A DNA stretch of 64,000 bases, taken from positions 37,951 to 101,950 of the forward strand of contig PLTX01000103.1 of assembly GCA_003164675.1 (NCBI GenBank). Direction: 5' to 3'. The DNA comes from Verrucomicrobiota bacterium (GTDB taxonomy: Bacteria; Verrucomicrobiota; Verrucomicrobiia; Palsa-1439). Both the position numbers and the translations under genes were made by a program. Within the stretch, counting starts at the first letter, position 1; each line of letters opens with the position of its first letter. The notes under the pieces were generated by a model, which saw only the letters and a list, made by a program, of their open reading frames with translations, had not been told where the DNA came from and made no database searches. Of this stretch, positions 1-64,000 are shown piece by piece.

Positions 1-656
1 GGATTCTTCTCCGCCGCCTCCGCCCGCTGTCCGTCATTGGCGATCAGCGCCTGTTGGAACGCCATGGCCGCCAGCGCCAGCGCCAGCGCCGCGACGAACG
101 CGTACCGCACGCCATGTTCCACGCCCCACACCGCGATGAACGTTCCGCCCAGCACCGGCCCGAGCATCTTCGGAATTCGCCGCACCAGTGATTGTACCGA
201 CACCCCCATCGTCCGTTTGTTCTTCGGGACAACCTGCGCGATCAATTCCATCGTCGCCGGCAACGATAACGCCGACCACGATATGAACAACGCCGCGCCG
301 ACAAGCACCGCCCACCAGGTGTGGACGAAAATCACGATCAGGTAACCGACCACGGAGACCAGGTTGAATACCAGCAACGCCCGCTTGTGGCCGAGGCGGT
401 CGGTCAGGTACCCGCCGGGAAACGAATAGAGCGCCGACAGGAAATCATCGAGCCACGCGAGCGCGCCGATGGCGAAAATCGCGGTCGCGCCCGCCGCCAG
501 CTTTTGGATGTACAGCGGCAGGAAGCGTTCGGCCATGTGTTCGCCCATGCCCACCAAAACGACCATCCCCAGCATTCCGACGACGCTCCGCCGTAAACCG
601 AGAAAATCGATCAGCCGTTTGCGCGGCAAGGCTGCCCGTTCTGGCGTGGGTGTCAT
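1..656 (-). CDS. MFS transporter (N-terminal part; gene continues beyond window start)
   Basis: Not in the ORF track because it runs off the window. Manual minus-strand translation from the ATG (complement of 654-656) gives MTPTPERAALPRKRLIDFLGLRRSVVGMLGMVVLVGMGEHMAERFLPLYIQ... It has several hydrophobic helices and an MFS motif-A-like loop, GGYLTDRLGHKR. Confidence 0.72.
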   Translation of the reverse strand, partial: MTPTPERAALPRKRLIDFLGLRRSVVGMLGMVVLVGMGEHMAERFLPLYIQKLAAGATAIFAIGALAWLDDFLSALYSFPGGYLTDRLGHKRALLVFNLVSVVGYLIVIFVHTWWAVLVGAALFISWSALSLPATMELIAQVVPKNKRTMGVSVQSLVRRIPKMLGPVLGGTFIAVWGVEHGVRYAFVAALALALAAMAFQQALIANDGQRAEAAEKN

Positions 657-748
657 TGCGTCCTGTTTAAGGCCCCTGTTCGAGAACCGCAAGAACCGGT
701 TTCGGCGCCACGATCCGGGACTTCCACCACGCACCTGCGCGGAGTATC

Positions 749-3103
749 TTGTCCTTCGGTTTGCGCCCAACCACGACAGAAGAAGCGAGCTACTCAATCC
801 GTTCCCGTTGGATCGGAGTTGCCTTCCTGCTGGGGCTGACCCTCTGCATGTTTGGCGACGTCTTGTTCACGAGCCGGCCCGTCGTGTTGTCGGACAGCGG
901 ATACGATCTCGCCTCTCAATTCATCTACTGGCGGACGTTTACGGCCGACCAACTCCGGCACGGGCATCTGCCCCTCTGGAATCCTCACGTCTACTGCGGT
1001 ATGCCGTATCTGGGCTGGGCCCAAACCGCCGTCTTGTATCCAACCAACTGGCTCGATCTCGTCTTGCCGCTCCCACGCTCCATCAATCTCGGGATCGCGC
1101 TCCACGTCTTTCTCGCGGGATTGTTCACCTACCTGTGGGGACTGCGTCGTGGACTGCATCCCGTTGCCGCGGTCGTGGCGGGAGCCTTGTTCATGTTCTC
1201 TGGCTCGTACTTTCTTCATGTCTACGCCGGGCACCTGTCGCTGTTGTACGCCATCGCGTGGACGCCTCTCGTGTTCGCTTCGGTTGATGAGTGGATTCGG
1301 ACACGCACATGGGCCTGGATTCTTGTTGGTATGGCAGCCATCACCATGCAGATATTCGCCGGCGATTTTCAGGCGTGTTTCTATACGGCAGTGGCGGCGG
1401 GGTTGCTGATGCTCTTTGGATTGATCGGTTCCCGGCACCGGACAACGGTTCTCCTGGGATTTTTGGGGATGTATGCCGGGGCCGCTGCGTTGGGTGCCGT
1501 CCAACTTTTGACCAGCCTTCAAGCCGCCTCCGAAAGCATCCGCGCCGGCGGAGTCACCTATAATTTCGCCTCGATGGTTTCTTTCGCTCCCGAGAACCTG
1601 CTTACCCTGTTGGCGCCGGGGTTCTTCGGCAATGGAATCGGCGCGCCGTACTGGGGACGTTGGTATCGGTGGGAAATGTGCTTGTTCGTCGGCGTGAGCG
1701 GACTGGCGTTGGCGGTTTATGGCGCCGCTTGTGGGAAACGCGAACTTCGGCGGGGACTGATTCCACTGCTGGCAATCATGTTGGTGCTGGCGTTGGGTGC
1801 GAATACTCCGCTGTTCAAGCTTCTCTATCGCTGGGTGCCGGGGTTTGATCGGTTTCGGGCCAACGCCAAGTTTGTCATCGAGGCATCACTCTTCATGGTT
1901 ATGTTGGCCGGAGCCGGTCTGGATCGCCTGCTCACCAATCCAAAGGGGAATAAATGGTTGGCTCTGGGCCTATTCGTCGCTGGCATCATTATTCTGTGTG
2001 CTGGGTTGCAACTTCGGTCGGCGACGCTCGCGCCGGAGCCGGCAAACTGGTGGTCCCGAACGATGCAGGCGGTTCACGCCACACAAGAATTGTATTTGCC
2101 GGCCGCGAGCTTTGCGGACCCGACGTTCGTAAGGCAAGCCGGTGAATTCGCCTCACGTTGTCTCTTTGTTGCAGCAGCGGAATTCCTCGTTCTGAGTGGA
2201 CTGGTGCTACTGGCCGGAGCTTCCCGATGGATTGTTTACATGGTGGCGCTTATGGCGATTGCCGAGGTCTTCGTCTTCGGCAGAACATCACTGGCCACGT
2301 TTGATCTGGCGTACACGGAAACGCCAAAACTGAAGGCTTTTCTCGACCAACGCCCGGGAGATTATCGCATCTTCTACCAGCGGATCCCCAACGTCGCCAT
2401 GTGGCTCGGCAAGGAAGACGTCTGGGGGTACGCGCCGCTCACGCTCAAACGCTACACGGAATTCATGGCGTTCACACAAGGGCAACCTCCGGAAGGGGCC
2501 AACCAATACGTTACGTTCTCGCGATTCCATCCGTTGTACGCGATGTTACGCTGGCGGTACGCCTTTCTCGCCAACAAGGATGGCGATCGGGTTGTGACCG
2601 CCGACGCGACCATGCCGCATCTTCAACTGGTGCAGAAATACAACGTGATCTCGGGTCGCGACCAGATTCTGCAAGCGATGGACTCCCCGTCGTTCGACCC
2701 GCGCCAACAAGTCATCCTCGAAACCGAGCCCAACCCTGCCCCTCAAACCTTCGCCGAGAAAGGGACGGTCACACTCATCGATTCATCCGCGAACCAACTT
2801 ACTGTCGAGGCCGACCTCCCGCATCCGGCAATTTTGTTGATCACGGACGCGCACAGCGACGGATGGCGGGTCCGTCCGTTGGACGGCAGTGTGCAGCACA
2901 CCTATGATGTCTTGCCCGCAAATTACGTGTTGCGGGCCATCCCGCTGTCACAAGGCCACCATCACATCCGAATCGAATACGCGCCGATCGGGTTTCGGGC
3001 GGGAACGTGGATATCCATCATGTCTCTGGCTGGCTTCGTCTTTGCGACCGTACTCTATGTGCGAAGAGGCCGGCTTCAGCCACGATCAGTTCTGGTTCCC
3101 TGA
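749..3103 (+). CDS. YfhO-like polytopic membrane protein (putative glycosyltransferase-type)
   Basis: 784-aa ORF with a TTG start at 749, so the start is uncertain. It has many TM helices. The N-terminal SQFIYWR...LPLWNPHVYCGMPY pattern resembles the YfhO family as recalled; not searched. Confidence 0.65.
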   Translation: MSFGLRPTTTEEASYSIRSRWIGVAFLLGLTLCMFGDVLFTSRPVVLSDSGYDLASQFIYWRTFTADQLRHGHLPLWNPHVYCGMPYLGWAQTAVLYPTNWLDLVLPLPRSINLGIALHVFLAGLFTYLWGLRRGLHPVAAVVAGALFMFSGSYFLHVYAGHLSLLYAIAWTPLVFASVDEWIRTRTWAWILVGMAAITMQIFAGDFQACFYTAVAAGLLMLFGLIGSRHRTTVLLGFLGMYAGAAALGAVQLLTSLQAASESIRAGGVTYNFASMVSFAPENLLTLLAPGFFGNGIGAPYWGRWYRWEMCLFVGVSGLALAVYGAACGKRELRRGLIPLLAIMLVLALGANTPLFKLLYRWVPGFDRFRANAKFVIEASLFMVMLAGAGLDRLLTNPKGNKWLALGLFVAGIIILCAGLQLRSATLAPEPANWWSRTMQAVHATQELYLPAASFADPTFVRQAGEFASRCLFVAAAEFLVLSGLVLLAGASRWIVYMVALMAIAEVFVFGRTSLATFDLAYTETPKLKAFLDQRPGDYRIFYQRIPNVAMWLGKEDVWGYAPLTLKRYTEFMAFTQGQPPEGANQYVTFSRFHPLYAMLRWRYAFLANKDGDRVVTADATMPHLQLVQKYNVISGRDQILQAMDSPSFDPRQQVILETEPNPAPQTFAEKGTVTLIDSSANQLTVEADLPHPAILLITDAHSDGWRVRPLDGSVQHTYDVLPANYVLRAIPLSQGHHHIRIEYAPIGFRAGTWISIMSLAGFVFATVLYVRRGRLQPRSVLVP

Positions 3104-4741
3104 CCGCTGCCGCTGCTCGCGCAATGCCATGGCCAGGTTGTGCTGGGCCTGGGCGTCATCCGGGTTGAGACGCGTGGCTTCGAAAAAGCGTTGTATGGCC
3201 TCTTCCAGTTTGCCCTGATGATAGAGAACGACACCAATCCCGTCCACTGCCTCCGCATATCGTGGATCAATCTCGAGGGCCGCGGCGAAATGCGTCAGGG
3301 CTTCCGTCTCCCGCCCCGCCTTCATCAACGCCAGGCCCCAGTCATATTGCACCTGCGCGAAATCCGGCTTCAACCGCAATGTCTCGGTAAACGCCGCGCC
3401 CGCCGCGTCGAGTTGTCCCGCAGTTGCCAACGCCAATCCCAAACCGTATCGCGCGTCGGGATTCGTCGGCGCTTTTTGTGCCGTGTCTCGCCAAATGGAA
3501 ACCTCGGTTCCATAATCCATGTTGCGTCGCATGGTGGTTGCTCCCAATGCGAGTCCAGCCAGCACCACCGTTCCCAAGCCGAGCCACTTCTTCGCCCCAC
3601 CCGTCCCGGGAAGCCTGTGGATTGTCGCGTACCCTGCGCACACGATCACCGCGACCACCGCCATGAGCGGGAGATACATTCGGTGCTCAAATACGGGATG
3701 CAGCAGCGGAATCACAGACGACGTCGGCGCCAACGTGATAAAAAACCACGCGCCAAGAAATCCCACGGCGCGCTTTCGGGTCAGCAACCACGCCGTGACG
3801 ATCAGCAAAATGGCCGTCACCCCGCACTGGATCCACAACAGTAACTCTGCTGGTGGTTGTGGACGGCCGTACAGCAGGCACAAGCGGTCAGGCCACAGGC
3901 TCAGGCGCAAATAATGGAGAATGACTCCGGGCTGCAACTTCGCATAATCAAGCCACGTGATCGCGTGGCTGCCGTACATCACGCCCGCGCTCCCCATCCA
4001 TTCTTGTTTGCCGGCGGAGAGGAAGACGGCGGCCAGCAACCAACTGGCCATCAGCCCGACATAAAGCCGCCAGCGCCTGCGCCATGGTTCCGACCATGCC
4101 GGCGCGAGAAATGTCCAATCGTACGCCAGCACCAACACGGGAACCACCAGCGCCGCCGGTTTCGACCCCACAGCCAGCGCGCAGGCAAGTATGGCCGGAA
4201 AGTTCCATGTGGCTGCCCGTTCCGTTGTCGCCCCGCGGATGACGCAGTACAGGGTAAACACAGCAAACAATCCCGCCATACTTTCCGAGCGTTGGATCAC
4301 GTAGGTCACGCTCTCCGTATCGAGCGGATGCAACGCCCAGAGCAGAGCCACGGCGAATCCCACCCCGTCCGCCGCATCACCAAAAATCGGAGCGAGTTTT
4401 TCCATCCGCAACGTCCGTCGCACCACCCCGAACAAAACAAGCGCGGTCAATGCATGAATCAGATTGTTGACGAGGTGGTATCCAACCACATTCAGACCGC
4501 CCATGGCATAGTTGAGCGCCAGGCTCCATTGCACGACCGGGCGTGACGTGTTCAGGAACGGCATCCATGGCGGCCAGAGAGCGTGGATGTTTTGGTTCTT
4601 CAGAACCCACGGAACGTCATCGAGGATGAAAGCGGCGTGCCAGTTGTTGCCGTAGACAACCAGCGCCGTCACAAACAACAACGCCGCCAGCCAACACGTC
4701 CCAAACCTGGATTCTTCCGATTTCATCGCAAACTGACGCAT
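3086..4741 (-). CDS. membrane protein with C-terminal TPR repeats (TMTC/PMT-like architecture)
   Basis: 551-aa ORF with a polytopic N-terminal domain followed by TPR-like repeats (YGLGLALATAGQLDAAGAAFTETLRLKPDFAQVQYDWGLALMKAGRETEAL...). It converges on the previous gene with an 18-bp overlap. Confidence 0.65.
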   Translation of the reverse strand: MRQFAMKSEESRFGTCWLAALLFVTALVVYGNNWHAAFILDDVPWVLKNQNIHALWPPWMPFLNTSRPVVQWSLALNYAMGGLNVVGYHLVNNLIHALTALVLFGVVRRTLRMEKLAPIFGDAADGVGFAVALLWALHPLDTESVTYVIQRSESMAGLFAVFTLYCVIRGATTERAATWNFPAILACALAVGSKPAALVVPVLVLAYDWTFLAPAWSEPWRRRWRLYVGLMASWLLAAVFLSAGKQEWMGSAGVMYGSHAITWLDYAKLQPGVILHYLRLSLWPDRLCLLYGRPQPPAELLLWIQCGVTAILLIVTAWLLTRKRAVGFLGAWFFITLAPTSSVIPLLHPVFEHRMYLPLMAVVAVIVCAGYATIHRLPGTGGAKKWLGLGTVVLAGLALGATTMRRNMDYGTEVSIWRDTAQKAPTNPDARYGLGLALATAGQLDAAGAAFTETLRLKPDFAQVQYDWGLALMKAGRETEALTHFAAALEIDPRYAEAVDGIGVVLYHQGKLEEAIQRFFEATRLNPDDAQAQHNLAMALREQRQRSGNQN

Positions 4742-4874
4742 CTTGAATCCTCAGCGAATCGTAACGGCGCGCGGCCCGCGTTGCGAAGAGAAAATTCGGT
4801 TGCAACCCTCTCCGCAAGGCTTAGAATCACGACTCCCGCCCAACATGGCCGGGTTTTTGGCGAAAGGTATTCCG

Positions 4875-5981
4875 ATGAAATCTTACAACGTGGCAGTTAT
4901 CGGCGGCGACGGCACGGGGCCCGAGGTCGTTCGGGAAGCGATCAAGGTGCTCGACGTCGCGTCGAAGAAATTCGACATCAAGCTCAACTACACAAACTAC
5001 GATTTTGGTGGCGACCGCTACCTGCGCACCAAGGAAGTGCTGCCGGAAAGCGCGGTCAGCGAATTGCGCAAGTTCCCCGTCGTCCTCCTCGGCGCCATCG
5101 GCCATCCCGATGTGAAGCCCGGCATCCTGGAGAAAGGCATCTTGTTGCGGTTGCGCTTCGAGATGGAACAGTACATCAACCTTCGCCCCGTGAAACTGTA
5201 CGATGAGCGCTTCTGTCCATTGAAGGGCAAGGGACCGAACGACATTGATTTTGTCGTGATTCGCGAAAACAACGAAGGCCTCTACACGGGCAGCGGCGGG
5301 TTCGTGTTCAAGGGCACGCCGAACGAGATCGCCGTGCAGGAAAGCATCAACACCCGTCGCGGTGTGGAACGCTGCCTGCGCTATGCGTTCGAGCTCGCGC
5401 GTAAACGCCACGGCGGCAAGCCGTGGAAGGGCCTGAAACCCGAGGACGTCAAAGACGGCAAGAAGGCTCAGCTCACCTTGTGCGGCAAGACCAACGTGCT
5501 CACCTACGCATTCGACCTCTGGGAACGCGCGTTCCATGAAACCGGTCAAAAAGAATATCCCGACATCAAACGCGATTACGCCCACGTCGACGCCACGACC
5601 ATGTGGTTCGTGAAGAATCCCGAGTGGTTCGATGTGATCGTGACCGACAACCTGTTCGGCGACATCATCACTGACCTCGGCGCGATGATCCAGGGCGGCA
5701 TGGGCATCGCCGCGGGCGGCAACATCAATCCCGAGGGCACCAGCATGTTCGAACCGATCGGCGGCAGCGCGCCGAAATATACCGGCAAGAACGTCATCAA
5801 CCCGCTCGCCGCAATCTGCGCCGGCGGTCTCATGCTCGATTTCCTAGGAGAGACCAAGGCGGCGCAGGCCATCGAAAACGCCGTCATCAAAACCGTCCGC
5901 GAAAAGCTCAAGTCCCTTGCCGCCGGCAAGATGGGCTACGGCACGAACGAAGTCGGCGATCTGGTCGCGGCAGCCGTATAG
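4875..5981 (+). CDS. isocitrate/isopropylmalate dehydrogenase family oxidoreductase (3-isopropylmalate or tartrate dehydrogenase-like)
   Basis: Start moved to the ATG at 4875 ([19 protein letters not shown]). Family motifs present: [12 protein letters not shown] and [12 protein letters not shown]. Confidence 0.85.
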
Positions 5982-6008
5982 CGCTGCTTTTGCTGTTCGA
6001 TTATTTGC

Positions 6009-6911
6009 TCAACTGGCTACTCGCGCTGTTTCCCACCCGATGATGGCCTGTTTGCGTTCCCGGCCCCAGCGGTAGCCCCCGATGACGCCGAGGCTGCGGA
6101 TGACGCGATGGCAGGGGATCAGGTAGGCGATGGGATTGCGGCCCACAGCGGAACCAACGGCTCGGCTTGCTGTGGGCGCCCCGATCTTCGCGGCCAGATC
6201 GCCGTATTTCGCCAGTCTACCGGAAGGAATCGTCACCAGTGCCTGCCACACCTTCAGTTGGAAATTGGTCCCGCGCAGATGCAGATGAAAGGGTGAGCCA
6301 CCCTGGCCAATTGCGCGGCTGAAGATTCGTCGGCAAATCTCGACGGTTTCATGGCCATCGTTTATGAACTCGGCGGCGGGCCAGTCGTCGCGTAATCCCC
6401 GAAGCGCCGACGGCCTCGACGGTGTGGACAGGAATCGAAGGGCGCAAATGCCGCGCTCGGTTTTGGCCAACAGGCATTCACCAAACGGAGTCGGATGAAA
6501 TCCATACTCGATGGTCACGCCTTCTCCGCAAAGCTTGTATTCGCCGGGTGTCACCGCCTCGCAGGAAACGAACAGATCGTGCAACCGTCCGGTGCCGGAA
6601 AGACCCGATTCGTAGGTGGCATCAAGAAGACTTCTCGAATCCTGAAGAAGCGCCTTCGCGTGTTCCTTGGCCAGATACTGAAGAAACCGCTTCGGGCTGG
6701 TGCCGGCCCATCGTTGAAACAATCGCTCGAAATGGAACGGGCTGAGGTGAATGTGCGCCGCGATCTCGTCGAGCGTCGGACGGCGGAGATAATGCGTGTT
6801 GAGGAAGCGCAGGGCGCGTTCGATCCTCGCGTAGTCCATCGCCGCTTGCGAAAACGGCTCGGCTTCGTTCCCGATTGTGGTTTCTGGCAACGCGGCTTCC
6901 ATAACTGGCAA
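6009..6911 (-). CDS. ada: AraC-type HTH fused to O6-alkylguanine-DNA methyltransferase (Ada-like regulator/repair protein)
   Basis: N-terminal AraC HTH (LDEIAAHIHLSPFHFERLFQRWAGTSPKRFLQYL) and a C-terminal MGMT active-site motif, IPCHRVI. Confidence 0.85.
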   Translation of the reverse strand: MPVMEAALPETTIGNEAEPFSQAAMDYARIERALRFLNTHYLRRPTLDEIAAHIHLSPFHFERLFQRWAGTSPKRFLQYLAKEHAKALLQDSRSLLDATYESGLSGTGRLHDLFVSCEAVTPGEYKLCGEGVTIEYGFHPTPFGECLLAKTERGICALRFLSTPSRPSALRGLRDDWPAAEFINDGHETVEICRRIFSRAIGQGGSPFHLHLRGTNFQLKVWQALVTIPSGRLAKYGDLAAKIGAPTASRAVGSAVGRNPIAYLIPCHRVIRSLGVIGGYRWGRERKQAIIGWETARVAS

Positions 6912-7057
6912 AACACTAACCCGACCTTCGCTTGCCGGCGACCCGTTTCTTGCTGAGTTTTAGTTGGCTGGGTTTCACCGTCCTGCGACGGGCTCCGTCG
7001 TGTGGCATGGCTGGCCTCTCGACAATGCGCCAGCGTGCGAGCTATAAGAATGTTCGT

Positions 7058-7276
7058 ATGCAACTCACGGCGGGAAAAGCCCTGATCTTCCGCATTACGC
7101 ACATCGACAACATGCCTTGGATTCTGGCGCACGACTCCACAGCCGAAGATCGGGTAACCGTGCGGAAACTTTTGGAGTGGTCGTCCGCAGCGGATAGAGT
7201 TAATCCTGTGAAGACATATTGGGTCCGAGGTGGTAAAGAACGGGCCCTAATGAATCGAGGTGTCTATGCCTGCTGA
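7058..7276 (+). pseudogene. DarT (DUF4433)-like N-terminal stub
   Basis: MQLTAGKALIFRITHIDNMPWIL matches the characteristic IYHITHIDNLxxIL N-terminus of DarT DNA ADP-ribosyltransferases, as recalled. Similarity is lost after about 25 aa. The ORF ends at the TGA at 7274-7276, in the same frame as the downstream CHAT-like ORF. Confidence 0.3.
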
Positions 7277-7339
7277 ATCGATAAGCAAGCAACCGTCAGA
7301 AACCTCGGGTTCCACACCGAACATTTTCCGTATGATATC

Positions 7340-8290
7340 TTGCACATTTCGAGCCACGGAGGAGAGGTCGCGGGGTGCGCCGTGAAGGAGACGTTTGCCG
7401 ATAGGAACGGCGGTAGGCACGTAGTCGAGTACGATGAGGTAGTAGGATTCTCTCCCGTTCCGGGTGAGGATGTTGTGGAAATTCACCGGAAGGCGATCTT
7501 TAGGCGCTTCGATGGCTTCAAATGGATGAGCCCAGAATTAGATAGACAGAAGATCCCTCAGTATGTGTACGAGGATCTGCGGAAGATTCTGGCCAAGAAA
7601 AAGCTGACGAGCAAGTCCATCCAACGGGAAAGGAAGGGTAGAATCCCGTTTTCGTGCGCGATCTTGTGTAGCGACAGTATCCACCAAGGGTTGTTTAGGA
7701 CACTTGCTTCCCACAGTTCCCCGTTTGTTTTCAATAATACCTGCTGGTCTTGGTCTGAGGTGTCGGCGTTCTTCTTAGCGCAGGGGGCAAGGGGATACAT
7801 CGGGACGCTGTGGAACATTCACAATGATGTTGCCATCACTGGCGCACAAACATTTTACGAAAACGTTTTTGGCTCTACGATCTTGGACGCTTTTCACAAG
7901 GCCACGCAGGCCATCAAATCCAGTAGTGACAAAGATGTCTACATTCTTTGGGGTCTACACTTCAGCACGCTCTCTGCCGCCTCGAATTACAGCCAAAGTC
8001 GCCAAAAGGTTTTTCGTGAGCTCGTGCGGGCACTGTTTTCATGGATGGAGCATGCGAGAAAGACCAGAAGTAGGGAGGTCAGAGCAAATTCCATCGAGAT
8101 CATCAAGGCGCTGCGGGAAGAGATCGTCAGCAATTTTCAGCCGGATGACTTGGAAAATTTGGGCGCCGAGCTCCGAGAGCAAGCGAAAGGCGCCCTCAAG
8201 AGCAGGTACCCGAGCGATTCCGAGGCTGGCGCAGGCACGGAGGTCCAAAGATCTATCGACTATCCTGCCGAATTCAGGAAGATGAGTTAG
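7340..8290 (+). CDS. CHAT/caspase-like protease core, probably 5'-truncated or disrupted
   Basis: YDILHISSHG (His motif; the YDI residues lie upstream of the first usable start, TTG at 7340). PFVFNNTCWSW (Cys motif). GARGYIGTLWNIHNDVAITGAQTFYENVF matches the CHAT C-terminal signature. This patch is lower in GC. Confidence 0.5.
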   Translation: MHISSHGGEVAGCAVKETFADRNGGRHVVEYDEVVGFSPVPGEDVVEIHRKAIFRRFDGFKWMSPELDRQKIPQYVYEDLRKILAKKKLTSKSIQRERKGRIPFSCAILCSDSIHQGLFRTLASHSSPFVFNNTCWSWSEVSAFFLAQGARGYIGTLWNIHNDVAITGAQTFYENVFGSTILDAFHKATQAIKSSSDKDVYILWGLHFSTLSAASNYSQSRQKVFRELVRALFSWMEHARKTRSREVRANSIEIIKALREEIVSNFQPDDLENLGAELREQAKGALKSRYPSDSEAGAGTEVQRSIDYPAEFRKMS

Positions 8291-8375
8291 CCCGTCCACG
8301 CCTAAATTGAAATCAGATCCAATCATTGACACACTCTTCGACGAGCTACCTCCCCGCGTTCCCCTCCGTGCCGTG

Positions 8376-8935
8376 CTAAGGGTTTAGCACCCGACACCGA
8401 AACCGACCTGGCCGCTCGATTCGGGGATTCAGTGCTGCTTGCCGCCTTCCCATTGACAGCCCAACCGTCGCGCCGCGGTCCGCCTTCGCTGAAGCTATGG
8501 CGAGACAGGCGGGATGGAACGGTTCGCGGTTAAAGTTCTCCGTTCGCGGTTCGGGGGGCGACGTTTGGTGGAATGGGGATGCGTGGTCGGTAGACCATCG
8601 CACGACCCGGAGCGCCGCGTGGGGGCATCCGCCTTCGCTGAGCCCGCCACGGCGGGTAAAGCTACGGCGAGACGAGCGGCGGCCGACAACCTGGGAGGGG
8701 GGGGCCCTCCTTCGCACAAGGCTACGGAGGACAAGGCGGCGCGACGGGAGGAGGGGACGACCGCAAGCGGGGACGCTGAAAAGAACTCGGGGCAGGCGGC
8801 GGACGGCGGGATACCCCGAGACGACACGGGGCATCGCGCCCTACAACCCGGGAGTGGGGGGGAGCGGGGCGCGCCAGCAGCAGCGGCTCACCGGGAGGTT
8901 CGCCCTCCAAACGGCGGGGATTCCTATCGGTAGGG
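8376..8935. repeat. cluster of GC-rich interspersed repeat units
   Basis: Three related units: CCGCCTTCGCTGAAGCTATGGCGAGACAGGCGG (about 8480-8513), CCGCCTTCGCTGAGCCCGCCACGGCGGGTAAAGCTACGGCGAGACGAGCGGCGG (about 8629-8682) and CCTCCTTCGCACAAGGCTACGGAGGACAAGGCGGCG (about 8706-8741). Also a short direct repeat GTTCGCGGT x2 (about 8522-8550). ORFs here are compositional artefacts on both strands. Confidence 0.6.
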
Positions 8936-9224
8936 CGATAATTTGCATTGACAGGGGTGACGGAGTGGGCATACGATAACGCGTAATTATGTGAATAGTT
9001 GTTTGCTGGAGGGTATGAAGGACGTTCTTTGAAATAGGGATGGAAGGGGCGATCAGCGGTCGACCTTGCGGGGACGGTTCAGTCCCGGGAGTGCGCGGCG
9101 GGGCCGCGACTCGGAACGCCGATACGGAATCGGGGCAGGTCGGGGTGAAAGACCGGCGCGCAACCAGAAGGCTCACCACGAGGTCACGAAGATCGGGAGG
9201 GGGGAAGAGACTCGTATAATATGT

Positions 9225-9358
9225 TTTTGGCAAAACAAAGCCAAGCTTTTCGGCCACGTGCGCTTGTGGATATGGCTGAACTGCATCTGGTTGCATTGCC
9301 AAATGGGCCAGAATGTCTCGTGGGTTTGTTTTGCCGGAAATGGGTTTGTTTTGGGGAT
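9225..9358 (-). repeat. about 135-bp noncoding element, copy A (two tandem CAAAACRAASCC half-sites plus one inverted half-site)
   Basis: Minus strand reads CCCCAAAACAAACCCATTTCCGGCAAAACAAACCCACGAGACA...TTGGCTTTGTTTTGCC. It can be aligned by eye along its whole length with 41809-41940. Confidence 0.55.
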
Positions 9359-9483
9359 CTGCGAGGCCCGGAGGGGCTGTTTGGGGCCCGTTTCCGTCGG
9401 GTTTTTGGGGCTCTCCGTTGGCGTGCTTGCGCTTGGGCTCAACATGAGTATACTTGTCGTTCCCCGTTAAGCAGGAGTTTGTT

Positions 9484-10494
9484 ATGGCACAAGCATATAA
9501 TGTAGCAGTCGTCGGCGCGACCGGTGCGGTCGGCGTCGAGATGATCGAAACTTTGGAAAAACGCGGGTTTCCCGTGAAGAACCTGCGCTTGTTCGCGTCC
9601 GAGCGCAGCGTGGGCAAGAAACTCAAGTTCAAAGGTGCGGACGTGAGCGTCGAGTTGCTCAAAGCCGACGTGTTTCAGGGCATTGATTTTGCCCTGTTCA
9701 GCGCGGGCGCGGCGCGGTCGAAGGAATTTGCCCACGGCGCGGCCAAACAGGGCGCGGTGGTGATCGACAACTCGTCGGCGTTCCGCATGGAACCCGATGT
9801 GCCGCTCGTGGTCCCGGAGGTGAACCCCGAGGACGCGAAAAAGCACAAAGGCATCATTGCCAATCCGAACTGTTCGACCGCGATCATGTTGGTCGCCGTC
9901 TACCCATTGCACAAGGCGAACCCCGTGAAACGCATCATCGTTTCCACCTACCAGGCCGCCAGCGGCGCGGGCGCCAAGGCGATGGCGGAACTCGAGGAAC
10001 AAACCCATTCCTTGTTGCACGGCAAGAGCGATGTGAAAGCGCAAGCGCTCCCGCAACGCATTGCGTTTAATCTCTTCCCACATGTGGATGTCTTCCTCGA
10101 CAACGGCTACACCAAGGAAGAGATGAAATTCGTCAACGAATCGCGCAAGATCATGCACCATCCGACGCTGAAGATCAGCGCCACCTGCGTCCGTGTGCCC
10201 GTGTACCGCGCCCACAGCGAGGCGGTGAACATCGAGTTTGAACGCCCGATCACCGCCGCCGAGGCGCGTACGATTCTATCGAAAGCGCCCGGCGTGCAGG
10301 TTGTGGACGACCCCGCCAACAAGAAGTACCCGATGCCGATTGATGCGTCGGGAATGTATGATTGTCTCGTGGGCCGGATTCGACAGGATGTGTCGCGGGA
10401 TGACGGGCGCGGAATCGATTTGTTTGTCAGTGGCGATCAGTTATTGAAGGGCGCCGCATTGAACGCGGTGCAGATCGCCGAATTGTTGATCTAG
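9484..10494 (+). CDS. asd: aspartate-semialdehyde dehydrogenase
   Basis: MAQAYNVAVVGATGAVG with an AGGAG RBS upstream of the ATG at 9484. It contains the NCSTA active-site cysteine motif and has the typical 336-aa length. Confidence 0.92.
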   Translation: MAQAYNVAVVGATGAVGVEMIETLEKRGFPVKNLRLFASERSVGKKLKFKGADVSVELLKADVFQGIDFALFSAGAARSKEFAHGAAKQGAVVIDNSSAFRMEPDVPLVVPEVNPEDAKKHKGIIANPNCSTAIMLVAVYPLHKANPVKRIIVSTYQAASGAGAKAMAELEEQTHSLLHGKSDVKAQALPQRIAFNLFPHVDVFLDNGYTKEEMKFVNESRKIMHHPTLKISATCVRVPVYRAHSEAVNIEFERPITAAEARTILSKAPGVQVVDDPANKKYPMPIDASGMYDCLVGRIRQDVSRDDGRGIDLFVSGDQLLKGAALNAVQIAELLI

Positions 10495-10518
10495 CCGCGA
10501 CGGATTCGGCGGGGCGAC

Positions 10519-10701
10519 TCAACGGCCCATGCCGCCGGGTCCCGCAAACCCGCCCAACGCACCACTGCCTTCCCATTGCTGGGGTCGATCCCACGGGATC
10601 GAGCTAACATTGTCGTTGTTGGTCGTGGCGCATCCACTGACCAGCGCAAGGCCTGTCACCATTACGGCAAGAAGCAGAATGGTACGCAACGCCTTCATCA
10701 A
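10519..10701 (-). CDS. small lipoprotein
   Basis: 60-aa ORF with a signal peptide and lipobox, LALVSGC. Confidence 0.55.
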   Translation of the reverse strand: MMKALRTILLLAVMVTGLALVSGCATTNNDNVSSIPWDRPQQWEGSGALGGFAGPGGMGR

Positions 10702-10719
10702 TTTAACCGCCCGCCTGGG

Positions 10720-11493
10720 TTAATGCACCACAAGGTCACCCGGCTGGGGAGGGTGCTTGAGATAATCCGGCAGAATCTGGGCGATACAATTGTTCGCGGC
10801 GACGGAGACAACCTGTACTTTACCGACGAATTTGGAGTCACGGTACACCAGAAATTCCGCATTGGGCTGGACGCGCTGCGAATGGCCAACATCCATCACA
10901 ATAAAACCCCATTTGCCCTGCACGACGGAAACATGGCCGCGTAAACCAACGGGCGTGGTGCCCAGTTCCTCGACCTTCGCCTTCAACTGCTCGTTCGCCG
11001 TATGCATCACCATGAGTTGCTGGCCAAGAACCTTGTTCTCCTCTCCCATGGATACGATCCTGTCGTGAAGCTGCGCGATGTTATTGATATTCGTAATACC
11101 CACGTCTCTCAACGCGTCCTGGATATTCTTTAGTGTCGCCTGGACTGTCTCCAAATCCGCCTTGGTCTGTGCCAACTGATTCGTCGCGCCCGTCAATTGC
11201 GTCTGCAGTGAGCTGGCCTCCTGCGTCTTCTGGTCGAGCGCCGCCTTGGTCGTCACGAGGGTCGCCGTGGTTTGTACCAAATTGCTCTTCGTCGTCGTCA
11301 AGTCCGCCTGGGTCTGCTTCAATGTCCCCTTGGTCTTGGTGAGCTCGGCCTTCGTCTGGGTCAGTGAATTATCCAACTCCGCGATCTTCGCGAGGTGGGC
11401 CTTCTTCATGCCATTCAGCCTAAACGCCAGATACAACGATCCGAGGCTGACGATGACAACAACAATCGGGGCAAATTTACCAAGTCTATTCAT
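10720..11493 (-). CDS. membrane-anchored coiled-coil protein
   Basis: 257-aa ORF with an N-terminal TM helix, a long Q/T/K-rich heptad-like region and a compact C-terminal domain. Confidence 0.6.
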   Translation of the reverse strand: MNRLGKFAPIVVVIVSLGSLYLAFRLNGMKKAHLAKIAELDNSLTQTKAELTKTKGTLKQTQADLTTTKSNLVQTTATLVTTKAALDQKTQEASSLQTQLTGATNQLAQTKADLETVQATLKNIQDALRDVGITNINNIAQLHDRIVSMGEENKVLGQQLMVMHTANEQLKAKVEELGTTPVGLRGHVSVVQGKWGFIVMDVGHSQRVQPNAEFLVYRDSKFVGKVQVVSVAANNCIAQILPDYLKHPPQPGDLVVH

Positions 11494-11589
11494 AGCGCGG
11501 CTTCCTCCGTCCAGAGATTCTCCGGAAAGTCTGCCCGCATCCTAGCCAAATATCCGTACCCGTGTCAACCATGCCTTCGGCGACCCCGT

Positions 11590-12075
11590 TTACCCCTGCC
11601 AATCCCCCCTCCCGTGCCCGATATTCCGCCGCCGACTGTGTGACCGCACCTCCCCCGCCAACTCCCGCAACGCCGCGTCCACTTCCTCCTCAAAAATCTC
11701 CGCCGACATGCTCTGCGCCCCCAACGACTCCACCGTCCGCCGCTCCATGTTGTCCGACGTCGCCACCATGATGCTCGTTCTGTGTTCCGACTGTCCGACC
11801 AGCCGCTCGATCAAATCATCCGCCGTCTTGCCTTTGTCCGAAAACAGCACCTCGACCCCATGCGTCGGCTCCTGCCCTTCCGGCTTGCGTTTCGCCGCGT
11901 AACCATCGAACACCACCGTCACCCGGCGGTGACTGTGGTCCGCGTACTGCCGCAGCAACGCCACCAACGCCTCGCGTTTCTGCTGCAGCGACAACTGCCG
12001 CGCCCTGCGAGTCGTAAACCGCGGCCACGCATGCAGCAGGCTGTACCCGTCCACCAGTATCCAGGGATTGGTCAC
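11590..12075 (-). CDS. NYN-domain / YacP-like predicted RNase
   Basis: ILVDGYSLLH...VTVVFDG...VLFSDKGKTADDLIERL...VATSD pattern, typical of YacP/NYN proteins. Confidence 0.7.
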   Translation of the reverse strand: MTNPWILVDGYSLLHAWPRFTTRRARQLSLQQKREALVALLRQYADHSHRRVTVVFDGYAAKRKPEGQEPTHGVEVLFSDKGKTADDLIERLVGQSEHRTSIMVATSDNMERRTVESLGAQSMSAEIFEEEVDAALRELAGEVRSHSRRRNIGHGRGDWQG

Positions 12076-12316
12076 CGATCAGCCACAAATTGACGCTCTG
12101 GATTCATTCCTCCTACGTGATACTCGAACTCTCGCCGGAAAAGAAGCTCTCCCTGCCAACGCGTTTGGCGCTTCCGCGCCCCGCCCAAATTCTTCCAACC
12201 GTAACGTTTCGGTAATCCACTCCGTGGCAGGCTGCGGCGCGGTCGGCCAATGGCCGGCTCACGGCCCGCGAAAACGGGCCCGTGAAACGCACACATGCCA
12301 ACAGGAGGTAGTCAGT

Positions 12317-12835
12317 ATGCAGATTAAGACAATCGTTTCAGGAATTGCCGCTCTCGCCCTCGTCGCGGGGCTCGCCATCAACGTGTCCGCCGAGGAGAAA
12401 GGGGAGAACGAAAAGCCTCTGGCCCTCGCGGATGTTCCAGCCGCCGTACAATCCGCGATCAAACAGTTCGCGGGAAGCAACCCCATCGAAAGAATCTCCA
12501 AAGAATCTGAAGACAACAAAACCATTTTCGAAGCCGCGATCACCATCAACGGCTCGAAACAGGCCATCGAGGTGTTCGCCGACGGTACCGTAAACCAGAC
12601 CGAAAAGCAGGTCTCGCTGAAAGACGTTCCCGACCCCGTCCAGGCCGCCATCAAGTCGCTGGCTGGCTCGGGTTCGGTTGACGAGATTGTCGAAGAAACC
12701 TCCGACGGCAAGAAGAACTACGAAGTCGAAGTCACCGTGAACGGGAAGAAGAGGGAAGTCCACATCGATGCCAACGGGAAGATTGAGAAAGACGAAGGAA
12801 AGTGCGAGCACAAAGGACACGGCGACAAAGATTAA
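12317..12835 (+). CDS. secreted PepSY-like tandem-domain protein
   Basis: ATG at 12317 behind an AGGAGG RBS, followed by a signal peptide. Two internal repeats (VPAAVQSAIKQFAGS...EAAITINGSKQAIEVFADGTV and VPDPVQAAIKSLAGS...EVEVTVNGKKREVHIDANGKI). Confidence 0.6.
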   Translation: MQIKTIVSGIAALALVAGLAINVSAEEKGENEKPLALADVPAAVQSAIKQFAGSNPIERISKESEDNKTIFEAAITINGSKQAIEVFADGTVNQTEKQVSLKDVPDPVQAAIKSLAGSGSVDEIVEETSDGKKNYEVEVTVNGKKREVHIDANGKIEKDEGKCEHKGHGDKD

Positions 12836-12863
12836 GCCGCCCAACGATCCGCAATTGAGGACG

Positions 12864-12905
12864 GGTTCTGGGGCGTCCGTTTCCCCTCAGAACCTTGTCT
12901 TTTTT
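12864..12905 (+). terminator. rho-independent terminator
   Basis: GGGTTCTGGGG-N10-CCCTCAGAACC hairpin followed by TTGTCTTTTTT. Confidence 0.6.
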
Positions 12906-12919
12906 GGTAGAATGTCCCC

Positions 12920-13597
12920 ATGAAGGTGTTGTTCGTGGAAGATTCGGCCCGTCTTCAGATGTCGGTAGGCCGCGCCCTGCGCAAAGCGGGCTACGTCGTG
13001 GATGTTTCCGGCGATGGGGAAGACGGACTGTGGCGCGCGGAGACGACCGACTACGATGCGGTCGTGCTCGACATCCAGCTCCCCAAACTCGATGGTCTTT
13101 CGCTGCTGCAGAAGCTTCGCGAGAAAGGCAAGAACACCCATGTCCTCCTGCTGACGGCCAAGGACACCGTAGAAGACCGCGTGCGCGGACTACAGCGCGG
13201 CGCGGATGATTACCTTGTCAAACCGTTTGCGCTCGAGGAGTTGCTCGCCCGCGTCGAGGCGCTGTGCCGTCGCGCCTATGCCAGCAAACAACCCCGCCTC
13301 ATCATCGGCGATCTGGAAATCGACACCGTTGCCAAGGAGGTGTTCCGCGCAGGTCATCCGGTCAAATTGATGCCCCGGGAATACCTGCTGCTGGAGTACC
13401 TTGTCCGCCGAGCCGGCCAGGTCGTATCGCGTCCCGAAATCGAAGCGCACATCTATAATGAAGAGGTGGACCTGATGAGCAACGTCGTCGAGTCCGCCAT
13501 CTCCTCGTTGCGAAAGAAAATCAGCGCGCCCAATCCAGCCCCGCTCATTCACACGCGCCACGGCCTTGGCTACGTGCTCAAGGCGGAACCGGAATGA
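12920..13597 (+). CDS. OmpR-family response regulator
   Basis: Receiver domain (VLDIQLPKLDG, LLLTAKD, DDYLVKPF) plus a winged-helix trans_reg_C domain. ATGA overlap with the downstream kinase fragment. Confidence 0.9.
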   Translation: MKVLFVEDSARLQMSVGRALRKAGYVVDVSGDGEDGLWRAETTDYDAVVLDIQLPKLDGLSLLQKLREKGKNTHVLLLTAKDTVEDRVRGLQRGADDYLVKPFALEELLARVEALCRRAYASKQPRLIIGDLEIDTVAKEVFRAGHPVKLMPREYLLLEYLVRRAGQVVSRPEIEAHIYNEEVDLMSNVVESAISSLRKKISAPNPAPLIHTRHGLGYVLKAEPE

Positions 13598-14022
13598 GAA
13601 CGATCCGCCAGCGGCTCACCGCCAAACTGCTCCTCGGCTTCGCCGTGCCGCTTGCGGTGGGGGGGCTGGCCGTTTTTCTCCTTACCCGGGCTGCATTGCT
13701 GGAACAATTCGACGCCACTCTCCGCGCCCAAGCCATGGCCATCGTAAGCGCTGCCCGACAAGACCGCGAACGCATGGATCTCGAAATCCCCAATTCGCCG
13801 GAGCGGGATACGCACAGACACGCCAGCTTCTATCAGATATGGCGGATGGACGGCACCACCTTGCGGCGCTCCGGCCCTCTACGCGCTGCCGACCTGCCGT
13901 TGCGCTACGGTTCGCTGCACCGACCGAAATATTGGAACCTGAGGCTACCCTCTGGGGGACCCGGTCGCGCCATCGGCATCAGATTCACTCCGAATACCGC
14001 AACGGAAGGCTCCCCGTCGGCG
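13594..14022 (+). pseudogene. sensor histidine kinase, 5' fragment (interrupted by IS)
   Basis: TM helix plus periplasmic sensor region. The frame runs into the IS and stops at 14038-14040. It continues in frame at 16279 once the element and one copy of the 9-bp duplication are removed. Confidence 0.8.
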
Positions 14023-14113
14023 GGCGTTGTCCTAATTTGAAATCGGGTTTTTCCTTGCGGAAGTCCCGAAAAGCGGAGAAAACTACTGAACCGCGACCAC
14101 AGGAGGGCTTACG

Positions 14114-14389
14114 ATGACACCCGCAGACGAATCTCGCATGAAGGAACTGACATTCCGCTGCCTTGCCGGACAAACACTTCAATTAGAGTTGATTCACCAA
14201 CTCGAAATCGAACTTGAGGAAGTGGCTCATATAGCCTGCGACCAAAAGCCAGGAGTTGCGCCCATGAAAGAGAGGATAAAGCGTCGTGCTGTAGCCGTTG
14301 TGCGCGAGAGGATGCGGCACTATGCCGACATTGACCCCGACATGGCTTCTTGGATTTCGCGCGTTGCCGATGAGTATGAGAAGTCTTGA
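14114..14389 (+). CDS. hypothetical protein (IS passenger)
   Basis: 91-aa ORF with an AGGAGG RBS 8 nt upstream of the ATG. No recognisable motif. Confidence 0.45.
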   Translation: MTPADESRMKELTFRCLAGQTLQLELIHQLEIELEEVAHIACDQKPGVAPMKERIKRRAVAVVRERMRHYADIDPDMASWISRVADEYEKS

Positions 14390-14395
14390 GCGTTT

Positions 14396-14734
14396 TCATG
14401 TCTCTTTGTCGTGCGTATTGTAACAGGGATTCGCTTCGCTGGCAATCGCCACGCGGACGGCATCCGGGGCAGATTTGACGGGGGGAAGTTCTAGCACTGC
14501 CACAAAGCGGCTTCTGTTGGCCTTGCCGGTACCCTCAATCCATGCGTAGCATCGCTTGGCCTTTGGATGGTCACTCACCGCGAACACTTCTACAGTGCCC
14601 CGCCAGATCGTCTTGCCCCGGAACGATTCCACGACGGGCACACTCTCGACGTGGCGCGACTCGCAACCGTGCAGTTTGCGAATAGCGTTTGTCAGAGAGG
14701 CGATATGGTCAGTTTTGGTAGCAGGCTTCTTCAA
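14396..14734 (-). CDS. hypothetical protein (IS passenger, overlaps 3' end of transposase gene)
   Basis: 112-aa ORF whose start overlaps the transposase stop by 26 nt, suggesting co-transcription. Confidence 0.5.
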   Translation of the reverse strand: MKKPATKTDHIASLTNAIRKLHGCESRHVESVPVVESFRGKTIWRGTVEVFAVSDHPKAKRCYAWIEGTGKANRSRFVAVLELPPVKSAPDAVRVAIASEANPCYNTHDKET

Positions 14735-15539
14735 TGAGTTGCTTGACCGTCCAGATTGATTCGCTCACGCCACAGGCCATTGCAGGCGTGCAACGCAAGG
14801 CATGGTGAACCTTCACGAAATTGTAATAGCCAAAGTGCAAGCCGATTGCAGCCTTAAAATTCTCCAGCCGTTTGCTGTAGGCGTTCGTGAGGCGTGTTAG
14901 GCGACGAATGTGCATACGCATCGTCAGGTTTTGGGCTTCGACGTGTGACGTGCAAATAGATTCAATCCTTGGTGCTCCGAATATCGGCACCTTCTGAATA
15001 CTGACAATTTCAGCCGGCGAATACTTACCAGTAGGAACACCTGATTCATAGGATTTTACAAGCTGGCCGTAGTCAATGCGGCAACCAAAGGCGTTTTCAA
15101 CCGCGAAAGCGTAGGTGTTCAGTGAATCGGTGGTCAACTGCACACGGGTTGCAAGCCGCGAGGACAAATCCTCAATGAAAAGCATCGTGTTGGGCAGATC
15201 ACGCTTGCCCACCCGGAAGGTCGGGACGACTTTGCTTTCTTGGTCAATCGCAACAAACGTGTAGAAGTCGCCCCGGTCCGCCTCATCCTCATCGGGTTTG
15301 ATGCGCCGCTGATGGCATTTCACGTATCCCCATATCTCATCGGCCTGCACTCGGCGGCACGGCAAATTACGCATGGCGCGCTTCATTAGCTCGGTGCACC
15401 CTTGCCCGATTTTCAGGCCAAGGCGCATCACTGTATCCCGATGCACAGAGGTCAAACGCTCCGTGGAACGGATGCTCATTCCCTCTGCTAGTGCGCCGAC
15501 CACCGCAACCTGCTTTTCAATACTCAATATGTTTGCCAT
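14709..15539 (-). CDS. IS1-family transposase (single-ORF type)
   Basis: N-terminal HTH (SIRSTERLTSVHRDTVMRLG). DEIWGYV...FVAID...SHVEAQNLTMRMHIRRLTRLTNAYSKRLENFKAAIGLHFGYYNFVKVH matches single-ORF IS1-family transposases as recalled. Confidence 0.8.
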   Translation of the reverse strand: MANILSIEKQVAVVGALAEGMSIRSTERLTSVHRDTVMRLGLKIGQGCTELMKRAMRNLPCRRVQADEIWGYVKCHQRRIKPDEDEADRGDFYTFVAIDQESKVVPTFRVGKRDLPNTMLFIEDLSSRLATRVQLTTDSLNTYAFAVENAFGCRIDYGQLVKSYESGVPTGKYSPAEIVSIQKVPIFGAPRIESICTSHVEAQNLTMRMHIRRLTRLTNAYSKRLENFKAAIGLHFGYYNFVKVHHALRCTPAMACGVSESIWTVKQLIEEACYQN

Positions 15540-15638
15540 GGCTCACTCCGTTTCTTATATGACTTATCGTACACGAAAAGTAGAAACATACAAGCACTTT
15601 CTGTGTACAAAAACCCTTTTCTTTGCTATTGTCTGCTT

Positions 15639-15809
15639 ATGACTAAGCGAATGGGCAGGCCGAAGCTGCCCCCAAACCAGAGGCGGGAAGAAATTCTTTC
15701 CATCCGGTTTACCAAGCCAGAACTTGCTAAAATCAGGGCAAAAGCCAAGCAAGATGGCCTCGACCCGCGCGAATGGGGCAGAAAACACTTGCTTTCCGAA
15801 TCCAAGTGA
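15639..15809 (+). CDS. ribbon-helix-helix (MobC/CopG-like) protein
   Basis: MTKRMGRPKLPPNQRREEILSIRFTKPELAKIRAKAKQDG is a typical RHH beta-strand plus helix pattern. Divergent from the transposase. Confidence 0.5.
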   Translation: MTKRMGRPKLPPNQRREEILSIRFTKPELAKIRAKAKQDGLDPREWGRKHLLSESK

Positions 15810-16278
15810 TTTAGCCTCTACCGAAATATGGTTGGAGCCAGTGAGATTCGGACTCACATTTTCCGAGTGTAAACCACGGCTGACTTAACCAGTTAGTCGA
15901 TGGCCCCGTAAGGGGTCTCTGGGGCCGCGTGAGACTGACCTGCAAAAGAAAGCTCACGCGGCCCGATTTCTTATGCGCGATATGGGCAACCCCCAAGACC
16001 TTAGTTCTAACCGCGCTTCAACTCTTCTGAACATAAACTCGTTCCTTTCCAAATAAAAAGCCGAAGTCCTCGCTGCGGGATCTTCGGCCATTCTTGCTGT
16101 TCGTCTAGACCTTAGACGAACTACGAACTAACTGAGTGAATGAATCGCATGTGGGCGGCCATTAGTCAATAAGGTTTTTTCATTCGCGAACCTAGAGGAT
16201 GTAATGTCGTTTCGATCATGCCGGCGTGGAAAAAGCGTAAGTAGCCTGATACCAACAGCATTCAAATTAGGACAGCGC

Positions 16279-17268
16279 CCGTCGGCGCCAATGGATGTCG
16301 TCCTCGTGGTGGCGTCCGACACCGACGAATTGGAAGAGACCCTTGGCGCCCTGGCGTTCGCGCTGTTCGGTTGCGGCGCGGCATTATTGGCCGTCACCAT
16401 CGTCATTGTGCCACGCCTCTTGCGCCGCGAGTTGGCTCCGTTGAATGAACTCGCCGAACGCGCTGCGCGCGTCAACGCCGAGTCGCTGGCCACGCGATTC
16501 CCCACAAATGGCCCGCCCGGCGAGTTGGTCCCCATTGCCCAGCGGCTGAATGATCTCTTGGCGCGCTTGCAGCAATCTTTCGAACGGGAGCGACAATTCA
16601 GCGCTGATCTCGCTCACGAATTGCGCACTCCCATCGCCGAGTTGCGCAGTCTGGCCGAAGTCGCGCTCAAGTGGCCCGACGCCCGTGAGGCAACCACCGA
16701 CCGCGAAACCCTGGCCATCGCCCTGCAGATGGAGGGTATCGTCACCCGCCTTCTTGCCCTGCTTCGGTGCGAGCGCGGACAACTCCCCGTCGCTGCGGAG
16801 CGCGTCGCACTTGCGCCCCTGATCCAGAGCGTCTGGCAGTCGTTTGCCGAACGGGCCGTCGCCAAGGAACTGATTGTCACCGTGAACGCCACCGACGGCA
16901 CCGAAGTGCAAACCGATCCCGTCCTGTTGCGCTCCATCCTCACCAATCTCATGGACAACGCGGTGGAATACACGCCTCGCGGTGGGACAATCACTGCCGA
17001 GGGTGCCGTGAAAGACGGCCGGTTTCTCCTGCGCGTGATGAACACAACCGACAGCCTCACCGCCGAAGATGTCACACACTTCTTTGAACGATTCTGGCGG
17101 AAAGAGAGCGCTCGATCCGATTCGAAACATGCCGGGCTGGGACTGTCCTTGGCAAAGGCATTCTGCGAATGCCTGGGGCTGCAACTTGGCGCGCAGTTCC
17201 TCGATCACTCCACGCTTTCCATCATGGTGACGGGGCCGACCACAATCGCTGAAAAGCGACCACGCTAA
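16279..17268 (+). pseudogene. sensor histidine kinase, 3' fragment (HAMP, HisKA, HATPase_c)
   Basis: H-box FSADLAHELRTPIAEL, N-box LTNLMDNAVEYTP, G-box GLGLSLAKAF. In frame with 13594-14022 after excising the IS. Confidence 0.85.
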
Positions 17269-17299
17269 CCTCACATCCCGTTCACCTCGAAGAAACGCT

Positions 17300-18556
17300 T
17301 CAGGCGCCGACGAAGTTGTTCTCGGCCAGGCCGACACGGGCGACTTCCACGCCCACGATGCAGACGTCGTCCGCAAACCCGCGGTTGCCGGCATGCTTTT
17401 GAACGTCCGCCAGCAGTTCGTCGAACAACTGCGCGGCAGGCAACTGGCTCCGCTTGCTCACCGCCGCCAGCAACCGTTCCTGGCCGTATTCGTCTCCTTC
17501 CGCGCCCTCCACCTCGTACAAGCCGTCCGTAAACAGCACGACCAAATCCTGTGGCGACACCGGACACCGGCAAATCGGATACACGGACTCTTCGAACACG
17601 CCGAGCGCCGGACCGGGCCGGCTCCCGGGAAATCGCAGCGCCTCGACCGTGCCCATATTTCGCCGCACCAGCAAGGCACTTGGATGCCCCGCGCTCGAGT
17701 ACCGCAATTCTCCGCGCGCCAGATCCACTACCAGGTAAAATGCCGATGCAAACATCGGCGCCCGCGTCTGCGTCAAAATCCCGAGCAGTCCGCGATTGAT
17801 CTCCACCAGAAACTTGTCCGGTTCCCCCGCTGCCGACACCAACTCCTCGGCCAATGCGCGCACCATCGCGGTCACCAGCGCAGCCCGCACGCCATGTCCC
17901 ATCACGTCGCAGATGAACACACCGGCCTGCGTGTCGGAAATCGGCAACACATCAAAGAAATCGCCGCCCACGGCCCCCGTGGGAAGGTACCGGTGACAAA
18001 AACGCAACGCGCTCTCTTTGGCCGGGGCGTTTCTCGGAAAGGTCGGATACCGTTCCGGCAAGAACGCCCCCTGAACTTCGCGCGCCACGTTCAGGTCGGC
18101 TTCCACCTGGGCATTCTTTTCGCGCAACTCTTCCGCGAAACGGGCGACTTGCAGCTCCAGTTGCTTTCGTTCGAGTGCGCTGCTGATCGCCCGCGTGAGC
18201 GACGGGACATCCAGACTGTCTTTTGGCAGGTAATCTTTTGCCCCGCGTTTCATGGCTTCGACGGCCATGGACTCGTTGCCCATGCCCGTCAGCATGATGA
18301 CCGCCGGCTGCCGCGGCATCGGCAGGCTGCGAATGTGCGCCAGCACGGTCATCCCGTCGGCCCCGGGTAGTTTGTCATCGAGGATCACCAATGAGTATTT
18401 CGTATTCGCAATCTCCTCGATGGCTTTTCCCGCCGTGTCGACACACTTCGGGACAAACCGCATCTCCGCGCCCAGCGATGGCAGCAATCGTTGCAGAATC
18501 TCCGCGTAGACCGGATTGTCTTCGACAACAAGCAAGGGGGCGGGTTCGGCGCTCAT
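17300..18556 (-). CDS. response-regulator receiver fused to PP2C/SpoIIE phosphatase
   Basis: Receiver (LLVVEDNP...LVILDDKLPGADG...KDYLPK) followed by a coiled linker and a SpoIIE-type domain (GGDFFDV...CDVMGHG...FTDGLYE). Confidence 0.88.
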   Translation of the reverse strand: MSAEPAPLLVVEDNPVYAEILQRLLPSLGAEMRFVPKCVDTAGKAIEEIANTKYSLVILDDKLPGADGMTVLAHIRSLPMPRQPAVIMLTGMGNESMAVEAMKRGAKDYLPKDSLDVPSLTRAISSALERKQLELQVARFAEELREKNAQVEADLNVAREVQGAFLPERYPTFPRNAPAKESALRFCHRYLPTGAVGGDFFDVLPISDTQAGVFICDVMGHGVRAALVTAMVRALAEELVSAAGEPDKFLVEINRGLLGILTQTRAPMFASAFYLVVDLARGELRYSSAGHPSALLVRRNMGTVEALRFPGSRPGPALGVFEESVYPICRCPVSPQDLVVLFTDGLYEVEGAEGDEYGQERLLAAVSKRSQLPAAQLFDELLADVQKHAGNRGFADDVCIVGVEVARVGLAENNFVGA

Positions 18557-18637
18557 GGGGACGAAGGTGACTCGTCCTTGAGTGGAAGCTTCGAGATGTG
18601 CAGCCAGTATTGCGGAATGGCCTCGACCAGCGGAATG

Positions 18638-19050
18638 TCAAACGGTTGATGCAAGTTTTGTTTGCCCTTTGGCCATCGTCCTGGCCGTGTCCGGCGTTTC
18701 CTTCAACTCGCGTTTCGGCAGCGTGAAGCAAAACGTCGTTCCCTATGCCAAACTTACCCTCCACTCAGATGCGCCCTCCGTGCCACTCTACCACGCGCTT
18801 GACGATGGTCAACCCAATCCCCGTCCCCTCGTCGTCGGGCTGCAACCATTGAAAAACCTGGAAGATCTTCTCGAAGTACTCCGCGTTGACGCCCATGCTG
18901 TTGTCGCGCACTTAAATGACATACTCGGGCTGTCCCGTCTGGGGGCTCGTCTTCTCCGTGCAGCCGACCTCGACCACCGGGTGCGGTTTGTCGTTGTACC
19001 TGATCCCCAACGAGCGCCGCTACTCCACCTTGTCCTGCTCGTCCGCTTCA
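18638..19050 (-). pseudogene. histidine kinase catalytic-domain remnant (multiple lesions)
   Basis: Minus-strand reading gives ...E*RRSLGIRYNDKPHPVVEVGCTEK...[60 protein letters not shown], then a frameshift, then TTFCFTLPKRELK. In-frame stops at 19020-19022, 18912-18914 and 18765-18767. Frameshift near 18735. No H-box remains upstream. Confidence 0.8.
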
Positions 19051-19131
19051 CGCCATGAAGGCACAGTCGTCATCACCACGACCGTCGCCAGTGTCATCGC
19101 GGCCATCCATGCGGCATAAAGCGCGGCCCGA

Positions 19132-19368
19132 TCAGGTTTTCCCTTCTTTGTTCGGGCTGGAAGGAGGTGGTGCCCACTTGAGAACAACGGTCTGGTCCTT
19201 CTCCGCGCAAGGGGCGCCGTCGGGTTGCGGATGCGGCGCTGGCTTCAGCGCTTGCCCGGGAACGGTCAGGTCCTTGGCACAGTTCGGACACGGAATGACA
19301 AGCCCGGCGCCAGCCCCATCGACCACTAGGTGTTGTCCGCACGATCCGCAGAAAAAGTAGATGTCGAT
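19132..19368 (-). pseudogene. zinc-ribbon family gene lacking a canonical start codon
   Basis: The frame reads IDIYFFCGSCGQHLVVDGAGAGLVIPCPNCAKDLTVPG. Intact paralogs start MDI-F-C, but here the corresponding codon is ATC. No ATG, GTG or TTG lies between the upstream stop (19462-19464) and the GTG at 19326, which falls inside the ribbon. Confidence 0.5.
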
Positions 19369-19569
19369 CGATCGTCCTCCGGTGCATCCTCTGACATCGG
19401 CCCAAATCTGCCGGGATATTACCAGCTTCAGGTTCCGGTGGCGAGAAAAGAAATCCGGGGTCTACCCAGCAGACAGTCTCCCCATTCGAAGCCAGGTAAC
19501 CGTTCTGACCGCCGAAGTTGACTCCAGTAGGACGCTGCGGGTAGAATTTAACTATCCAGTTAGTTAATT

Positions 19570-20217
19570 ATGTCAACCCGCACCCGTCCACCAACACATC
19601 GGCAGGCCCGCAGTGATAAAACGCGGGCAGCGATCCTGACGGCCGCCGAACGTGTCTTCGCGGAATCCGGCCTGGCCGGGGCCCGCACGGACGCCATCGC
19701 CGCCACGGCTGGCGTCAACAAGGCCCTGCTCTATTATTACTTTCAAAGCAAAGAGCGGTTGTACGAAGCCGTCGTCGAAAATCACCTCTTGGAATTCAAC
19801 CGCGCCGTGTTGGACGTGCTCACCGCCCCGGGCTCGCCGCGCACGATCCTGTTGCGCTACGTGAATTTGCACTTCGACTTCGTCAGCGCGCGCCATCGCC
19901 AGGCCCGGCTGTTCCATCAATTGATGACGAGCGGCGGCCAACCCATGCAACGACTGGTCCGCAAGCACTTCGCCCCGCGGAGCCGGGCCTTGCACCAATT
20001 GCTCGCGCGCGGGATGCGCGAAGGCGATTTCCGCCGGGTCGATCCGTTCCACATCTCGGTTTCCATCGTGGGCCTCATCGTCTTCTATTTCTCCGCGGCG
20101 CAGGTGTTGCAACTGCTCGGTCACACCGACGCCTACAGCGATGCCAACTTGAAACGACGCAAACAGGAAGTACTCGATTTCATCCGGTACGGCCTGTTCC
20201 TTCATCCGAGTCCCTGA
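19570..20217 (+). CDS. TetR-family transcriptional regulator
   Basis: N-terminal TetR HTH: RAAILTAAERVFAESGLAGARTDAIAATAGVNKALLYYYFQSKERLY. Confidence 0.9.
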   Translation: MSTRTRPPTHRQARSDKTRAAILTAAERVFAESGLAGARTDAIAATAGVNKALLYYYFQSKERLYEAVVENHLLEFNRAVLDVLTAPGSPRTILLRYVNLHFDFVSARHRQARLFHQLMTSGGQPMQRLVRKHFAPRSRALHQLLARGMREGDFRRVDPFHISVSIVGLIVFYFSAAQVLQLLGHTDAYSDANLKRRKQEVLDFIRYGLFLHPSP

Positions 20218-20218
20218 T

Positions 20219-21079
20219 ATGAAACGCAAACTTCCCATCCTGATCGTGATTCTGGCCGCCATCGGCGCTGTCTTCTACTACACCATGGCTCATCATCCTC
20301 GCGACATCGTTCTGACCGGTATCGTGACGACGGATGAGGTCATCGTCAGCTCCGAAATCCAGGGGCGGTTGCAACATCTGTTTGTCCAGGAGGGCGACGC
20401 GGTGACCAATGGCGAATTGCTGGCGGTAATCCAGCCCCAGGAACGGCAGGCCGATCTCGCGTTTTATTCGAGCAGCGAGAAGCAGGCCGTCGCGATGTTG
20501 GCCCAGGCCAAAGCCGACTTGGAAAACGCCCAGCTCAACTACCAGCGCGAGCAAAAACTGTACGCCACAGGGGCCGATTCGGAGCAGGCGTATGACGCGG
20601 CGCGGACGACTTGCGACTCCGCCAGGGCGCGCGTGGAAGCACTTGACCGGCAAATCCAGGCGGCCCGCGCCCAGCAGGATAAAGCCGGCGTGCAGTTGGG
20701 TTATACCGAGATCCACGCGCCAACCAACGGTATCGTGGACACGCGCGCGGCGTTGCAGGGCGAAGTCGTCAATCCCGGCCAGGGTATCGTCACGCTGATC
20801 AACCCCGACAACCTCTGGGTGCGCGCTGACGTGGAAGAGACATACATTGACCGGATTCGTCTCGGCGACAAATTCATGGTCCGATTGCCTTCCGGCGCGA
20901 CGCGGCAGGGAACGGTTTTTTACCGTAGCGTGGACGCCGATTACGCGACGCAACGGGACGTGAGCCGCACCAAGCGCGACATCAAAACCTTTGAAATCCG
21001 TCTTCGCTGCGACAACAGCGACCGCAGCCTGGCTGTGGGTATGACCGCTTACGTCCTTCTGCCGTTGGGGAAACCATAG
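20219..21079 (+). CDS. HlyD-family periplasmic adaptor
   Basis: N-terminal TM helix, a lipoyl-like segment (VQEGDAVTNGELLAVI), a coiled coil and a beta-barrel (APTNGIVDT). Confidence 0.85.
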   Translation: MKRKLPILIVILAAIGAVFYYTMAHHPRDIVLTGIVTTDEVIVSSEIQGRLQHLFVQEGDAVTNGELLAVIQPQERQADLAFYSSSEKQAVAMLAQAKADLENAQLNYQREQKLYATGADSEQAYDAARTTCDSARARVEALDRQIQAARAQQDKAGVQLGYTEIHAPTNGIVDTRAALQGEVVNPGQGIVTLINPDNLWVRADVEETYIDRIRLGDKFMVRLPSGATRQGTVFYRSVDADYATQRDVSRTKRDIKTFEIRLRCDNSDRSLAVGMTAYVLLPLGKP

Positions 21080-21081
21080 CC

Positions 21082-22071
21082 ATGTTCGATGTCGAGGTGG
21101 AAAAGTTAACGAAGTGCTTTGGCGATTTCTGCGCCGTCGACGCCCTCACGTTCAATGTCGAGCACGGCGAAATCTTCGGGTTGCTCGGCCCGAACGGCGC
21201 GGGCAAGTCCACCCTCATTCGCATGTTGACGACGCTCGTGCCGCCCACGTCGGGCACGGGGCGCATTTTTGGCTTCGACATCGTCCACGATGCCAACAAG
21301 GTGCGCCAGTCCATCGGTGTCATTCCCCAGGCGATGACGTCGGACCTCGACCTGACCGCCGAGGAGAACATGAGCATCTTCGCCAAGCTCTACAGCATTC
21401 CCCGCGACAAACGCCGTCGCACCATCCGCGAATTGCTGAAGGCCGTCGACCTCGAACAGTGGGCCGACAAACCGGTGAAAATGTTCTCCGGCGGAATGCG
21501 GCGGCGGCTGGAAATCGCCCGCGGCCTCGTGCACGAACCGAAGATCTTCTTTCTCGATGAGCCGACCACGGGGCTGGACCCCGTCTCGCGCGTCGCCGTG
21601 TGGGAAATGCTCTCCAGACTCAAACGAGAACGCGACCTGACCATTCTGGTCACGACCCATTACATGGACGAAGCCGACAAACTCTGCGACCGCATCGCCA
21701 TCGTGGACCACGGGAAACTGGTGGCGCTCGATTCGCCGCTGAAGCTCAAGGCTTCGATTCCCGGGAAGAACATCCTCGAAGTCAGTTTCTCGGAGATTCC
21801 GCCCGGCTGGGAGAACGTCCTGAAAGCGTTGCCCGAGGTCGCGGAAGTGAAGGGAGAAGACCACGTGTTCCGAATCTCCTCCAACAACGGCCCGCGCACG
21901 ACAACTGAATTGCTGGAATCTGCGCGGGCTGCCGGTGTCACCGTAACGTCCCTTTCCGTCCAGAGCACCACGCTGGATGACGTGTTTGTTCATTACACCG
22001 GGCATCAGTTGCGCGACGCGCTACAAGCACCGCCCGCCAGCAGCAGCCCGTTCATGCTCCCTCACAGGTAG
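21082..22071 (+). CDS. ABC transporter ATP-binding protein (DrrA-like)
   Basis: Walker A GPNGAGKST, signature FSGGMRRRL, Walker B IFFLDEPTTGLD. Confidence 0.92.
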   Translation: MFDVEVEKLTKCFGDFCAVDALTFNVEHGEIFGLLGPNGAGKSTLIRMLTTLVPPTSGTGRIFGFDIVHDANKVRQSIGVIPQAMTSDLDLTAEENMSIFAKLYSIPRDKRRRTIRELLKAVDLEQWADKPVKMFSGGMRRRLEIARGLVHEPKIFFLDEPTTGLDPVSRVAVWEMLSRLKRERDLTILVTTHYMDEADKLCDRIAIVDHGKLVALDSPLKLKASIPGKNILEVSFSEIPPGWENVLKALPEVAEVKGEDHVFRISSNNGPRTTTELLESARAAGVTVTSLSVQSTTLDDVFVHYTGHQLRDALQAPPASSSPFMLPHR

Positions 22072-22073
22072 CC

Positions 22074-23186
22074 ATGAATCGAATCTGGGCCATCATCGAA
22101 CGCGATCTCCGCCGCTTCCGGCGCAGCCCGACGTTAATCATCGTTTCCATGATCATGCCCCTGGTGCAACTGGTGGTGCTGGGCAACGCGTTCGGCGGCA
22201 AGATCAAGAACCTCAAGGTCGGCGTCGTCGATCAAGACCACGGCGTCCCCGCGGTGAAACTCAAGGAGATGTTTCAGGCCGTCGCGGCCAACGCGCGCAC
22301 GTTCGACACGATTCCCTATACCGACCAGGCGACCGCCCTGCGGGATTTGCGTGAAGGTCGGATCAACGGTGTCCTGAACATTCCGCCGAATTTCTCGCGT
22401 GAAACACTTGCCGGCGCTTCCCCGCGCATCGCCCTCGTCGAGGACAACACCGACCAGTTCTCGGCGACGGCGCTGGAGGGAACGCTCAATCAGTTGCTCG
22501 TGCCCTACAACTCGAAATCGATTCAGCCGCGCCTGACCCCGAACGCGACGTTATCCATCGTCGAGATCTATCCTTACGTTCCGTACATCCAGTTCCTTCT
22601 GCCGGGCACGATCGTGCTGGCGATTTTCGTTTCCGCCATGATCGGCGGCGGCATCATCTATATCGACGACAAGGCGCGCGGACTTCATGAAGGGTATCTC
22701 GTCACGCCCATTCGGAAGCTCGAACTGATCATGGGATTCAATCTCTCGGGCGCGATCAAGGCCGTCATCGCCGGGCTGGTCCTGGTGACCTGCGGCTCGA
22801 TCATCGCCGGGATTCCGGATCCGCTCAACATCCTGCGGCTGGCGCGGTTGTTGATCGTGGTGATGGCGACCGCTCTGGCGTTGATCAGCATGATGTTTCT
22901 CCTGATGGTGCGCGTGAACGACCCTCTGGTGCCGCGGGCCATCTTCGGCGTGCTGAATACCGTCCTGTTTTTCCCCAGCGGCGCGGTCTACCCGACCCAG
23001 TCGTTCCCCGCCTGGATGAAAGTGATTACGACGGTTGATCCGATGACCTACGCCGTGCACGGTTTCAAGGAACTCATCCTCAAAAAAACGGGGTTGCTGG
23101 CCATCAGCTACGACATTGCGTATCTGCTGGGGTTTGCCGTGCTCACCATGGCCGCCGCGACGCTCCTGTTCCGCCGAACCTTGTGA
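22074..23186 (+). CDS. ABC-2 type transporter permease
   Basis: 370-aa polytopic protein immediately downstream of the ATPase, with an ABC-2 layout (large first loop, then six C-terminal helices). Confidence 0.85.
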   Translation: MNRIWAIIERDLRRFRRSPTLIIVSMIMPLVQLVVLGNAFGGKIKNLKVGVVDQDHGVPAVKLKEMFQAVAANARTFDTIPYTDQATALRDLREGRINGVLNIPPNFSRETLAGASPRIALVEDNTDQFSATALEGTLNQLLVPYNSKSIQPRLTPNATLSIVEIYPYVPYIQFLLPGTIVLAIFVSAMIGGGIIYIDDKARGLHEGYLVTPIRKLELIMGFNLSGAIKAVIAGLVLVTCGSIIAGIPDPLNILRLARLLIVVMATALALISMMFLLMVRVNDPLVPRAIFGVLNTVLFFPSGAVYPTQSFPAWMKVITTVDPMTYAVHGFKELILKKTGLLAISYDIAYLLGFAVLTMAAATLLFRRTL

Positions 23187-23329
23187 GGCAATCTTCTGAC
23201 CCCGGTGCTCGCGGCGCAGCTGAGCAGACACTCGCCGCGCCACTCGAAGCCACGCGCACAACGATCCTCCTGCCGTGCCCGCCTCGACTTCTTCCGCAAT
23301 GAGGACTATGCTTACCGCACCAAAACAAC

Positions 23330-25414
23330 ATGAAGACGGTAAAACTCCAAGTCGACGGCATGTCGTGCGCGAGTTGCGCCAGGGCGGTGGAGAAAGCGCT
23401 CGGCGCCGTGCCCGGAGTGGAGAAAGCATCCGTCAATTTCGTTTCGAAGACCGCCTTGATTGACCTGTCAGACGCCCAGACCGCCGGGCGATCGCTGATT
23501 GATGCCGTCAAGCGCGCGGGATACAGCGCGCGTCCTCCCGCAAAGAACCGGGACGCCGAAGAAGACCGCGCGGCGCGCCTCGCGCTCGTCAAAGTCACCG
23601 GCACGGGCGCATTGCTCTTCATCGGTTGGCTCCTGGGCGCGACCAACCTTGTGCCGACATCCGTTTCGACCGTGATGGTGATCGTCGCGCTGGTTCTCGG
23701 CGCGTATCCGATTTGTCTTCGCGCCATGAAGGCGCTGTTCGCAAAACGGCTCGACGCCGACGTGCTTGTGGCCGTGGCCGTCATCGCCGCGTCATCTGTG
23801 GGCGAGTTTGTGGCCGCGGGCGAGGTCGCGTTCATCATGTTGCTCGGGGCGCGACTCGAAGACTACACCGTGCGCCGCGCCCGGCGTTCGTTGGGGGGGG
23901 TGCTGTCGCTGGTGCCAGCCAACGCTCGCGTGCGCCGCGATGGGAAGGAAGAGGTTGTCCCTGCGTCCGAGTTGCAGGTTGGCGACGTCGTGGTTGTCCG
24001 CGCTGGTGAACGCGTTCCCGTGGACGGCATGGTGCGAAGCGGGATGGCGTCGGTGAATCAGGCGCCCGTGACGGGCGAGAGCATGCCCGTGGACAAGAGC
24101 GAGGGCGATGAGGTGTTCGTCGGCACGCTGGCGGAAACGGGGGCGCTGATCGTCGAAGCGCGGCGGGTGGGCGAAGACACGACCCTGGCGCGCATCGCGC
24201 AATTGGTCGAACAGGCCCAGCAACGCGAAGCGCCGATCCAACGCACGCTCGACCGCCTGGCGGGCTGGCTCGTGCCTGCGATGCTTGCGCTGTCCGCACT
24301 GGTTTTTGTTTTCACCCACGACACGGCGCGGGCGATCACGGTGTTGATTGTTGCCTGCCCGTGCGCCCTGATTCTGGCCACACCGACCGCCATAATGGCG
24401 GCCATTGCCCGCGCCGCGCGCGCGGGCGTGCTGATCAAAGGCGGACAATACCTCGAAGCGACCGCGCGCCTGCACACCATTGTCTTCGACAAGACCGGCA
24501 CGCTCACCCATGGCGAACCCGAGGTCACACACGTCAGCCGCTTTGATGAACATAGCGAAACGGAGCTTGTCGCCATTGCCGCCGTCGCCGAGAAAATGAG
24601 CGCGCATCCCGTCGCCCGCGCCATCCTGCGCAAGGCTGCGGCGCTGGGGCTATCGACCGCCGACCCATCCCAATTTCAAGCGCACCATGGCCGCGGCGTC
24701 GTCGCCGAGCGCAATGGCCAGAAGCTGGTCGTCGGCCAGACGGGATTGATGAACGATCAATCGGTGCCCATGAGCGATGCGCTGCAAGCGCACGTCGCTG
24801 AGCATCACGATGAAGGGCACACCACCGTCATGGTCGCGCACGACGGCAAGGTCTGCGGCACGATTTGCGTGTCCGATACCATCCGCGCGCGCGCCGACGA
24901 AGCGATACGCGACCTGCGCGGCCTCGGCGTGGAAAAGGTTGTCATGCTCACGGGCGACAACCACCGCGTCGCCATGCAGATTGCCGGCAAACTGGGTCTC
25001 GACGAAGTCAAAGCGGACGTGCTTCCTGAACAGAAAGCCGAGCACATCGAATCGTTGAAGCGACCGGGCCGCGCCGGTGTCGCCATGGTCGGCGACGGTA
25101 TCAACGACGCGCCCGCCCTCGCGGTCGCCGATGTCGGCATCGCGATGGGCGTGAGCGGCACCGACGTCGCTCACGAAGCCGCGGACATCGCGCTCATGGC
25201 CGACGACCTCTCGAAGATCGCGTTCGCGGTCGGCCTGAGCCGTCACACGTTGTGGATCATCAAACAGGGGCTGATCTTCGCGCTCGTGTACAACGTCACG
25301 ATGATCACGCTAGCTTCCATCGGCCACCTCCACATGATCGGCGGCGCCATCGCCCACCAGTTCAGCAGCGTTATTGTGGTTCTGAATGCAATGCGGTTAC
25401 TGAGGTACAAGTAA
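23330..25414 (+). CDS. heavy-metal translocating P1B-type ATPase
   Basis: HMA domain GMSCASCARAVEKAL, CPC motif VACPCAL, phosphorylation site DKTGTLT, and GDGINDAPAL. Confidence 0.93.
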   Translation: MKTVKLQVDGMSCASCARAVEKALGAVPGVEKASVNFVSKTALIDLSDAQTAGRSLIDAVKRAGYSARPPAKNRDAEEDRAARLALVKVTGTGALLFIGWLLGATNLVPTSVSTVMVIVALVLGAYPICLRAMKALFAKRLDADVLVAVAVIAASSVGEFVAAGEVAFIMLLGARLEDYTVRRARRSLGGVLSLVPANARVRRDGKEEVVPASELQVGDVVVVRAGERVPVDGMVRSGMASVNQAPVTGESMPVDKSEGDEVFVGTLAETGALIVEARRVGEDTTLARIAQLVEQAQQREAPIQRTLDRLAGWLVPAMLALSALVFVFTHDTARAITVLIVACPCALILATPTAIMAAIARAARAGVLIKGGQYLEATARLHTIVFDKTGTLTHGEPEVTHVSRFDEHSETELVAIAAVAEKMSAHPVARAILRKAAALGLSTADPSQFQAHHGRGVVAERNGQKLVVGQTGLMNDQSVPMSDALQAHVAEHHDEGHTTVMVAHDGKVCGTICVSDTIRARADEAIRDLRGLGVEKVVMLTGDNHRVAMQIAGKLGLDEVKADVLPEQKAEHIESLKRPGRAGVAMVGDGINDAPALAVADVGIAMGVSGTDVAHEAADIALMADDLSKIAFAVGLSRHTLWIIKQGLIFALVYNVTMITLASIGHLHMIGGAIAHQFSSVIVVLNAMRLLRYK

Positions 25415-25613
25415 CCGGCGCGGTCAAGAGACCCGCGCCAAGTGGGGGCCAGGTTCCTGCGTTTTGGATAGCCGCCAGCGCCAATAGACGACGAATACAC
25501 CCGTTGCCCGCGCCGGGAGTACAAATAAAGGATATCTCACGAACCACTCCGCCGAATTTCCCCAACCTTCGGGCGTCCAGTGATTCAGTGCGAATATTAA
25601 GACTGCGAACCGT

Positions 25614-26150
25614 CTACGCCGACGGCGGCGCGCTCGGGCTTTGGCGGACGCGGATGATCATCTTTTTCATGCCGGCTTCGTCGCCTTCACCTTCACTAAT
25701 GGCTTCGAGCTCGCGGTCCTTCTCCATGTGCTGGTGAATCACGCGGCGGTCGAACGCGTTGAATGGTCCGATCTTCACGGCATCACCCCAGCGCCGCACC
25801 TTATCGGCGGCTTCGAGGACCTTTTTGAGAGTGTCGTCGCGCTGGCGTTCGCGGTAACGTTCGCAATCGACGATTACGCGCGGGGCTTCGGGATTGCCCC
25901 GTTGCAGAATGCGGTTGAGCAAAAACTGTAACTGGCTGAGGGTCTGGCCGTGTTTGCCGATGAGGCGGCCGGGTTCGACGGTCGCGATGTGCAACAGCGT
26001 CGAGCCATCCATGTTGAACACCTCGACCTTGGTCTGGAGGTCGAGGCCATCCAGCATCTTTTGTAACACTTCGCGGGGATCGGGCGCTGGACCGGCGGGA
26101 ACAGATGACAATGGTGCAGGTGAGGTTGCGGCTGGTGTCTCAGTTTCCAT
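25614..26150 (-). CDS. jag: Jag/KhpB-type KH-R3H RNA-binding protein
   Basis: KH-like segment (LIGKHGQTLSQLQFLLN) and an R3H-like C-terminus (AFDRRVIHQHME). Conserved position downstream of yidC. Confidence 0.8.
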   Translation of the reverse strand: METETPAATSPAPLSSVPAGPAPDPREVLQKMLDGLDLQTKVEVFNMDGSTLLHIATVEPGRLIGKHGQTLSQLQFLLNRILQRGNPEAPRVIVDCERYRERQRDDTLKKVLEAADKVRRWGDAVKIGPFNAFDRRVIHQHMEKDRELEAISEGEGDEAGMKKMIIRVRQSPSAPPSA

Positions 26151-26266
26151 AACTGTGCTCCTGTGCTTTGGGCGTTCGGCCTTCCCTCACGTGGGGCAAA
26201 CCCCGATTCACCCGGGGTAAAGCTACGACGCCTGTTGATGCCAAGTTGTGTAGTATTGTACCGAAA

Positions 26267-27958
26267 TTATTTCCCTTTTCCAGCCGGGAATGCGGGCGCC
26301 GGGGTGGCGTCATCTCTCCGCTGGCGCATACTGTGCCATTGCTGAAGGACCGAGAGCAATTGCTGCAACGTGTAATACAGCGTCAGCCCCGCCGCCAGTT
26401 TGTAAAAGAAAAACAGCATCATCACCGGCATGAACATCATCATCTTCTGTTGTTGCGGGTCGCCGCCCGTCGGCGTCAATTTCTGCTGGAAAAACGTCCC
26501 GGCTGTCATCGCCAAGGGCAGCGGATTGATTGGCAGACCTGCGACGGAAAAGATCGTATCCGGCTGCGACAAATCGTGGATCCAGAGGAACGACGCGCCA
26601 CGAAGCGCGATGGCGTTGAGCAGCACGCGGTAAAACGCGATGAGCACCGGCAGTTGCACCAGCATGGGCAGACAGCCGGAAAACGGGTTGATCTTGTGCT
26701 CCTTGTACAACTTCATCATCTCCGTATTCAGCTTCTGCGGGTCGTCCTTGTACTTCTCCCGCAGCTTGTTCATCAGCGGCTGGAATTTCTGCATCGCCTT
26801 CATCGACTGGATGCTCTTCGCCTGGATCGGCCAAAAGATGATCTTTAGTGCGATGGTCACGAGGACAATGGCAACTCCGTAATTGGGAATCAGTCGGTAG
26901 AAGAAATTCAGGCTGTGCACCAGCATGACCCCAAACAGACCCGAGTAGAAATCCATCGGGGTTCCAAAATCCATCAACTCTTCCTGGTGCTTGCCCAACG
27001 CCGCCAGACGGTTGTAGTCCTTCGGCCCGGCGTACCAGGTGAATGCGCACGAGGCGCTGCCATCCGCCCCCCGCGTCAGGGGCACGTCGGCCGCCGCGGT
27101 CACCCCGCGGACAACCGGTGGCCGGTCCGTCGGCGACAGGTCCACGGTCCCGTACGTCACCCCCGTCACATTGTTCGTTGGCGACAACACCATCGTGAAA
27201 TACTGGCTCTTGACCGCGATCCATCCGGCGGAGATGTCCTCGTGCGGTTTGCCGGCTTTCACCCGATCCGCCACGCGCGGCAGCGTGCGATTGCGAAACT
27301 TCGACGCGCCTTCCCAATCCACTACCAGATAGCTGGGGATCTCGCGGGATTGCGCGGGCGCCGCCGTGCCGATCACCACGCTGACCGCGGAGGGCGCCAG
27401 AGTCGCTGGCATCCGGATGTTGGCGGCAATGAGATAGTCGTTGCCGAGAGTAAAGGTTTTGACAAGGCCACTGGCGCTGCGCGACTGGACAGTCTTCGCG
27501 TCCACCGCCTGGACAGCGAACACATCGTTGCTTCCCGCGCCTGCCACGCCGACCAAACATAATGCGGGCACCAATCCCGCACCGTTCAGGGTCTCGACCT
27601 CGTTGCTGTTGCCCTTGTGCTGAAGCAATTCGACCGAGCGCACGCCGCCACCCCAGCTTGTGAAGTCCACCCGCATGAATTCATTGTTGAGCGTGACGAT
27701 CTGCTCGGGCGACCGCGGCTGTTCGGACTGCGCCGGTGCCGGCGGCGCCGATCCAATGGTTTGTCCGCCCGGCGTGGGAGCAGGAGCTTCCGCCGGGGGC
27801 GGAACCGCGTTCGTCGCATTCGTCGCGGGCGCCGCAGGCGCTGCCAATCGGTGAAGTGGCTTCGGCTTCGGCGGATACATCTTGTTGATCACCGCCTGCG
27901 ACGCGATGAGCGCGATGATACAACCGACCACAATCAGAATTGTCTTCTTGTCCATCAT
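26267..27958 (-). CDS. yidC: membrane protein insertase YidC
   Basis: 563 aa with a large periplasmic domain. Conserved C-terminal core ([50 protein letters not shown]). Confidence 0.93.
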
Positions 27959-28197
27959 CGGTCAGGCACCGGATCAAATCCGCCTTCGTGAAATGGGTGG
28001 CAACGGCCCAGTCGTCTCATCGTCAGCCACAGGCCGCGCACGCAACCGTGTTTCTCGACCGCCTCGCGGGCATAGCACGAACAGGTGGGATAAAATCGGC
28101 AGCAGCCGCCCGTCAGCGGCGGGGCGGGCAGCAGCGTCTTCAGCGGCGACAGATAGCGATAGAGTCGCAGCAGGAATAAGAGTAAGCGTTTGATCAC
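27955..28197 (-). CDS. yidD: membrane protein insertion efficiency factor YidD
   Basis: [19 protein letters not shown]...[21 protein letters not shown]-type overlaps with both neighbours. Confidence 0.9.
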
Positions 28198-28592
28198 GTC
28201 TCGTTGAGGATGCCCGCCGCGCGGAACAATCGCAGCAATTCCGCCTCCACCTCTTGCCGCCGCTTGCCGTTAATGGCGCTCCGGGCAACCATCACCATCT
28301 GTAAATTATCATTGAGCTTCTGTTTGTTCAGCCGATACGCCTCGCGCAACAGCCGCCGGGCGCGATTGCGAGTCACCGCATTGCCGACCTTGCGGCTCGT
28401 CACCACCCCCACAGCACGCGACGCCCGTCCCGTTGCCATGGGCCTCTCTGGCGGACCATCGACCACGTAGAGCACAAACAGTTTGCCGACAAACTTGCGT
28501 CCGTGTTCATACGCATGCCGAAACTGCGAACCACGCTTGAGTCGCTCGCTTTTCGGTAATGTGTTGCCGCCATGCAACCCGGCCTCCGTCAA
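28194..28592 (-). CDS. rnpA: ribonuclease P protein component
   Basis: [22 protein letters not shown]... and [12 protein letters not shown] (RNR motif). Located between rpmH and yidD. Confidence 0.88.
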
Positions 28593-28613
28593 GACGCCGC
28601 AACGGCCCGCATC

Positions 28614-28748
28614 CTACACGGAAAGGCGCTTGCGTCCCTTGCGCCGACGCCGACTCAAGGTTCCGCGGCCACTCTTCGTGCGCGTCCGTTTCAAAAATCC
28701 GAATCTTCGTTGCCGCCGAATTTTGGACGGCTGATATGTCCGTTTCAT
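28614..28748 (-). CDS. rpmH: 50S ribosomal protein L34
   Basis: Not in the ORF track (44 aa). Manual translation: [44 protein letters not shown], stop TAG at 28614-28616. Confidence 0.93.
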
Positions 28749-29001
28749 GTGTCTGCCCCGTTTTGGGGAAGGCGCATCATAGCAGGCGTCACTCGATTGT
28801 CAACCATCGGGGAAAACCGCTGGATGCGAAGGACTTCAAGGTCGCCCATTCACGGATGGAACGCGCCTCGGCGCCTTCGATCACCGTGTGGACCGCAGCT
28901 TTGAGCCACTAAAAAAACGCGTTTCCAACCGACGCTGACAGGCGCCTGCGTCACCCCGCAGGGTCGCGCTGGCACACAATGCGCTATTTACCCTGTCAGC
29001 T

Positions 29002-29553
29002 ATGAAAAACAAGGGTTTGGCGCTAGGGCTGCCGCTGGCAATGCTGGTCTGCACGTCGTCTTTCTCAATGGAATTCACGGACCAAGCTGCAACACAGGCG
29101 GTTGCCCAAACCAAACCCGCTGATCCAATCTCAGAACTGCGAAATCAGGACTCGGCGTTTTCCCTTTTGATTGAAGCGTTTCGCCAGATCCAGGGGCGAA
29201 TCATCCAAAACGACTACGAAGCCCGCATCAAAGCAGCCAACGCATTGAGCGATCTGAAGACGCGCCGCTACGTTGCCCAGTTGGCCAAGGAAGAGCGCTA
29301 CCTGCGCGTGGAGAAACTCTACCACCAGATCGGGAACCTCAACCTGACCTACGATCGTACGCGCCGCGATGACGCACGCGTCCTCGCCGTCGCGGATGTC
29401 CCGATGCACATTGACACCAGCCACGCAGCCAAGACGCTGATGGATTTCGTTTTCGTCGCGCCGACCGCTCCCGACAAGGACGGCGAGATCAAGACCACGA
29501 CGGTTCCGGCAAAGAACTACCTCCTCGACAAGATGCCGGATCCAGCCGACTAA
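29002..29553 (+). CDS. secreted hypothetical protein
   Basis: 183-aa ORF with an N-terminal signal peptide. No recognised domain. Confidence 0.55.
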   Translation: MKNKGLALGLPLAMLVCTSSFSMEFTDQAATQAVAQTKPADPISELRNQDSAFSLLIEAFRQIQGRIIQNDYEARIKAANALSDLKTRRYVAQLAKEERYLRVEKLYHQIGNLNLTYDRTRRDDARVLAVADVPMHIDTSHAAKTLMDFVFVAPTAPDKDGEIKTTTVPAKNYLLDKMPDPAD

Positions 29554-29556
29554 TCG

Positions 29557-30405
29557 CTATTTGCGGATAAACATCCGCGCGAATTGCTCGTACACCCGCG
29601 CCGATACCGGCCCCGGCTTGCCGTTCCCGATTTGTTTTCCATCCACAGTCGCGACCGGCGTCACTTCCGCGGTCGTGCTGCTCAGAAACACTTCCGGCGC
29701 GGACAGAAGCTCGGATTTCGTGATCCGCTCTTCGGCTGTCTCGATCCCCACCGCGCGCGTCGCTTCCAACAGCTTGTCGCGCGTGACGCCCGGCAAAATG
29801 CGCGTGCCTTTCGGAGGCGTGCGCAACCGCCCCTGCGCAACCACAAACACGTTGCCGGCGGTCGACTCGTTCACCGTGCCGTCGTCCCCGACAAAGATGG
29901 CGTCGTTTGCGCCCGCCTTCTTCGCCGCTTGATACGCGAGCACGCTCGGCAGCAACGCGATGCTCTTGATATCGCACCGCGCCCAGCGAAACTCCGGTAC
30001 CGTGATGACCGCGATGCCGGTCTCGCGAACCTTCGCCGCGGGCGGACCCAACTTGCGCACGGTCATCACAATCGTGGGTTCCGCGTCTTTCGGCATTCCG
30101 CGATGGCGCGGGGCGCAACCGCGTGTGATTTGGAGGTAAACGATCGCCTCTGCGAAACTGGATCGCCGAATTCCCTCGTCGATGATCGATTTCCATTGTT
30201 CGACGCTGAGCGGATTCTTCAGCTCGATCGCTTCGAGGCTGCGGGAAAGTCGCGCCAGATGTTCGCCCGTCGCGAACGGTTTGCCGTTGTACGTGCGCAC
30301 CACCTCGTACACGCCGTCCGCGAACTGAAATCCACGGTCCTCCACGCGAACGGTGGCGCGTTCGAGAGGCAGAAACTCTCCATTGACATAGGCAATCTCG
30401 GGCAT
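29557..30405 (-). CDS. class IV aminotransferase (D-amino-acid / branched-chain aminotransferase family)
   Basis: VEDRGFQFADGVYEVVR, plus the length and overall layout typical of the Dat/IlvE fold-type IV family. Confidence 0.85.
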   Translation of the reverse strand: MPEIAYVNGEFLPLERATVRVEDRGFQFADGVYEVVRTYNGKPFATGEHLARLSRSLEAIELKNPLSVEQWKSIIDEGIRRSSFAEAIVYLQITRGCAPRHRGMPKDAEPTIVMTVRKLGPPAAKVRETGIAVITVPEFRWARCDIKSIALLPSVLAYQAAKKAGANDAIFVGDDGTVNESTAGNVFVVAQGRLRTPPKGTRILPGVTRDKLLEATRAVGIETAEERITKSELLSAPEVFLSSTTAEVTPVATVDGKQIGNGKPGPVSARVYEQFARMFIRK

Positions 30406-30567
30406 TAGTCGGTCATCCCCCTTGTCGAGAAATCGACACGCCGACTATAGGATTGCGCTCGCCGCCTGTCAATGGCAGCGGCTTCGACGTCAATGCCTGT
30501 TTTGCCTATTTTTGCATTGAATTCCAAGCTCGGTTCTTCTACGGTTCGGCTTGGGGGACCTTGAATT

Positions 30568-31722
30568 ATGGGAGGAAATCGTAGAAGTCCGAGGTTCGTC
30601 TCGGCGACCGCTGTTTTTTTCGTGGCCGCGTGTCTCTGCGCCACGGTCCCGACGGTGTTCGGGGCCACGGAAACCAATTCCGCACCTGCCGCCAAGGACC
30701 AGCCTCCCGATAGCGAAGCCGCGTGGGCACAGCATGTCGTCCAGTCGTATCAACAACTTCAAGAACAGCAGCAATCCATGATGCGGGAGATCGAGCGGCA
30801 GCGCCAGGACGCCGCCACCGACGCCCGCGCCGTGGAACAAGCCCGCGAAGACGCCGAAGCCGCGGCGAAACGCAACAGCGAGGAAGTCGAATCGCGCCTC
30901 AACCGCATCGAGCAATCCGTCACCGCGGAGCGCGAACGCGAGATCGAGGTGATGCAAAGCTCGCATCGTTTCACTCTCATCATGGTCGGTATCTTCGCTG
31001 GCGCCGGGTTCTTCGGCATGTTGTTTTTCGCGGTATTCCTGTTGCGCATCATGAACCGCCGCACCGAAACCATGATCGCGCAGTTCACCGCGCACGCTCT
31101 CGGCCCCGGTTTCAACTCCGCCGCGCTTGGCACGGGTGAGACACAAGTGGTTCCGCTCAACCGTGTCGAACAGTCCACCACGCGTTTCCTCAACACCATC
31201 GAGCGGCTGGAACAGCGCATCAGCGAACTCGAAGGCGCGGCGGAGCCGGCGCCCGACATTGAGGATCGCGCGCCGAAGAGGCCCGTCGAGTTACCGCCGG
31301 ACACGGGAGAAGCCCGGGTTGAATCGCCGGAGCCAAAAGCCGCGACCGAGGCGGATTCGACCCTGACACACGCCAAGACCGAGAAAGCCGAGCGGGACGC
31401 CCGCATCGCGTTGTTGCTCGGCAAGGGCCAGGCCCATCTCAACCTCCAACAAGCCGACACGGCGCTGACGTGCTTCGACGAAGTGATCGCGCTCGACCCG
31501 ACGAATGCCGAGGCGTTCGTCAAGAAGGGAATGGCGTTGGAACACCTGGGGACACTCGATGAAGCCATCGACTGCTACGACCGCGCCATCGCTCTGGATA
31601 ATTCGATGACGATGGCCTACCTCAGCAAAGGCGGGGTGTTCAATCGGCTCGAGCGCTACGGCGAAGCGCTGCAGTGCTACGAACAGGCGTTACGCGCGCA
31701 GCAGAAACCCGGCGTCGCGTAG
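30568..31722 (+). CDS. membrane-associated coiled-coil / TPR protein
   Basis: Signal or anchor segment, coiled coil, internal TM helix and C-terminal TPRs (ALTCFDEVIALDPTNAEAFVKKGMALEHLGTLDEAIDCYDRAIALD). Confidence 0.7.
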   Translation: MGGNRRSPRFVSATAVFFVAACLCATVPTVFGATETNSAPAAKDQPPDSEAAWAQHVVQSYQQLQEQQQSMMREIERQRQDAATDARAVEQAREDAEAAAKRNSEEVESRLNRIEQSVTAEREREIEVMQSSHRFTLIMVGIFAGAGFFGMLFFAVFLLRIMNRRTETMIAQFTAHALGPGFNSAALGTGETQVVPLNRVEQSTTRFLNTIERLEQRISELEGAAEPAPDIEDRAPKRPVELPPDTGEARVESPEPKAATEADSTLTHAKTEKAERDARIALLLGKGQAHLNLQQADTALTCFDEVIALDPTNAEAFVKKGMALEHLGTLDEAIDCYDRAIALDNSMTMAYLSKGGVFNRLERYGEALQCYEQALRAQQKPGVA

Positions 31723-32268
31723 GTTCACGCGGCCGGGTTGCGCCGCGGCGTTCTCGGCTTCGAGCGCTTTCCGGGCCAGCTGGAACTTCTGCCGCATCAA
31801 CTCGCGTTTCTCTTCCTCGGCGGCGAGCAACTGCTTCTCCAACTCGGCGATGCGGTTTTCGTACGCGGCGAACCGGTCCTGGACGGTCACCTGCGCCCGG
31901 GCGATCCGTTCTTCCAGGTCGGCCATGCGCTTGGTGGCCTCGGCCTGCGTGTCGATGAGCGTTTCGCGTTGCGCGAACAGCGCCTGCACGAGCCGGTTCA
32001 TCATCATCCGCGCCAGATACGGAATTAACGCCATCCGCAAAGCCGTGGACCCGCCTTCGACGCGTTCCCCGGACCGATGGATCAGCTCCATGCCACCAGC
32101 GACGGGCGCGTTGGCGCACCGGGTCGGTTCCGCTGAGAAGAATTCCGTGATGGAATACGGGGGCACGACGATCCGATCCGCGCAGTTCGTGCAGGATACA
32201 ACGCCGCCAATGCCAGCTTCCACGACGGCAAGCTTCTGGCCACAATTCAGGCAACGAAACTTGATCAC
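31690..32268 (-). CDS. zinc-ribbon plus coiled-coil protein
   Basis: MIKFRCLNCGQKLAVVEAGIGGVVSCTNCADRIVVPP ribbon followed by a coiled coil. Paralogous ribbon to those at 57.5-58.7 kb. Confidence 0.65.
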   Translation of the reverse strand: MIKFRCLNCGQKLAVVEAGIGGVVSCTNCADRIVVPPYSITEFFSAEPTRCANAPVAGGMELIHRSGERVEGGSTALRMALIPYLARMMMNRLVQALFAQRETLIDTQAEATKRMADLEERIARAQVTVQDRFAAYENRIAELEKQLLAAEEEKRELMRQKFQLARKALEAENAAAQPGRVNLRDAGFLLRA

Positions 32269-32440
32269 GACTCGATCACGGTCCCTCCTTGGTGAAACCG
32301 TCCGGCTACCATGGCGCGGCCTTTCGCGTGAGTCAATCCAAATTCAGTGTTTTATGAGAGAAAAGGCTTGCCGCGCACCTGCCGTGACAGTCGCGCCCGC
32401 ACTTGCAGTGGCGCGTGGCTGTGCTAATAATCGTGCCGCC

Positions 32441-32725
32441 ATGGGACTAAGTATCGAAGATTTCCAGCATGAGATCGCCGCCGCGGTGAAGAGCTACGAC
32501 AAGTTTGTCGTGTGCGTCGAGAAAACGCCGGACGAATTCCTCAAGAGCCTGCAATCGCTGATGGGAAAAGCGATTACTGCGTTCGAAAATCGCGCGCCGG
32601 GCCTGCGTCACGGCATTGCGCTGGATCGGCAGGTGACCATCATGCTTAGCCAGAACGATGATGCGCGCCCGTTGTGCGGTATTTATTTCAACCTGCATTC
32701 CCCGTTCCGCAAGAAATCCGGCTGA
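32441..32725 (+). CDS. small hypothetical protein
   Basis: Only the last 94 codons of track ORF 31850..32725 are non-overlapping and look protein-like (MGLSIEDFQHEIAAAVKSYDKF...). The upstream part is antisense to the preceding gene. Confidence 0.4.
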   Translation: MGLSIEDFQHEIAAAVKSYDKFVVCVEKTPDEFLKSLQSLMGKAITAFENRAPGLRHGIALDRQVTIMLSQNDDARPLCGIYFNLHSPFRKKSG

Positions 32726-32878
32726 GGAGGGTGTGTTCTCATTTCTGCGTCCGGAAGGGTCGTCCTCTGGCCGGAATCTTTCTCTGGTAACCAGGGAACC
32801 TTGTGCGGCCGAAAAAATCTTCAAAAAAATCGCTGACTCGCATTGACGCGGCGCGATTTTCGCTTAGGTTCTTGTAGC

Positions 32879-35053
32879 ATGGCGGGACGAAACGCAGTTC
32901 GGCCCGCGGCTGCGAGACTCATGGCGGTCAGCGGGGTGTGCTTGCTGGCGGGGTTGGCCAGCAGTGTCCGGGTCAATGCCCAATCCGTCCTGTTCGCTTT
33001 TACACGCGGGAAACCCAACGACGCCGTCGAGTTACGCGCCGTTGACATCTCGCCTGCTCCCAGCGATTCGGGTCTGGCCTTGCGCGTGGATGGCGAAGAC
33101 GACCCGGCGTGGGCGGGCATTGTATTGAAAGCCCCGCACGGACGCTGGAACCTTTCCGAGCATGACGGGCTGCTCCTCGATGTCCGCAACGTCGGCGACG
33201 CCGACCTCACCATCGAATGCCGCGTCGAAAACGCCGACGCCGATCCTCCGCTGCACTGCAACAAAGGCCTGGTGACGCTGGCCCCGGGCGCGCGCGGCAC
33301 GTTGGAAGTGTGGTTCAAGCGGTCGGCCTTCAGTTTGGCGTCGCTGCCCATGTTCGGGATGCGCGCGTTCCCGCCGCCGGACCCGGGCGAGAACACGATT
33401 GACCCGTCCGCGATTGCGCGGGTGGCCATTCTTGTACTGAAACCGAAAGGCAAATTCAGTTTTGAGATTGGCGACGTGCGGCTGAGCGAGTTGAGGGCCA
33501 GCGCCACGCGACCGAACGAGGAATTGCGCTCGCTGTTTCCGTTCATTGACACGTTTGGCCAATACATCCACGCGGATTGGCCGAACAAGATCCACTCGAC
33601 CGGGGAGTTGACCTCGAAACGCTTTGCCGAGACGACCGAACTGGAATCCAGGCGGGGCACGAGGTCGTGGGACAAATACGGCGGCTGGAAACGCGGGCCG
33701 CTGCTCCTGGGAACGGGGTTCTTTCGCACCGCCAAGTATGATGGGAAATGGTGGCTGGTCGATCCGGACGGACGATTGTTCTTCTCGAACGGGATCGACT
33801 GCATCTGGCCTGGCGAATCGACGCCCGTCGACGGGCGCGCGGCGTGGTTCCAGGATTTTCCGGGCAGCCAGGAGGATTTCCGACAATTCCTGTCGCCGGG
33901 AAGCCAGCCGCAATGGGGCCATTACCTCGACGCAACGCCGTCCGCGTTCGATTTCGCGGGAGTCAACCTGAAACGCAAATACGGCGCGAACTGGCGGAAC
34001 AGTTTCAACGACACCACGCAACAGCGGCTGCGGAGTTGGGGCCTCAACACCATCGGCAACTGGTCCGACCCGAAGTTGTGCGCACAGGATCGGACGCCTT
34101 ACGTGGCGGCGGTGCATTTTGCCAGCAAACCGCTCGAAGGAACGAAGGGTTACTGGGGACGATTTCGCGATGTGTTCGACCCGAATTTCGGCAGGCAACT
34201 GCGCGCCAGCATGGCTGACCAGGCCGCTGCGAGCGCCGACGATCCGTGGTGCATTGGTTATTTTATCGACAACGAACTGATCTGGGGGACGGACATCTCG
34301 CTGGCGCTGGCGACGCTGGATTCGCCCGCGTATCAGGCGGCCAAACAGGTTTTCGTGTCCGATCTGATGGCGAAATATCGGTTGATCGACAAACTGAATG
34401 CGGCGTGGGGCATGCAGTACAAGTCGTGGAGCGACATCATCGAAAGCCGCGACATGCCCGACAAGACGCGCGCGCATGATGATCTGGTGGCGTTTTATCG
34501 GCACACGGTGCACGAGTACTTCAAGCTGTGCCGGCAAGCGGTGCGCGAGACGGCCCCGAACCATCTTTACCTCGGCTGCCGGTTTGCGGGTGTGAACCCC
34601 GAGGTCGTCGAAATCGCCGCGCACTACTGCGATGTGCTCAGCTACAACATCTATCGGCGTTCGGTGGCTGATTTCCGTTTACCCGCCGGTGTCGACACAC
34701 CCGTGATCATCGGCGAATTTCACTTTGGAGCGACCGACCGCGGGCAATTTAGCCCAGGACTGGTGAGGGTTAAGGATCAAGCGGAGCGCGCCGCCGCCTA
34801 CGCGGGTTTCGTGAGTGACGCGCTCCGCCATCCCAACATCGTCGGCTGCCACTGGTTCTCGTACCGCGACGAGCCGACCACGGGGCGGGCGCTCGATGGT
34901 GAGAATTACCAGAACGGCTTTGTGGATGTGGCCGACACGCCCTACACCGAAACTGTCAACGCCGCTCGCGACATCGGCTATAAGATGTACGACATCCGCG
35001 CCGGCGCCGAGCTGCCGCCGCGCGCCGCCACCCAGCTTACCGCCAAACGTTGA
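32879..35053 (+). CDS. secreted TIM-barrel glycoside hydrolase-like protein (GH42/GH50-like; family uncertain)
   Basis: ATG at 32879 followed by a signal peptide. An N-terminal beta-rich module is followed by WGLNTIGNWSD...IGYFIDNELIWG...IIGEFHFGA (candidate acid/base NE and nucleophile E motifs). Confidence 0.6.
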   Translation: MAGRNAVRPAAARLMAVSGVCLLAGLASSVRVNAQSVLFAFTRGKPNDAVELRAVDISPAPSDSGLALRVDGEDDPAWAGIVLKAPHGRWNLSEHDGLLLDVRNVGDADLTIECRVENADADPPLHCNKGLVTLAPGARGTLEVWFKRSAFSLASLPMFGMRAFPPPDPGENTIDPSAIARVAILVLKPKGKFSFEIGDVRLSELRASATRPNEELRSLFPFIDTFGQYIHADWPNKIHSTGELTSKRFAETTELESRRGTRSWDKYGGWKRGPLLLGTGFFRTAKYDGKWWLVDPDGRLFFSNGIDCIWPGESTPVDGRAAWFQDFPGSQEDFRQFLSPGSQPQWGHYLDATPSAFDFAGVNLKRKYGANWRNSFNDTTQQRLRSWGLNTIGNWSDPKLCAQDRTPYVAAVHFASKPLEGTKGYWGRFRDVFDPNFGRQLRASMADQAAASADDPWCIGYFIDNELIWGTDISLALATLDSPAYQAAKQVFVSDLMAKYRLIDKLNAAWGMQYKSWSDIIESRDMPDKTRAHDDLVAFYRHTVHEYFKLCRQAVRETAPNHLYLGCRFAGVNPEVVEIAAHYCDVLSYNIYRRSVADFRLPAGVDTPVIIGEFHFGATDRGQFSPGLVRVKDQAERAAAYAGFVSDALRHPNIVGCHWFSYRDEPTTGRALDGENYQNGFVDVADTPYTETVNAARDIGYKMYDIRAGAELPPRAATQLTAKR

Positions 35054-36437
35054 CGCGCGCGCGTCCACCCGCCAGCGAACCCATGGGGTCCCAAGGCGGC
35101 AAGACGATGGGCGGCAACTCGAGTGCCTTTTGCAGGAGCTTGGGCAGAGCGCTCTTGCGGGTGGCGATCTCGAACATATATTCGTCAAACCACGAATCGT
35201 TCATCACGAAGAACCCTTTGCGGCCGCATTTTTCCTCGCCCCAACTGTTCTCGACACGCCAGCGACGCGGGCGGCGATTGACCACGTCCACGCCCGTGAA
35301 CAACATGGCGTGAGTCATGGCGGTCTGGTGATAGACGAGGCGGTTGGCCTTGTCCAAGCGGAAGGCCGTATCGTACATCGCCTCGTAATCGAACAGATTC
35401 TTGTCCCACAACCCCAGGTCGCGGCGCATCATTTTGCCGACATCGCAGCCCATCCAGACCGGCTCGCCCCTGACGATGCTGCGCATGGTGAGTTCCTTCA
35501 TCAGGCCGATGTCGACATTGAGATAGAGTACGATGCCGCCCCCAACGACATTACCGAGATGCTCGACGGTGAAGGTGCGGTTGAATGGGCTGGTCGGTCG
35601 CGGGTCGTGAACCAGGCAGACGTATTCGTCGATGGGGAGCGTGAGATATTGCCTCGCGAACCGTTGCGGCGTCATTTCTCCCGCGCGATGGAATTTCCTG
35701 TTCTTATCGTTCCATTGCCAGGGGAACCTCGTGGGCGGAGTACCGAGGTGGATGCAGAGGATGCGGTGGACGACGGTGAGGATCTCCCGTTTGGCCGCCC
35801 GGGTTTGTTCCAGCGAAGCCCCGCGGGCACGAAGTTCGCGCAGCGATTTGGCTCCTTCGCGCAGCTTGTGCACGAGGAGGCTGTTCATCCGCCAGGTGCT
35901 GGACGAGCTTTCGGTTTCGGGCATCAGGGCCTTCGGCACGAGCCCGTGTTTGCGGACGATGTTGACGAACATGTTCCACTGTCCGCCATCGTTGAGCGGC
36001 TCCGAGAGCAGGAAGGCCACGACGCGGTCGTCCACGGGCCGGGCGGCGGTCTCGATGATGTTCTCGAGGAAATAATTCGCGCGCTCGATCTTGTCCCAAA
36101 ACAGCGTGTAATTCTGGCTGAACTCGAACTCCTTGAGCTTCATTTTCTTCATCGCGCCGACGCGCAGCAGGTTCAGTCCCGCGAACATCCAGCAGCGGCC
36201 CGATTGTTTTTGATGGGTCACCGCCCAGTCATCGAGCCAATGCGAGAAGGTGAAATCGGTGTTCGTGACGACGTCGCGGTTCAAAGCCACGTCGTCCACG
36301 GGCGTCTGCGTCACCGCATTCATCGCCAGTTTGTACGCCGGATTGGCCTGAAACGCGTGACGCAGATCGATCAGCAATTGCGGCGTCAACCGCCCGTCAG
36401 CCGAGGTGTCCCCGGCGCGGGGTGAACGGGCCGGCAT
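35037..36437 (-). CDS. pepC: aminopeptidase C / bleomycin hydrolase (peptidase C1B)
   Basis: Catalytic Cys motif QKQSGRCWMFAG and C-terminal HAMLFTGVD...WRVENSWG. The start could lie anywhere from the ATG at 36437 to 36566. Confidence 0.88.
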   Translation of the reverse strand: MPARSPRAGDTSADGRLTPQLLIDLRHAFQANPAYKLAMNAVTQTPVDDVALNRDVVTNTDFTFSHWLDDWAVTHQKQSGRCWMFAGLNLLRVGAMKKMKLKEFEFSQNYTLFWDKIERANYFLENIIETAARPVDDRVVAFLLSEPLNDGGQWNMFVNIVRKHGLVPKALMPETESSSSTWRMNSLLVHKLREGAKSLRELRARGASLEQTRAAKREILTVVHRILCIHLGTPPTRFPWQWNDKNRKFHRAGEMTPQRFARQYLTLPIDEYVCLVHDPRPTSPFNRTFTVEHLGNVVGGGIVLYLNVDIGLMKELTMRSIVRGEPVWMGCDVGKMMRRDLGLWDKNLFDYEAMYDTAFRLDKANRLVYHQTAMTHAMLFTGVDVVNRRPRRWRVENSWGEEKCGRKGFFVMNDSWFDEYMFEIATRKSALPKLLQKALELPPIVLPPWDPMGSLAGGRARVNVWR

Positions 36438-36781
36438 TTTGTGGCCGCCGCCGTTGGACGAGCTTCGATTGCGCTTGGGGATCTTTGCCACAATTAACCT
36501 CCTGTTGCTCCGTTCGAACCGAGATTTGTCATCTGACTTTGGTTCCTGCGACCGATCACCGACCATTCAGTCGGAGGAGTCCTCATCGTATCACTTTTGA
36601 CAATGCCGACAAGCCGGTTCTGAGCGTTGAGGTGCGGGCGTTGCTCGGCATCAAAGCGATGCGGGACAAGGGTCTCGGCGTTCGCTCACCGCAGGAATAC
36701 CATGCAGAGCTTCTGTGACACACCGATGGTTGTCTCCCGAACGGCTTCGGCGGCTCATAGAGCCGCCGCTACAACACACTC

Positions 36782-37519
36782 CTACGCGCCTTCTTCGCTT
36801 TCGGGAGCCAGTTCCGCCTTCGGGCCAATGCGCAACGTCGCTTTCAAACCGCCGCCGTCCTCGACGATGAGGTGCTCTGTTTGAACTTCGCCTTCGAGCA
36901 GACCGCCCGGTTTCACAATAATGACGCCGGTGGCTTCGAGCCGGGCGCTAAGCGTGCCAAGGACCTCGACGTTGCGGTACTTCGCTTCCTGCTTGAACTT
37001 GAAATCCGCCCCCGGCGCGATGCGAAGATCGGGACCCGACACGGCTTTTTCCGAAAAGATCGCGCCCGCGCCAAGCTCGAGTGTCCGCAGCGCGCGCGCC
37101 CGTCCGCCTTCAATAATTCCTTCGAGGATGACGTCGGCGCCGATGAGATCGCCGTTTTTCAGGACGCCGGTCGGGGTGAGCCGGATCGTTCCCGCGGTCT
37201 TGATTGTATCGACCCACTCCGTATCGATGATGTGATCGCTGAGGTCGAGCAACGCGCGGCACTTGGGACAATGCGTGGTGGTCGCGCGTCCATGCACCTG
37301 AAACTTGTACCCGCATTCGTAGCAGTCGATCTGGTGTTTGACGGGAACCGTGGTGCGCGCCACCCGCGCGCCCGGCTTCTGGGGGTCGTGCGCCGCTTCG
37401 TCGGACGCGCCATGGCTGTCCGGGGCGGGCGGTTGCGTGGCGGGCGCCGGCTTGGTGCGCGCGACGGCGCGAATGGTCGCGTAGCTATCGAGTGTGTTGA
37501 CCTTGCGGTTCTTGGTCAC
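36782..37519 (-). CDS. bactofilin-domain protein with N-terminal zinc ribbon
   Basis: CYECGYKFQVHGRATTTHCPKCRALL ribbon followed by beta-helical bactofilin-like repeats (GDLIGADVILEGIIEGG...). Confidence 0.7.
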   Translation of the reverse strand: MTKNRKVNTLDSYATIRAVARTKPAPATQPPAPDSHGASDEAAHDPQKPGARVARTTVPVKHQIDCYECGYKFQVHGRATTTHCPKCRALLDLSDHIIDTEWVDTIKTAGTIRLTPTGVLKNGDLIGADVILEGIIEGGRARALRTLELGAGAIFSEKAVSGPDLRIAPGADFKFKQEAKYRNVEVLGTLSARLEATGVIIVKPGGLLEGEVQTEHLIVEDGGGLKATLRIGPKAELAPESEEGA

Positions 37520-37564
37520 CGCTCGCTCCCGTTCTGGTGCGCGCCGCGAACGGCACGGCGCGCG

Positions 37565-37999
37565 TTAGCGCCGCGCAAACGATCGGACCGTCGCGGCTTC
37601 CGCGCGTTCGTCCTCGGTTGCCTCAGCCGCCTCGGTCACGACCGGCGCCACGTCGCTGATCGGCGAACCCGAAGGGTTGACCTCGGAACGGCCGACGAAC
37701 ATCACGCCGTCCTCGACGCTCAGGCGCTTCGCGCGGATGTCGCCCGTCACGCGCGCCGTCGATTTCATCTCGATGCGGTCTTTGGCGGTGATGTTGCCGT
37801 GGACCGCGCCTTCGATGCATGCGGAGCTGACCACAATGTTGCCCTTGATCTGCGCGGACTTGCCGATGACGGCGTCGCCGGCGCAATGTAACTCGCCCTC
37901 CAGCTTCCCGTCGATGCGGAGGGAGCCGGAACCTTTGATGGTGCCGGTGATTTCGACTTCGCTGGAAATGACTGACTGCGGAGTTGCGTCGTTGTCCAT
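37565..37999 (-). CDS. bactofilin (CcmA-like)
   Basis: ATG at 37999 behind a GGAGGA RBS. EITGTIKGSGSLRIDGKLEGELHCAGDAVIGKSAQIKGNIV...VHGNITAKDRIEM is a canonical bactofilin repeat. Confidence 0.85.
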   Translation of the reverse strand: MDNDATPQSVISSEVEITGTIKGSGSLRIDGKLEGELHCAGDAVIGKSAQIKGNIVVSSACIEGAVHGNITAKDRIEMKSTARVTGDIRAKRLSVEDGVMFVGRSEVNPSGSPISDVAPVVTEAAEATEDERAEAATVRSFARR

Positions 38000-38147
38000 A
38001 AGATTATCCTCCAAGTTTCCTCCATTGGGCGGGACGCCATGCCCACCGCCCAAACTCGCGGGAATCAGAGTCGCAAAAACCGCCAGCGGTGACAAGGCGA
38101 AATACCGCGCGGCACGAAAAAGATGCGAGGGGCCGCGATGGCGACGG

Positions 38148-38648
38148 TCAACGGCCTTTTAGCAATTGCTGAAACGCGGGGGACAGGCGCAACTCGGAGA
38201 AATCGGGCTCGGCCTTCGCGAGCGCCTTCAATTTCGGATCAAGATGCAGGGCGTTTCGGAGCATTTCGATCGCTTCCTGCGGGCGTTGCTGCTTGGCGCG
38301 GTAGCAGGCCATGTTGTAATGCGCCAGGGCGTCCTTGGGATTGGCGTCGAAAGCCCGTTGCAGCGTGTCCACGGCCGCGTCGAGCGATTGCGTGCGTCGG
38401 CGAATGTAGGCCAGGTTGATCCAAATGCCGGCATCCCGTGGATTCAGCTCGGCGAGCTTGGCGACAACCGGTTCGGCTTCGCTCAATCGGTTGGCCTGCC
38501 AGAGCGCGGCGGATTTGAGCGCGATCGCCTGGGAAAGGTTTGGAGACAGCGCCAACGCCAAGTCGGCCTCCTGGACGGCATCGTCATACATCCTCAGGTC
38601 CAGGTAGCCGGACGCGTACTCGACGTGTTTCTGAACTTCGGGCTTCAT
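38148..38648 (-). CDS. TPR repeat protein
   Basis: 166 aa made entirely of TPR-like helical repeats. Confidence 0.7.
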   Translation of the reverse strand: MKPEVQKHVEYASGYLDLRMYDDAVQEADLALALSPNLSQAIALKSAALWQANRLSEAEPVVAKLAELNPRDAGIWINLAYIRRRTQSLDAAVDTLQRAFDANPKDALAHYNMACYRAKQQRPQEAIEMLRNALHLDPKLKALAKAEPDFSELRLSPAFQQLLKGR

Positions 38649-38724
38649 GGCTCGAACTCTCGATTCACTATGGCATCGTTATAAAAATATAGCAAGCGCC
38701 CCGGCATTTTGTCATGGTAGCGAT

Positions 38725-39765
38725 ATGTTCTACAAGGCGTTGATGCGTCCTTGGCTCTTTCAGACCGACCCCGAAGCGGCCCACGAGCGCGCGTTGACTC
38801 TGGCCGCGTCGCTCGGACGCTGCCGTATTACGCGGGACGCGGTCGAGACGGCGTTCGCATTCGAGGACCGACGGTTGCGCCAGACCGTGTTCGGAATCGA
38901 GTTTCCCAATCCCGTTGGATTGGCGGCGGGTTACGACAAGAACGCAATTGGATTGGAATTGTGGCCGGCGCTCGGGTTCGGTTTTGCGGAGATCGGCAGC
39001 GTGACCTTGTGCTCGCAACCGGGGACCAAGCCGCCGCGGATCTTCCGGCAGGTCGGTCAGCGCTCGCTCATCAATTGCATGGGCTTCCATAACGACGGCG
39101 CTGAGGCGATTGCGGCTCGTATCCCGCCGCAACCGCACCTCATTCCGGTCGGCGTCAATGTTGGCAAGAACAATGACGTGGATCTGGCGCATGCCGGAGA
39201 GAATTACGCGGCCACCATCGACAAATTCCGCGACCGTGCGGATTTCTTCGTCATCAACGTCAGTTCGCCCAGCACGCCCGGGTTGCGGAAACTTCAGGAC
39301 AAAGAGATGTTGGATGAGTTGTTGGGCCGGGTTGCCGGTCTGCGGACCACCGCGCCGGTCCTTTTGAAAATCGCTCCGGATTTGACGTTCGACCAAATCG
39401 ATGATGCGGTCGGCCTGGTCGAGCGACATAAGCTTGCCGGAGTTGTCGCCACGAACACGACGCTCGATCATTCGACACCGACTTGGGGCGGTTTGAGCGG
39501 CGCGCCGTTGCGGGCGCGGGCGACCGAGTGCGTGCGTCACATCCGACGGCAAACCAGGGGACGTTTGCCCATCGTCGGCGTGGGCGGCATTTTCACCGCC
39601 GAAGATGCGTACGAAAAAATCCGCGCGGGCGCGTGCCTCGTCGAAGTGTGGACAGGCATGATCTATGAAGGGCCGTTCATTGTACATAACATCAATCATG
39701 GACTCCTGCGATTGCTTGCGCGCGACGGATTTGGCAGCATGGCCGACGCGGTAGGAACAGAATGA
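38725..39765 (+). CDS. pyrD: dihydroorotate dehydrogenase (quinone), class 2
   Basis: MFYKALMRPWLFQTDPEAAHE..., GFAEIGSVT, NVSSPSTPGLR, GVGGIFTAEDAYEKIRAGA. Confidence 0.92.
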   Translation: MFYKALMRPWLFQTDPEAAHERALTLAASLGRCRITRDAVETAFAFEDRRLRQTVFGIEFPNPVGLAAGYDKNAIGLELWPALGFGFAEIGSVTLCSQPGTKPPRIFRQVGQRSLINCMGFHNDGAEAIAARIPPQPHLIPVGVNVGKNNDVDLAHAGENYAATIDKFRDRADFFVINVSSPSTPGLRKLQDKEMLDELLGRVAGLRTTAPVLLKIAPDLTFDQIDDAVGLVERHKLAGVVATNTTLDHSTPTWGGLSGAPLRARATECVRHIRRQTRGRLPIVGVGGIFTAEDAYEKIRAGACLVEVWTGMIYEGPFIVHNINHGLLRLLARDGFGSMADAVGTE

Positions 39766-41537
39766 ACGAGACGCCCAAACTTTGGCCGCAGGCATGGTCG
39801 CTGATCCGGGGACAGCAACGCCCCGCGCTGGCCGGCCTGGCGCTGACCGTTCTCAGCATCGCGGCGAGCCTGTTGCAGCCGTGGCCGTTGAAAATTATCG
39901 TGGATAGCGTCCTCGGCGCCGTGCCGATGCCGGCGTGGCTTGGCTCGTTCGCCGACGACAAGGCGGCGGCCTTGTTGGTCGTTTGCCTCGCGCTCTTGGT
40001 AATTCACGTGGTCCGCGGTGGCCTGAGCGCATGGGGCACGACGTATCTCGTGCGGGCGGGCCTGCGCATGACGCAGGAATTGCGTTATCGCGTGTATGAG
40101 CATTTGCAGAAATTGAGTCTCGTGTTTCACGACAGCCGCGCGGTGGGCGATTCGATCTACCGGGTGACGTGGGATACCTACTCGATTCAAACAATCTTCA
40201 ACGGCGGCTTCATGCCGCTCGTGTCTTCGGCGGCGACGCTGCTGGGGATGGTCATCATCATGCTGCGCTTCGACGTCGTGCTGACACTGCTCGCGCTGGC
40301 GGTCGCGCCCGCGCTGGCATTGACCATCAAGCACTACAACCGGCTGATCGCAGATGTCTCGATGCAGTACCACACGCACGAGAGCAAGGTCAGCGCGATG
40401 ATTCAGGAATCGCTCTCGTCGATCCGCACCATCCAGGCATTCGCGCGCGAAGAAGACGAAGTTCGCCGCTTCGGGGAAGGCGCGGCGCAAAGCGTGGACG
40501 CGAACGTCCACATGACGAAAGTGCAGGTGGTGTCCTCGTTTGTCGTCGGTCTGATTACGGCCGTCGGCACCGTGGCGATGATCTGGATCGGCGGCCGGCG
40601 CGTGCTGGAAGGCCGGCTCAGCATCGGCGAGCTGCTCGTGTTCATCACCTACGTCGGCATGCTGTACGGCCCGATGAGCACCATCAGCGGAATCGCCACC
40701 GCGATCCAGGGAGCGCTGACCCCGTTCCGCCGGGTCATCGAGATTCTCGAAACGAACCCGACGATCCACGATGCGCCCAACGCCCGCGCCCTGGAACGAT
40801 CCACCGGCGTCGTGCGATTCGAGAACGTCTGGTTCGGCTATGACCCGAACCGGCCCGTCCTCAAGGGCATCGACTTCGAGGGGCAACCGGGCCAGATGGT
40901 GGCGCTGGTCGGGCCCAGCGGCGTCGGGAAATCCACGCTCCTGAGCTTGTTGCTCCGGTTCTACGATCCCCAGAAGGGACGCGTGCTCCTCGACGGCCAT
41001 GACGTCCGCGAATTTCAATATCGCTCGGTCCGCCGCCAGATCGCCGTCGTCCCGCAGGAGCCCGTGCTGTTCTCGACCACCGTCCGCGACAACATCGCCT
41101 ATGGCCGGCCCGACGCCTCGCTGAATGAGATCGTCGAAGCGGCCCGCGAGGCCGAGGCCGACGATTTCATCCGCGCGATGCCACAAGGCTACGACTCGCC
41201 CATCGGCGAACGCGGCGTGACGCTCTCGGGCGGTCAACGGCAACGTCTCGCGCTCGCGCGCGCCTTCCTGAAAAACTCGCCGATCCTCATCCTCGACGAA
41301 CCGACCACCGCGCTCGACGCCGAAACGGAAGCCGCGGTGCTGCGCTCCCTCGACCGCTTGCGCAAAGGACGCACTGTGTTTGTTGTGGCTCATCGGATGT
41401 CGACCGTCCGTCAGGCGGACCTGCTGCTCGTCATGCACGACGGCCAAATCGTCGAGCGCGGACGCCACGACGAGCTGGTCGCGCGCGGCGGGCATTACGC
41501 CCGCGTGTGCGAACTCCAATTCACGGGCCCGGCGTGA
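39762..41537 (+). CDS. ABC exporter, fused permease-ATPase (MsbA-like)
   Basis: Six-helix TMD followed by an NBD with GPSGVGKST, LSGGQRQRLALARA and ILILDEPTTALD. Confidence 0.92.
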   Translation: MNETPKLWPQAWSLIRGQQRPALAGLALTVLSIAASLLQPWPLKIIVDSVLGAVPMPAWLGSFADDKAAALLVVCLALLVIHVVRGGLSAWGTTYLVRAGLRMTQELRYRVYEHLQKLSLVFHDSRAVGDSIYRVTWDTYSIQTIFNGGFMPLVSSAATLLGMVIIMLRFDVVLTLLALAVAPALALTIKHYNRLIADVSMQYHTHESKVSAMIQESLSSIRTIQAFAREEDEVRRFGEGAAQSVDANVHMTKVQVVSSFVVGLITAVGTVAMIWIGGRRVLEGRLSIGELLVFITYVGMLYGPMSTISGIATAIQGALTPFRRVIEILETNPTIHDAPNARALERSTGVVRFENVWFGYDPNRPVLKGIDFEGQPGQMVALVGPSGVGKSTLLSLLLRFYDPQKGRVLLDGHDVREFQYRSVRRQIAVVPQEPVLFSTTVRDNIAYGRPDASLNEIVEAAREAEADDFIRAMPQGYDSPIGERGVTLSGGQRQRLALARAFLKNSPILILDEPTTALDAETEAAVLRSLDRLRKGRTVFVVAHRMSTVRQADLLLVMHDGQIVERGRHDELVARGGHYARVCELQFTGPA

Positions 41538-41546
41538 TGGCGACCC

Positions 41547-41711
41547 ATGGATAAGATCATCGTCACCAGCGCGTAGGGCGCGGGCTATCCCGAGGGCGGC
41601 GGCGTGCAATGGCTCAATCTCCATTACCTCGCCGGCCTCCGCGCGCTCGGCTTCGAAGTCTTCTGGCTCGATGTCCTCCCCTCCCGGGAAACACGCGCCT
41701 CCGTGCTCTAA
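41547..41711 (+). pseudogene. N-terminal remnant of a Rossmann-type (glycosyltransferase-like) gene
   Basis: MDKIIVTSA*GAGYPEGGGVQWLNLHYLAGLRALGFEVFWLDVL... with an in-frame TAG at 41574-41576. The reading frame ends at 41711, with no continuation anywhere downstream. Confidence 0.35.
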
Positions 41712-41808
41712 GTGGAGGGCCACGCGGAGCTTGCACTGAGCAATGTCGAAGTGTCGTGGCCGCTTCCGCGTCGTTTTAGGTCGTTTCCCCTCTCCCGGCA
41801 TGCCTCAC

Positions 41809-41940
41809 ACCCCCCAAACGAAGCCATTTTTAGCAAAACGAAGCCAAGTGACAAAATGGCACAGTTGGCCTCCCAACCATCTATCAGCCAATGAGATATA
41901 AAACAACAAGCACCTCAAAAAATTGGCTTCGTTTGGCAGA
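41809..41940 (+). repeat. about 135-bp noncoding element, copy B
   Basis: CCCCAAACGAAGCCATTTTTAGCAAAACGAAGCCAAGTGACA...TTGGCTTCGTTTGGC. Same half-site architecture and internal blocks (TGGC-CA-TTGGC...CAACCA...CAGCCA...ACAAGC) as 9225-9358 on the opposite strand. Confidence 0.55.
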
Positions 41941-42334
41941 ATTACATATATGGCGGGGTCTCCCCCTTTCGCCATCGGCGCTTGCCAGCCTCAGGCGTGA
42001 CTCCACGCTTCACACTGAACGCTCCACGCCTGCCGTCTCGCGCTGGCTCTCCACCGAGGCACTTGGGTACTCATGCACTTTGGCACCAATCTCCCCCATG
42101 CCCCCCTTCTCCCCTATATCAAAGAGCCATACAACCACCCCGACCATACACAATCGCATGTCGTTTGTCTAGACATTTTTCAATGGCGGATTGCCCATTG
42201 CGTCGGACGGCTCTGGCGGCGCCCACGACGGCGACACAATCGCTGTGCCGCCCGGGGGCAACCACGGAACCGTCACGAGTCAAGACGGACTCAGGAAGGC
42301 CAATAGCGCACCGACAAGACAGGTACTTCACTTC

Positions 42335-42377
42335 TGACGTACGTTCCTGTTGACATACGTCAAATTGTGCGTATTAT
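42335..42377 (+). promoter_or_regulatory. sigma70-type promoter overlapped by an inverted repeat (putative operator)
   Basis: TTGACA (42350-42355), 16-nt spacer, TATTAT (42372-42377). TGACGTA (42335-42341) and TACGTCA (42356-42362) bracket the -35 box. The ATG at 42385 is only 8 nt past the -10. Confidence 0.5.
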
Positions 42378-42384
42378 TCCCCGC

Positions 42385-43554
42385 ATGAAGGCAAATCCTG
42401 GTGGGCAACTGGCCCCGGACGAAGTTTTTGGGCGCGATGAACTGATTGATCGGTTGTGGCGTATCCTCGACCGTCAAAGCATCGTTCTTGGCGCTGAGCG
42501 ACGAATGGGGAAAACGCAGGTCATCAAGAAAATGGAGGCGGAGGCTCCAGCGAGCAAACTCCCAATCTACCACGACTTGGAGGGGGTGCGATCGCCAGTC
42601 GAATTTGTTGAGCTGATTTTCCACGACGTCGAAAAATACCTCAGCCGTTGGAATCGCACCGCCGAACGCGCCCGATTGCTGCTCACGCACCTCGCGGGAG
42701 GAGAAGTGGCTGGCGTGAAGTTCCCAGACACAGTGGCGCCACACTGGAAAACCCTCCTCTCACAGACGATCGAGGATCTCGTTTCACAACAGAGTGAACT
42801 GCAAGTCGTGTTCTTGTGGGACGAATTACCACTGATGTTACACAACATTCGCGTCGCGCACGGGGAAGGCGTCGCCATGGAATTGCTCGACACGTTGCGA
42901 GCGCTTCGCCAGTCACACCCCAGCCTCCGAATGGTCTTCACCGGTTCCATCGGTCTGCATCACGTGCTGACGGCGCTGCGCAAGGCCGGGTACATCAATC
43001 CCTCGACCAACGACATGTTTGCGGTTGAAGTGCTCCCGTTAGAGCACTCCGACGCCGAAGATCTGGCGAAGAACTTGTTGAACGGTGAAGGAATTCAGTG
43101 CAACGAAATCGCCGCTGTGGCAAAAGCCATCTCAACCGAGTCGAATTGCGTCCCCTTTTTCATTCACCACCTTGTAGAGGAACTTGCCGCCGGTCACCTC
43201 CGGGGCACGCCCGAGCTTATTATCAAGATCACAGATGAGCGGTTGCGTGACCCACAGGACGTGTGGCATCTGCGCTACTTTGTGGATCGGGTTGAACGGT
43301 ATTACCCCGCTGGCGACGCGAAATTAGCACGCGCAATTCTTGACGTGCTAGCCGGGGAACCCGCGGGGCTCCCGTTCGACAATCTATTCAGTCGGGTCAA
43401 AACCCATGTCACGACGGAAGACGCCGACGCCGTTCGTGACATGCTCACGCTTCTCCAGAGGGATCATTATCTTGTTCAAAAGGCAAACGGCCGGTTCGTG
43501 TTCCGGCTCCCCTTGGTGCGGAAGGCATGGAGAATCCACCGAGCCCTCATATGA
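42385..43554 (+). CDS. STAND/ORC-like P-loop NTPase with C-terminal winged-helix (Arch_ATPase-like)
   Basis: FGRDELIDRL, Walker A GAERRMGKTQ, Walker B VVFLWDELP, MVFTGS, helical and wHTH-like tail. The track start GTG at 42367 lies inside the -10 box, so the ATG at 42385 is preferred. Confidence 0.75.
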   Translation: MKANPGGQLAPDEVFGRDELIDRLWRILDRQSIVLGAERRMGKTQVIKKMEAEAPASKLPIYHDLEGVRSPVEFVELIFHDVEKYLSRWNRTAERARLLLTHLAGGEVAGVKFPDTVAPHWKTLLSQTIEDLVSQQSELQVVFLWDELPLMLHNIRVAHGEGVAMELLDTLRALRQSHPSLRMVFTGSIGLHHVLTALRKAGYINPSTNDMFAVEVLPLEHSDAEDLAKNLLNGEGIQCNEIAAVAKAISTESNCVPFFIHHLVEELAAGHLRGTPELIIKITDERLRDPQDVWHLRYFVDRVERYYPAGDAKLARAILDVLAGEPAGLPFDNLFSRVKTHVTTEDADAVRDMLTLLQRDHYLVQKANGRFVFRLPLVRKAWRIHRALI

Positions 43555-45935
43555 AATCGCCATTGATCGCGCGCTTTACGCCGAGCCTTATGGCTCCGGC
43601 TGACCTCGAGGCAATCTTTGTCCAGCGGGAGAATCTCGCGCAGCGTCTCGTCGAACAAATCCGCGAGAGCGTGCTGACGCCGGCGAAACACCATAATCTC
43701 CTTATCGGGCCTCGCGGCATTGGCAAGTCACATTTGACCACCTTGGTGGTGAATCGCGTTGTTGCACAAGCGGACATTCGCGAACGCATGATCGTCGCCT
43801 GGCTGCGCGAGGAGGAGTGGGGTGTGATGTCCTTCCTTGATTTGCTGCTGCGCATCTTGCGCGCTGTCAGCGAAGAGTCTGGTGTGTCCATTCCGCAGGA
43901 GCGTCTTGACGCCATTCATGATGCTCCCCCCTCGCAGGCTGAGAAACTCGCCGTGCGATTGGCGCGGGACGTGATCGCCGACAAGACCTTGTTCATCATT
44001 ATTGAAAATCTTGACGAGATCTTTAACGGCCTCGCGCTCCGTGAGCAACGGGCTTTTCGCGCCTTCTTACAGGAGAAAGCCAGTGTCACCACACTCGCCA
44101 CGTCACCGGGCCTCTTCGTCGGCGCATCGGTTCAAACCTCGCCGTTTTACGGCTTTTTCAACGTGCATCACCTGTCGGAACTCAGCTTCGAGGACGCGGT
44201 TCTGCTGCTGGAAAAAATTGCCACCAGTCGGGGTCAGCTCGACCTTGCACAATTTCTCCGCACGCCCGCGGGCCGCGCCCGCGTACGCGCCATCGACCAC
44301 CTTGCCCACGGCAACCCACGGGTGTATATCATTCTGTCAGAGTTTCTCACCGTGCAGTCGCTCGACGACCTTGTCGACCCCGTGTTGCGGATGCTCGACG
44401 ACCTGACCCCGTACTACCAATCGCGCATTTTGTCGCTCTCGATGCAACAGCGCAAAATCATCGAATTCCTCGCCGACCATCGCAGCCCGGCTGTGGTAAA
44501 GGAAATTGCGCGACGCTGTTTCATGACGCAGCAAACCGCTTCTGGCCAACTCAAGAAGCTATCCGAATGGGGTTACGTCGTTTCAGAGAAGCTCGGACGC
44601 GAAAGCTACTATGAACTCCGTGAACCGCTGATGCGGTTCTGCATGGACTTGAAAAAGCAGCGAAAGGAGCCCTTGCGTCCACTGGTGGAAATCCTGCGCA
44701 TCTGGTGGACCCCGGACCAGCTTGAAGAGCAGTTGACGAAGTTGCCGATCGACACCTCGATCACTAGGAAACATCTTGCGGAAGCACTGGCGCGATGTCG
44801 AAAGGAAACTACTGATCCGCGAATCGAGGCCTGCCAGAAGGCATTTAACCTGCACCTTGATCAAGGGGAGTGGGATGCGGCACTTAAGGCAGCCGAGGAC
44901 ATGGTGGCCATTACCGGAGATGAGGCAAATCTTACGGGTGTCGGCATCTGTCTGTTCTACCTCGACCGATACCAAGAGGCTGCGGTTGCGTTGGACCGCG
45001 CATTGCCAAAGACACCGGACATTCAGCGAATCAGGATTCTGCGGGCGGCCTGCGCATCGGAGCTAAAGGACTACGGACAGGTGGTGCAGCTAACTGAGGA
45101 TTTTGCGAACGCAAGAGAGATGAAGTCGGCGGCATTGATACTGCGCGGCAAGGCGTTGCTAGAGCTTGGGCGCCCCGTCCAAGCCTTGGGCGCCCTCTCC
45201 AGATTTTTGAAGCTAAAGCCGGAGCATACGGCGGGTTGGCGACTAGTAACAAGAGCATTAATGGAGTTGGACAAGCTACCAGAAATGGAGGGAGCGGCAC
45301 GGAAGCTCGTAGAGCTGAGACCAGACGATGCGGCAGCACTATTGTATTTGGGCGTTTCTCTATTTCGACAATCTAAGGACGAGGAAGCACTTCCGATCTT
45401 GCTCCGTGCACACGAGTTGGAAGATCCCACGGGTATATCGCTATCTCTTCGATCAGTCATTTTCGCAAGGCTTGGACGGTGGTCAGATGCTCTGGCTGAA
45501 CTCGGGCGTGCACTGGAAGCTAAATCTTCCGTACATCTAGATCGCTTATGGACTCTTACTCAGATTCTCACGCCGGTACTCGTGGGACTAGATCATGCCG
45601 GTTTTCAGAGCTTCCTTGCAGATGTAAATCAGTTGCTTCAGAAGCATGGGGCTCCCCAGTTTACAATGGGGCAATTTCTCCTGCAGACCATCGCGTCCGC
45701 TAGCCAGGGTAAGACAGAGATTCCGGCCTCTAAAACCGATGCGTTCGACGCCGCTCTTAACAATCTTGCGAAAGAGAAAGGCGACGATGTGGTCATCCAC
45801 TTGCTGTACGCCATACGGGAATTCACTTCGACTGGAGATAGGGCAGCCCTCTTGCAGTTGCCCTTGGAGGAGCGGCAACTCGTGGAACCTTGGCTGCGGT
45901 CAAGCGAGCAAAAGGACCGATCCGCAAAGAAGTGA
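43551..45935 (+). CDS. STAND-like P-loop NTPase with wHTH and C-terminal TPR array
   Basis: Walker A GPRGIGKSH, Walker B LFIIIENLDE, TLATSPG. wHTH QQRKIIEFLADHRSPAVVKEIARRCFMTQQTASGQLKKLSEWGYVV. About 400 aa of TPR-like repeats. ATGA overlap with the upstream gene. Confidence 0.78.
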   Translation: MKSPLIARFTPSLMAPADLEAIFVQRENLAQRLVEQIRESVLTPAKHHNLLIGPRGIGKSHLTTLVVNRVVAQADIRERMIVAWLREEEWGVMSFLDLLLRILRAVSEESGVSIPQERLDAIHDAPPSQAEKLAVRLARDVIADKTLFIIIENLDEIFNGLALREQRAFRAFLQEKASVTTLATSPGLFVGASVQTSPFYGFFNVHHLSELSFEDAVLLLEKIATSRGQLDLAQFLRTPAGRARVRAIDHLAHGNPRVYIILSEFLTVQSLDDLVDPVLRMLDDLTPYYQSRILSLSMQQRKIIEFLADHRSPAVVKEIARRCFMTQQTASGQLKKLSEWGYVVSEKLGRESYYELREPLMRFCMDLKKQRKEPLRPLVEILRIWWTPDQLEEQLTKLPIDTSITRKHLAEALARCRKETTDPRIEACQKAFNLHLDQGEWDAALKAAEDMVAITGDEANLTGVGICLFYLDRYQEAAVALDRALPKTPDIQRIRILRAACASELKDYGQVVQLTEDFANAREMKSAALILRGKALLELGRPVQALGALSRFLKLKPEHTAGWRLVTRALMELDKLPEMEGAARKLVELRPDDAAALLYLGVSLFRQSKDEEALPILLRAHELEDPTGISLSLRSVIFARLGRWSDALAELGRALEAKSSVHLDRLWTLTQILTPVLVGLDHAGFQSFLADVNQLLQKHGAPQFTMGQFLLQTIASASQGKTEIPASKTDAFDAALNNLAKEKGDDVVIHLLYAIREFTSTGDRAALLQLPLEERQLVEPWLRSSEQKDRSAKK

Positions 45936-46081
45936 TCAGCTCGAATTGTCGTTAGCATTGTCGCATTGAACCGGGGCTTCCATCGTTGCGCCCAACTAGA
46001 GCTGAAGCAACCGCACCATCCGCCTGACTTCCCGCATCATGCCCGCCACGTGCCAGCCCAAATGCCGATCCCGCCGTAGGG

Positions 46082-46885
46082 TCATCTGCCCGCATCCCCC
46101 TCCGGCTTGCTCCCGAACTGGAACAAACTGTTATCAAACGTGAATTGGTAGGCAACGTAGCATTGGAAGATCGTCGGACCGTCAATCGACCGGCCGGCGG
46201 ACACCAGCAAATGATGCTGGTCGCTGAAATCGATGACCGTGCCGATATTGAACGCGGTGCCGACGTTGGGAAAGTCCACTTGCAACTGCGTTTGGTGATA
46301 CACCTCCGCGCCGATGAGTACATTGGTCAACACCTGTTTTTGCAGCACGCCGCCCACAAATTCCCAGTTCCTGTGGCCCGCAAAGGAATTGATGCCGTAG
46401 CCGCCGCCGCCATACGCCGTCCAGTCACCCCAACTCTTTTGCAGCCACACCGGCAGGAACCCCTGTAGATGCCCCGTGCCGAGATTCTCCCGGCTGCTGC
46501 CCGAGGGAACTTCCAGCAGCGGGAACACACCCACTTGCGGCACCCAATTCGTTTCCTCGATGAAGCGGAATTTCACGCCCAGTTCCGTGTCGCCATAACC
46601 GTAATGGGCGCTGCCGACGGACGGCGCGTCGTACGCCAGTGGCGCAATCAGATGAAGCTGCATGTTGGAAATGACGCCGTAATTCAGTTCGAAATGTGGC
46701 CCGGTGCCGGACCAGTCGCCCGGCACCTTGGCGTCCTGGGAGGCAACATAAAATTCCCAATGTTGATAATCCACCGGTTCGGGGTCGTCGGTGAAGAATG
46801 GCGGCCCGCCATAAGCGCTTCCGGCGAGGGTCATGCCGAGCGCTGTCAATTCAATAGCAGATGCTAGGCGTCGTATCGTTCCCAT
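46082..46885 (-). CDS. outer-membrane beta-barrel protein (MetA-pathway/transporter-like family)
   Basis: Signal peptide, then GPPFFTDDPEPVDYQHWEFY and alternating beta-strand pattern typical of this barrel family, as recalled. Confidence 0.65.
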   Translation of the reverse strand: MGTIRRLASAIELTALGMTLAGSAYGGPPFFTDDPEPVDYQHWEFYVASQDAKVPGDWSGTGPHFELNYGVISNMQLHLIAPLAYDAPSVGSAHYGYGDTELGVKFRFIEETNWVPQVGVFPLLEVPSGSSRENLGTGHLQGFLPVWLQKSWGDWTAYGGGGYGINSFAGHRNWEFVGGVLQKQVLTNVLIGAEVYHQTQLQVDFPNVGTAFNIGTVIDFSDQHHLLVSAGRSIDGPTIFQCYVAYQFTFDNSLFQFGSKPEGDAGR

Positions 46886-46975
46886 GATGAGTGTGTTCTG
46901 AATTCCGTGTAGGACGAAATCTCGTCAATCGTCGATCAAATAGAACCCAACAATGATGACGCCACCCGTCACCAG

Positions 46976-47452
46976 TCACGCCGTCGGCGTCGAGGCCGGA
47001 CCGGTATGGCCGCGTTTCCATTTCCGCGCCACCGACCGCACGACGATGTAGCTGACCACGGCGACTGGCAGACCAATGAGCGCTCCCCCGATGAACGTGG
47101 CGGCAAACACGTCCCAGCCCATGTGAAATACCTCTCCGAGATGCGCACGATCGAATGCCGCCGCTTTCTCGACTGCATGAATGTGTCTGCCAAGACGGTA
47201 CTCGGCGACCCACAGAAACGGCACCAAGGGGAAATAGAGGAAGCTAATGCTCTTACCGACGAACGCAGCCACGACGTTTTGGCGGAACAACCAGGCCGCC
47301 GCCATCGCCACCACTGTCCGCAGTGGAATGATCGGCAGAAAACTCACGAAGACGCCCAGCGCGAACCCCGCCGCGATTTCGTGGGGGCTGGCATGAATGC
47401 GCGCAAGCTTGTTCCAAACCTCACGGATTCGTCGTTTCAAGGCCGCAAGCAC
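46976..47452 (-). CDS. DUF2062-family membrane protein
   Basis: SPHEIAAGFALGVFVSFLPIIPLRTVVAMAAAWLFRQN matches the DUF2062 core as recalled. Confidence 0.65.
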   Translation of the reverse strand: MLAALKRRIREVWNKLARIHASPHEIAAGFALGVFVSFLPIIPLRTVVAMAAAWLFRQNVVAAFVGKSISFLYFPLVPFLWVAEYRLGRHIHAVEKAAAFDRAHLGEVFHMGWDVFAATFIGGALIGLPVAVVSYIVVRSVARKWKRGHTGPASTPTA

Positions 47453-47493
47453 CGCGCTCAGCCTACCACAGTCGGTGCCGCAGTAAAGCCTCC

Positions 47494-48300
47494 GTGCTTC
47501 TCAACCAGACGGTCCGCATCGGCCATCTGGCGCTTTTCATTGCCAGCGGCTTCGCGCAACCGCTAACATGCGCCGTGCACGCGCTCACGAATGCCGCGCC
47601 CCAAGTCGTCTTCGAAGACGAGGACGTGCTCGTGGTGGACAAACCGGGCGGGATGGTCTGCCATTCGGCGCAACGACCCGAGTACGGCTCGCTCGCGGAC
47701 TGGTTGCGCGAGCATGGTGTGCCCACGCCGCGCATGATCAACCGCCTCGACCGCGAAACCAGCGGCCTGATCGTCGTCGCGAAAAACGAGCCCGCCGCGA
47801 AGACGCTCGGGAAAGCCGTCTTGCGCCGCGAGATCGAAAAGGAGTATCGGGCGGTCTGCTGGGGCGAATTCGAGCAGGATCAGGGCGTGATCGACCAACC
47901 GATTGCGGTCAGCCAGACTTCGGTCGTGTACACCAAGCGCGTGGTGGATAGCGCCGCTGGCAAACCGAGCCGGACGGAATTCGCTGTCGAAAAGCGGTTG
48001 CGCGGGTTTACCGTCGTCCGGCTGACACCACGCACGGGCCGCGCCCATCAATTGCGCGTGCATCTGGCGTGGCTCGGTAATCCGATTGTCGGCGACAAGG
48101 TGTACGGTCCCGACGAAACGTTGTATTTGCAGTTCATCAAGGACGGAGTGACGAACGAGATGCTGGACAAACTATTGTTGCCGCGCCACGCCCTCCACGC
48201 CGAGCGGGTGTCGTTTCTTCACCCGCGCACGCGGGAGCGCGCCGCCTTCGTCGCGCCGTTGCCCGAAGACATGCGAACCTTCATCGAGGAGCGCGCGTAG
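47494..48300 (+). CDS. RluA-family pseudouridine synthase
   Basis: VFEDEDVLVVDKPGGMVCH and the catalytic motif INRLDRETSGLIVVAKN. The true start may be the GTG at 47575. Confidence 0.85.
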   Translation: MLLNQTVRIGHLALFIASGFAQPLTCAVHALTNAAPQVVFEDEDVLVVDKPGGMVCHSAQRPEYGSLADWLREHGVPTPRMINRLDRETSGLIVVAKNEPAAKTLGKAVLRREIEKEYRAVCWGEFEQDQGVIDQPIAVSQTSVVYTKRVVDSAAGKPSRTEFAVEKRLRGFTVVRLTPRTGRAHQLRVHLAWLGNPIVGDKVYGPDETLYLQFIKDGVTNEMLDKLLLPRHALHAERVSFLHPRTRERAAFVAPLPEDMRTFIEERA

Positions 48301-49557
48301 GTGGCCTCCCTGCTCGACAACAAGGGATTCCGTCGACTGTGGATCTCGCAGATCGCGCTGGCGCTGGGCGACGCCGTGATGCAGATGGGATTGCTCGAGT
48401 ACTTCCGCGCGCACGGATATAGCGAACGCACCGAGACGGCAAAAATGTTCTTCGCGGTCGCGCTGCCGGGCCTGCTGCTCGGGCCGCTGGCCATCGCTTA
48501 TGTGGACCGCTGGCAACGGCGACACGTGCTGATTGTCAGTGACGCGTCGCGGGCGGTGATTGTCGGCGTGATCGCTGCGTGGCTCTTGCCGGTGCTGTTG
48601 GGACAGGTCGCGTTCCGCAACCTGTTTGCCGTGTATCTATTGATCCTCGTGATCGGGTCGATCACGACGTTTTACTATCCGGCCCGCTACGCGCTAATCC
48701 CCAACCTCGTCGGCAACGAACGGTTGATTCAGGCCAATACATTGTTCACCACCAGCCTCGCCATCGCCGGGGTCGGCGGCCGGGCCATCGGTGGGTTCGT
48801 GGCGGAACGAATCGGCGTGGAATGGGCCATCCTCTCCAACGCGGTCGCGTACGTCGTCGCCACCGCCCTGGTCTGGCGCATTCAGATGGAACCGCATGCC
48901 ACGACCGGCGGCGCCGATGCAAAAGAATCCGGTGGTTGGGCCGACCTGAAAACCGGGCTGGTCTATATCTGGCAACACCCAAGCGCCCTGTCTCTGGCCC
49001 TGTTGTCGGCCGTGTTCGCCTTCCTGGCGGGCGTGTTCGCCGTGGAAATCGTTGGCTACACATTGGAGACGCTGGGCCTGCGGACCGGCGGGTTTGGCTA
49101 TCTGTTGGTCGCCGCCGGCGCGGGCGCGGCTCTCGGCGTCGGCATGGTCGGGCGGGGCAAACCGTGGACGAAAGCGACCTGGTTGCCATTCGTCCAATTG
49201 TTGCTCGTCGGCGCGGTGCTCATCCTGATGGGCCTGACGGCGCGCGTCTGGATCACGGTCCTGCTCCTGTTCGCGCTCGGCGCCATTGCCGCCACCATCC
49301 TGATCCCGATCGACGCCAAGCTGCAGAAAGAGGTCGATGACAAGCGGCGCGGCGCGGTGTTTGCCGCCCGCGGGATGCTCACCTCGGCAACCATGATCGT
49401 GGCCTTTTGGCTGCAATTCGGGACCAAATTGTTCCAGCGCACGCCCGCGCCCCAGATCATGTTGTGGCTCGGGTTTGGCTCGATTGCTGCAGCGGTTCTG
49501 ACCGTCGCGATGCTGCAACTGGGGCGCCGCAACCCGGGGTCGGGCAGTGTAGCTTGA
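48301..49557 (+). CDS. MFS transporter
   Basis: 418 aa with about 12 TM helices and a GTG start directly after the upstream stop. The basic loop DRWQRRHVL lies in the motif-A position. Confidence 0.8.
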   Translation: MASLLDNKGFRRLWISQIALALGDAVMQMGLLEYFRAHGYSERTETAKMFFAVALPGLLLGPLAIAYVDRWQRRHVLIVSDASRAVIVGVIAAWLLPVLLGQVAFRNLFAVYLLILVIGSITTFYYPARYALIPNLVGNERLIQANTLFTTSLAIAGVGGRAIGGFVAERIGVEWAILSNAVAYVVATALVWRIQMEPHATTGGADAKESGGWADLKTGLVYIWQHPSALSLALLSAVFAFLAGVFAVEIVGYTLETLGLRTGGFGYLLVAAGAGAALGVGMVGRGKPWTKATWLPFVQLLLVGAVLILMGLTARVWITVLLLFALGAIAATILIPIDAKLQKEVDDKRRGAVFAARGMLTSATMIVAFWLQFGTKLFQRTPAPQIMLWLGFGSIAAAVLTVAMLQLGRRNPGSGSVA

Positions 49558-49623
49558 CCGGCTTCCCGCGCGTCGGTAGAGTTTCGCCGCGGACAACCGC
49601 GGAACACGGTATCTGAGGAACGA

Positions 49624-50541
49624 ATGCTGCAATACGTACTCCGTTTCGTCGCCGGCAAGGATCAGGGAAGGGAGTTTCCCTTGCCGCAGGACCTCTACAT
49701 CGTGATCGGTCGCGTCAGCGATGTCGATGTGCTGTTGCTCGACGAAAAGGTGTCCCGCAAGCACGCGAAGATCTCGACCCACGGCGGAAAGGTCATGATC
49801 GAGGATCTCGCGTCGCGCAACGGCACGTTTGTCAACGGCGCCCGCATTCGCAGCACCGAACTGAAAGAGGGCGACCAGATCATCATCGGTTCGTCGACCA
49901 TCAAGCTGCTGTCCGTTAGTGAACTGAAACCGCGGGCCACTCCATCCGCCGCGCCCGCCGGGGCGCCGCCCCCGGACGGCCAGTCGACTGCGGGCTCCGC
50001 CCTGATCTCGGGTTCCATCCGCGAGATGCCGTTGCCCGATCTGCTCCAACTGTTCACCAACTCGCGTAAGAGCGGTGTCATGACGATCCGCTCCGACCGC
50101 GGCGTGGGCAAGGTCTACCTCCGCGAAGGTCACGTCTACCACGCCGAGATCGAGGGGAATGCCATCGTGAAATCGCGCAAGGCGTTCTATCGCATGTTCG
50201 CATGGACCGATGGCACGTTCGACCTGCGGCCGGCCGGCGATCATCGCGCGCCGGAGGAAATCACCGAGTCCACCACGTCATTGATCCTCGATGGCGTGCG
50301 CCAGTTGGATGAAATTCGCATCTTGGAACCGAAACTGCCGCGACGCGGGGCGCGACTGCATGTGGCGGAACCCCTGCCCGGCAATCTCCGCGACCTGGCA
50401 ACCGAAGAGATCCAGTTGTTCCAACTCGTGCTCCATCACGACACGATCGAGACCGCCGTCGACAATTTCCCGGGAACGGATTTCGAGGCCTACACCTGCC
50501 TCATGGACCTCCTCCGCCGCGGCTTTATCACCTCCGGCTGA
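49624..50541 (+). CDS. FHA domain plus DUF4388 (PATAN-like) protein
   Basis: FHA (IGRVSDVDVLLLDEKVSRKHAKI...DLASRNGTFVNG), a linker, then GSIREMPLPDLLQLFTNSRKSGVMTI typical of DUF4388. Confidence 0.75.
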   Translation: MLQYVLRFVAGKDQGREFPLPQDLYIVIGRVSDVDVLLLDEKVSRKHAKISTHGGKVMIEDLASRNGTFVNGARIRSTELKEGDQIIIGSSTIKLLSVSELKPRATPSAAPAGAPPPDGQSTAGSALISGSIREMPLPDLLQLFTNSRKSGVMTIRSDRGVGKVYLREGHVYHAEIEGNAIVKSRKAFYRMFAWTDGTFDLRPAGDHRAPEEITESTTSLILDGVRQLDEIRILEPKLPRRGARLHVAEPLPGNLRDLATEEIQLFQLVLHHDTIETAVDNFPGTDFEAYTCLMDLLRRGFITSG

Positions 50542-50567
50542 GCGGCCGGGATTCCACTCTTCCGAGG

Positions 50568-50846
50568 TCATTGGGCCGGATCGCCACCGTTTTGGTCACT
50601 GTCATCTCTCTTTCCTCGCCGATCCTTCGGCCCACGAAAGGCTTGGTAAAAGGCATACGCTCCGGCCGCGAGCGCTATGCACACCCCTCCATAACCTTGA
50701 ATCGGATCCATTACGCCTCTCCAATAGTAGATCACTCCGTGTCTTTTTATATCGAGGTGAAAGGAAAAAAGATATAGAAGGCCACCAACTGTGTAAAGTG
50801 TGCCGATCAGAATCCATCTCGTACGATGTTTGGCGATTGGCGACAT
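50568..50846 (-). CDS. small membrane protein
   Basis: 92-aa ORF with two hydrophobic helices and a charged tail. Confidence 0.4.
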   Translation of the reverse strand: MSPIAKHRTRWILIGTLYTVGGLLYLFSFHLDIKRHGVIYYWRGVMDPIQGYGGVCIALAAGAYAFYQAFRGPKDRRGKRDDSDQNGGDPAQ

Positions 50847-50909
50847 CGGCTTCCTTCTTTCTCCAACCGTTTTTCAAACCGTTAAACCGCCGCGACAACA
50901 GCCCTCCGG

Positions 50910-51923
50910 CTAAAACAACTCGTTTTCCTTCGTGCCGGCTTTCACACCGAGCTTTTTGTACGCCAACTCCGTCGGCACGCGACCTTGCGGGGTGCGTTTG
51001 AGGTAGCCTTCCTGGATCAAAAACGGTTCGTAGACTTCTTCGAGCGTGTCGGGTTCCTCGCCGACCGCCACCGCCAGCGAGCTGATGCCGACGGGCTTGC
51101 CGCCGAACTTGTGCACCAGCGTTTCGAGGATGCGCTTGTCCATCTCGTCGAGGCCATGTTCGTCGATATCGAGCATCGCGAGCGCCTTGTCGGCGATGTC
51201 TTCGGTGATCCGCTTCGACTTGGCCTTCACTTGCGCGTAGTCGCGGACGCGTTTGAGCAAATTGTTGGCGATCCGCGGCGTGCCGCGAGAACGTCCGGCA
51301 ATCTCGCTCGCGCCGCCCTCGTCGACATCCACGTTCAGAATGCGCGAGGAACGTTGGATGATGGAGGTCAATTCACCGGCGCTGTAATAATCGAGCCGTT
51401 CCGTGATCGGAAACCGCGACCGCAACGGCGCCGTGAGCAACCCGCTGCGCGTCGTCGCGCCGATGAGCGTGAAGTGCGGCAGGTTCAAGCGGACGCTGTG
51501 CGCGTTCGGCCCCTGGTCGATCACGATATCCAACCGGTAATCCTCCATCGCGGGATACAGGTATTCCTCGACGACTTTCTGCAGGCGATGGATCTCGTCG
51601 ATGAACAGCACGTCCCCCTTGTCGAGCTTGGTCAGCAACCCGGCGAGGTTTGCCGCCTTCTCCAGTGCGGGACCGCTGGTCACAACGATATTCACTCCCA
51701 TCGCTTTGGCGAGGATATATGCGAGTGTCGTCTTGCCGAGCCCGGGCGGGCCGCTCAGCAGAATGTGGTCGAGCGCTTCCTTGCGCTGCCGCGCGGCCTC
51801 GACGGCCAGTTCGAGGCGTTCTTTCACCTTGCCCTGACCCTGGAAATCGGTGAACAGACCGGGACGCAGCGACACATCCAGTGTCTTGTCGTGAATGGTC
51901 TCCGTGACGAACCGCTCGGCCAT
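50910..51923 (-). CDS. ruvB: Holliday junction branch-migration helicase RuvB
   Basis: [40 protein letters not shown]. Confidence 0.95.
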
Positions 51924-52030
51924 GCGGGCAAGATGCGAAACGCCACTCCAAGACGCAAGACGAAAAGGCGGGGGCGAGCCGCTCGTTTCATTGTGACGGA
52001 GGCGCCAGATGGTGCTACGTTACCGCCGAT

Positions 52031-53032
52031 GTGAGATTCTCGTCCAAAAACCTGGCGGCGTTTTACTATCAGTTGGGCACGCTGGTGCAAGCGGGCGTGC
52101 CGATCCGCAGCGCGCTGCAGTCGTCGCGGAAAACCGCGCCGCGCGCGATGCGGACCGCCGTGGGTGTGTTGTCCGATTGCGTCAACGAAGGCGTGCCGGT
52201 GCACGAAGCGATGGAACGCTGCGGCCAACGGTTCGCGCCGCTCGACAAACACACCCTCGACATGAGCGGCCGCAGCGGCGCGTTGGACGTCGGGTTGTTG
52301 TCGTTGAGCAAGTACTACGAGAGCCGCGCGGCGGCGCGCAACAAACTCATCGCGGGTTCCATCTATCCGGCGTTGCTGTTGATCGTGGCGGTGTTCGGGT
52401 CTCATTTCCCGGCGTTCTTTCTCGGCGCTGCCGGCGGGAAACCGTACACCATGGCCAACTATCTGCGGGACACGGTCGGCGTTCTTGGGCTGGTGGTGCT
52501 GGCGGGCCTCATCCTCATGTGGCTGCTGCGGTGGTCGCTACGGACGCCCGGGTTGAACGTGACGGTGGACCGCCTGCTGCGGACGGTGCCGGTGCTTGGA
52601 CGACTGCGATTCGATTACGCGTTGATCCGGTGGGTGTCGTCGATTCGCTTGATGTTGCGCGCTGGGATTGGCGTCGTGCCCGCGCTCGAGTACGCCAGCC
52701 GCACGGCGGACAGTCCATTGATCGCGTATGCCTACAAAAAGGCCGCGCCGTTGATCGGCAGCGAACTCCAGGTCAGCCAGGCGCTCGCGCTGACGGACGT
52801 GTTTCCCGAGTACCTCATCCAGTTCTGGGCCACGGGCGAACAGAGTGGCCGCATGGACGAGATGCTCGAGCGGTTGGAGGCGTACTACGAGGACCGCTGG
52901 CGCCGCAGCCTCGACCAAACCGCCACCTGGCTACCGCGCATCGCCTACCTGTTCGTCGTGCTGTACGTGGCGTACACAATCCTCGGCATGTACAATTCGT
53001 ACTTCAGCCAGTATGACGAGCTTCTGAAATGA
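52031..53032 (+). CDS. type II secretion system F-family (GspF/PilC-like) membrane protein, orphan
   Basis: Two T2SSF-like halves (FYYQLGTLVQAGVPI... and ALIRWVSSIRLMLRAGIGVV...). No cognate ATPase or pilin genes are nearby. Confidence 0.65.
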   Translation: MRFSSKNLAAFYYQLGTLVQAGVPIRSALQSSRKTAPRAMRTAVGVLSDCVNEGVPVHEAMERCGQRFAPLDKHTLDMSGRSGALDVGLLSLSKYYESRAAARNKLIAGSIYPALLLIVAVFGSHFPAFFLGAAGGKPYTMANYLRDTVGVLGLVVLAGLILMWLLRWSLRTPGLNVTVDRLLRTVPVLGRLRFDYALIRWVSSIRLMLRAGIGVVPALEYASRTADSPLIAYAYKKAAPLIGSELQVSQALALTDVFPEYLIQFWATGEQSGRMDEMLERLEAYYEDRWRRSLDQTATWLPRIAYLFVVLYVAYTILGMYNSYFSQYDELLK

Positions 53033-55152
53033 CATCCCGCAAGTTATTCCTGGCCGCCGTCCTGATGCTCGGCCTGTCGGCCTGCCGAACCACCACGCCG
53101 CCGAACCAACCGCTGGCCGCGCGGCCACCCGTAGCGCGCCAGGTCGCACACGTGACCAAACTCCACGGCGAGCGGTTGGTGGATCATTACTACTGGCTGC
53201 GCGAGAAGGACAATCCCGCCGTTCTCGACTACCTGCGCGCCGAAGACGCGTACACGGACTCGTTCATGAAGCCGACGAAATCGTTGCAGGAGAAGATTTA
53301 TGGGGAAATGCTGGCACGGGTACAGGAGCCGGATGACACGGCGCCGTACCGCGACGGCGATTGGTTGTATTACCGCCGCACCGAGCCGGGGAAACAATAT
53401 CCCACGTACCTGCGCAAACGCGCGTCCACGAATGCGACGGAGGAAATCGTGCTCGACATGAACGCCATGGCCGTCGGCAAGGAGTTTCTCGACGTCGGCG
53501 TGACCGAAGTGAGCGACGATGGCAATTTACTGGCGTTCAGCACGGACGAGACCGGGTTTCGCGAATACACGCTGTATGTGAAGGATCTGCGGACGGGCGC
53601 GTTGTTGAGCGAGAAGATTCCGCGGGTCGACAGCGCCGCGTGGGCGGCGGACAACCAGACGTTGTTCTACGTGACGGAAGACGATGCGAAGCGGGCCTGG
53701 CGCGTCTGGCGGCACAAACTTGGCGAGAATACGGACACGCTGGTGTACGAGGAGCCGGACGCGTTGTTCACGGTGGAGGTTGACCGTTCGCACAGCAAAC
53801 GGTTCGTGTACGTCGCCATCGGCAGCAAGACGACGGACGAGGTCCGCTATCTGCGGGCGGATCATCCGGACGAGCCGTTGATGATTCTGACCCCGCGGGA
53901 ACAGGACCACGAATACAGCGCGGATGACGGCGGCGACCTCTTTTACATTCGCACGAACGACAAGGGGCGGAACTTCCGGCTCGTGACCGCGCCCATCGCC
54001 GATCCGCGGCATGAGAATTGGAAAGAGATTGTGCCGGTCCGCGACGACGTGTCGCTCGACGATTTCGGGGTGTTTTCGCATCAGGTCGCACTCATCGAAC
54101 GGGCGAACGGGTTGCCCCAAATCCGCGTGTACGACATCGGCACGGGCGCGTCGCATTCCATCGAGTGGCCCGAGTCAGCCTACGCGGTGGAGGCGGGTGA
54201 CAATGCTGTGTTCGACACGAATGTGCTGCGGGTCACCTACGAATCCCTGACAACACCGCATTCCGTTTACGACTACGACATGACCACACACGAGCGGAAG
54301 TTGCTGAAGCAGCAGGTCGTGAAAGGCGGATACGATCCCGACCGTTACCAGACCGAGCGGATCTTCGCCACCGCCGCCGACGGAGCCCGGATTCCCATTT
54401 CGCTCGTCTATCGGAAGGACCTCAAGCGCGCGACGGGCAATCCGTTGTGGTTGTACGGGTATGGCTCGTACGGGTTGCCCACCGATGTCTGGTTCTCGTC
54501 GGGCCGGCTGAGCCTGCTCGATCGGGGCCTGATCGTGGCGATTGCGCACGTGCGTGGCGGCGGCGAATACGGCAAGCGCTGGCACGATCAGGGGCGGATG
54601 CTGACAAAGCGCAACACTTTTACTGATTTCATCGCCTGCGCCGAGATGCTCGTGGCGCGCCACTACACCGACCCGCAACACATGGCCATCGAGGGCGGCA
54701 GCGCGGGCGGTCTGCTGGTCGGCGCCGTGCTGAATATGAGGCCACATTTGTTCAAGGCGGCGCTGCTCGAAGTGCCGTTCGTCGATGTGATCAACACGAT
54801 GCTCGACGAATCCCTGCCATTGACGGTCGGGGAATTCGAGGAATGGGGTAACCCGAAGGTCGCGGAGCAGTTCACGTACATGAAAACGTACAGTCCGTAC
54901 GACAACATCCGGCCGCAAGCGTACCCGGCGATGCTGGTGGAGTCATCGCTCAATGACAGCCAGGTGATGTACTGGGAACCCGCAAAATACGTCGCCAAAC
55001 TTCGCGCCACCAAGACCGATTCCCATCCGCTTCTGCTCAAGATGAATTTGCAGCCGTCCGGCCACAACGGCAAGAGCGGCCGCTACGACGCCCTGCGCGA
55101 TACCGCGTTCGAATACGCATTCATCCTGACGCAGTTGGGCATCGAGCAATGA
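53029..55152 (+). CDS. ptrB: S9A peptidase, oligopeptidase B-like
   Basis: Lipoprotein-like signal (LGLSAC), beta-propeller region, catalytic GGSAGGLLVG and a C-terminal His region. Confidence 0.88.
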   Translation: MTSRKLFLAAVLMLGLSACRTTTPPNQPLAARPPVARQVAHVTKLHGERLVDHYYWLREKDNPAVLDYLRAEDAYTDSFMKPTKSLQEKIYGEMLARVQEPDDTAPYRDGDWLYYRRTEPGKQYPTYLRKRASTNATEEIVLDMNAMAVGKEFLDVGVTEVSDDGNLLAFSTDETGFREYTLYVKDLRTGALLSEKIPRVDSAAWAADNQTLFYVTEDDAKRAWRVWRHKLGENTDTLVYEEPDALFTVEVDRSHSKRFVYVAIGSKTTDEVRYLRADHPDEPLMILTPREQDHEYSADDGGDLFYIRTNDKGRNFRLVTAPIADPRHENWKEIVPVRDDVSLDDFGVFSHQVALIERANGLPQIRVYDIGTGASHSIEWPESAYAVEAGDNAVFDTNVLRVTYESLTTPHSVYDYDMTTHERKLLKQQVVKGGYDPDRYQTERIFATAADGARIPISLVYRKDLKRATGNPLWLYGYGSYGLPTDVWFSSGRLSLLDRGLIVAIAHVRGGGEYGKRWHDQGRMLTKRNTFTDFIACAEMLVARHYTDPQHMAIEGGSAGGLLVGAVLNMRPHLFKAALLEVPFVDVINTMLDESLPLTVGEFEEWGNPKVAEQFTYMKTYSPYDNIRPQAYPAMLVESSLNDSQVMYWEPAKYVAKLRATKTDSHPLLLKMNLQPSGHNGKSGRYDALRDTAFEYAFILTQLGIEQ

Positions 55153-55155
55153 CCC

Positions 55156-55755
55156 TTACGCGGTTCGTAGCGCGGTTCGGACGATTTCTTCGACGGTCGC
55201 CTTGGGCCCGGCTGTCCCGGCCGCGATGAGGACCGCCTTGTGGGCGTCGACCTGTTTGTAGCCGAGCGAGACGAGGGCCAGGACGGCATCGGTGAGCTTT
55301 TGTTCTTCGGGCGTAGCAGCGCGGCCCTTCGTCTCGAACGCCGCCGCCCCGCCGATCTTGTCCTTCAACTCGACCACCAGGCGCTCGGCGGTCTTCTTGC
55401 CAATGCCGCGCAGGGTGGAAAGTGTCTTGGTGTCGCTGCTGGCAATCGCGCCGCGCAGCGCCGAGATCGACGTGCTGCTGAGAATGTTGATGGCGAGTTT
55501 CGGGCCGATCCCGCTGATGCTGATCAGCAGCAAAAACATCTCACGCTCGTCGGGCGTAACGAACCCGAATAACTGCTGTGTACCATCCTGGGAAACAACG
55601 TGGTGATACGTGAGTAATTTCACTTCCGCGCCCCGGGGCGGCAGCTTGTCGTAGCTCGACAGCGGGATGAACACGAAATAGCCCACGCCGCCGCAGTCCA
55701 CGACCACATGGGTCGGCGCGGAGTCCGCGAGCTTGCCGTGGAGGTACGCGATCAT
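55156..55755 (-). CDS. ruvA: Holliday junction DNA-binding protein RuvA
   Basis: MIAYLHGKL...VVVDCGGVGYFV; HhH motifs ISGIGPKLA and LRGIGKKTAERL. Confidence 0.93.
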   Translation of the reverse strand: MIAYLHGKLADSAPTHVVVDCGGVGYFVFIPLSSYDKLPPRGAEVKLLTYHHVVSQDGTQQLFGFVTPDEREMFLLLISISGIGPKLAINILSSTSISALRGAIASSDTKTLSTLRGIGKKTAERLVVELKDKIGGAAAFETKGRAATPEEQKLTDAVLALVSLGYKQVDAHKAVLIAAGTAGPKATVEEIVRTALRTA

Positions 55756-55808
55756 CGGCGGTCAGTGTAACCGCGAATACACACGAATCAACGCGAATTG
55801 AACGTCCT

Positions 55809-56306
55809 CTAAATCTGTCTCGGCGGTTTGATTTGCACACCGCGGCAATTGTGGGCGTGGCAGATGGCGAGGGCGAGGGCGTCGCCGGCGTCGGCTTGGG
55901 GAATCTCCGGGAGCCCGAGCATCGCCTTGACCATGTTGCCGACCTGTGTTTTGCCGGCGCCGCCGAGGCCGGTGACCGCCTGCTTCACTTTGCGCGGGGC
56001 GTACTCGTAGATCGGGAGATTGTGCCTTGCGGCCACGGCGATGACGACGCCACGCACCTGGCCGAGCGTGAATGCGATGCGCGTGTTCTGGACGTAGACC
56101 AACCCCTCGATCGCCACCGCGTCGGGTTGGTGGTCCTCGACGAGTACCTCGACCGCGTCGCCGATCCGCACCAGGCAACGGGACGGAAGAACGCTCGGCG
56201 GGTTCTGGATGCGCCCATGACAAAGCGCGGACATCTGGTTGCCGCGAACTTCGACGACGCCGAAGCCGGTGCTGCGGAGGCTGGCGTCAATGCCGAGAAT
56301 AATCAT
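55809..56306 (-). CDS. ruvC: crossover junction endodeoxyribonuclease RuvC
   Basis: MIILGIDASLRSTGFGVV..., and DAGDALALAICHA at the C-terminus. The start is taken at the ATG at 56306. Confidence 0.92.
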   Translation of the reverse strand: MIILGIDASLRSTGFGVVEVRGNQMSALCHGRIQNPPSVLPSRCLVRIGDAVEVLVEDHQPDAVAIEGLVYVQNTRIAFTLGQVRGVVIAVAARHNLPIYEYAPRKVKQAVTGLGGAGKTQVGNMVKAMLGLPEIPQADAGDALALAICHAHNCRGVQIKPPRQI

Positions 56307-56339
56307 CTTACAAACGGCGGTCATAGACCGCCGCTACAG

Positions 56340-57101
56340 TTATGGGGTGGCGGCGGTCACCCGCTCCATAATGTCGTCGGGGATGTCGTAGTTGGAATAG
56401 ACGTTCTGGACGTCGTCGTTGTCTTCGAGCGCGTCGATCAGCGACAGCACCACGCGGGCGGTCTTTTCGTCCGTGACGGGCACCGGTGTGAGCGGCAACT
56501 GCGCGATCTCGGCCAACTGCGGCTTGATGTTTTTCGCCTCGAGCGCCTTGTGGACGGCCTCGAATTGATGCGGGTCGGTCAGGATTTCATACGTGTCGGG
56601 ATGCGCGATCATGTCTTCGGCCCCCGCGTCGAGGGCGAGACTCATGAGGTCGTCCTCCGAAATCTGTTCTTTCGGAACCACGATCTGGCCCTTGCGATGA
56701 AACAGGTGCTTGACGGCTCCCACACCGGCCATGTTGCCGCCGTGCTTGGTGAAGATCATCCGAATCTCGGAAGCCGTGCGGTTCTTGCTGTCGGTGAGCA
56801 ACTCCACCAGAAGGGCGACGCCGCCGTGCGCGTAGCCTTCATAGGTGATTTCTTCATACATGACGCCGGGGAGTTCGCCCGTGCCCTTCTTGATGGCGCG
56901 GTCGATATTGTCGGCGGGCATGTTGACGGCGCGGGCTTTCATCAGGATGGTCCGCAGCCGGGGATTGAAGCCGGGGTCGCCACCGCCGTGTTTGGCGGCC
57001 ACGCTCATTTCCTTGCCGAGCTTGGCGAAGACCTTCCCGCGTTTGGAGTCAACCACGCCCTTGGTGTGCTTGATCTTCGACCACTTGGAATGACCTGACA
57101 T
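56340..57101 (-). CDS. yebC: YebC/PmpR-family transcriptional regulator
   Basis: MSGHSKWSKIKHTKG...KRGKVFAKL, a canonical N-terminus. Confidence 0.93.
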   Translation of the reverse strand: MSGHSKWSKIKHTKGVVDSKRGKVFAKLGKEMSVAAKHGGGDPGFNPRLRTILMKARAVNMPADNIDRAIKKGTGELPGVMYEEITYEGYAHGGVALLVELLTDSKNRTASEIRMIFTKHGGNMAGVGAVKHLFHRKGQIVVPKEQISEDDLMSLALDAGAEDMIAHPDTYEILTDPHQFEAVHKALEAKNIKPQLAEIAQLPLTPVPVTDEKTARVVLSLIDALEDNDDVQNVYSNYDIPDDIMERVTAATP

Positions 57102-57189
57102 GGTGGAGAAATCTTAGCTTGCTGACGGCCGGTTTTCCATATAATTTATGCTTGTTTTGACGGTCGTGCAGAAGCACGACCCTCCGTGT

Positions 57190-57274
57190 GCGCGGGTGGT
57201 GGAATTGGCAGACACGTACGTTTGAGGGGCGTATGGCGAAAGCCGTGCAGGTTCAAGTCCTGTCCCGCGCACCA
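57190..57274 (+). tRNA. tRNA-Leu (anticodon GAG), CCA encoded
   Basis: Acceptor stem GCGCGGG/CCCGCGC. Anticodon stem TACGT/GCGTA with loop TTGAGGG (anticodon GAG). Long variable arm TGGCGAAAGCCGTG. T-arm CAGG-TTCAAGT-CCTG. 3' ACCA. Confidence 0.9.
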
Positions 57275-57550
57275 CTTCAAAAACACTAATAAAATCAGGT
57301 GTTTTTCACTACTCACCGCCCAAAAACCCGCCCGCATAAAGGTTTCGCATAAAACGTCCGTCCGCGTCCGCCTGTGTCGAGAAGTCGATTTAAGGTCATG
57401 ATTCGACTACGGGACAGAAGGCAGAGAAAAAGGGGAAGGCTCGGCTGGTGATCGCGGCCTACGGGGTCAACGTGGCTATCAGGCGGGGCATTGTGGCGGC
57501 TCTGGTGTTCTCATGGCAGCGGTCGCGTGAACGTCGCCGATGCGCTGACA

Positions 57551-57988
57551 CTACCGAAAAATGGCATACCACCCATAGAAAATCAACCCGAATACGAAAC
57601 CAACTGCCGCGGAGCAAACCACAAATTGCCAGGTGAGGCGGAAAACATCGTCCCAAGTCAGTCGTATTGACGTTATGTGAACGTCTTGGGGGACGAGCAG
57701 GCTGTAGTTTTTGGGTGTAGGTGCTTTCGTGGCGGGAGTTTCGTGAGAGGGTACAGTGAGAGGCTGCCCGCACTTTGGGCACTCTGCGCGAAGTCCAGCG
57801 CACACCGCATCAATCGCGATACTCTGCCCACACTGGTCGCAGTAGAACGTAATGTCCGTGCCCGTCGCCGCTTTGGGCACCGTGGAAGTTCCTCCACAGT
57901 TCGGACAATGCATAGTGACCTTGCCCGCCGAGTTTTGGTCAACTCCGAAGCTGTGGCCGCAACTGTTGCAACGGAAGCGGATGTCCAT
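57551..57988 (-). CDS. double zinc-ribbon protein with C-terminal TM anchor
   Basis: ATG at 57988 behind a GGAGGAGAGGAG RBS. MDIRFRCNSCGHSFGVDQNSAGKVTMHCPNCGGTSTVP and ITFYCDQCGQSIAIDAVCAGLRAECPKCGQPLTVP. Hydrophobic tail. Confidence 0.7.
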   Translation of the reverse strand: MDIRFRCNSCGHSFGVDQNSAGKVTMHCPNCGGTSTVPKAATGTDITFYCDQCGQSIAIDAVCAGLRAECPKCGQPLTVPSHETPATKAPTPKNYSLLVPQDVHITSIRLTWDDVFRLTWQFVVCSAAVGFVFGLIFYGWYAIFR

Positions 57989-58188
57989 ATGGGTCTCCTC
58001 TCCTCCGAAGCATCCTACCGCCGGGCGCGGGCCGTTGGCAAGGCTGTCGAATCGGCCACGGTTGCGTTTATACGCCCCGCCGGTGTGCCGATGATTCCCC
58101 TGCCGTGCACACTGACACTGCCGAAAATGGCACTCGCAACCCGTATCAGGTGAAAGCAGCTTCGCAGGATTCGATTTGCGCCACGATC

Positions 58189-58659
58189 TCAGTGCGGCCG
58201 TTGGATGTTCAGCTTGTCCATCAGCTCGTACAACGTGGGGCGGGCCAAACCAAGTTCGGTCGCCGCCGCTGCGACTTTCCAAGAGTGTTTCCGCAAGCTA
58301 AAAAGAATCATTTCCCGCTCCAAGTTCTCACGAGCTTCCTTCAGTGACACCGGCAGGTCATTGTGGCTACGACCGCAATGCGGGCAAAGTATCGCCTGTG
58401 CCTCGGCGGTCGGCAGGTCACGGTGGCAGTGTGGGCATACAACTGCTTGTCGCCTGATGGTTTCCGCGCAAAACGGGCACTGCTTGCTATCGGCAGAGCC
58501 TGTCGCGAGCGTTGGCGGACTGGTCGTCTCCACCCGGATAGGTTTGTCGGGTACCAGAAGCGATGTTCCGCACTTCGGGCAGTCAACGAGTTGTCCGGCC
58601 CCGGCTTCGTCAATTGTGAGAGATTGGCCGCACTTGTCGCAGTTGAATGTAATGTCCAT
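58189..58659 (-). CDS. multi zinc-ribbon protein with C-terminal Fis-type (HTH_8) DNA-binding domain
   Basis: MDITFNCDKCGQSLTIDEAGAGQLVDCPKCGTSLLVP, CPFCAETI...CPHCHR, CPHCGR. The C-terminus REMILFSLRKHSWKVAAAATELGLARPTLYELMDKL resembles the HTH of sigma54 activators, but there is no AAA+ domain. Confidence 0.7.
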   Translation of the reverse strand: MDITFNCDKCGQSLTIDEAGAGQLVDCPKCGTSLLVPDKPIRVETTSPPTLATGSADSKQCPFCAETIRRQAVVCPHCHRDLPTAEAQAILCPHCGRSHNDLPVSLKEARENLEREMILFSLRKHSWKVAAAATELGLARPTLYELMDKLNIQRPH

Positions 58660-59077
58660 GCGCTTGCCTGCCCGTCAGACTAGTGCGCCTGTCCGCCACG
58701 AGCAAGCGCGGAATCTTGCCGAAGGTTAACAAGTAGTTGCCCATCACCTGTGCAGACTGTGCGATGTAAATCCCTCGCGTTACAACCTTCTGCGCGTTCA
58801 AAGCGCGGGCGTACTCCGCGACGAAAGAAATTTGCCGCCGCTCACGGACGGACGCACTTGGGGCGTGGTCGGCAGGGGGTTCGGTGCAGGTTGGCGACGG
58901 GCTGCCTGGCCGTATCGCTGCCGGCTGTGGTCGGTGTCGGCGCGGTCGTGGCTTCACCCCATTGGCTTTCCGGGTGGTGCAACGGTGCAATCATGGTGCA
59001 GTTGCACCGCGACACCTTTTGGCTTGTCGCTGCTGTTGATTTGCTCTATCCCTTCGGCAAGCAGAACCGGGCTTGAG

Positions 59078-59524
59078 ATGGAAAAGTCGTTCATAGAGAA
59101 AGCCAAGGAGTCTCTAACAGACAAAGCGTTATCGCTATGGACAGGAGCAATAGGCACTCTGCTAGTACTCGTCGGGGGAGTGATTCTTGACGCAGCGCTT
59201 CCCACGCTCTCTTCCCCAACATTCCAGAAATTACTCCTCCCACTGTTAGCCTTATCAATTCTAGCCAATGCAGGATTGATCGTGACGGTTTGGGCTGTAA
59301 CCAGCCGCCAAAAATTGCGCAAGCGTTTTGGTTTCCTTTGGGATGCTGATTTGCAGCCTCATTGTCCGGCATGTGGCTCTCCGATTCAGTGGGGCGAATG
59401 GGCCGGCACGAACGGTTGGGGGTTCTGGTGCGCCAAGTGTAAAGACGCGATGTACCTTCGCGATGATTCCGGACAGCATATCTCGATAGAGGAAGCGCGT
59501 AGGCGGTTGTCAGAAAAGAAGTGA
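59078..59524 (+). CDS. membrane protein with C-terminal zinc ribbon
   Basis: ATG at 59078. Two TM helices, then CPACGSPIQW...FWCAKCKD. Lower-GC stretch. Confidence 0.5.
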   Translation: MEKSFIEKAKESLTDKALSLWTGAIGTLLVLVGGVILDAALPTLSSPTFQKLLLPLLALSILANAGLIVTVWAVTSRQKLRKRFGFLWDADLQPHCPACGSPIQWGEWAGTNGWGFWCAKCKDAMYLRDDSGQHISIEEARRRLSEKK

Positions 59525-59788
59525 GCGATCAGGAGGGTCGCTGCTTGACTCGTGACGGTTCACGGAGTTGCTCCAGTTGCTTGCCGGGTGATTGTGTCAC
59601 TCGTTAGGAGTTCCGTCCAAGACAAAAAGCTCCCCGTTCTCTTTCAAGATGGGTTCGCAGACAGTTCGCCCAGCCGCACCAATCTTTGTCTAGTTCCCAC
59701 GCGAACACGATGGTTGTTTTTCCGTAAGAAATCACTACACGAGCCGGACCGGCTGTGTTACGGTAGGGTAAGAAAGGCAGGAGACCCA

Positions 59789-60199
59789 ATGCGAGTGCGG
59801 TTTCTGTTTCGTTCGGTCATCGTCACGGCAACGCTGGCGTTTTTCGGCGGTTGCGCTTTCCCGTCCACAGACAAACCCGCACCCGCCGAGGCGCAACCCG
59901 CGATGCGCGCGATGGGGCAACCGGTTGCCTCGCCCGCGTCGCCGCCGGCATCGAACCCCCGGGCGGCAGACGAACCCACCGACGAAACCATTGGCTTTCA
60001 AATCCGACGGTTGGTGAATACCGACCCCATCACGGGCGCCGGCATTATCATCGAGGTGGATGACGGCAATGTCACCTTGCGTGGCACGGCGCTCAATCGG
60101 GCCGCCGCGTGGCGCGCGGAAGGCGCGGCGCACTCCGTCAAGGGAGTCAAGTCCGTGGTGAACCAGATTATTGTGAACGCCCCCAGCGTCATGCACTAA
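59789..60199 (+). CDS. BON-domain lipoprotein
   Basis: ATG at 59789. Lipobox FFGGC. C-terminal BON-like IIIEVDDGNVTLRGTALNRAAAWRAEGAAHSVKGVKSVVNQI. Confidence 0.7.
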   Translation: MRVRFLFRSVIVTATLAFFGGCAFPSTDKPAPAEAQPAMRAMGQPVASPASPPASNPRAADEPTDETIGFQIRRLVNTDPITGAGIIIEVDDGNVTLRGTALNRAAAWRAEGAAHSVKGVKSVVNQIIVNAPSVMH

Positions 60200-61362
60200 G
60201 CGTGAGCACTGATTCCGTTTCTCACGGCGCGGTGTGGACGGGACCATTCACCGGGGGGGGGCGACGGTCGGGCGGTTGGAAAGACGGCCACGCCGTATTT
60301 CCACACGAACCAAACCACCCCGGCGCAGAGGATAAGCGTGCCCACCACGTACAACGTTGCGAACCGCTTCTGTCCGGAGGCGGCGAACGGCGTGACAGCC
60401 TGAGGCCCCTTCAGGGAATCCCGGGCCTCCATGAGATCCAGGATGACTTCGTCGTATGACCCATATCGCTCGGCGGGGTCTTGCGCGAGCATGTGGGTAA
60501 TGATCCGGATGGTGCGCTGTTGGGCTGCGGGGGCGACCATCGCGAGGGAGGAGGCCGGGTCCACAGCGTGTTTGGCGGCCGCGTCTGTGGTGGACGCTGA
60601 GTCGACCGGTGGTCGGCCCGCCAGTGCATGGAACAGCGTCGCGCCAAGCGAATAAATATCGCTGCGCTCGTCGTCGGGTTTGCCGCGGAGTTTCTCCGGC
60701 GCTACGTAGTAGGGGGTGCCCCAGATTTGTTCGCCCTCCGGCGTCCGGCTGCCTTCGGGATCGCCCCCCTCGGCGAGAGCCGGGCTGAAATCGATGAATT
60801 TGGGAACGCCATCCTCGTTGAACAGGATATTGCCGGGTTTCACGTCGCGATGGAGCACGCCATGCTGCCGCGCAGCACGCAGGGCGGAGGCAATCTGGAG
60901 GCCAAGGGACAGCACTTCGGGCTCGGGGAGACATCCAAGCCGGGTAATGCGGTCGTCGAGGCTTCCCTGGTCGCAAAGCTCCATGGCCGTGTAGTACCAG
61001 TGGTCAATCTCGCCAAAGGAATAGACCTGGGCGATATTGGGGTGATTGACAGTGGCGGTAGCGCGAGCCTCACCGGAGAACCTGGCGACAAACGCAGGAT
61101 CGGAGGCGAGGTTCGAGCGCAGGACCTTGAGGGCAAGGTAGCGGTTGAGTGAAACGTCGATGGCTTTGTAGACCGTGCCCGCGCCGCCGGTGCCGATCAC
61201 GTTGAGCAGCAGGAAATCGCCAAACTTCAGAGGGACGACGGAGGGAGCACCGCAGTGTTTGCATTCGACATGGGTGAAGCCGGTCTGCCCGGTGAGGTCG
61301 AGAATCGCCCCGCAAGAATGGCAATTGATCGAGTCCGGCACATTGCCTAGTGCGTCCATCAC
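60196..61362 (-). CDS. serine/threonine protein kinase with N-terminal zinc ribbon and C-terminal TM segment
   Basis: CHSCGAIL...CKHCGAPSVVP; GTGGAGTVYKA, LALKVL, HRDVKPGNIL, DFS, GTPYYVAPE. Confidence 0.9.
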   Translation of the reverse strand: MMDALGNVPDSINCHSCGAILDLTGQTGFTHVECKHCGAPSVVPLKFGDFLLLNVIGTGGAGTVYKAIDVSLNRYLALKVLRSNLASDPAFVARFSGEARATATVNHPNIAQVYSFGEIDHWYYTAMELCDQGSLDDRITRLGCLPEPEVLSLGLQIASALRAARQHGVLHRDVKPGNILFNEDGVPKFIDFSPALAEGGDPEGSRTPEGEQIWGTPYYVAPEKLRGKPDDERSDIYSLGATLFHALAGRPPVDSASTTDAAAKHAVDPASSLAMVAPAAQQRTIRIITHMLAQDPAERYGSYDEVILDLMEARDSLKGPQAVTPFAASGQKRFATLYVVGTLILCAGVVWFVWKYGVAVFPTARPSPPPGEWSRPHRAVRNGISAHA

Positions 61363-61552
61363 GGGACAACGTTAGCACGCGCTGGAAAGCGGCATCAACA
61401 GCAAATCGCCGATGCGATTCGTTTTGACCACCCTGAGAAAATTGCCGCAGTCCATCGGGTGTTTTCCGCGCCTGCCATTAAATTCTCGCAATGCGCAACA
61501 AATTCGTTTACAGTTACTTGCGGATGAAATTCGAGCGGAAGAAGACGGCGGT

Positions 61553-61568
61553 GGCATATTGCCTGCTA
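61553..61568 (+). promoter_or_regulatory. candidate sigma54 (-24/-12) promoter for glnB-glnA
   Basis: TGGCATATTGCCTGCT has GG and GC in the consensus spacing of TGGCAC-N5-TTGCW. It lies about 130 nt upstream of glnB. Confidence 0.45.
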
Positions 61569-61606
61569 AGCATAAGCCCACACGGGTGTACGTGTCCCCG
61601 ATGTGA

Positions 61607-62035
<429 letters not shown>

Positions 62036-62115
62036 CGCCGCCCAAAACTGGATCAACGAGTAACCGAAATTCAGCCAGTTCGGTGAACCATCGACCGACT
62101 GGCCAAGAGGACAAT

Positions 62116-63525
62116 ATGACACCACAAGAAGTTCTGGCGTTGTGCAAAAGCAAGAATGTACAACTGGTAGACGTCAAATTCTGCGATTTTCTGGGAACCT
62201 GGCAGCATTTCTGTGCGCCGATTTCCGAGTTGGAAGAGAAGGTTTTCGAGGCGGGTCTGGGCTTCGACGGTTCGTCCATTCGCGGATGGAAATCCATCGA
62301 AGCGAGCGACATGTTGCTGATTTTGGACCCGGCCACTGCCATCATCGACCCATTCCCACAGGTCACCACGCTCAGTATCGTGGCGGACGCGATCGACACG
62401 ATCACCCGTGAGCCCTATTCGCGCGACCCGCGTAATATCGCCCGCAAAGCCGAGGCGTATTTGAAGCAGACGGGCATCGCGGACACAGCCTACTTTGGCC
62501 CCGAAGCCGAGTTCTTCATCTTTGATGATATCCGCTTCGGTCAGACCTCCAACAGCGGCTACTACTACATCGACAGCAATGAAGGCGTCTGGAATACCGG
62601 TCGCGAGGAATTTCCGAACCTCGGCAACAAGATCCGCCACAAGGAAGGTTATTTCCCCGTTCCCCCACAGGACACACAGGTCGATGTCCGCAACGAGATG
62701 ATCCTGGTGATGCGGGACAGCGGATTGAAGGTCGAGAAAGAACATCACGAAGTGGCCACCGCAGGCCAGGCTGAGATCGACCTGCGCTTTAACTCGTTGG
62801 TCTCCATGGCCGACGACATGATGCTCTACAAGTACATCGTCAAGAACGTCGCCAAACGCCACAACAAGACCGTTACCTTCATGCCCAAACCCCTGTTTGG
62901 CGACAACGGCAGCGGGATGCACATACACCAGAGCCTGTGGAAGAAGGGCAAGCCGCTGTTCGCGGGCAAAGAATATGCCGGCCTCAGCGACCTGGCCTTG
63001 CATTATATCGGCGGCATCCTCAAACATGCACGCGCCGCTGCCGCAATCACGAATCCGACCGTCAACAGCTACAAGCGCCTGACGCCGGGCTTCGAAGCGC
63101 CCGTCAACCTCGCGTATTCGAGCCGCAATCGCTCGGCCGCAGTCCGCATCCCGACGTATTCACCGAGCCCCAAGGCCAAACGCATTGAGTATCGTCCGCC
63201 CGATCCGACAGCCAACCCGTACATTGCGTTCGCCGCGCTGCTGATGGCGGGTCTGGATGGCATTGAGAACCGGATCGACCCCGGCGAGCCGCTCGATAAG
63301 AACATCTACGAGTTGCCGCCGTCCGAACTCAAGAAAGTCCCGTCAATGCCGGGCAGCCTCACCGAGGCCTGCGACGAATTGGAAAATGACCACGAGTTCC
63401 TGCTGAAGGGCGATGTGTTCACGCAGGACGTCATCGACACCTGGATCGAAATGAAGCGGAAAGAACAGGATCAGGTGCGCTTGCGTCCGCATCCGTGGGA
63501 ATTCCACATGTACTACGACGCGTAA
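62116..63525 (+). CDS. glnA: glutamine synthetase, type I
   Basis: 469 aa from the ATG at 62116. [42 protein letters not shown]. The Tyr-adenylylation-region-like NIYELP is present. Confidence 0.95.
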
Positions 63526-63543
63526 CGCGCCGCATCTCTTGCG

Positions 63544-63585
63544 GGGCTCGATGTTTTTTTGCGAACATCGAGCCCTGTTTTTTTC
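63544..63585 (+). terminator. rho-independent terminator of glnA
   Basis: Perfect 12-bp stem GGGCTCGATGTT/AACATCGAGCCC with an 8-nt loop, followed by TGTTTTTTT. A second hairpin (GATGCGCG...CGCGCATC at 63596-63625) with a T-run follows. Confidence 0.8.
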
Positions 63586-64000
63586 TGTGTTGCGCGATGC
63601 GCGAAAATTTTTTTCGGCGCGCATCACTTTTTTCTTGAACAGCGCAACCACGGTTACTATGCTGCTCCGCGCAAAGGCGAAGGCGAGGATGAAGAGAGCG
63701 TTGTGAATAAGTTGTGAACAGCTTGGGCGTTCAGCCACGTTTTGCTGTTCGGCTGCATGCATCGCCCAAGGAATGTGGATTTTTGGTTCACTTCTCTCCC
63801 GAGCCCGACACGAATGATGTGAGGGGAAAACGCAGCCGCACAGCGGTATAAGAGCCGTTTGAGACGTATTTTTTCGCGGTTGCACGGGTGTGGTAATCAA
63901 GGTAGGGGGTTTTCACGGTTTTTGTCTCCTTGGATTCGTGCGCGGGTCACTCCTTCCGTTCGCCCCGGCTGCAAGATACCTGCGGCAGCGGTGTCAACAG

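Follow-up and report, generated by a model that had tools for sequence, protein, structure and literature searches.

A two-gene STAND/ORC-like ATPase cassette of a Verrucomicrobiota bacterium that looks like an undescribed immune-type sensor

The MalT paradigm joins an NTPase to a repeat sensor and relies on cooperative binding to repeated boxes, and in plant paired NLRs the sensor is genetically linked to a sensor-less partner. Among ATPases with a winged helix, Orc1/Cdc6 proteins initiate replication, and no function is known for the archaeal Arch_ATPase (PF01637) proteins SSO1545 (2fna) and PAB2304 (2qen). The nSTAND2 system described by Kaur et al. (2021; PMC8195603) is a mobile two-gene operon of bacteria that encodes two STAND-type NTPases, for which a hetero-multimer is predicted; one of the partners has eroded NTP-binding motifs and carries a variable effector (GT4 or HEPN). 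The two genes described here, found in a 64-kb window (the whole stretch of DNA that was analysed), resemble nSTAND2 as an apparently mobile two-gene operon encoding two STAND-type NTPases. However, they keep Walker A in both proteins, lack an effector, carry one TPR sensor and belong to an Arch_ATPase/ORC-like NTPase family.

Gene 1 (42385-43554, + strand) is an open reading frame of 389 aa from its ATG, and gene 2 (43551-45935, + strand) is one of 794 aa; their start codons are backed by the homologue N-termini MKANPGG and MKxxFLSRFTPSLM, respectively. The ATGA start/stop overlap reported in the earlier note was confirmed by direct reading at 43551-43554 (+ strand), and the pair proved to be co-conserved, with gene 2 directly 3' of gene 1 in 78 of 79 testable genome loci, which represent at least 8 phyla and mostly filamentous cyanobacteria. 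Most related loci have the two genes -13 to +11 bp apart, the pairwise identities of gene 1 and of the gene 2 N-terminal part are correlated (r = 0.81), and the architecture is unchanged in a pair with 27-28% identity (L127). Walker A is kept in 66/67 pairs for gene 1 and in 66/67 for gene 2, Walker B in 66/67 for gene 1, and the ENLD form in 53/67 for gene 2; dN/dS values of ~0.02-0.1 in the ATPase modules indicate purifying selection. No third conserved gene was found around the pair among the loci compared. These sequence comparisons indicate a translationally coupled and strictly co-conserved two-gene unit.

As modelled, the gene 1 product is an AAA+ ATPase with an Arch_ATPase/ORC-Cdc6-like fold, its parts being the ATPase core, helical lid and C-terminal winged helix (approximately residues 309-386, nt 43309-43542). 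All the motifs previously claimed for it were recovered, namely EVFGRDELIDRL, the Walker A AERRMGKT (42493-42516) and VVFLWDELP, which holds the Walker B VVFLWDE (inside QVVFLWDELP, 42802-42831). The Pfam match to AAA_22 scored 26.8 bits, slightly below the cutoff of 27. Homologues are full length with 50-96% identity, GKT and WDE being invariant, and comparison with the copy in a near-identical relative (L001) gave a dN/dS of ~0.08 overall and of 0-0.29 in segments of 60 codons. The AlphaFold2 model had a pLDDT of 89.9, and its best Foldseek matches were 2fna and 2qen (TM 0.63-0.73), followed by Orc1/Cdc6, ORC4, RuvB, RFC and NRC/CED-4; Arch_ATPase, ORC and NB-ARC folds are all among these matches.

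Gene 2 encodes a STAND-type NTPase with five regions, all on the + strand. The NTPase itself, with Walker A GPRGIGKS (43707-43730) and the Walker-B-like LFIIIENLD (in TLFIIIENLDE, 43986-44018), is followed by a helical domain, a MarR/ArsR-like winged helix (residues 296-357, nt 44436-44621), a TPR sensor (approximately residues 404-660, nt 44760-45530) and a conserved helical C-terminal domain (residues 661-794, nt 45531-45932), in which L767, E773, E774 and R775 are invariant. Both motifs attributed to gene 2 in the earlier note, GPRGIGKS and LFIIIENLDE, are present, but its count of fewer than 50 residues before the P-loop has to be corrected, as 52 precede the P-loop glycine. In Pfam searches AAA_16 scored 31.3 bits (cutoff 32.6), the MarR_2 winged helix-turn-helix (wHTH) scored 33.1 over residues 296-346, above the cutoff, and several TPR families matched at approximately residues 430-660. 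The winged helix also matched an ArsR/SmtB NCBIfam model at 1.3e-10, yet with 40.9 bits against a model cutoff of 55; its recognition-helix and wing residues are invariant among homologues. The AlphaFold2 model (pLDDT 83.6) had as top Foldseek matches Avs3 (8dgc) and the archaeal STAND-TPR protein 6mfv, and the NTPase part also matched 2qen (TMt 0.60), ORC4 and Orc1/Cdc6.

In the models, both NTPases fold like Arch_ATPase/ORC proteins, gene 1 and the NTPase part of gene 2 sharing with SSO1545, PAB2304 and Orc1/Cdc6 the AAA+ core, lid and winged-helix fold. The cassette genes differ from these in being bacterial and paired, one of them with TPRs, and no PF01637 sequence match was obtained for either gene at E up to 1. 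The description of gene 1 as a sensor-less paralog of gene 2 could not be upheld: paralogy is unproven because BLASTP detected no similarity between the two NTPase modules and hhalign gave only a weak collinear match (E 6.5e-4, probability 27%, 311 columns). Searches with Pfam, NCBIfam and PADLOC found no nuclease, TIR, SIR2, protease or pore family in either protein, which bears out the effector-less character proposed earlier, and more than 99% of the family members, the window copy included, have no recognisable effector domain. The pair was likewise rightly considered not to be a named system, as no PADLOC system matches it and no name or description was found in the libraries and literature searched. 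The closest likeness in layout is to Avs1-21/bNACHT, with which gene 2 shares the STAND NTPase, helical domain, winged helix and large TPR sensor, Avs3 being the best whole-model match; as in Avs and bacterial NLR-like receptors, the sensor is the fast-evolving part and the taxonomic distribution is patchy. Unlike them, the cassette has no N- or C-terminal effector domain, includes an obligatory second, sensor-less AAA+ gene and a winged helix that resembles DNA-binding MarR/ArsR domains, carries a dedicated operator array, matches no PADLOC model and lies outside defence islands.

The two most informative features of the locus, an operator array and a hypervariable TPR sensor, had been overlooked by the earlier reader. 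Upstream of gene 1, a sigma-70-like promoter (TTGACA-16 nt-TATTAT, 42350-42377, + strand, 11/12 matches) is accompanied by two candidate operator sites, TGACGTACGTTC (42335-42346) and TGACATACGTCA (42351-42362), with 2 and 1 mismatches to the palindrome TGACGTACGTCA, respectively; the second overlaps the -35 hexamer, and together they are the sole 16-nt-spaced site pair within the window. The -10 hexamer sits in a third, degenerate repeat, and its end lies 7 nt upstream of the gene 1 ATG, so that gene 1 probably has a leaderless mRNA here; other loci have the -10 inside ACGTATAAT and a GGAGG Shine-Dalgarno after it. Nearly every copy carries 2-4 TGACGTACGTCA palindromes at strict 16-nt spacing over the promoter, in loci from many phyla. 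When up to 3 mismatches are allowed, the density of matches is ~5.8 per kb in the upstream 200 nt, versus 0.25 per kb in the flanks (1.24 Mb). All 47 of 47 neighbouring site pairs are spaced by 16, 32 or 48 nt, and no pair with such spacing was found elsewhere in ~1.2 Mb of flanks or in the window. Since the palindrome array is conserved on nearly every copy, the cassette probably encodes its own sequence-specific DNA binder, and the spread of the array across phyla makes the gene 2 wHTH a probable true DNA binder, which keeps a MalT-type regulator under consideration. As the array overlaps the -35 and -10 elements of the cassette promoter, it suggests repression rather than activation.

The TPR sensor diversifies on a background of near-constant ATPase modules. 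Between the window and L001 the N-terminal 420 aa of gene 2 are 97% identical, versus 38-63% for residues 421-794, where dS is saturated; the ATPase parts are 96-98% identical and the sensor half has dS values of 1.1-3.4, a combination that points to a recombinational swap of the sensor half between the two lineages. The high sensor dS is a matter of recombination, and positive selection is unproven. Among Floridaenema species, gene 1 is 98% and the gene 2 N-terminal part 93% identical, against 33-37% for the TPR region, and gene 2 measures 790, 892 or 1049 aa. Cyanobacterial copies contain near-identical 102-bp repeats that differ at few positions: a Microcoleus copy has 14.4 tandem 102-bp TPR units with 89% identity, in which the variation is limited to a few positions, mapped by standard TPR numbering to helix-A 2, 5, 6, 9 and 12, on the concave face. 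An equal pattern of internally conserved, diversifying repeats is described in fungal NLRs (HET-E/D, NWD family) with TPR, ANK or WD repeats, which have near-identical tandem repeats, repeat-number polymorphism and variation at few repeat positions (PMC4986451). Plant sensor/helper NLRs are similar to the cassette in the genetic linkage of a sensor to a sensor-less partner. In contrast to fungal and plant NLRs, the genes described here are bacterial, belong to another NTPase clade, have no death-effector domain and are co-transcribed, not head-to-head, and their recognition of non-self is putative. Of all the features, it is the hypervariable, internally repeated sensor that speaks most strongly for a conflict or non-self receptor.

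The family comprises more than 1,000 members in hundreds of bacterial species, is patchily distributed across phyla and is enriched in filamentous, multicellular bacteria. A 4.3-kb cassette (41771-46080) lies in unrelated flanks in the window and in L001, whose copy is 96% identical and has unrelated flanking genes, and it is missing downstream of the equivalent flanking gene in L164, where the right flank is 83-89% identical at the nucleotide level. The GC content is 56.5% across 41538-46081 versus 61-62% in the flanks, and the GC3 of the cassette is 63-66% versus 81-84% in the neighbouring ABC transporter, RluA and MFS genes and 69% in PyrD. The lower GC noted earlier is therefore real, and the view of a compact, compositionally foreign cassette is sustained by this low GC3 and by the different flanks in the near-identical relative. 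The comparisons suggest a horizontally transferable cassette. In the Microcoleus clade it is stably syntenic, like an ordinary chromosomal gene, and in L085 it has been inactivated by an IS element. No integrase, transposase, replication or partition genes accompany it in the loci compared; searches of the phage and viral-contig collections found no copy, and the plasmid collection gave one match only, with 24% identity. The expectation of a defence island was not borne out, as 123 immediate neighbours are nearly all housekeeping genes; their defence-library matches are Uma2-like (8), a methyltransferase model, mad2 (6, probably RsmB genes), TnpB (2) and a few singletons.

A link to conflict systems comes from rare fusions. 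In two clusters a TIR domain is fused to gene 1, and in one of these a protein of 217 aa is encoded next, whose hydrophobic N-terminal segments resemble transmembrane helices. P0328 (L169), a vWA (SAV_2336_NTERM) protein encoded after VMAP-C and MoxR genes, carries the gene 1 module at its C-terminus, the variable position of such proteins, and the adjoining gene looks AIPR-like. P0328 thus joins the gene 1 module to a component of the vWA-MoxR-VMAP ternary conflict systems (Kaur et al., 2020; PMC7159879), which are also enriched in multicellular bacteria; however, the window has no vWA, MoxR or VMAP gene, and this single fusion is a link, not membership. Two TIR clusters and one vWA protein among more than 1,000 family members is a low count.

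We tentatively prefer to read the cassette as a sensor/helper pair of STAND proteins that regulates its own expression and watches for non-self, its output being non-enzymatic and probably directed at DNA. Gene 2 would be the receptor, in which a STAND nucleotide switch is coupled to a TPR array that binds a fast-changing ligand, most likely an invader protein or a protein of non-self cells, and gene 1 would be its sensor-less ORC/Arch_ATPase-like AAA+ partner, acting as helper or output subunit and made in fixed proportion to gene 2 through translational coupling. At least one of the two winged helices, of whichever protein, would bind the ACGT-core palindrome array over -35 and -10, giving autorepression and low expression. 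Ligand on the TPR array would then cause nucleotide exchange and hetero-oligomerisation with gene 1, altering DNA binding; after derepression, the AAA+/winged-helix oligomer may load on DNA, leading to growth arrest or to a block of invader replication. In the rare variants, the TIR domain carried by gene 1 would supply the output. Against a defence role speak the housekeeping neighbours, the absence from phage and viral collections and the single 24%-identity plasmid match, and against our reading in general the missing effector in more than 99% of members, the Microcoleus synteny and the rarity of fusions.

The main rival, which we consider somewhat unlikely, is a pair of ligand-gated STAND transcription factors (MalT/AfsR/GutR type) that plays no part in conflict. 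Its TPR array would sense a ligand from the cell or the environment, arrays of ACGT-core boxes would be bound by its winged helices, and it would regulate itself and unlinked genes with matching boxes. The cassette shares with MalT/LAL/AfsR regulators the NTPase switch with a helical-repeat sensor, phased repeated promoter sites (predicted here) and a non-enzymatic output. A conserved, fixed-phase operator array over a promoter is equally expected of a plain transcription factor, and the gene 2 winged helix, with its MarR_2 match above cutoff, its ArsR/SmtB match below cutoff and its invariant recognition-helix and wing residues, fits this well, as do the lack of an enzymatic effector, the housekeeping neighbours and the chromosomal, syntenic state in Microcoleus. 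However, the cassette lacks a LuxR-type or SARP DNA-binding domain, so that only the winged helices in the NOD modules are candidates, and its sites over -35 and -10 suggest repression. No lineage has a conserved adjacent target operon, and homologues alone or beside a fixed metabolic operon, the arrangement that the earlier note tied to a MalT/AfsR-type regulator, were not found. A second 16- or 32-nt-spaced array is absent from ~1.2 Mb of flanks and from the window, and a phylum-hopping cassette with its own operator cannot depend on a conserved host regulon. A sensor with 33-37% identity between species beside ATPase modules with 93-98%, and with a varying number of repeats, is unlike metabolic sensors, and the required second ATPase and the TIR fusions would be left unexplained.

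An improbable alternative is a selfish addiction-type or DNA-maintenance module, in which an ORC-like gene 1 product, harmful or essential in context, loads on DNA and is restrained by gene 2, while operator autoregulation balances the two as in a toxin-antitoxin or restriction-controller circuit, and TPR variation reflects allele incompatibility (allorecognition or exclusion), not invader sensing. A compact, autoregulated, horizontally transferred cassette with no partner genes would suit it, as would the translational coupling, the ORC/Cdc6-like fold and winged helix of gene 1, the inactivation by an IS element in L085, and the enrichment in filamentous multicellular bacteria, where kin discrimination matters. 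Yet mobile-element genes do not accompany the cassette, phage and viral-contig collections lack it and plasmids hold the one distant match, a toxin-like domain is absent, and both proteins are under strong long-term purifying selection in syntenic positions. That chance has merely placed two unrelated or decaying ATPase genes side by side has a negligible probability: the Pfam ATPase matches slightly under curated cutoffs would allow it, but it is refuted by order and spacing kept in 78/79 loci across phyla, by intact frames with low dN/dS and two confident structure models, and by the conserved cis element.

The ends of the cassette can be placed approximately. The DNA before gene 1, put at 670 bp of noncoding sequence in the earlier note, actually measures 847 bp (41538-42384), and a Pfam search of the supposed truncated gene remnant upstream gave no match. 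Within it, a block at 41771-41942 has 77% nucleotide identity to L001 9157-9328, with unrelated surrounding flanks, and may be the left cassette end; it contains an 18-nt inverted repeat (arms 41814-41831 and 41919-41936) and 3 copies of the 11-mer AAACGAAGCCA, versus 0.05 expected, and had no Rfam match. On the other side, the gap of 146 bp between gene 2 and the convergent open reading frame (stop at 46082) was as previously given, and the 267-aa product of the latter, earlier called an outer-membrane protein, had no Pfam match. Nucleotide homology to L001 stops at 46080, in this 3' intergenic tail (45936-46081), which sets the right end of the common cassette there. A 101-bp piece (45984-46084) is found again elsewhere in a related genome (L088).

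The pair formed by gene 1 and gene 2 belongs to the STAND/NLR-like nucleotide switches with repeat sensors, and departs from the known members of this group in three respects: an obligatory second ATPase, no effector, and a phased operator carried by the cassette itself. Both reading frames proposed in the earlier note, gene 1 (42385-43554, 389 aa) and gene 2 (43551-45935, 794 aa), were recovered on the + strand, and the ATGA overlap between them, together with the motifs quoted for both proteins, can be read in the window sequence. Longer alternative starts lie upstream (GTG 42367 for gene 1, ATG 43527 for gene 2), and the starts were settled by the N-termini of homologues, MKANPGG in gene 1 and MKxxFLSRFTPSLM in gene 2. 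Source annotations describe the proteins as 'AAA family ATPase', 'ATP-binding protein' or 'tetratricopeptide repeat protein', and no name or description for the pair was found in the libraries and papers searched.

Homologues number more than 1,000 for each gene in a large protein collection, and many matched pairs lie on common contigs. By using an exhaustive profile search, gene 1 was found in 2,974 clusters at 50% identity, 748 of them at E ≤1e-30. When one genome per species was considered, 228 loci were obtained from 185,579 species; filamentous cyanobacteria account for the majority, and the other carriers include Acidobacteriota, Planctomycetota, Binatia, Verrucomicrobiota, Bacteroidota, Desulfobacterota, Gemmatimonadota and Poribacteria. 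In 78 of the 80 fetched loci, gene 1 is immediately followed by a gene 2 homologue. One of the remaining two ends right after gene 1, and in the other, L085, gene 1 is cut short at its 3' end by an IS200/IS605 element (11100-12916; tnpA on -, tnpB on +) that stands in the place of gene 2. This Synechococcales MAG thus carries a natural knock-out of the cassette. The spacing between the two genes ranges from -13 to +11 bp in most lineages and from 114 to 679 bp in the Microcoleus clade. The arrangement is old, since a distant pair (L127, 27-28% identical) has the same architecture and the same C-terminal motif. A third, effector-encoding gene was also sought and rejected: all-against-all clustering of 1,204 neighbouring ORFs returned clade-restricted synteny only, with no gene or regulated operon conserved beside the pair beyond that level. 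In the Microcoleus clade the neighbours are a membrane protein, RsmB and PBP1A, in the Floridaenema group glutaminase and Mo-nitro_C, and the large co-directional upstream ORFs are unrelated housekeeping enzymes.

The AlphaFold2 model of gene 1 (pLDDT 89.9) gave its best Foldseek matches to the archaeal Arch_ATPase proteins SSO1545 (2fna) and PAB2304 (2qen), with E values of ~1e-10 and TM scores of 0.63-0.73, followed by Orc1/Cdc6, ORC4, RuvB, RFC and the NB-ARC modules of NRC and CED-4. The model and these structural matches together point to a predicted fold in which an AAA+ core is joined to a lid and a C-terminal winged helix and a sensor is absent. Gene 1 shares these three elements with the Arch_ATPase and Orc1/Cdc6 proteins, but not the sequence match, as PF01637 is absent from the Pfam matches of either gene at E up to 1; the orc1/cdc6 model TIGR02928 (NCBIfam) scored just 0.17, on gene 2. 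The Pfam family AAA_22 reached 26.8 bits on gene 1, with a cutoff of 27. The Walker B motif of gene 1 is the classical hhhDE, and Walker A is retained in 66 of 67 pairs, in gene 1 and gene 2 alike.

Gene 2 is built, in order, from an NTPase, a helical domain, a winged helix, a TPR array and a conserved helical C-terminal domain of ~135 aa. Its P-loop, GxxxxGK[ST], is kept in 66 of 67 homologues; the Walker B is atypical, with Glu-Asn in place of Asp-Asp/Glu, and takes the hhhhENLD form in 53 of the 67, with E152 invariant. Pfam placed AAA_16 at 31.3 bits (cutoff 32.6), and neither NACHT nor NB-ARC was among the matches at E up to 1. The homologue P0193 has a precomputed match to PF20703, which we take to be the nSTAND1 model. 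Residues 296-346 form a MarR_2 winged helix above the Pfam cutoff, which also resembles an ArsR/SmtB-type NCBIfam model (1.3e-10, 40.9 bits, below the curated cutoff of 55), and TPR families cover residues ~430-660. In Foldseek searches, the whole AlphaFold2 model (pLDDT 83.6) matched Avs3, the archaeal STAND-TPR protein 6mfv and Apaf-1, and its NTPase part matched PAB2304, ORC4 and Orc1/Cdc6. The STAND architecture is therefore present according to AlphaFold2, Pfam and Foldseek, with a NOD module (NTPase, helical domain and winged helix) followed by a superstructure-forming repeat sensor. A Planctomycetota MAG (L047, 11170-12453) encodes a sensor-less variant of the second gene, a homologue of 427 aa, 32% identical to the window protein, with the NTPase and winged helix and no TPR array. 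Two statements of the earlier note on these proteins need revision. Fewer than 50 residues had been placed ahead of both P-loops, and gene 2 has 52. Paralogy of the two NTPases had been proposed, and what stood is the common architecture; recent or clear paralogy was not borne out, as BLASTP found no similarity and the hhalign alignment was collinear but weak (E 6.5e-4, probability 27%).

The absence of an effector, already read from the sequence, was upheld by Pfam, NCBIfam and PADLOC scans, in which neither protein carries an effector-type domain; no fused nuclease, protease, SIR2 or TIR domain was found in gene 1 or gene 2 of the window. The C-terminal 135 aa of gene 2, with invariant L767, E773, E774 and R775, were considered as a hidden effector; they are all-helical, are modelled with lower confidence and have no Pfam match. 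A named defence system was rejected on the same scans, which gave no system-level match, in agreement with the earlier reading: with the 2023 PADLOC library, gene 1 returned nothing and gene 2 just a local winged-helix similarity of the Csa3/CARF type.

Rare variants of gene 1 do carry additional domains. Two gene 1 clusters among more than 1,150 have a C-terminal TIR_2 domain (E 1.7e-23), and they come in two forms, located in L026 (4318-7938), L005 and L166 (534-4741). In the form represented by P0056 and locus L026, a 217-aa protein separates the gene 1-TIR fusion from the downstream gene 2; this protein has no Pfam family, and its hydrophobic N-terminal segments resemble TM helices by eye. 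In the form represented by P0241, gene 2 comes directly after gene 1-TIR. In the homologue P0328, a 932-aa protein, a complete gene 1-type module is fused behind a SAV_2336_NTERM vWA domain (E 2e-133), in an operon (L169, 692-5857) in which VMAP-C and MoxR (AAA_5) genes come first and a gene 2 homologue is absent. Here the module presumably sits at the variable C-terminal position of the vWA component of ternary conflict systems. The likeness of the P0328 operon to those systems lies in its vWA, MoxR and VMAP-C components (PMC7159879). The next gene in L169 has a putative AIPR-like (abortive infection) look from its sequence. Though rare, the TIR and vWA fusions would place gene 1 on the output side.

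An alignment of the 110 nt upstream of gene 1 across many phyla revealed the repeated palindrome TGACGTACGTCA, which in cyanobacteria frequently reads TAACGTACGTTA or TGACGTACAATA. When 3 mismatches at most were tolerated, 101 matches were found in ~17 kb of upstream DNA (~5.8 per kb), against 309 in 1.24 Mb of flanking DNA (0.25 per kb). At least one site is present in 62 of 81 loci and at least two in 33 of 81, L024 being left out of these counts. All 47 neighbouring site pairs are spaced at 16 (37 pairs), 32 (9) or 48 nt (1), and a pair spaced at 16 or 32 nt was found nowhere else in the sampled flanks. The sole phased pair of the window occupies 42335-42346 and 42351-42362, and its second site contains the -35 element of a strong sigma-70-like promoter, TTGACA-16 nt-TATTAT (42350-42377, + strand; 11 of 12 positions match). 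In other loci the -10 hexamer lies inside a degenerate repeat, ACGTATAAT. Because the sites overlap -35 and -10, the cassette promoter is predicted to be autorepressed. In the window, 7 nt separate the -10 from the gene 1 ATG and a Shine-Dalgarno sequence is absent (42372-42387), which suggests that the gene 1 mRNA may be leaderless in the window organism and in L001, the locus with the closest relative cassette; most other lineages have GGAGG ahead of the gene 1 start codon.

The motif accompanies the cassette from phylum to phylum, and the protein that binds it is thus expected among the cassette's own products. One candidate is the MarR/ArsR-like winged helix of gene 2, with invariant S297, Q299, Q300, R301, T329, Q333, G349 and R350, and another is the C-terminal winged helix of gene 1. 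The distant L127 pair has a different palindrome, AGCAACATTTNTGTTGC, which occurs twice and abuts the start codon; within 10990-11055, the copies AGCAACATTTTTGTTGCT and AGCAACATTTCTGTTGTT lie ~33 nt apart. The difference suggests co-evolution of operator specificity in the wider superfamily.

The sensor of gene 2 is hypervariable. Between the window and L001, gene 1 and residues 1-420 of gene 2 show dS of 0.02-0.6 and dN/dS of 0.02-0.1 per 60-codon window, with a single exception (dN/dS 0.29 at a dS of just 0.025). Over residues 421-794 of gene 2, identity falls to 38-63% and dS rises to 1.1-3.4; this low identity and high dS indicate that the window sensor half was probably acquired by recombination from an allele that is far more distant. 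The contrast holds generally among close orthologues. [quoted passage not shown] The same contrast between conserved ATPases and divergent TPRs was seen in Microcoleus-clade pairs, and gene 2 length ranges from 690 to 1262 aa across loci. Some arrays are repeated at the DNA level: L038 has 14.4 tandem 102-bp TPR copies at 89% identity, and the L008 array comprises 9.5 copies at 76%. The variation among L038 repeats is restricted to a few positions, which we take, from standard TPR numbering, to be helix-A 2, 5, 6, 9 and 12, on the ligand-binding concave face. The same pattern has been reported in fungal NLRs whose repeats are highly conserved internally (PMC4986451); near-identical tandem repeats, copy-number polymorphism and binding-face variation are matched in the cyanobacterial homologues, but not in the window copy, whose TPRs have diverged and in which no DNA-level tandem repeat was found. 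Several gene 2 homologues of the Microcoleus clade (L030, 11408-14982; L058; L059) are split inside near-identical 102-bp TPR repeats, with the rest of the array and the conserved C-terminal domain encoded by a separate ORF downstream; either the frameshifts are real or the repeats collapsed in assembly.

The cassette is compositionally distinct, as had been suspected, with a GC content of 56.5% compared with 61-62% in the flanks. GC3 amounts to 63-66% in the cassette, whereas the ABC transporter, RluA and MFS genes reach 81-84% and PyrD 69%. A defence-island setting, as expected for the conflict module first proposed, was not supported: the 123 immediate neighbours analysed with PADLOC are nearly all housekeeping genes, and those flagged comprise 8 Uma2-like, 6 mad2, 2 TnpB and singletons of PD-T4-6, Csx1, MkoA and mad6, the mad2 methyltransferase-model matches being probably RsmB genes. 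Carriage by phages, plasmids or viral contigs was likewise not borne out, as no relative was found in GenBank phages or in 2.9 million viral contigs, and the plasmid collection gave a single match, at 24% identity. The exact double-operator pattern had no match in the viral contigs, a negative that carries no weight because the pattern recovers just 1 of ~80 true loci.

The closest published precedent is the nSTAND2 operon, a two-gene arrangement in which both products are STAND NTPases, one of them inactive, with eroded NTP-binding motifs and a variable effector (GT4 or HEPN) fused to it (PMC8195603). The window pair differs in that Walker A is retained on both sides and an effector is absent from each. 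The fused effector of Avs/AVAST is also absent, and neither a system-level match in the 2023 PADLOC library nor an enrichment beside defence genes was seen. Literature searches for the operator sequence and for a two-gene system of this kind gave nothing matching. To our knowledge, the bacterial STAND/NLR-like receptors characterised so far kill or arrest the cell via a fused enzyme. The cassette is widespread and shows the evolutionary pattern of a receptor locus, its sensor being hypervariable, internally repeated and recombining, yet it is effector-less, needs a second ATPase and carries a phylum-spanning operator. We tentatively favour, at slightly less than an even chance, an autoregulated sensor/helper STAND pair that surveys invaders or non-self. 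In such a pair, the operator would hold the operon repressed until activation, gene 2 would sense through its diversifying TPR array, and gene 1 would act as a stoichiometric AAA+/winged-helix partner; the output would involve no enzyme and would probably be directed at DNA, with a TIR domain as an addition in rare variants. In this scheme, ligand binding and all that follows it are inferred. A bolder reading, which we consider distinctly unlikely, is an NLR-type receptor pair with direct DNA-binding output, in which TPR sensor and ORC-like helper would assemble on ligand into a winged-helix oligomer that leaves or occupies the phased ACGT-core sites and either reprogrammes transcription or loads on DNA, stopping replication. 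Its conceptual kin are the NLR transcription factors CIITA and NLRC5 and the plant sensor/helper NLR pairs, and, if true, multicellular bacteria would have exchanged by horizontal transfer a mechanism of immunity or allorecognition that works with no effector.

The strongest competing explanation, a MalT-like transcription factor pair, is in our view rather unlikely. The operator array fits such a regulator, and phased repeated boxes (2-4 palindromes, 16-nt) are indeed shared with MalT/LAL proteins, but in the pair they occur at the cassette's own promoter only, with no other array in 1.2 Mb of sampled flanks. The housekeeping gene context is likewise what a regulator would have, whereas the linked regulated operon expected of MalT/LAL is not seen; cross-phylum mobility and the hypervariable sensor also speak against this explanation. 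In domain terms, MalT/LAL proteins carry a C-terminal LuxR-type or an N-terminal SARP domain, and gene 2 has no LuxR/GerE or Trans_reg_C match, with a BTAD match of just 0.013 inside the TPR region. We consider a selfish module, for addiction or allorecognition, improbable. If the cassette is a conflict system, its output mode would be missed by current defence-finding pipelines, because these look for effectors and for defence islands; as a regulator it would likewise be unusual, a STAND transcription factor whose sensor diversifies. Under either reading, the conserved operator offers a direct and cheap experimental handle on the activating ligand.

The borders of the cassette can be drawn from L001, where gene 1 is 96% identical and the genes on either side are wholly unlike those of the window. 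Homology at the nucleotide level is limited to window positions 41771-41942, 42135-45004 and 45281-46080, and the cassette therefore measures ~4.3 kb. The noncoding stretch before gene 1 is 847 bp long, rather than the 670 bp first estimated; the truncated gene remnant and the outer-membrane identity of the convergent gene, both named in the earlier note, gained no support from Pfam. Within the noncoding stretch, the block 41771-41942 (77% conserved with the L001 copy) holds an 18-nt inverted repeat (41814-41831 / 41919-41936, 94% complementary, 87 nt apart) and three copies of AAACGAAGCCA, against 0.05 expected by chance; it could be the left end of the cassette, a small RNA or a second regulatory site. 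A search for RNA elements, tRNA-type integration sites and flanking repeats gave no Rfam match, for this block or elsewhere, and the sole inverted repeat flanking the island, a weak one of 20 nt with 80% complementarity, probably arose by chance.

On the right side, two peat-metagenome contigs, L088 and L164, are 83-90% identical to the window flank. L164 continues ~4 kb past the convergent 267-aa gene (46082-46885, - strand), its homology stops at the stop codon of that gene, and the cassette is absent; L088 ends ~0.5 kb past the gene. Only the right flank is common to these contigs, with synteny ending at the 267-aa gene stop and no left flank, and a metagenome scan with this gene gave mostly paralogues in other contexts; the comparison therefore shows absence of the cassette, not a clean empty site. 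A 101-bp piece between gene 2 and the 267-aa gene (45984-46084) is 92% identical at L088 8972-9072, ~0.9 kb upstream of the 267-aa gene homologue, and has a ~69% copy at the L001 cassette end; it may be a short repeated or terminator-like element. The 267-aa gene itself has no Pfam family and 383 relatives in peat and bog metagenomes, in many contexts (L086-L165). In L127, a homologue lies directly upstream of the distant pair, an adjacency that may be a coincidence or a weak link.
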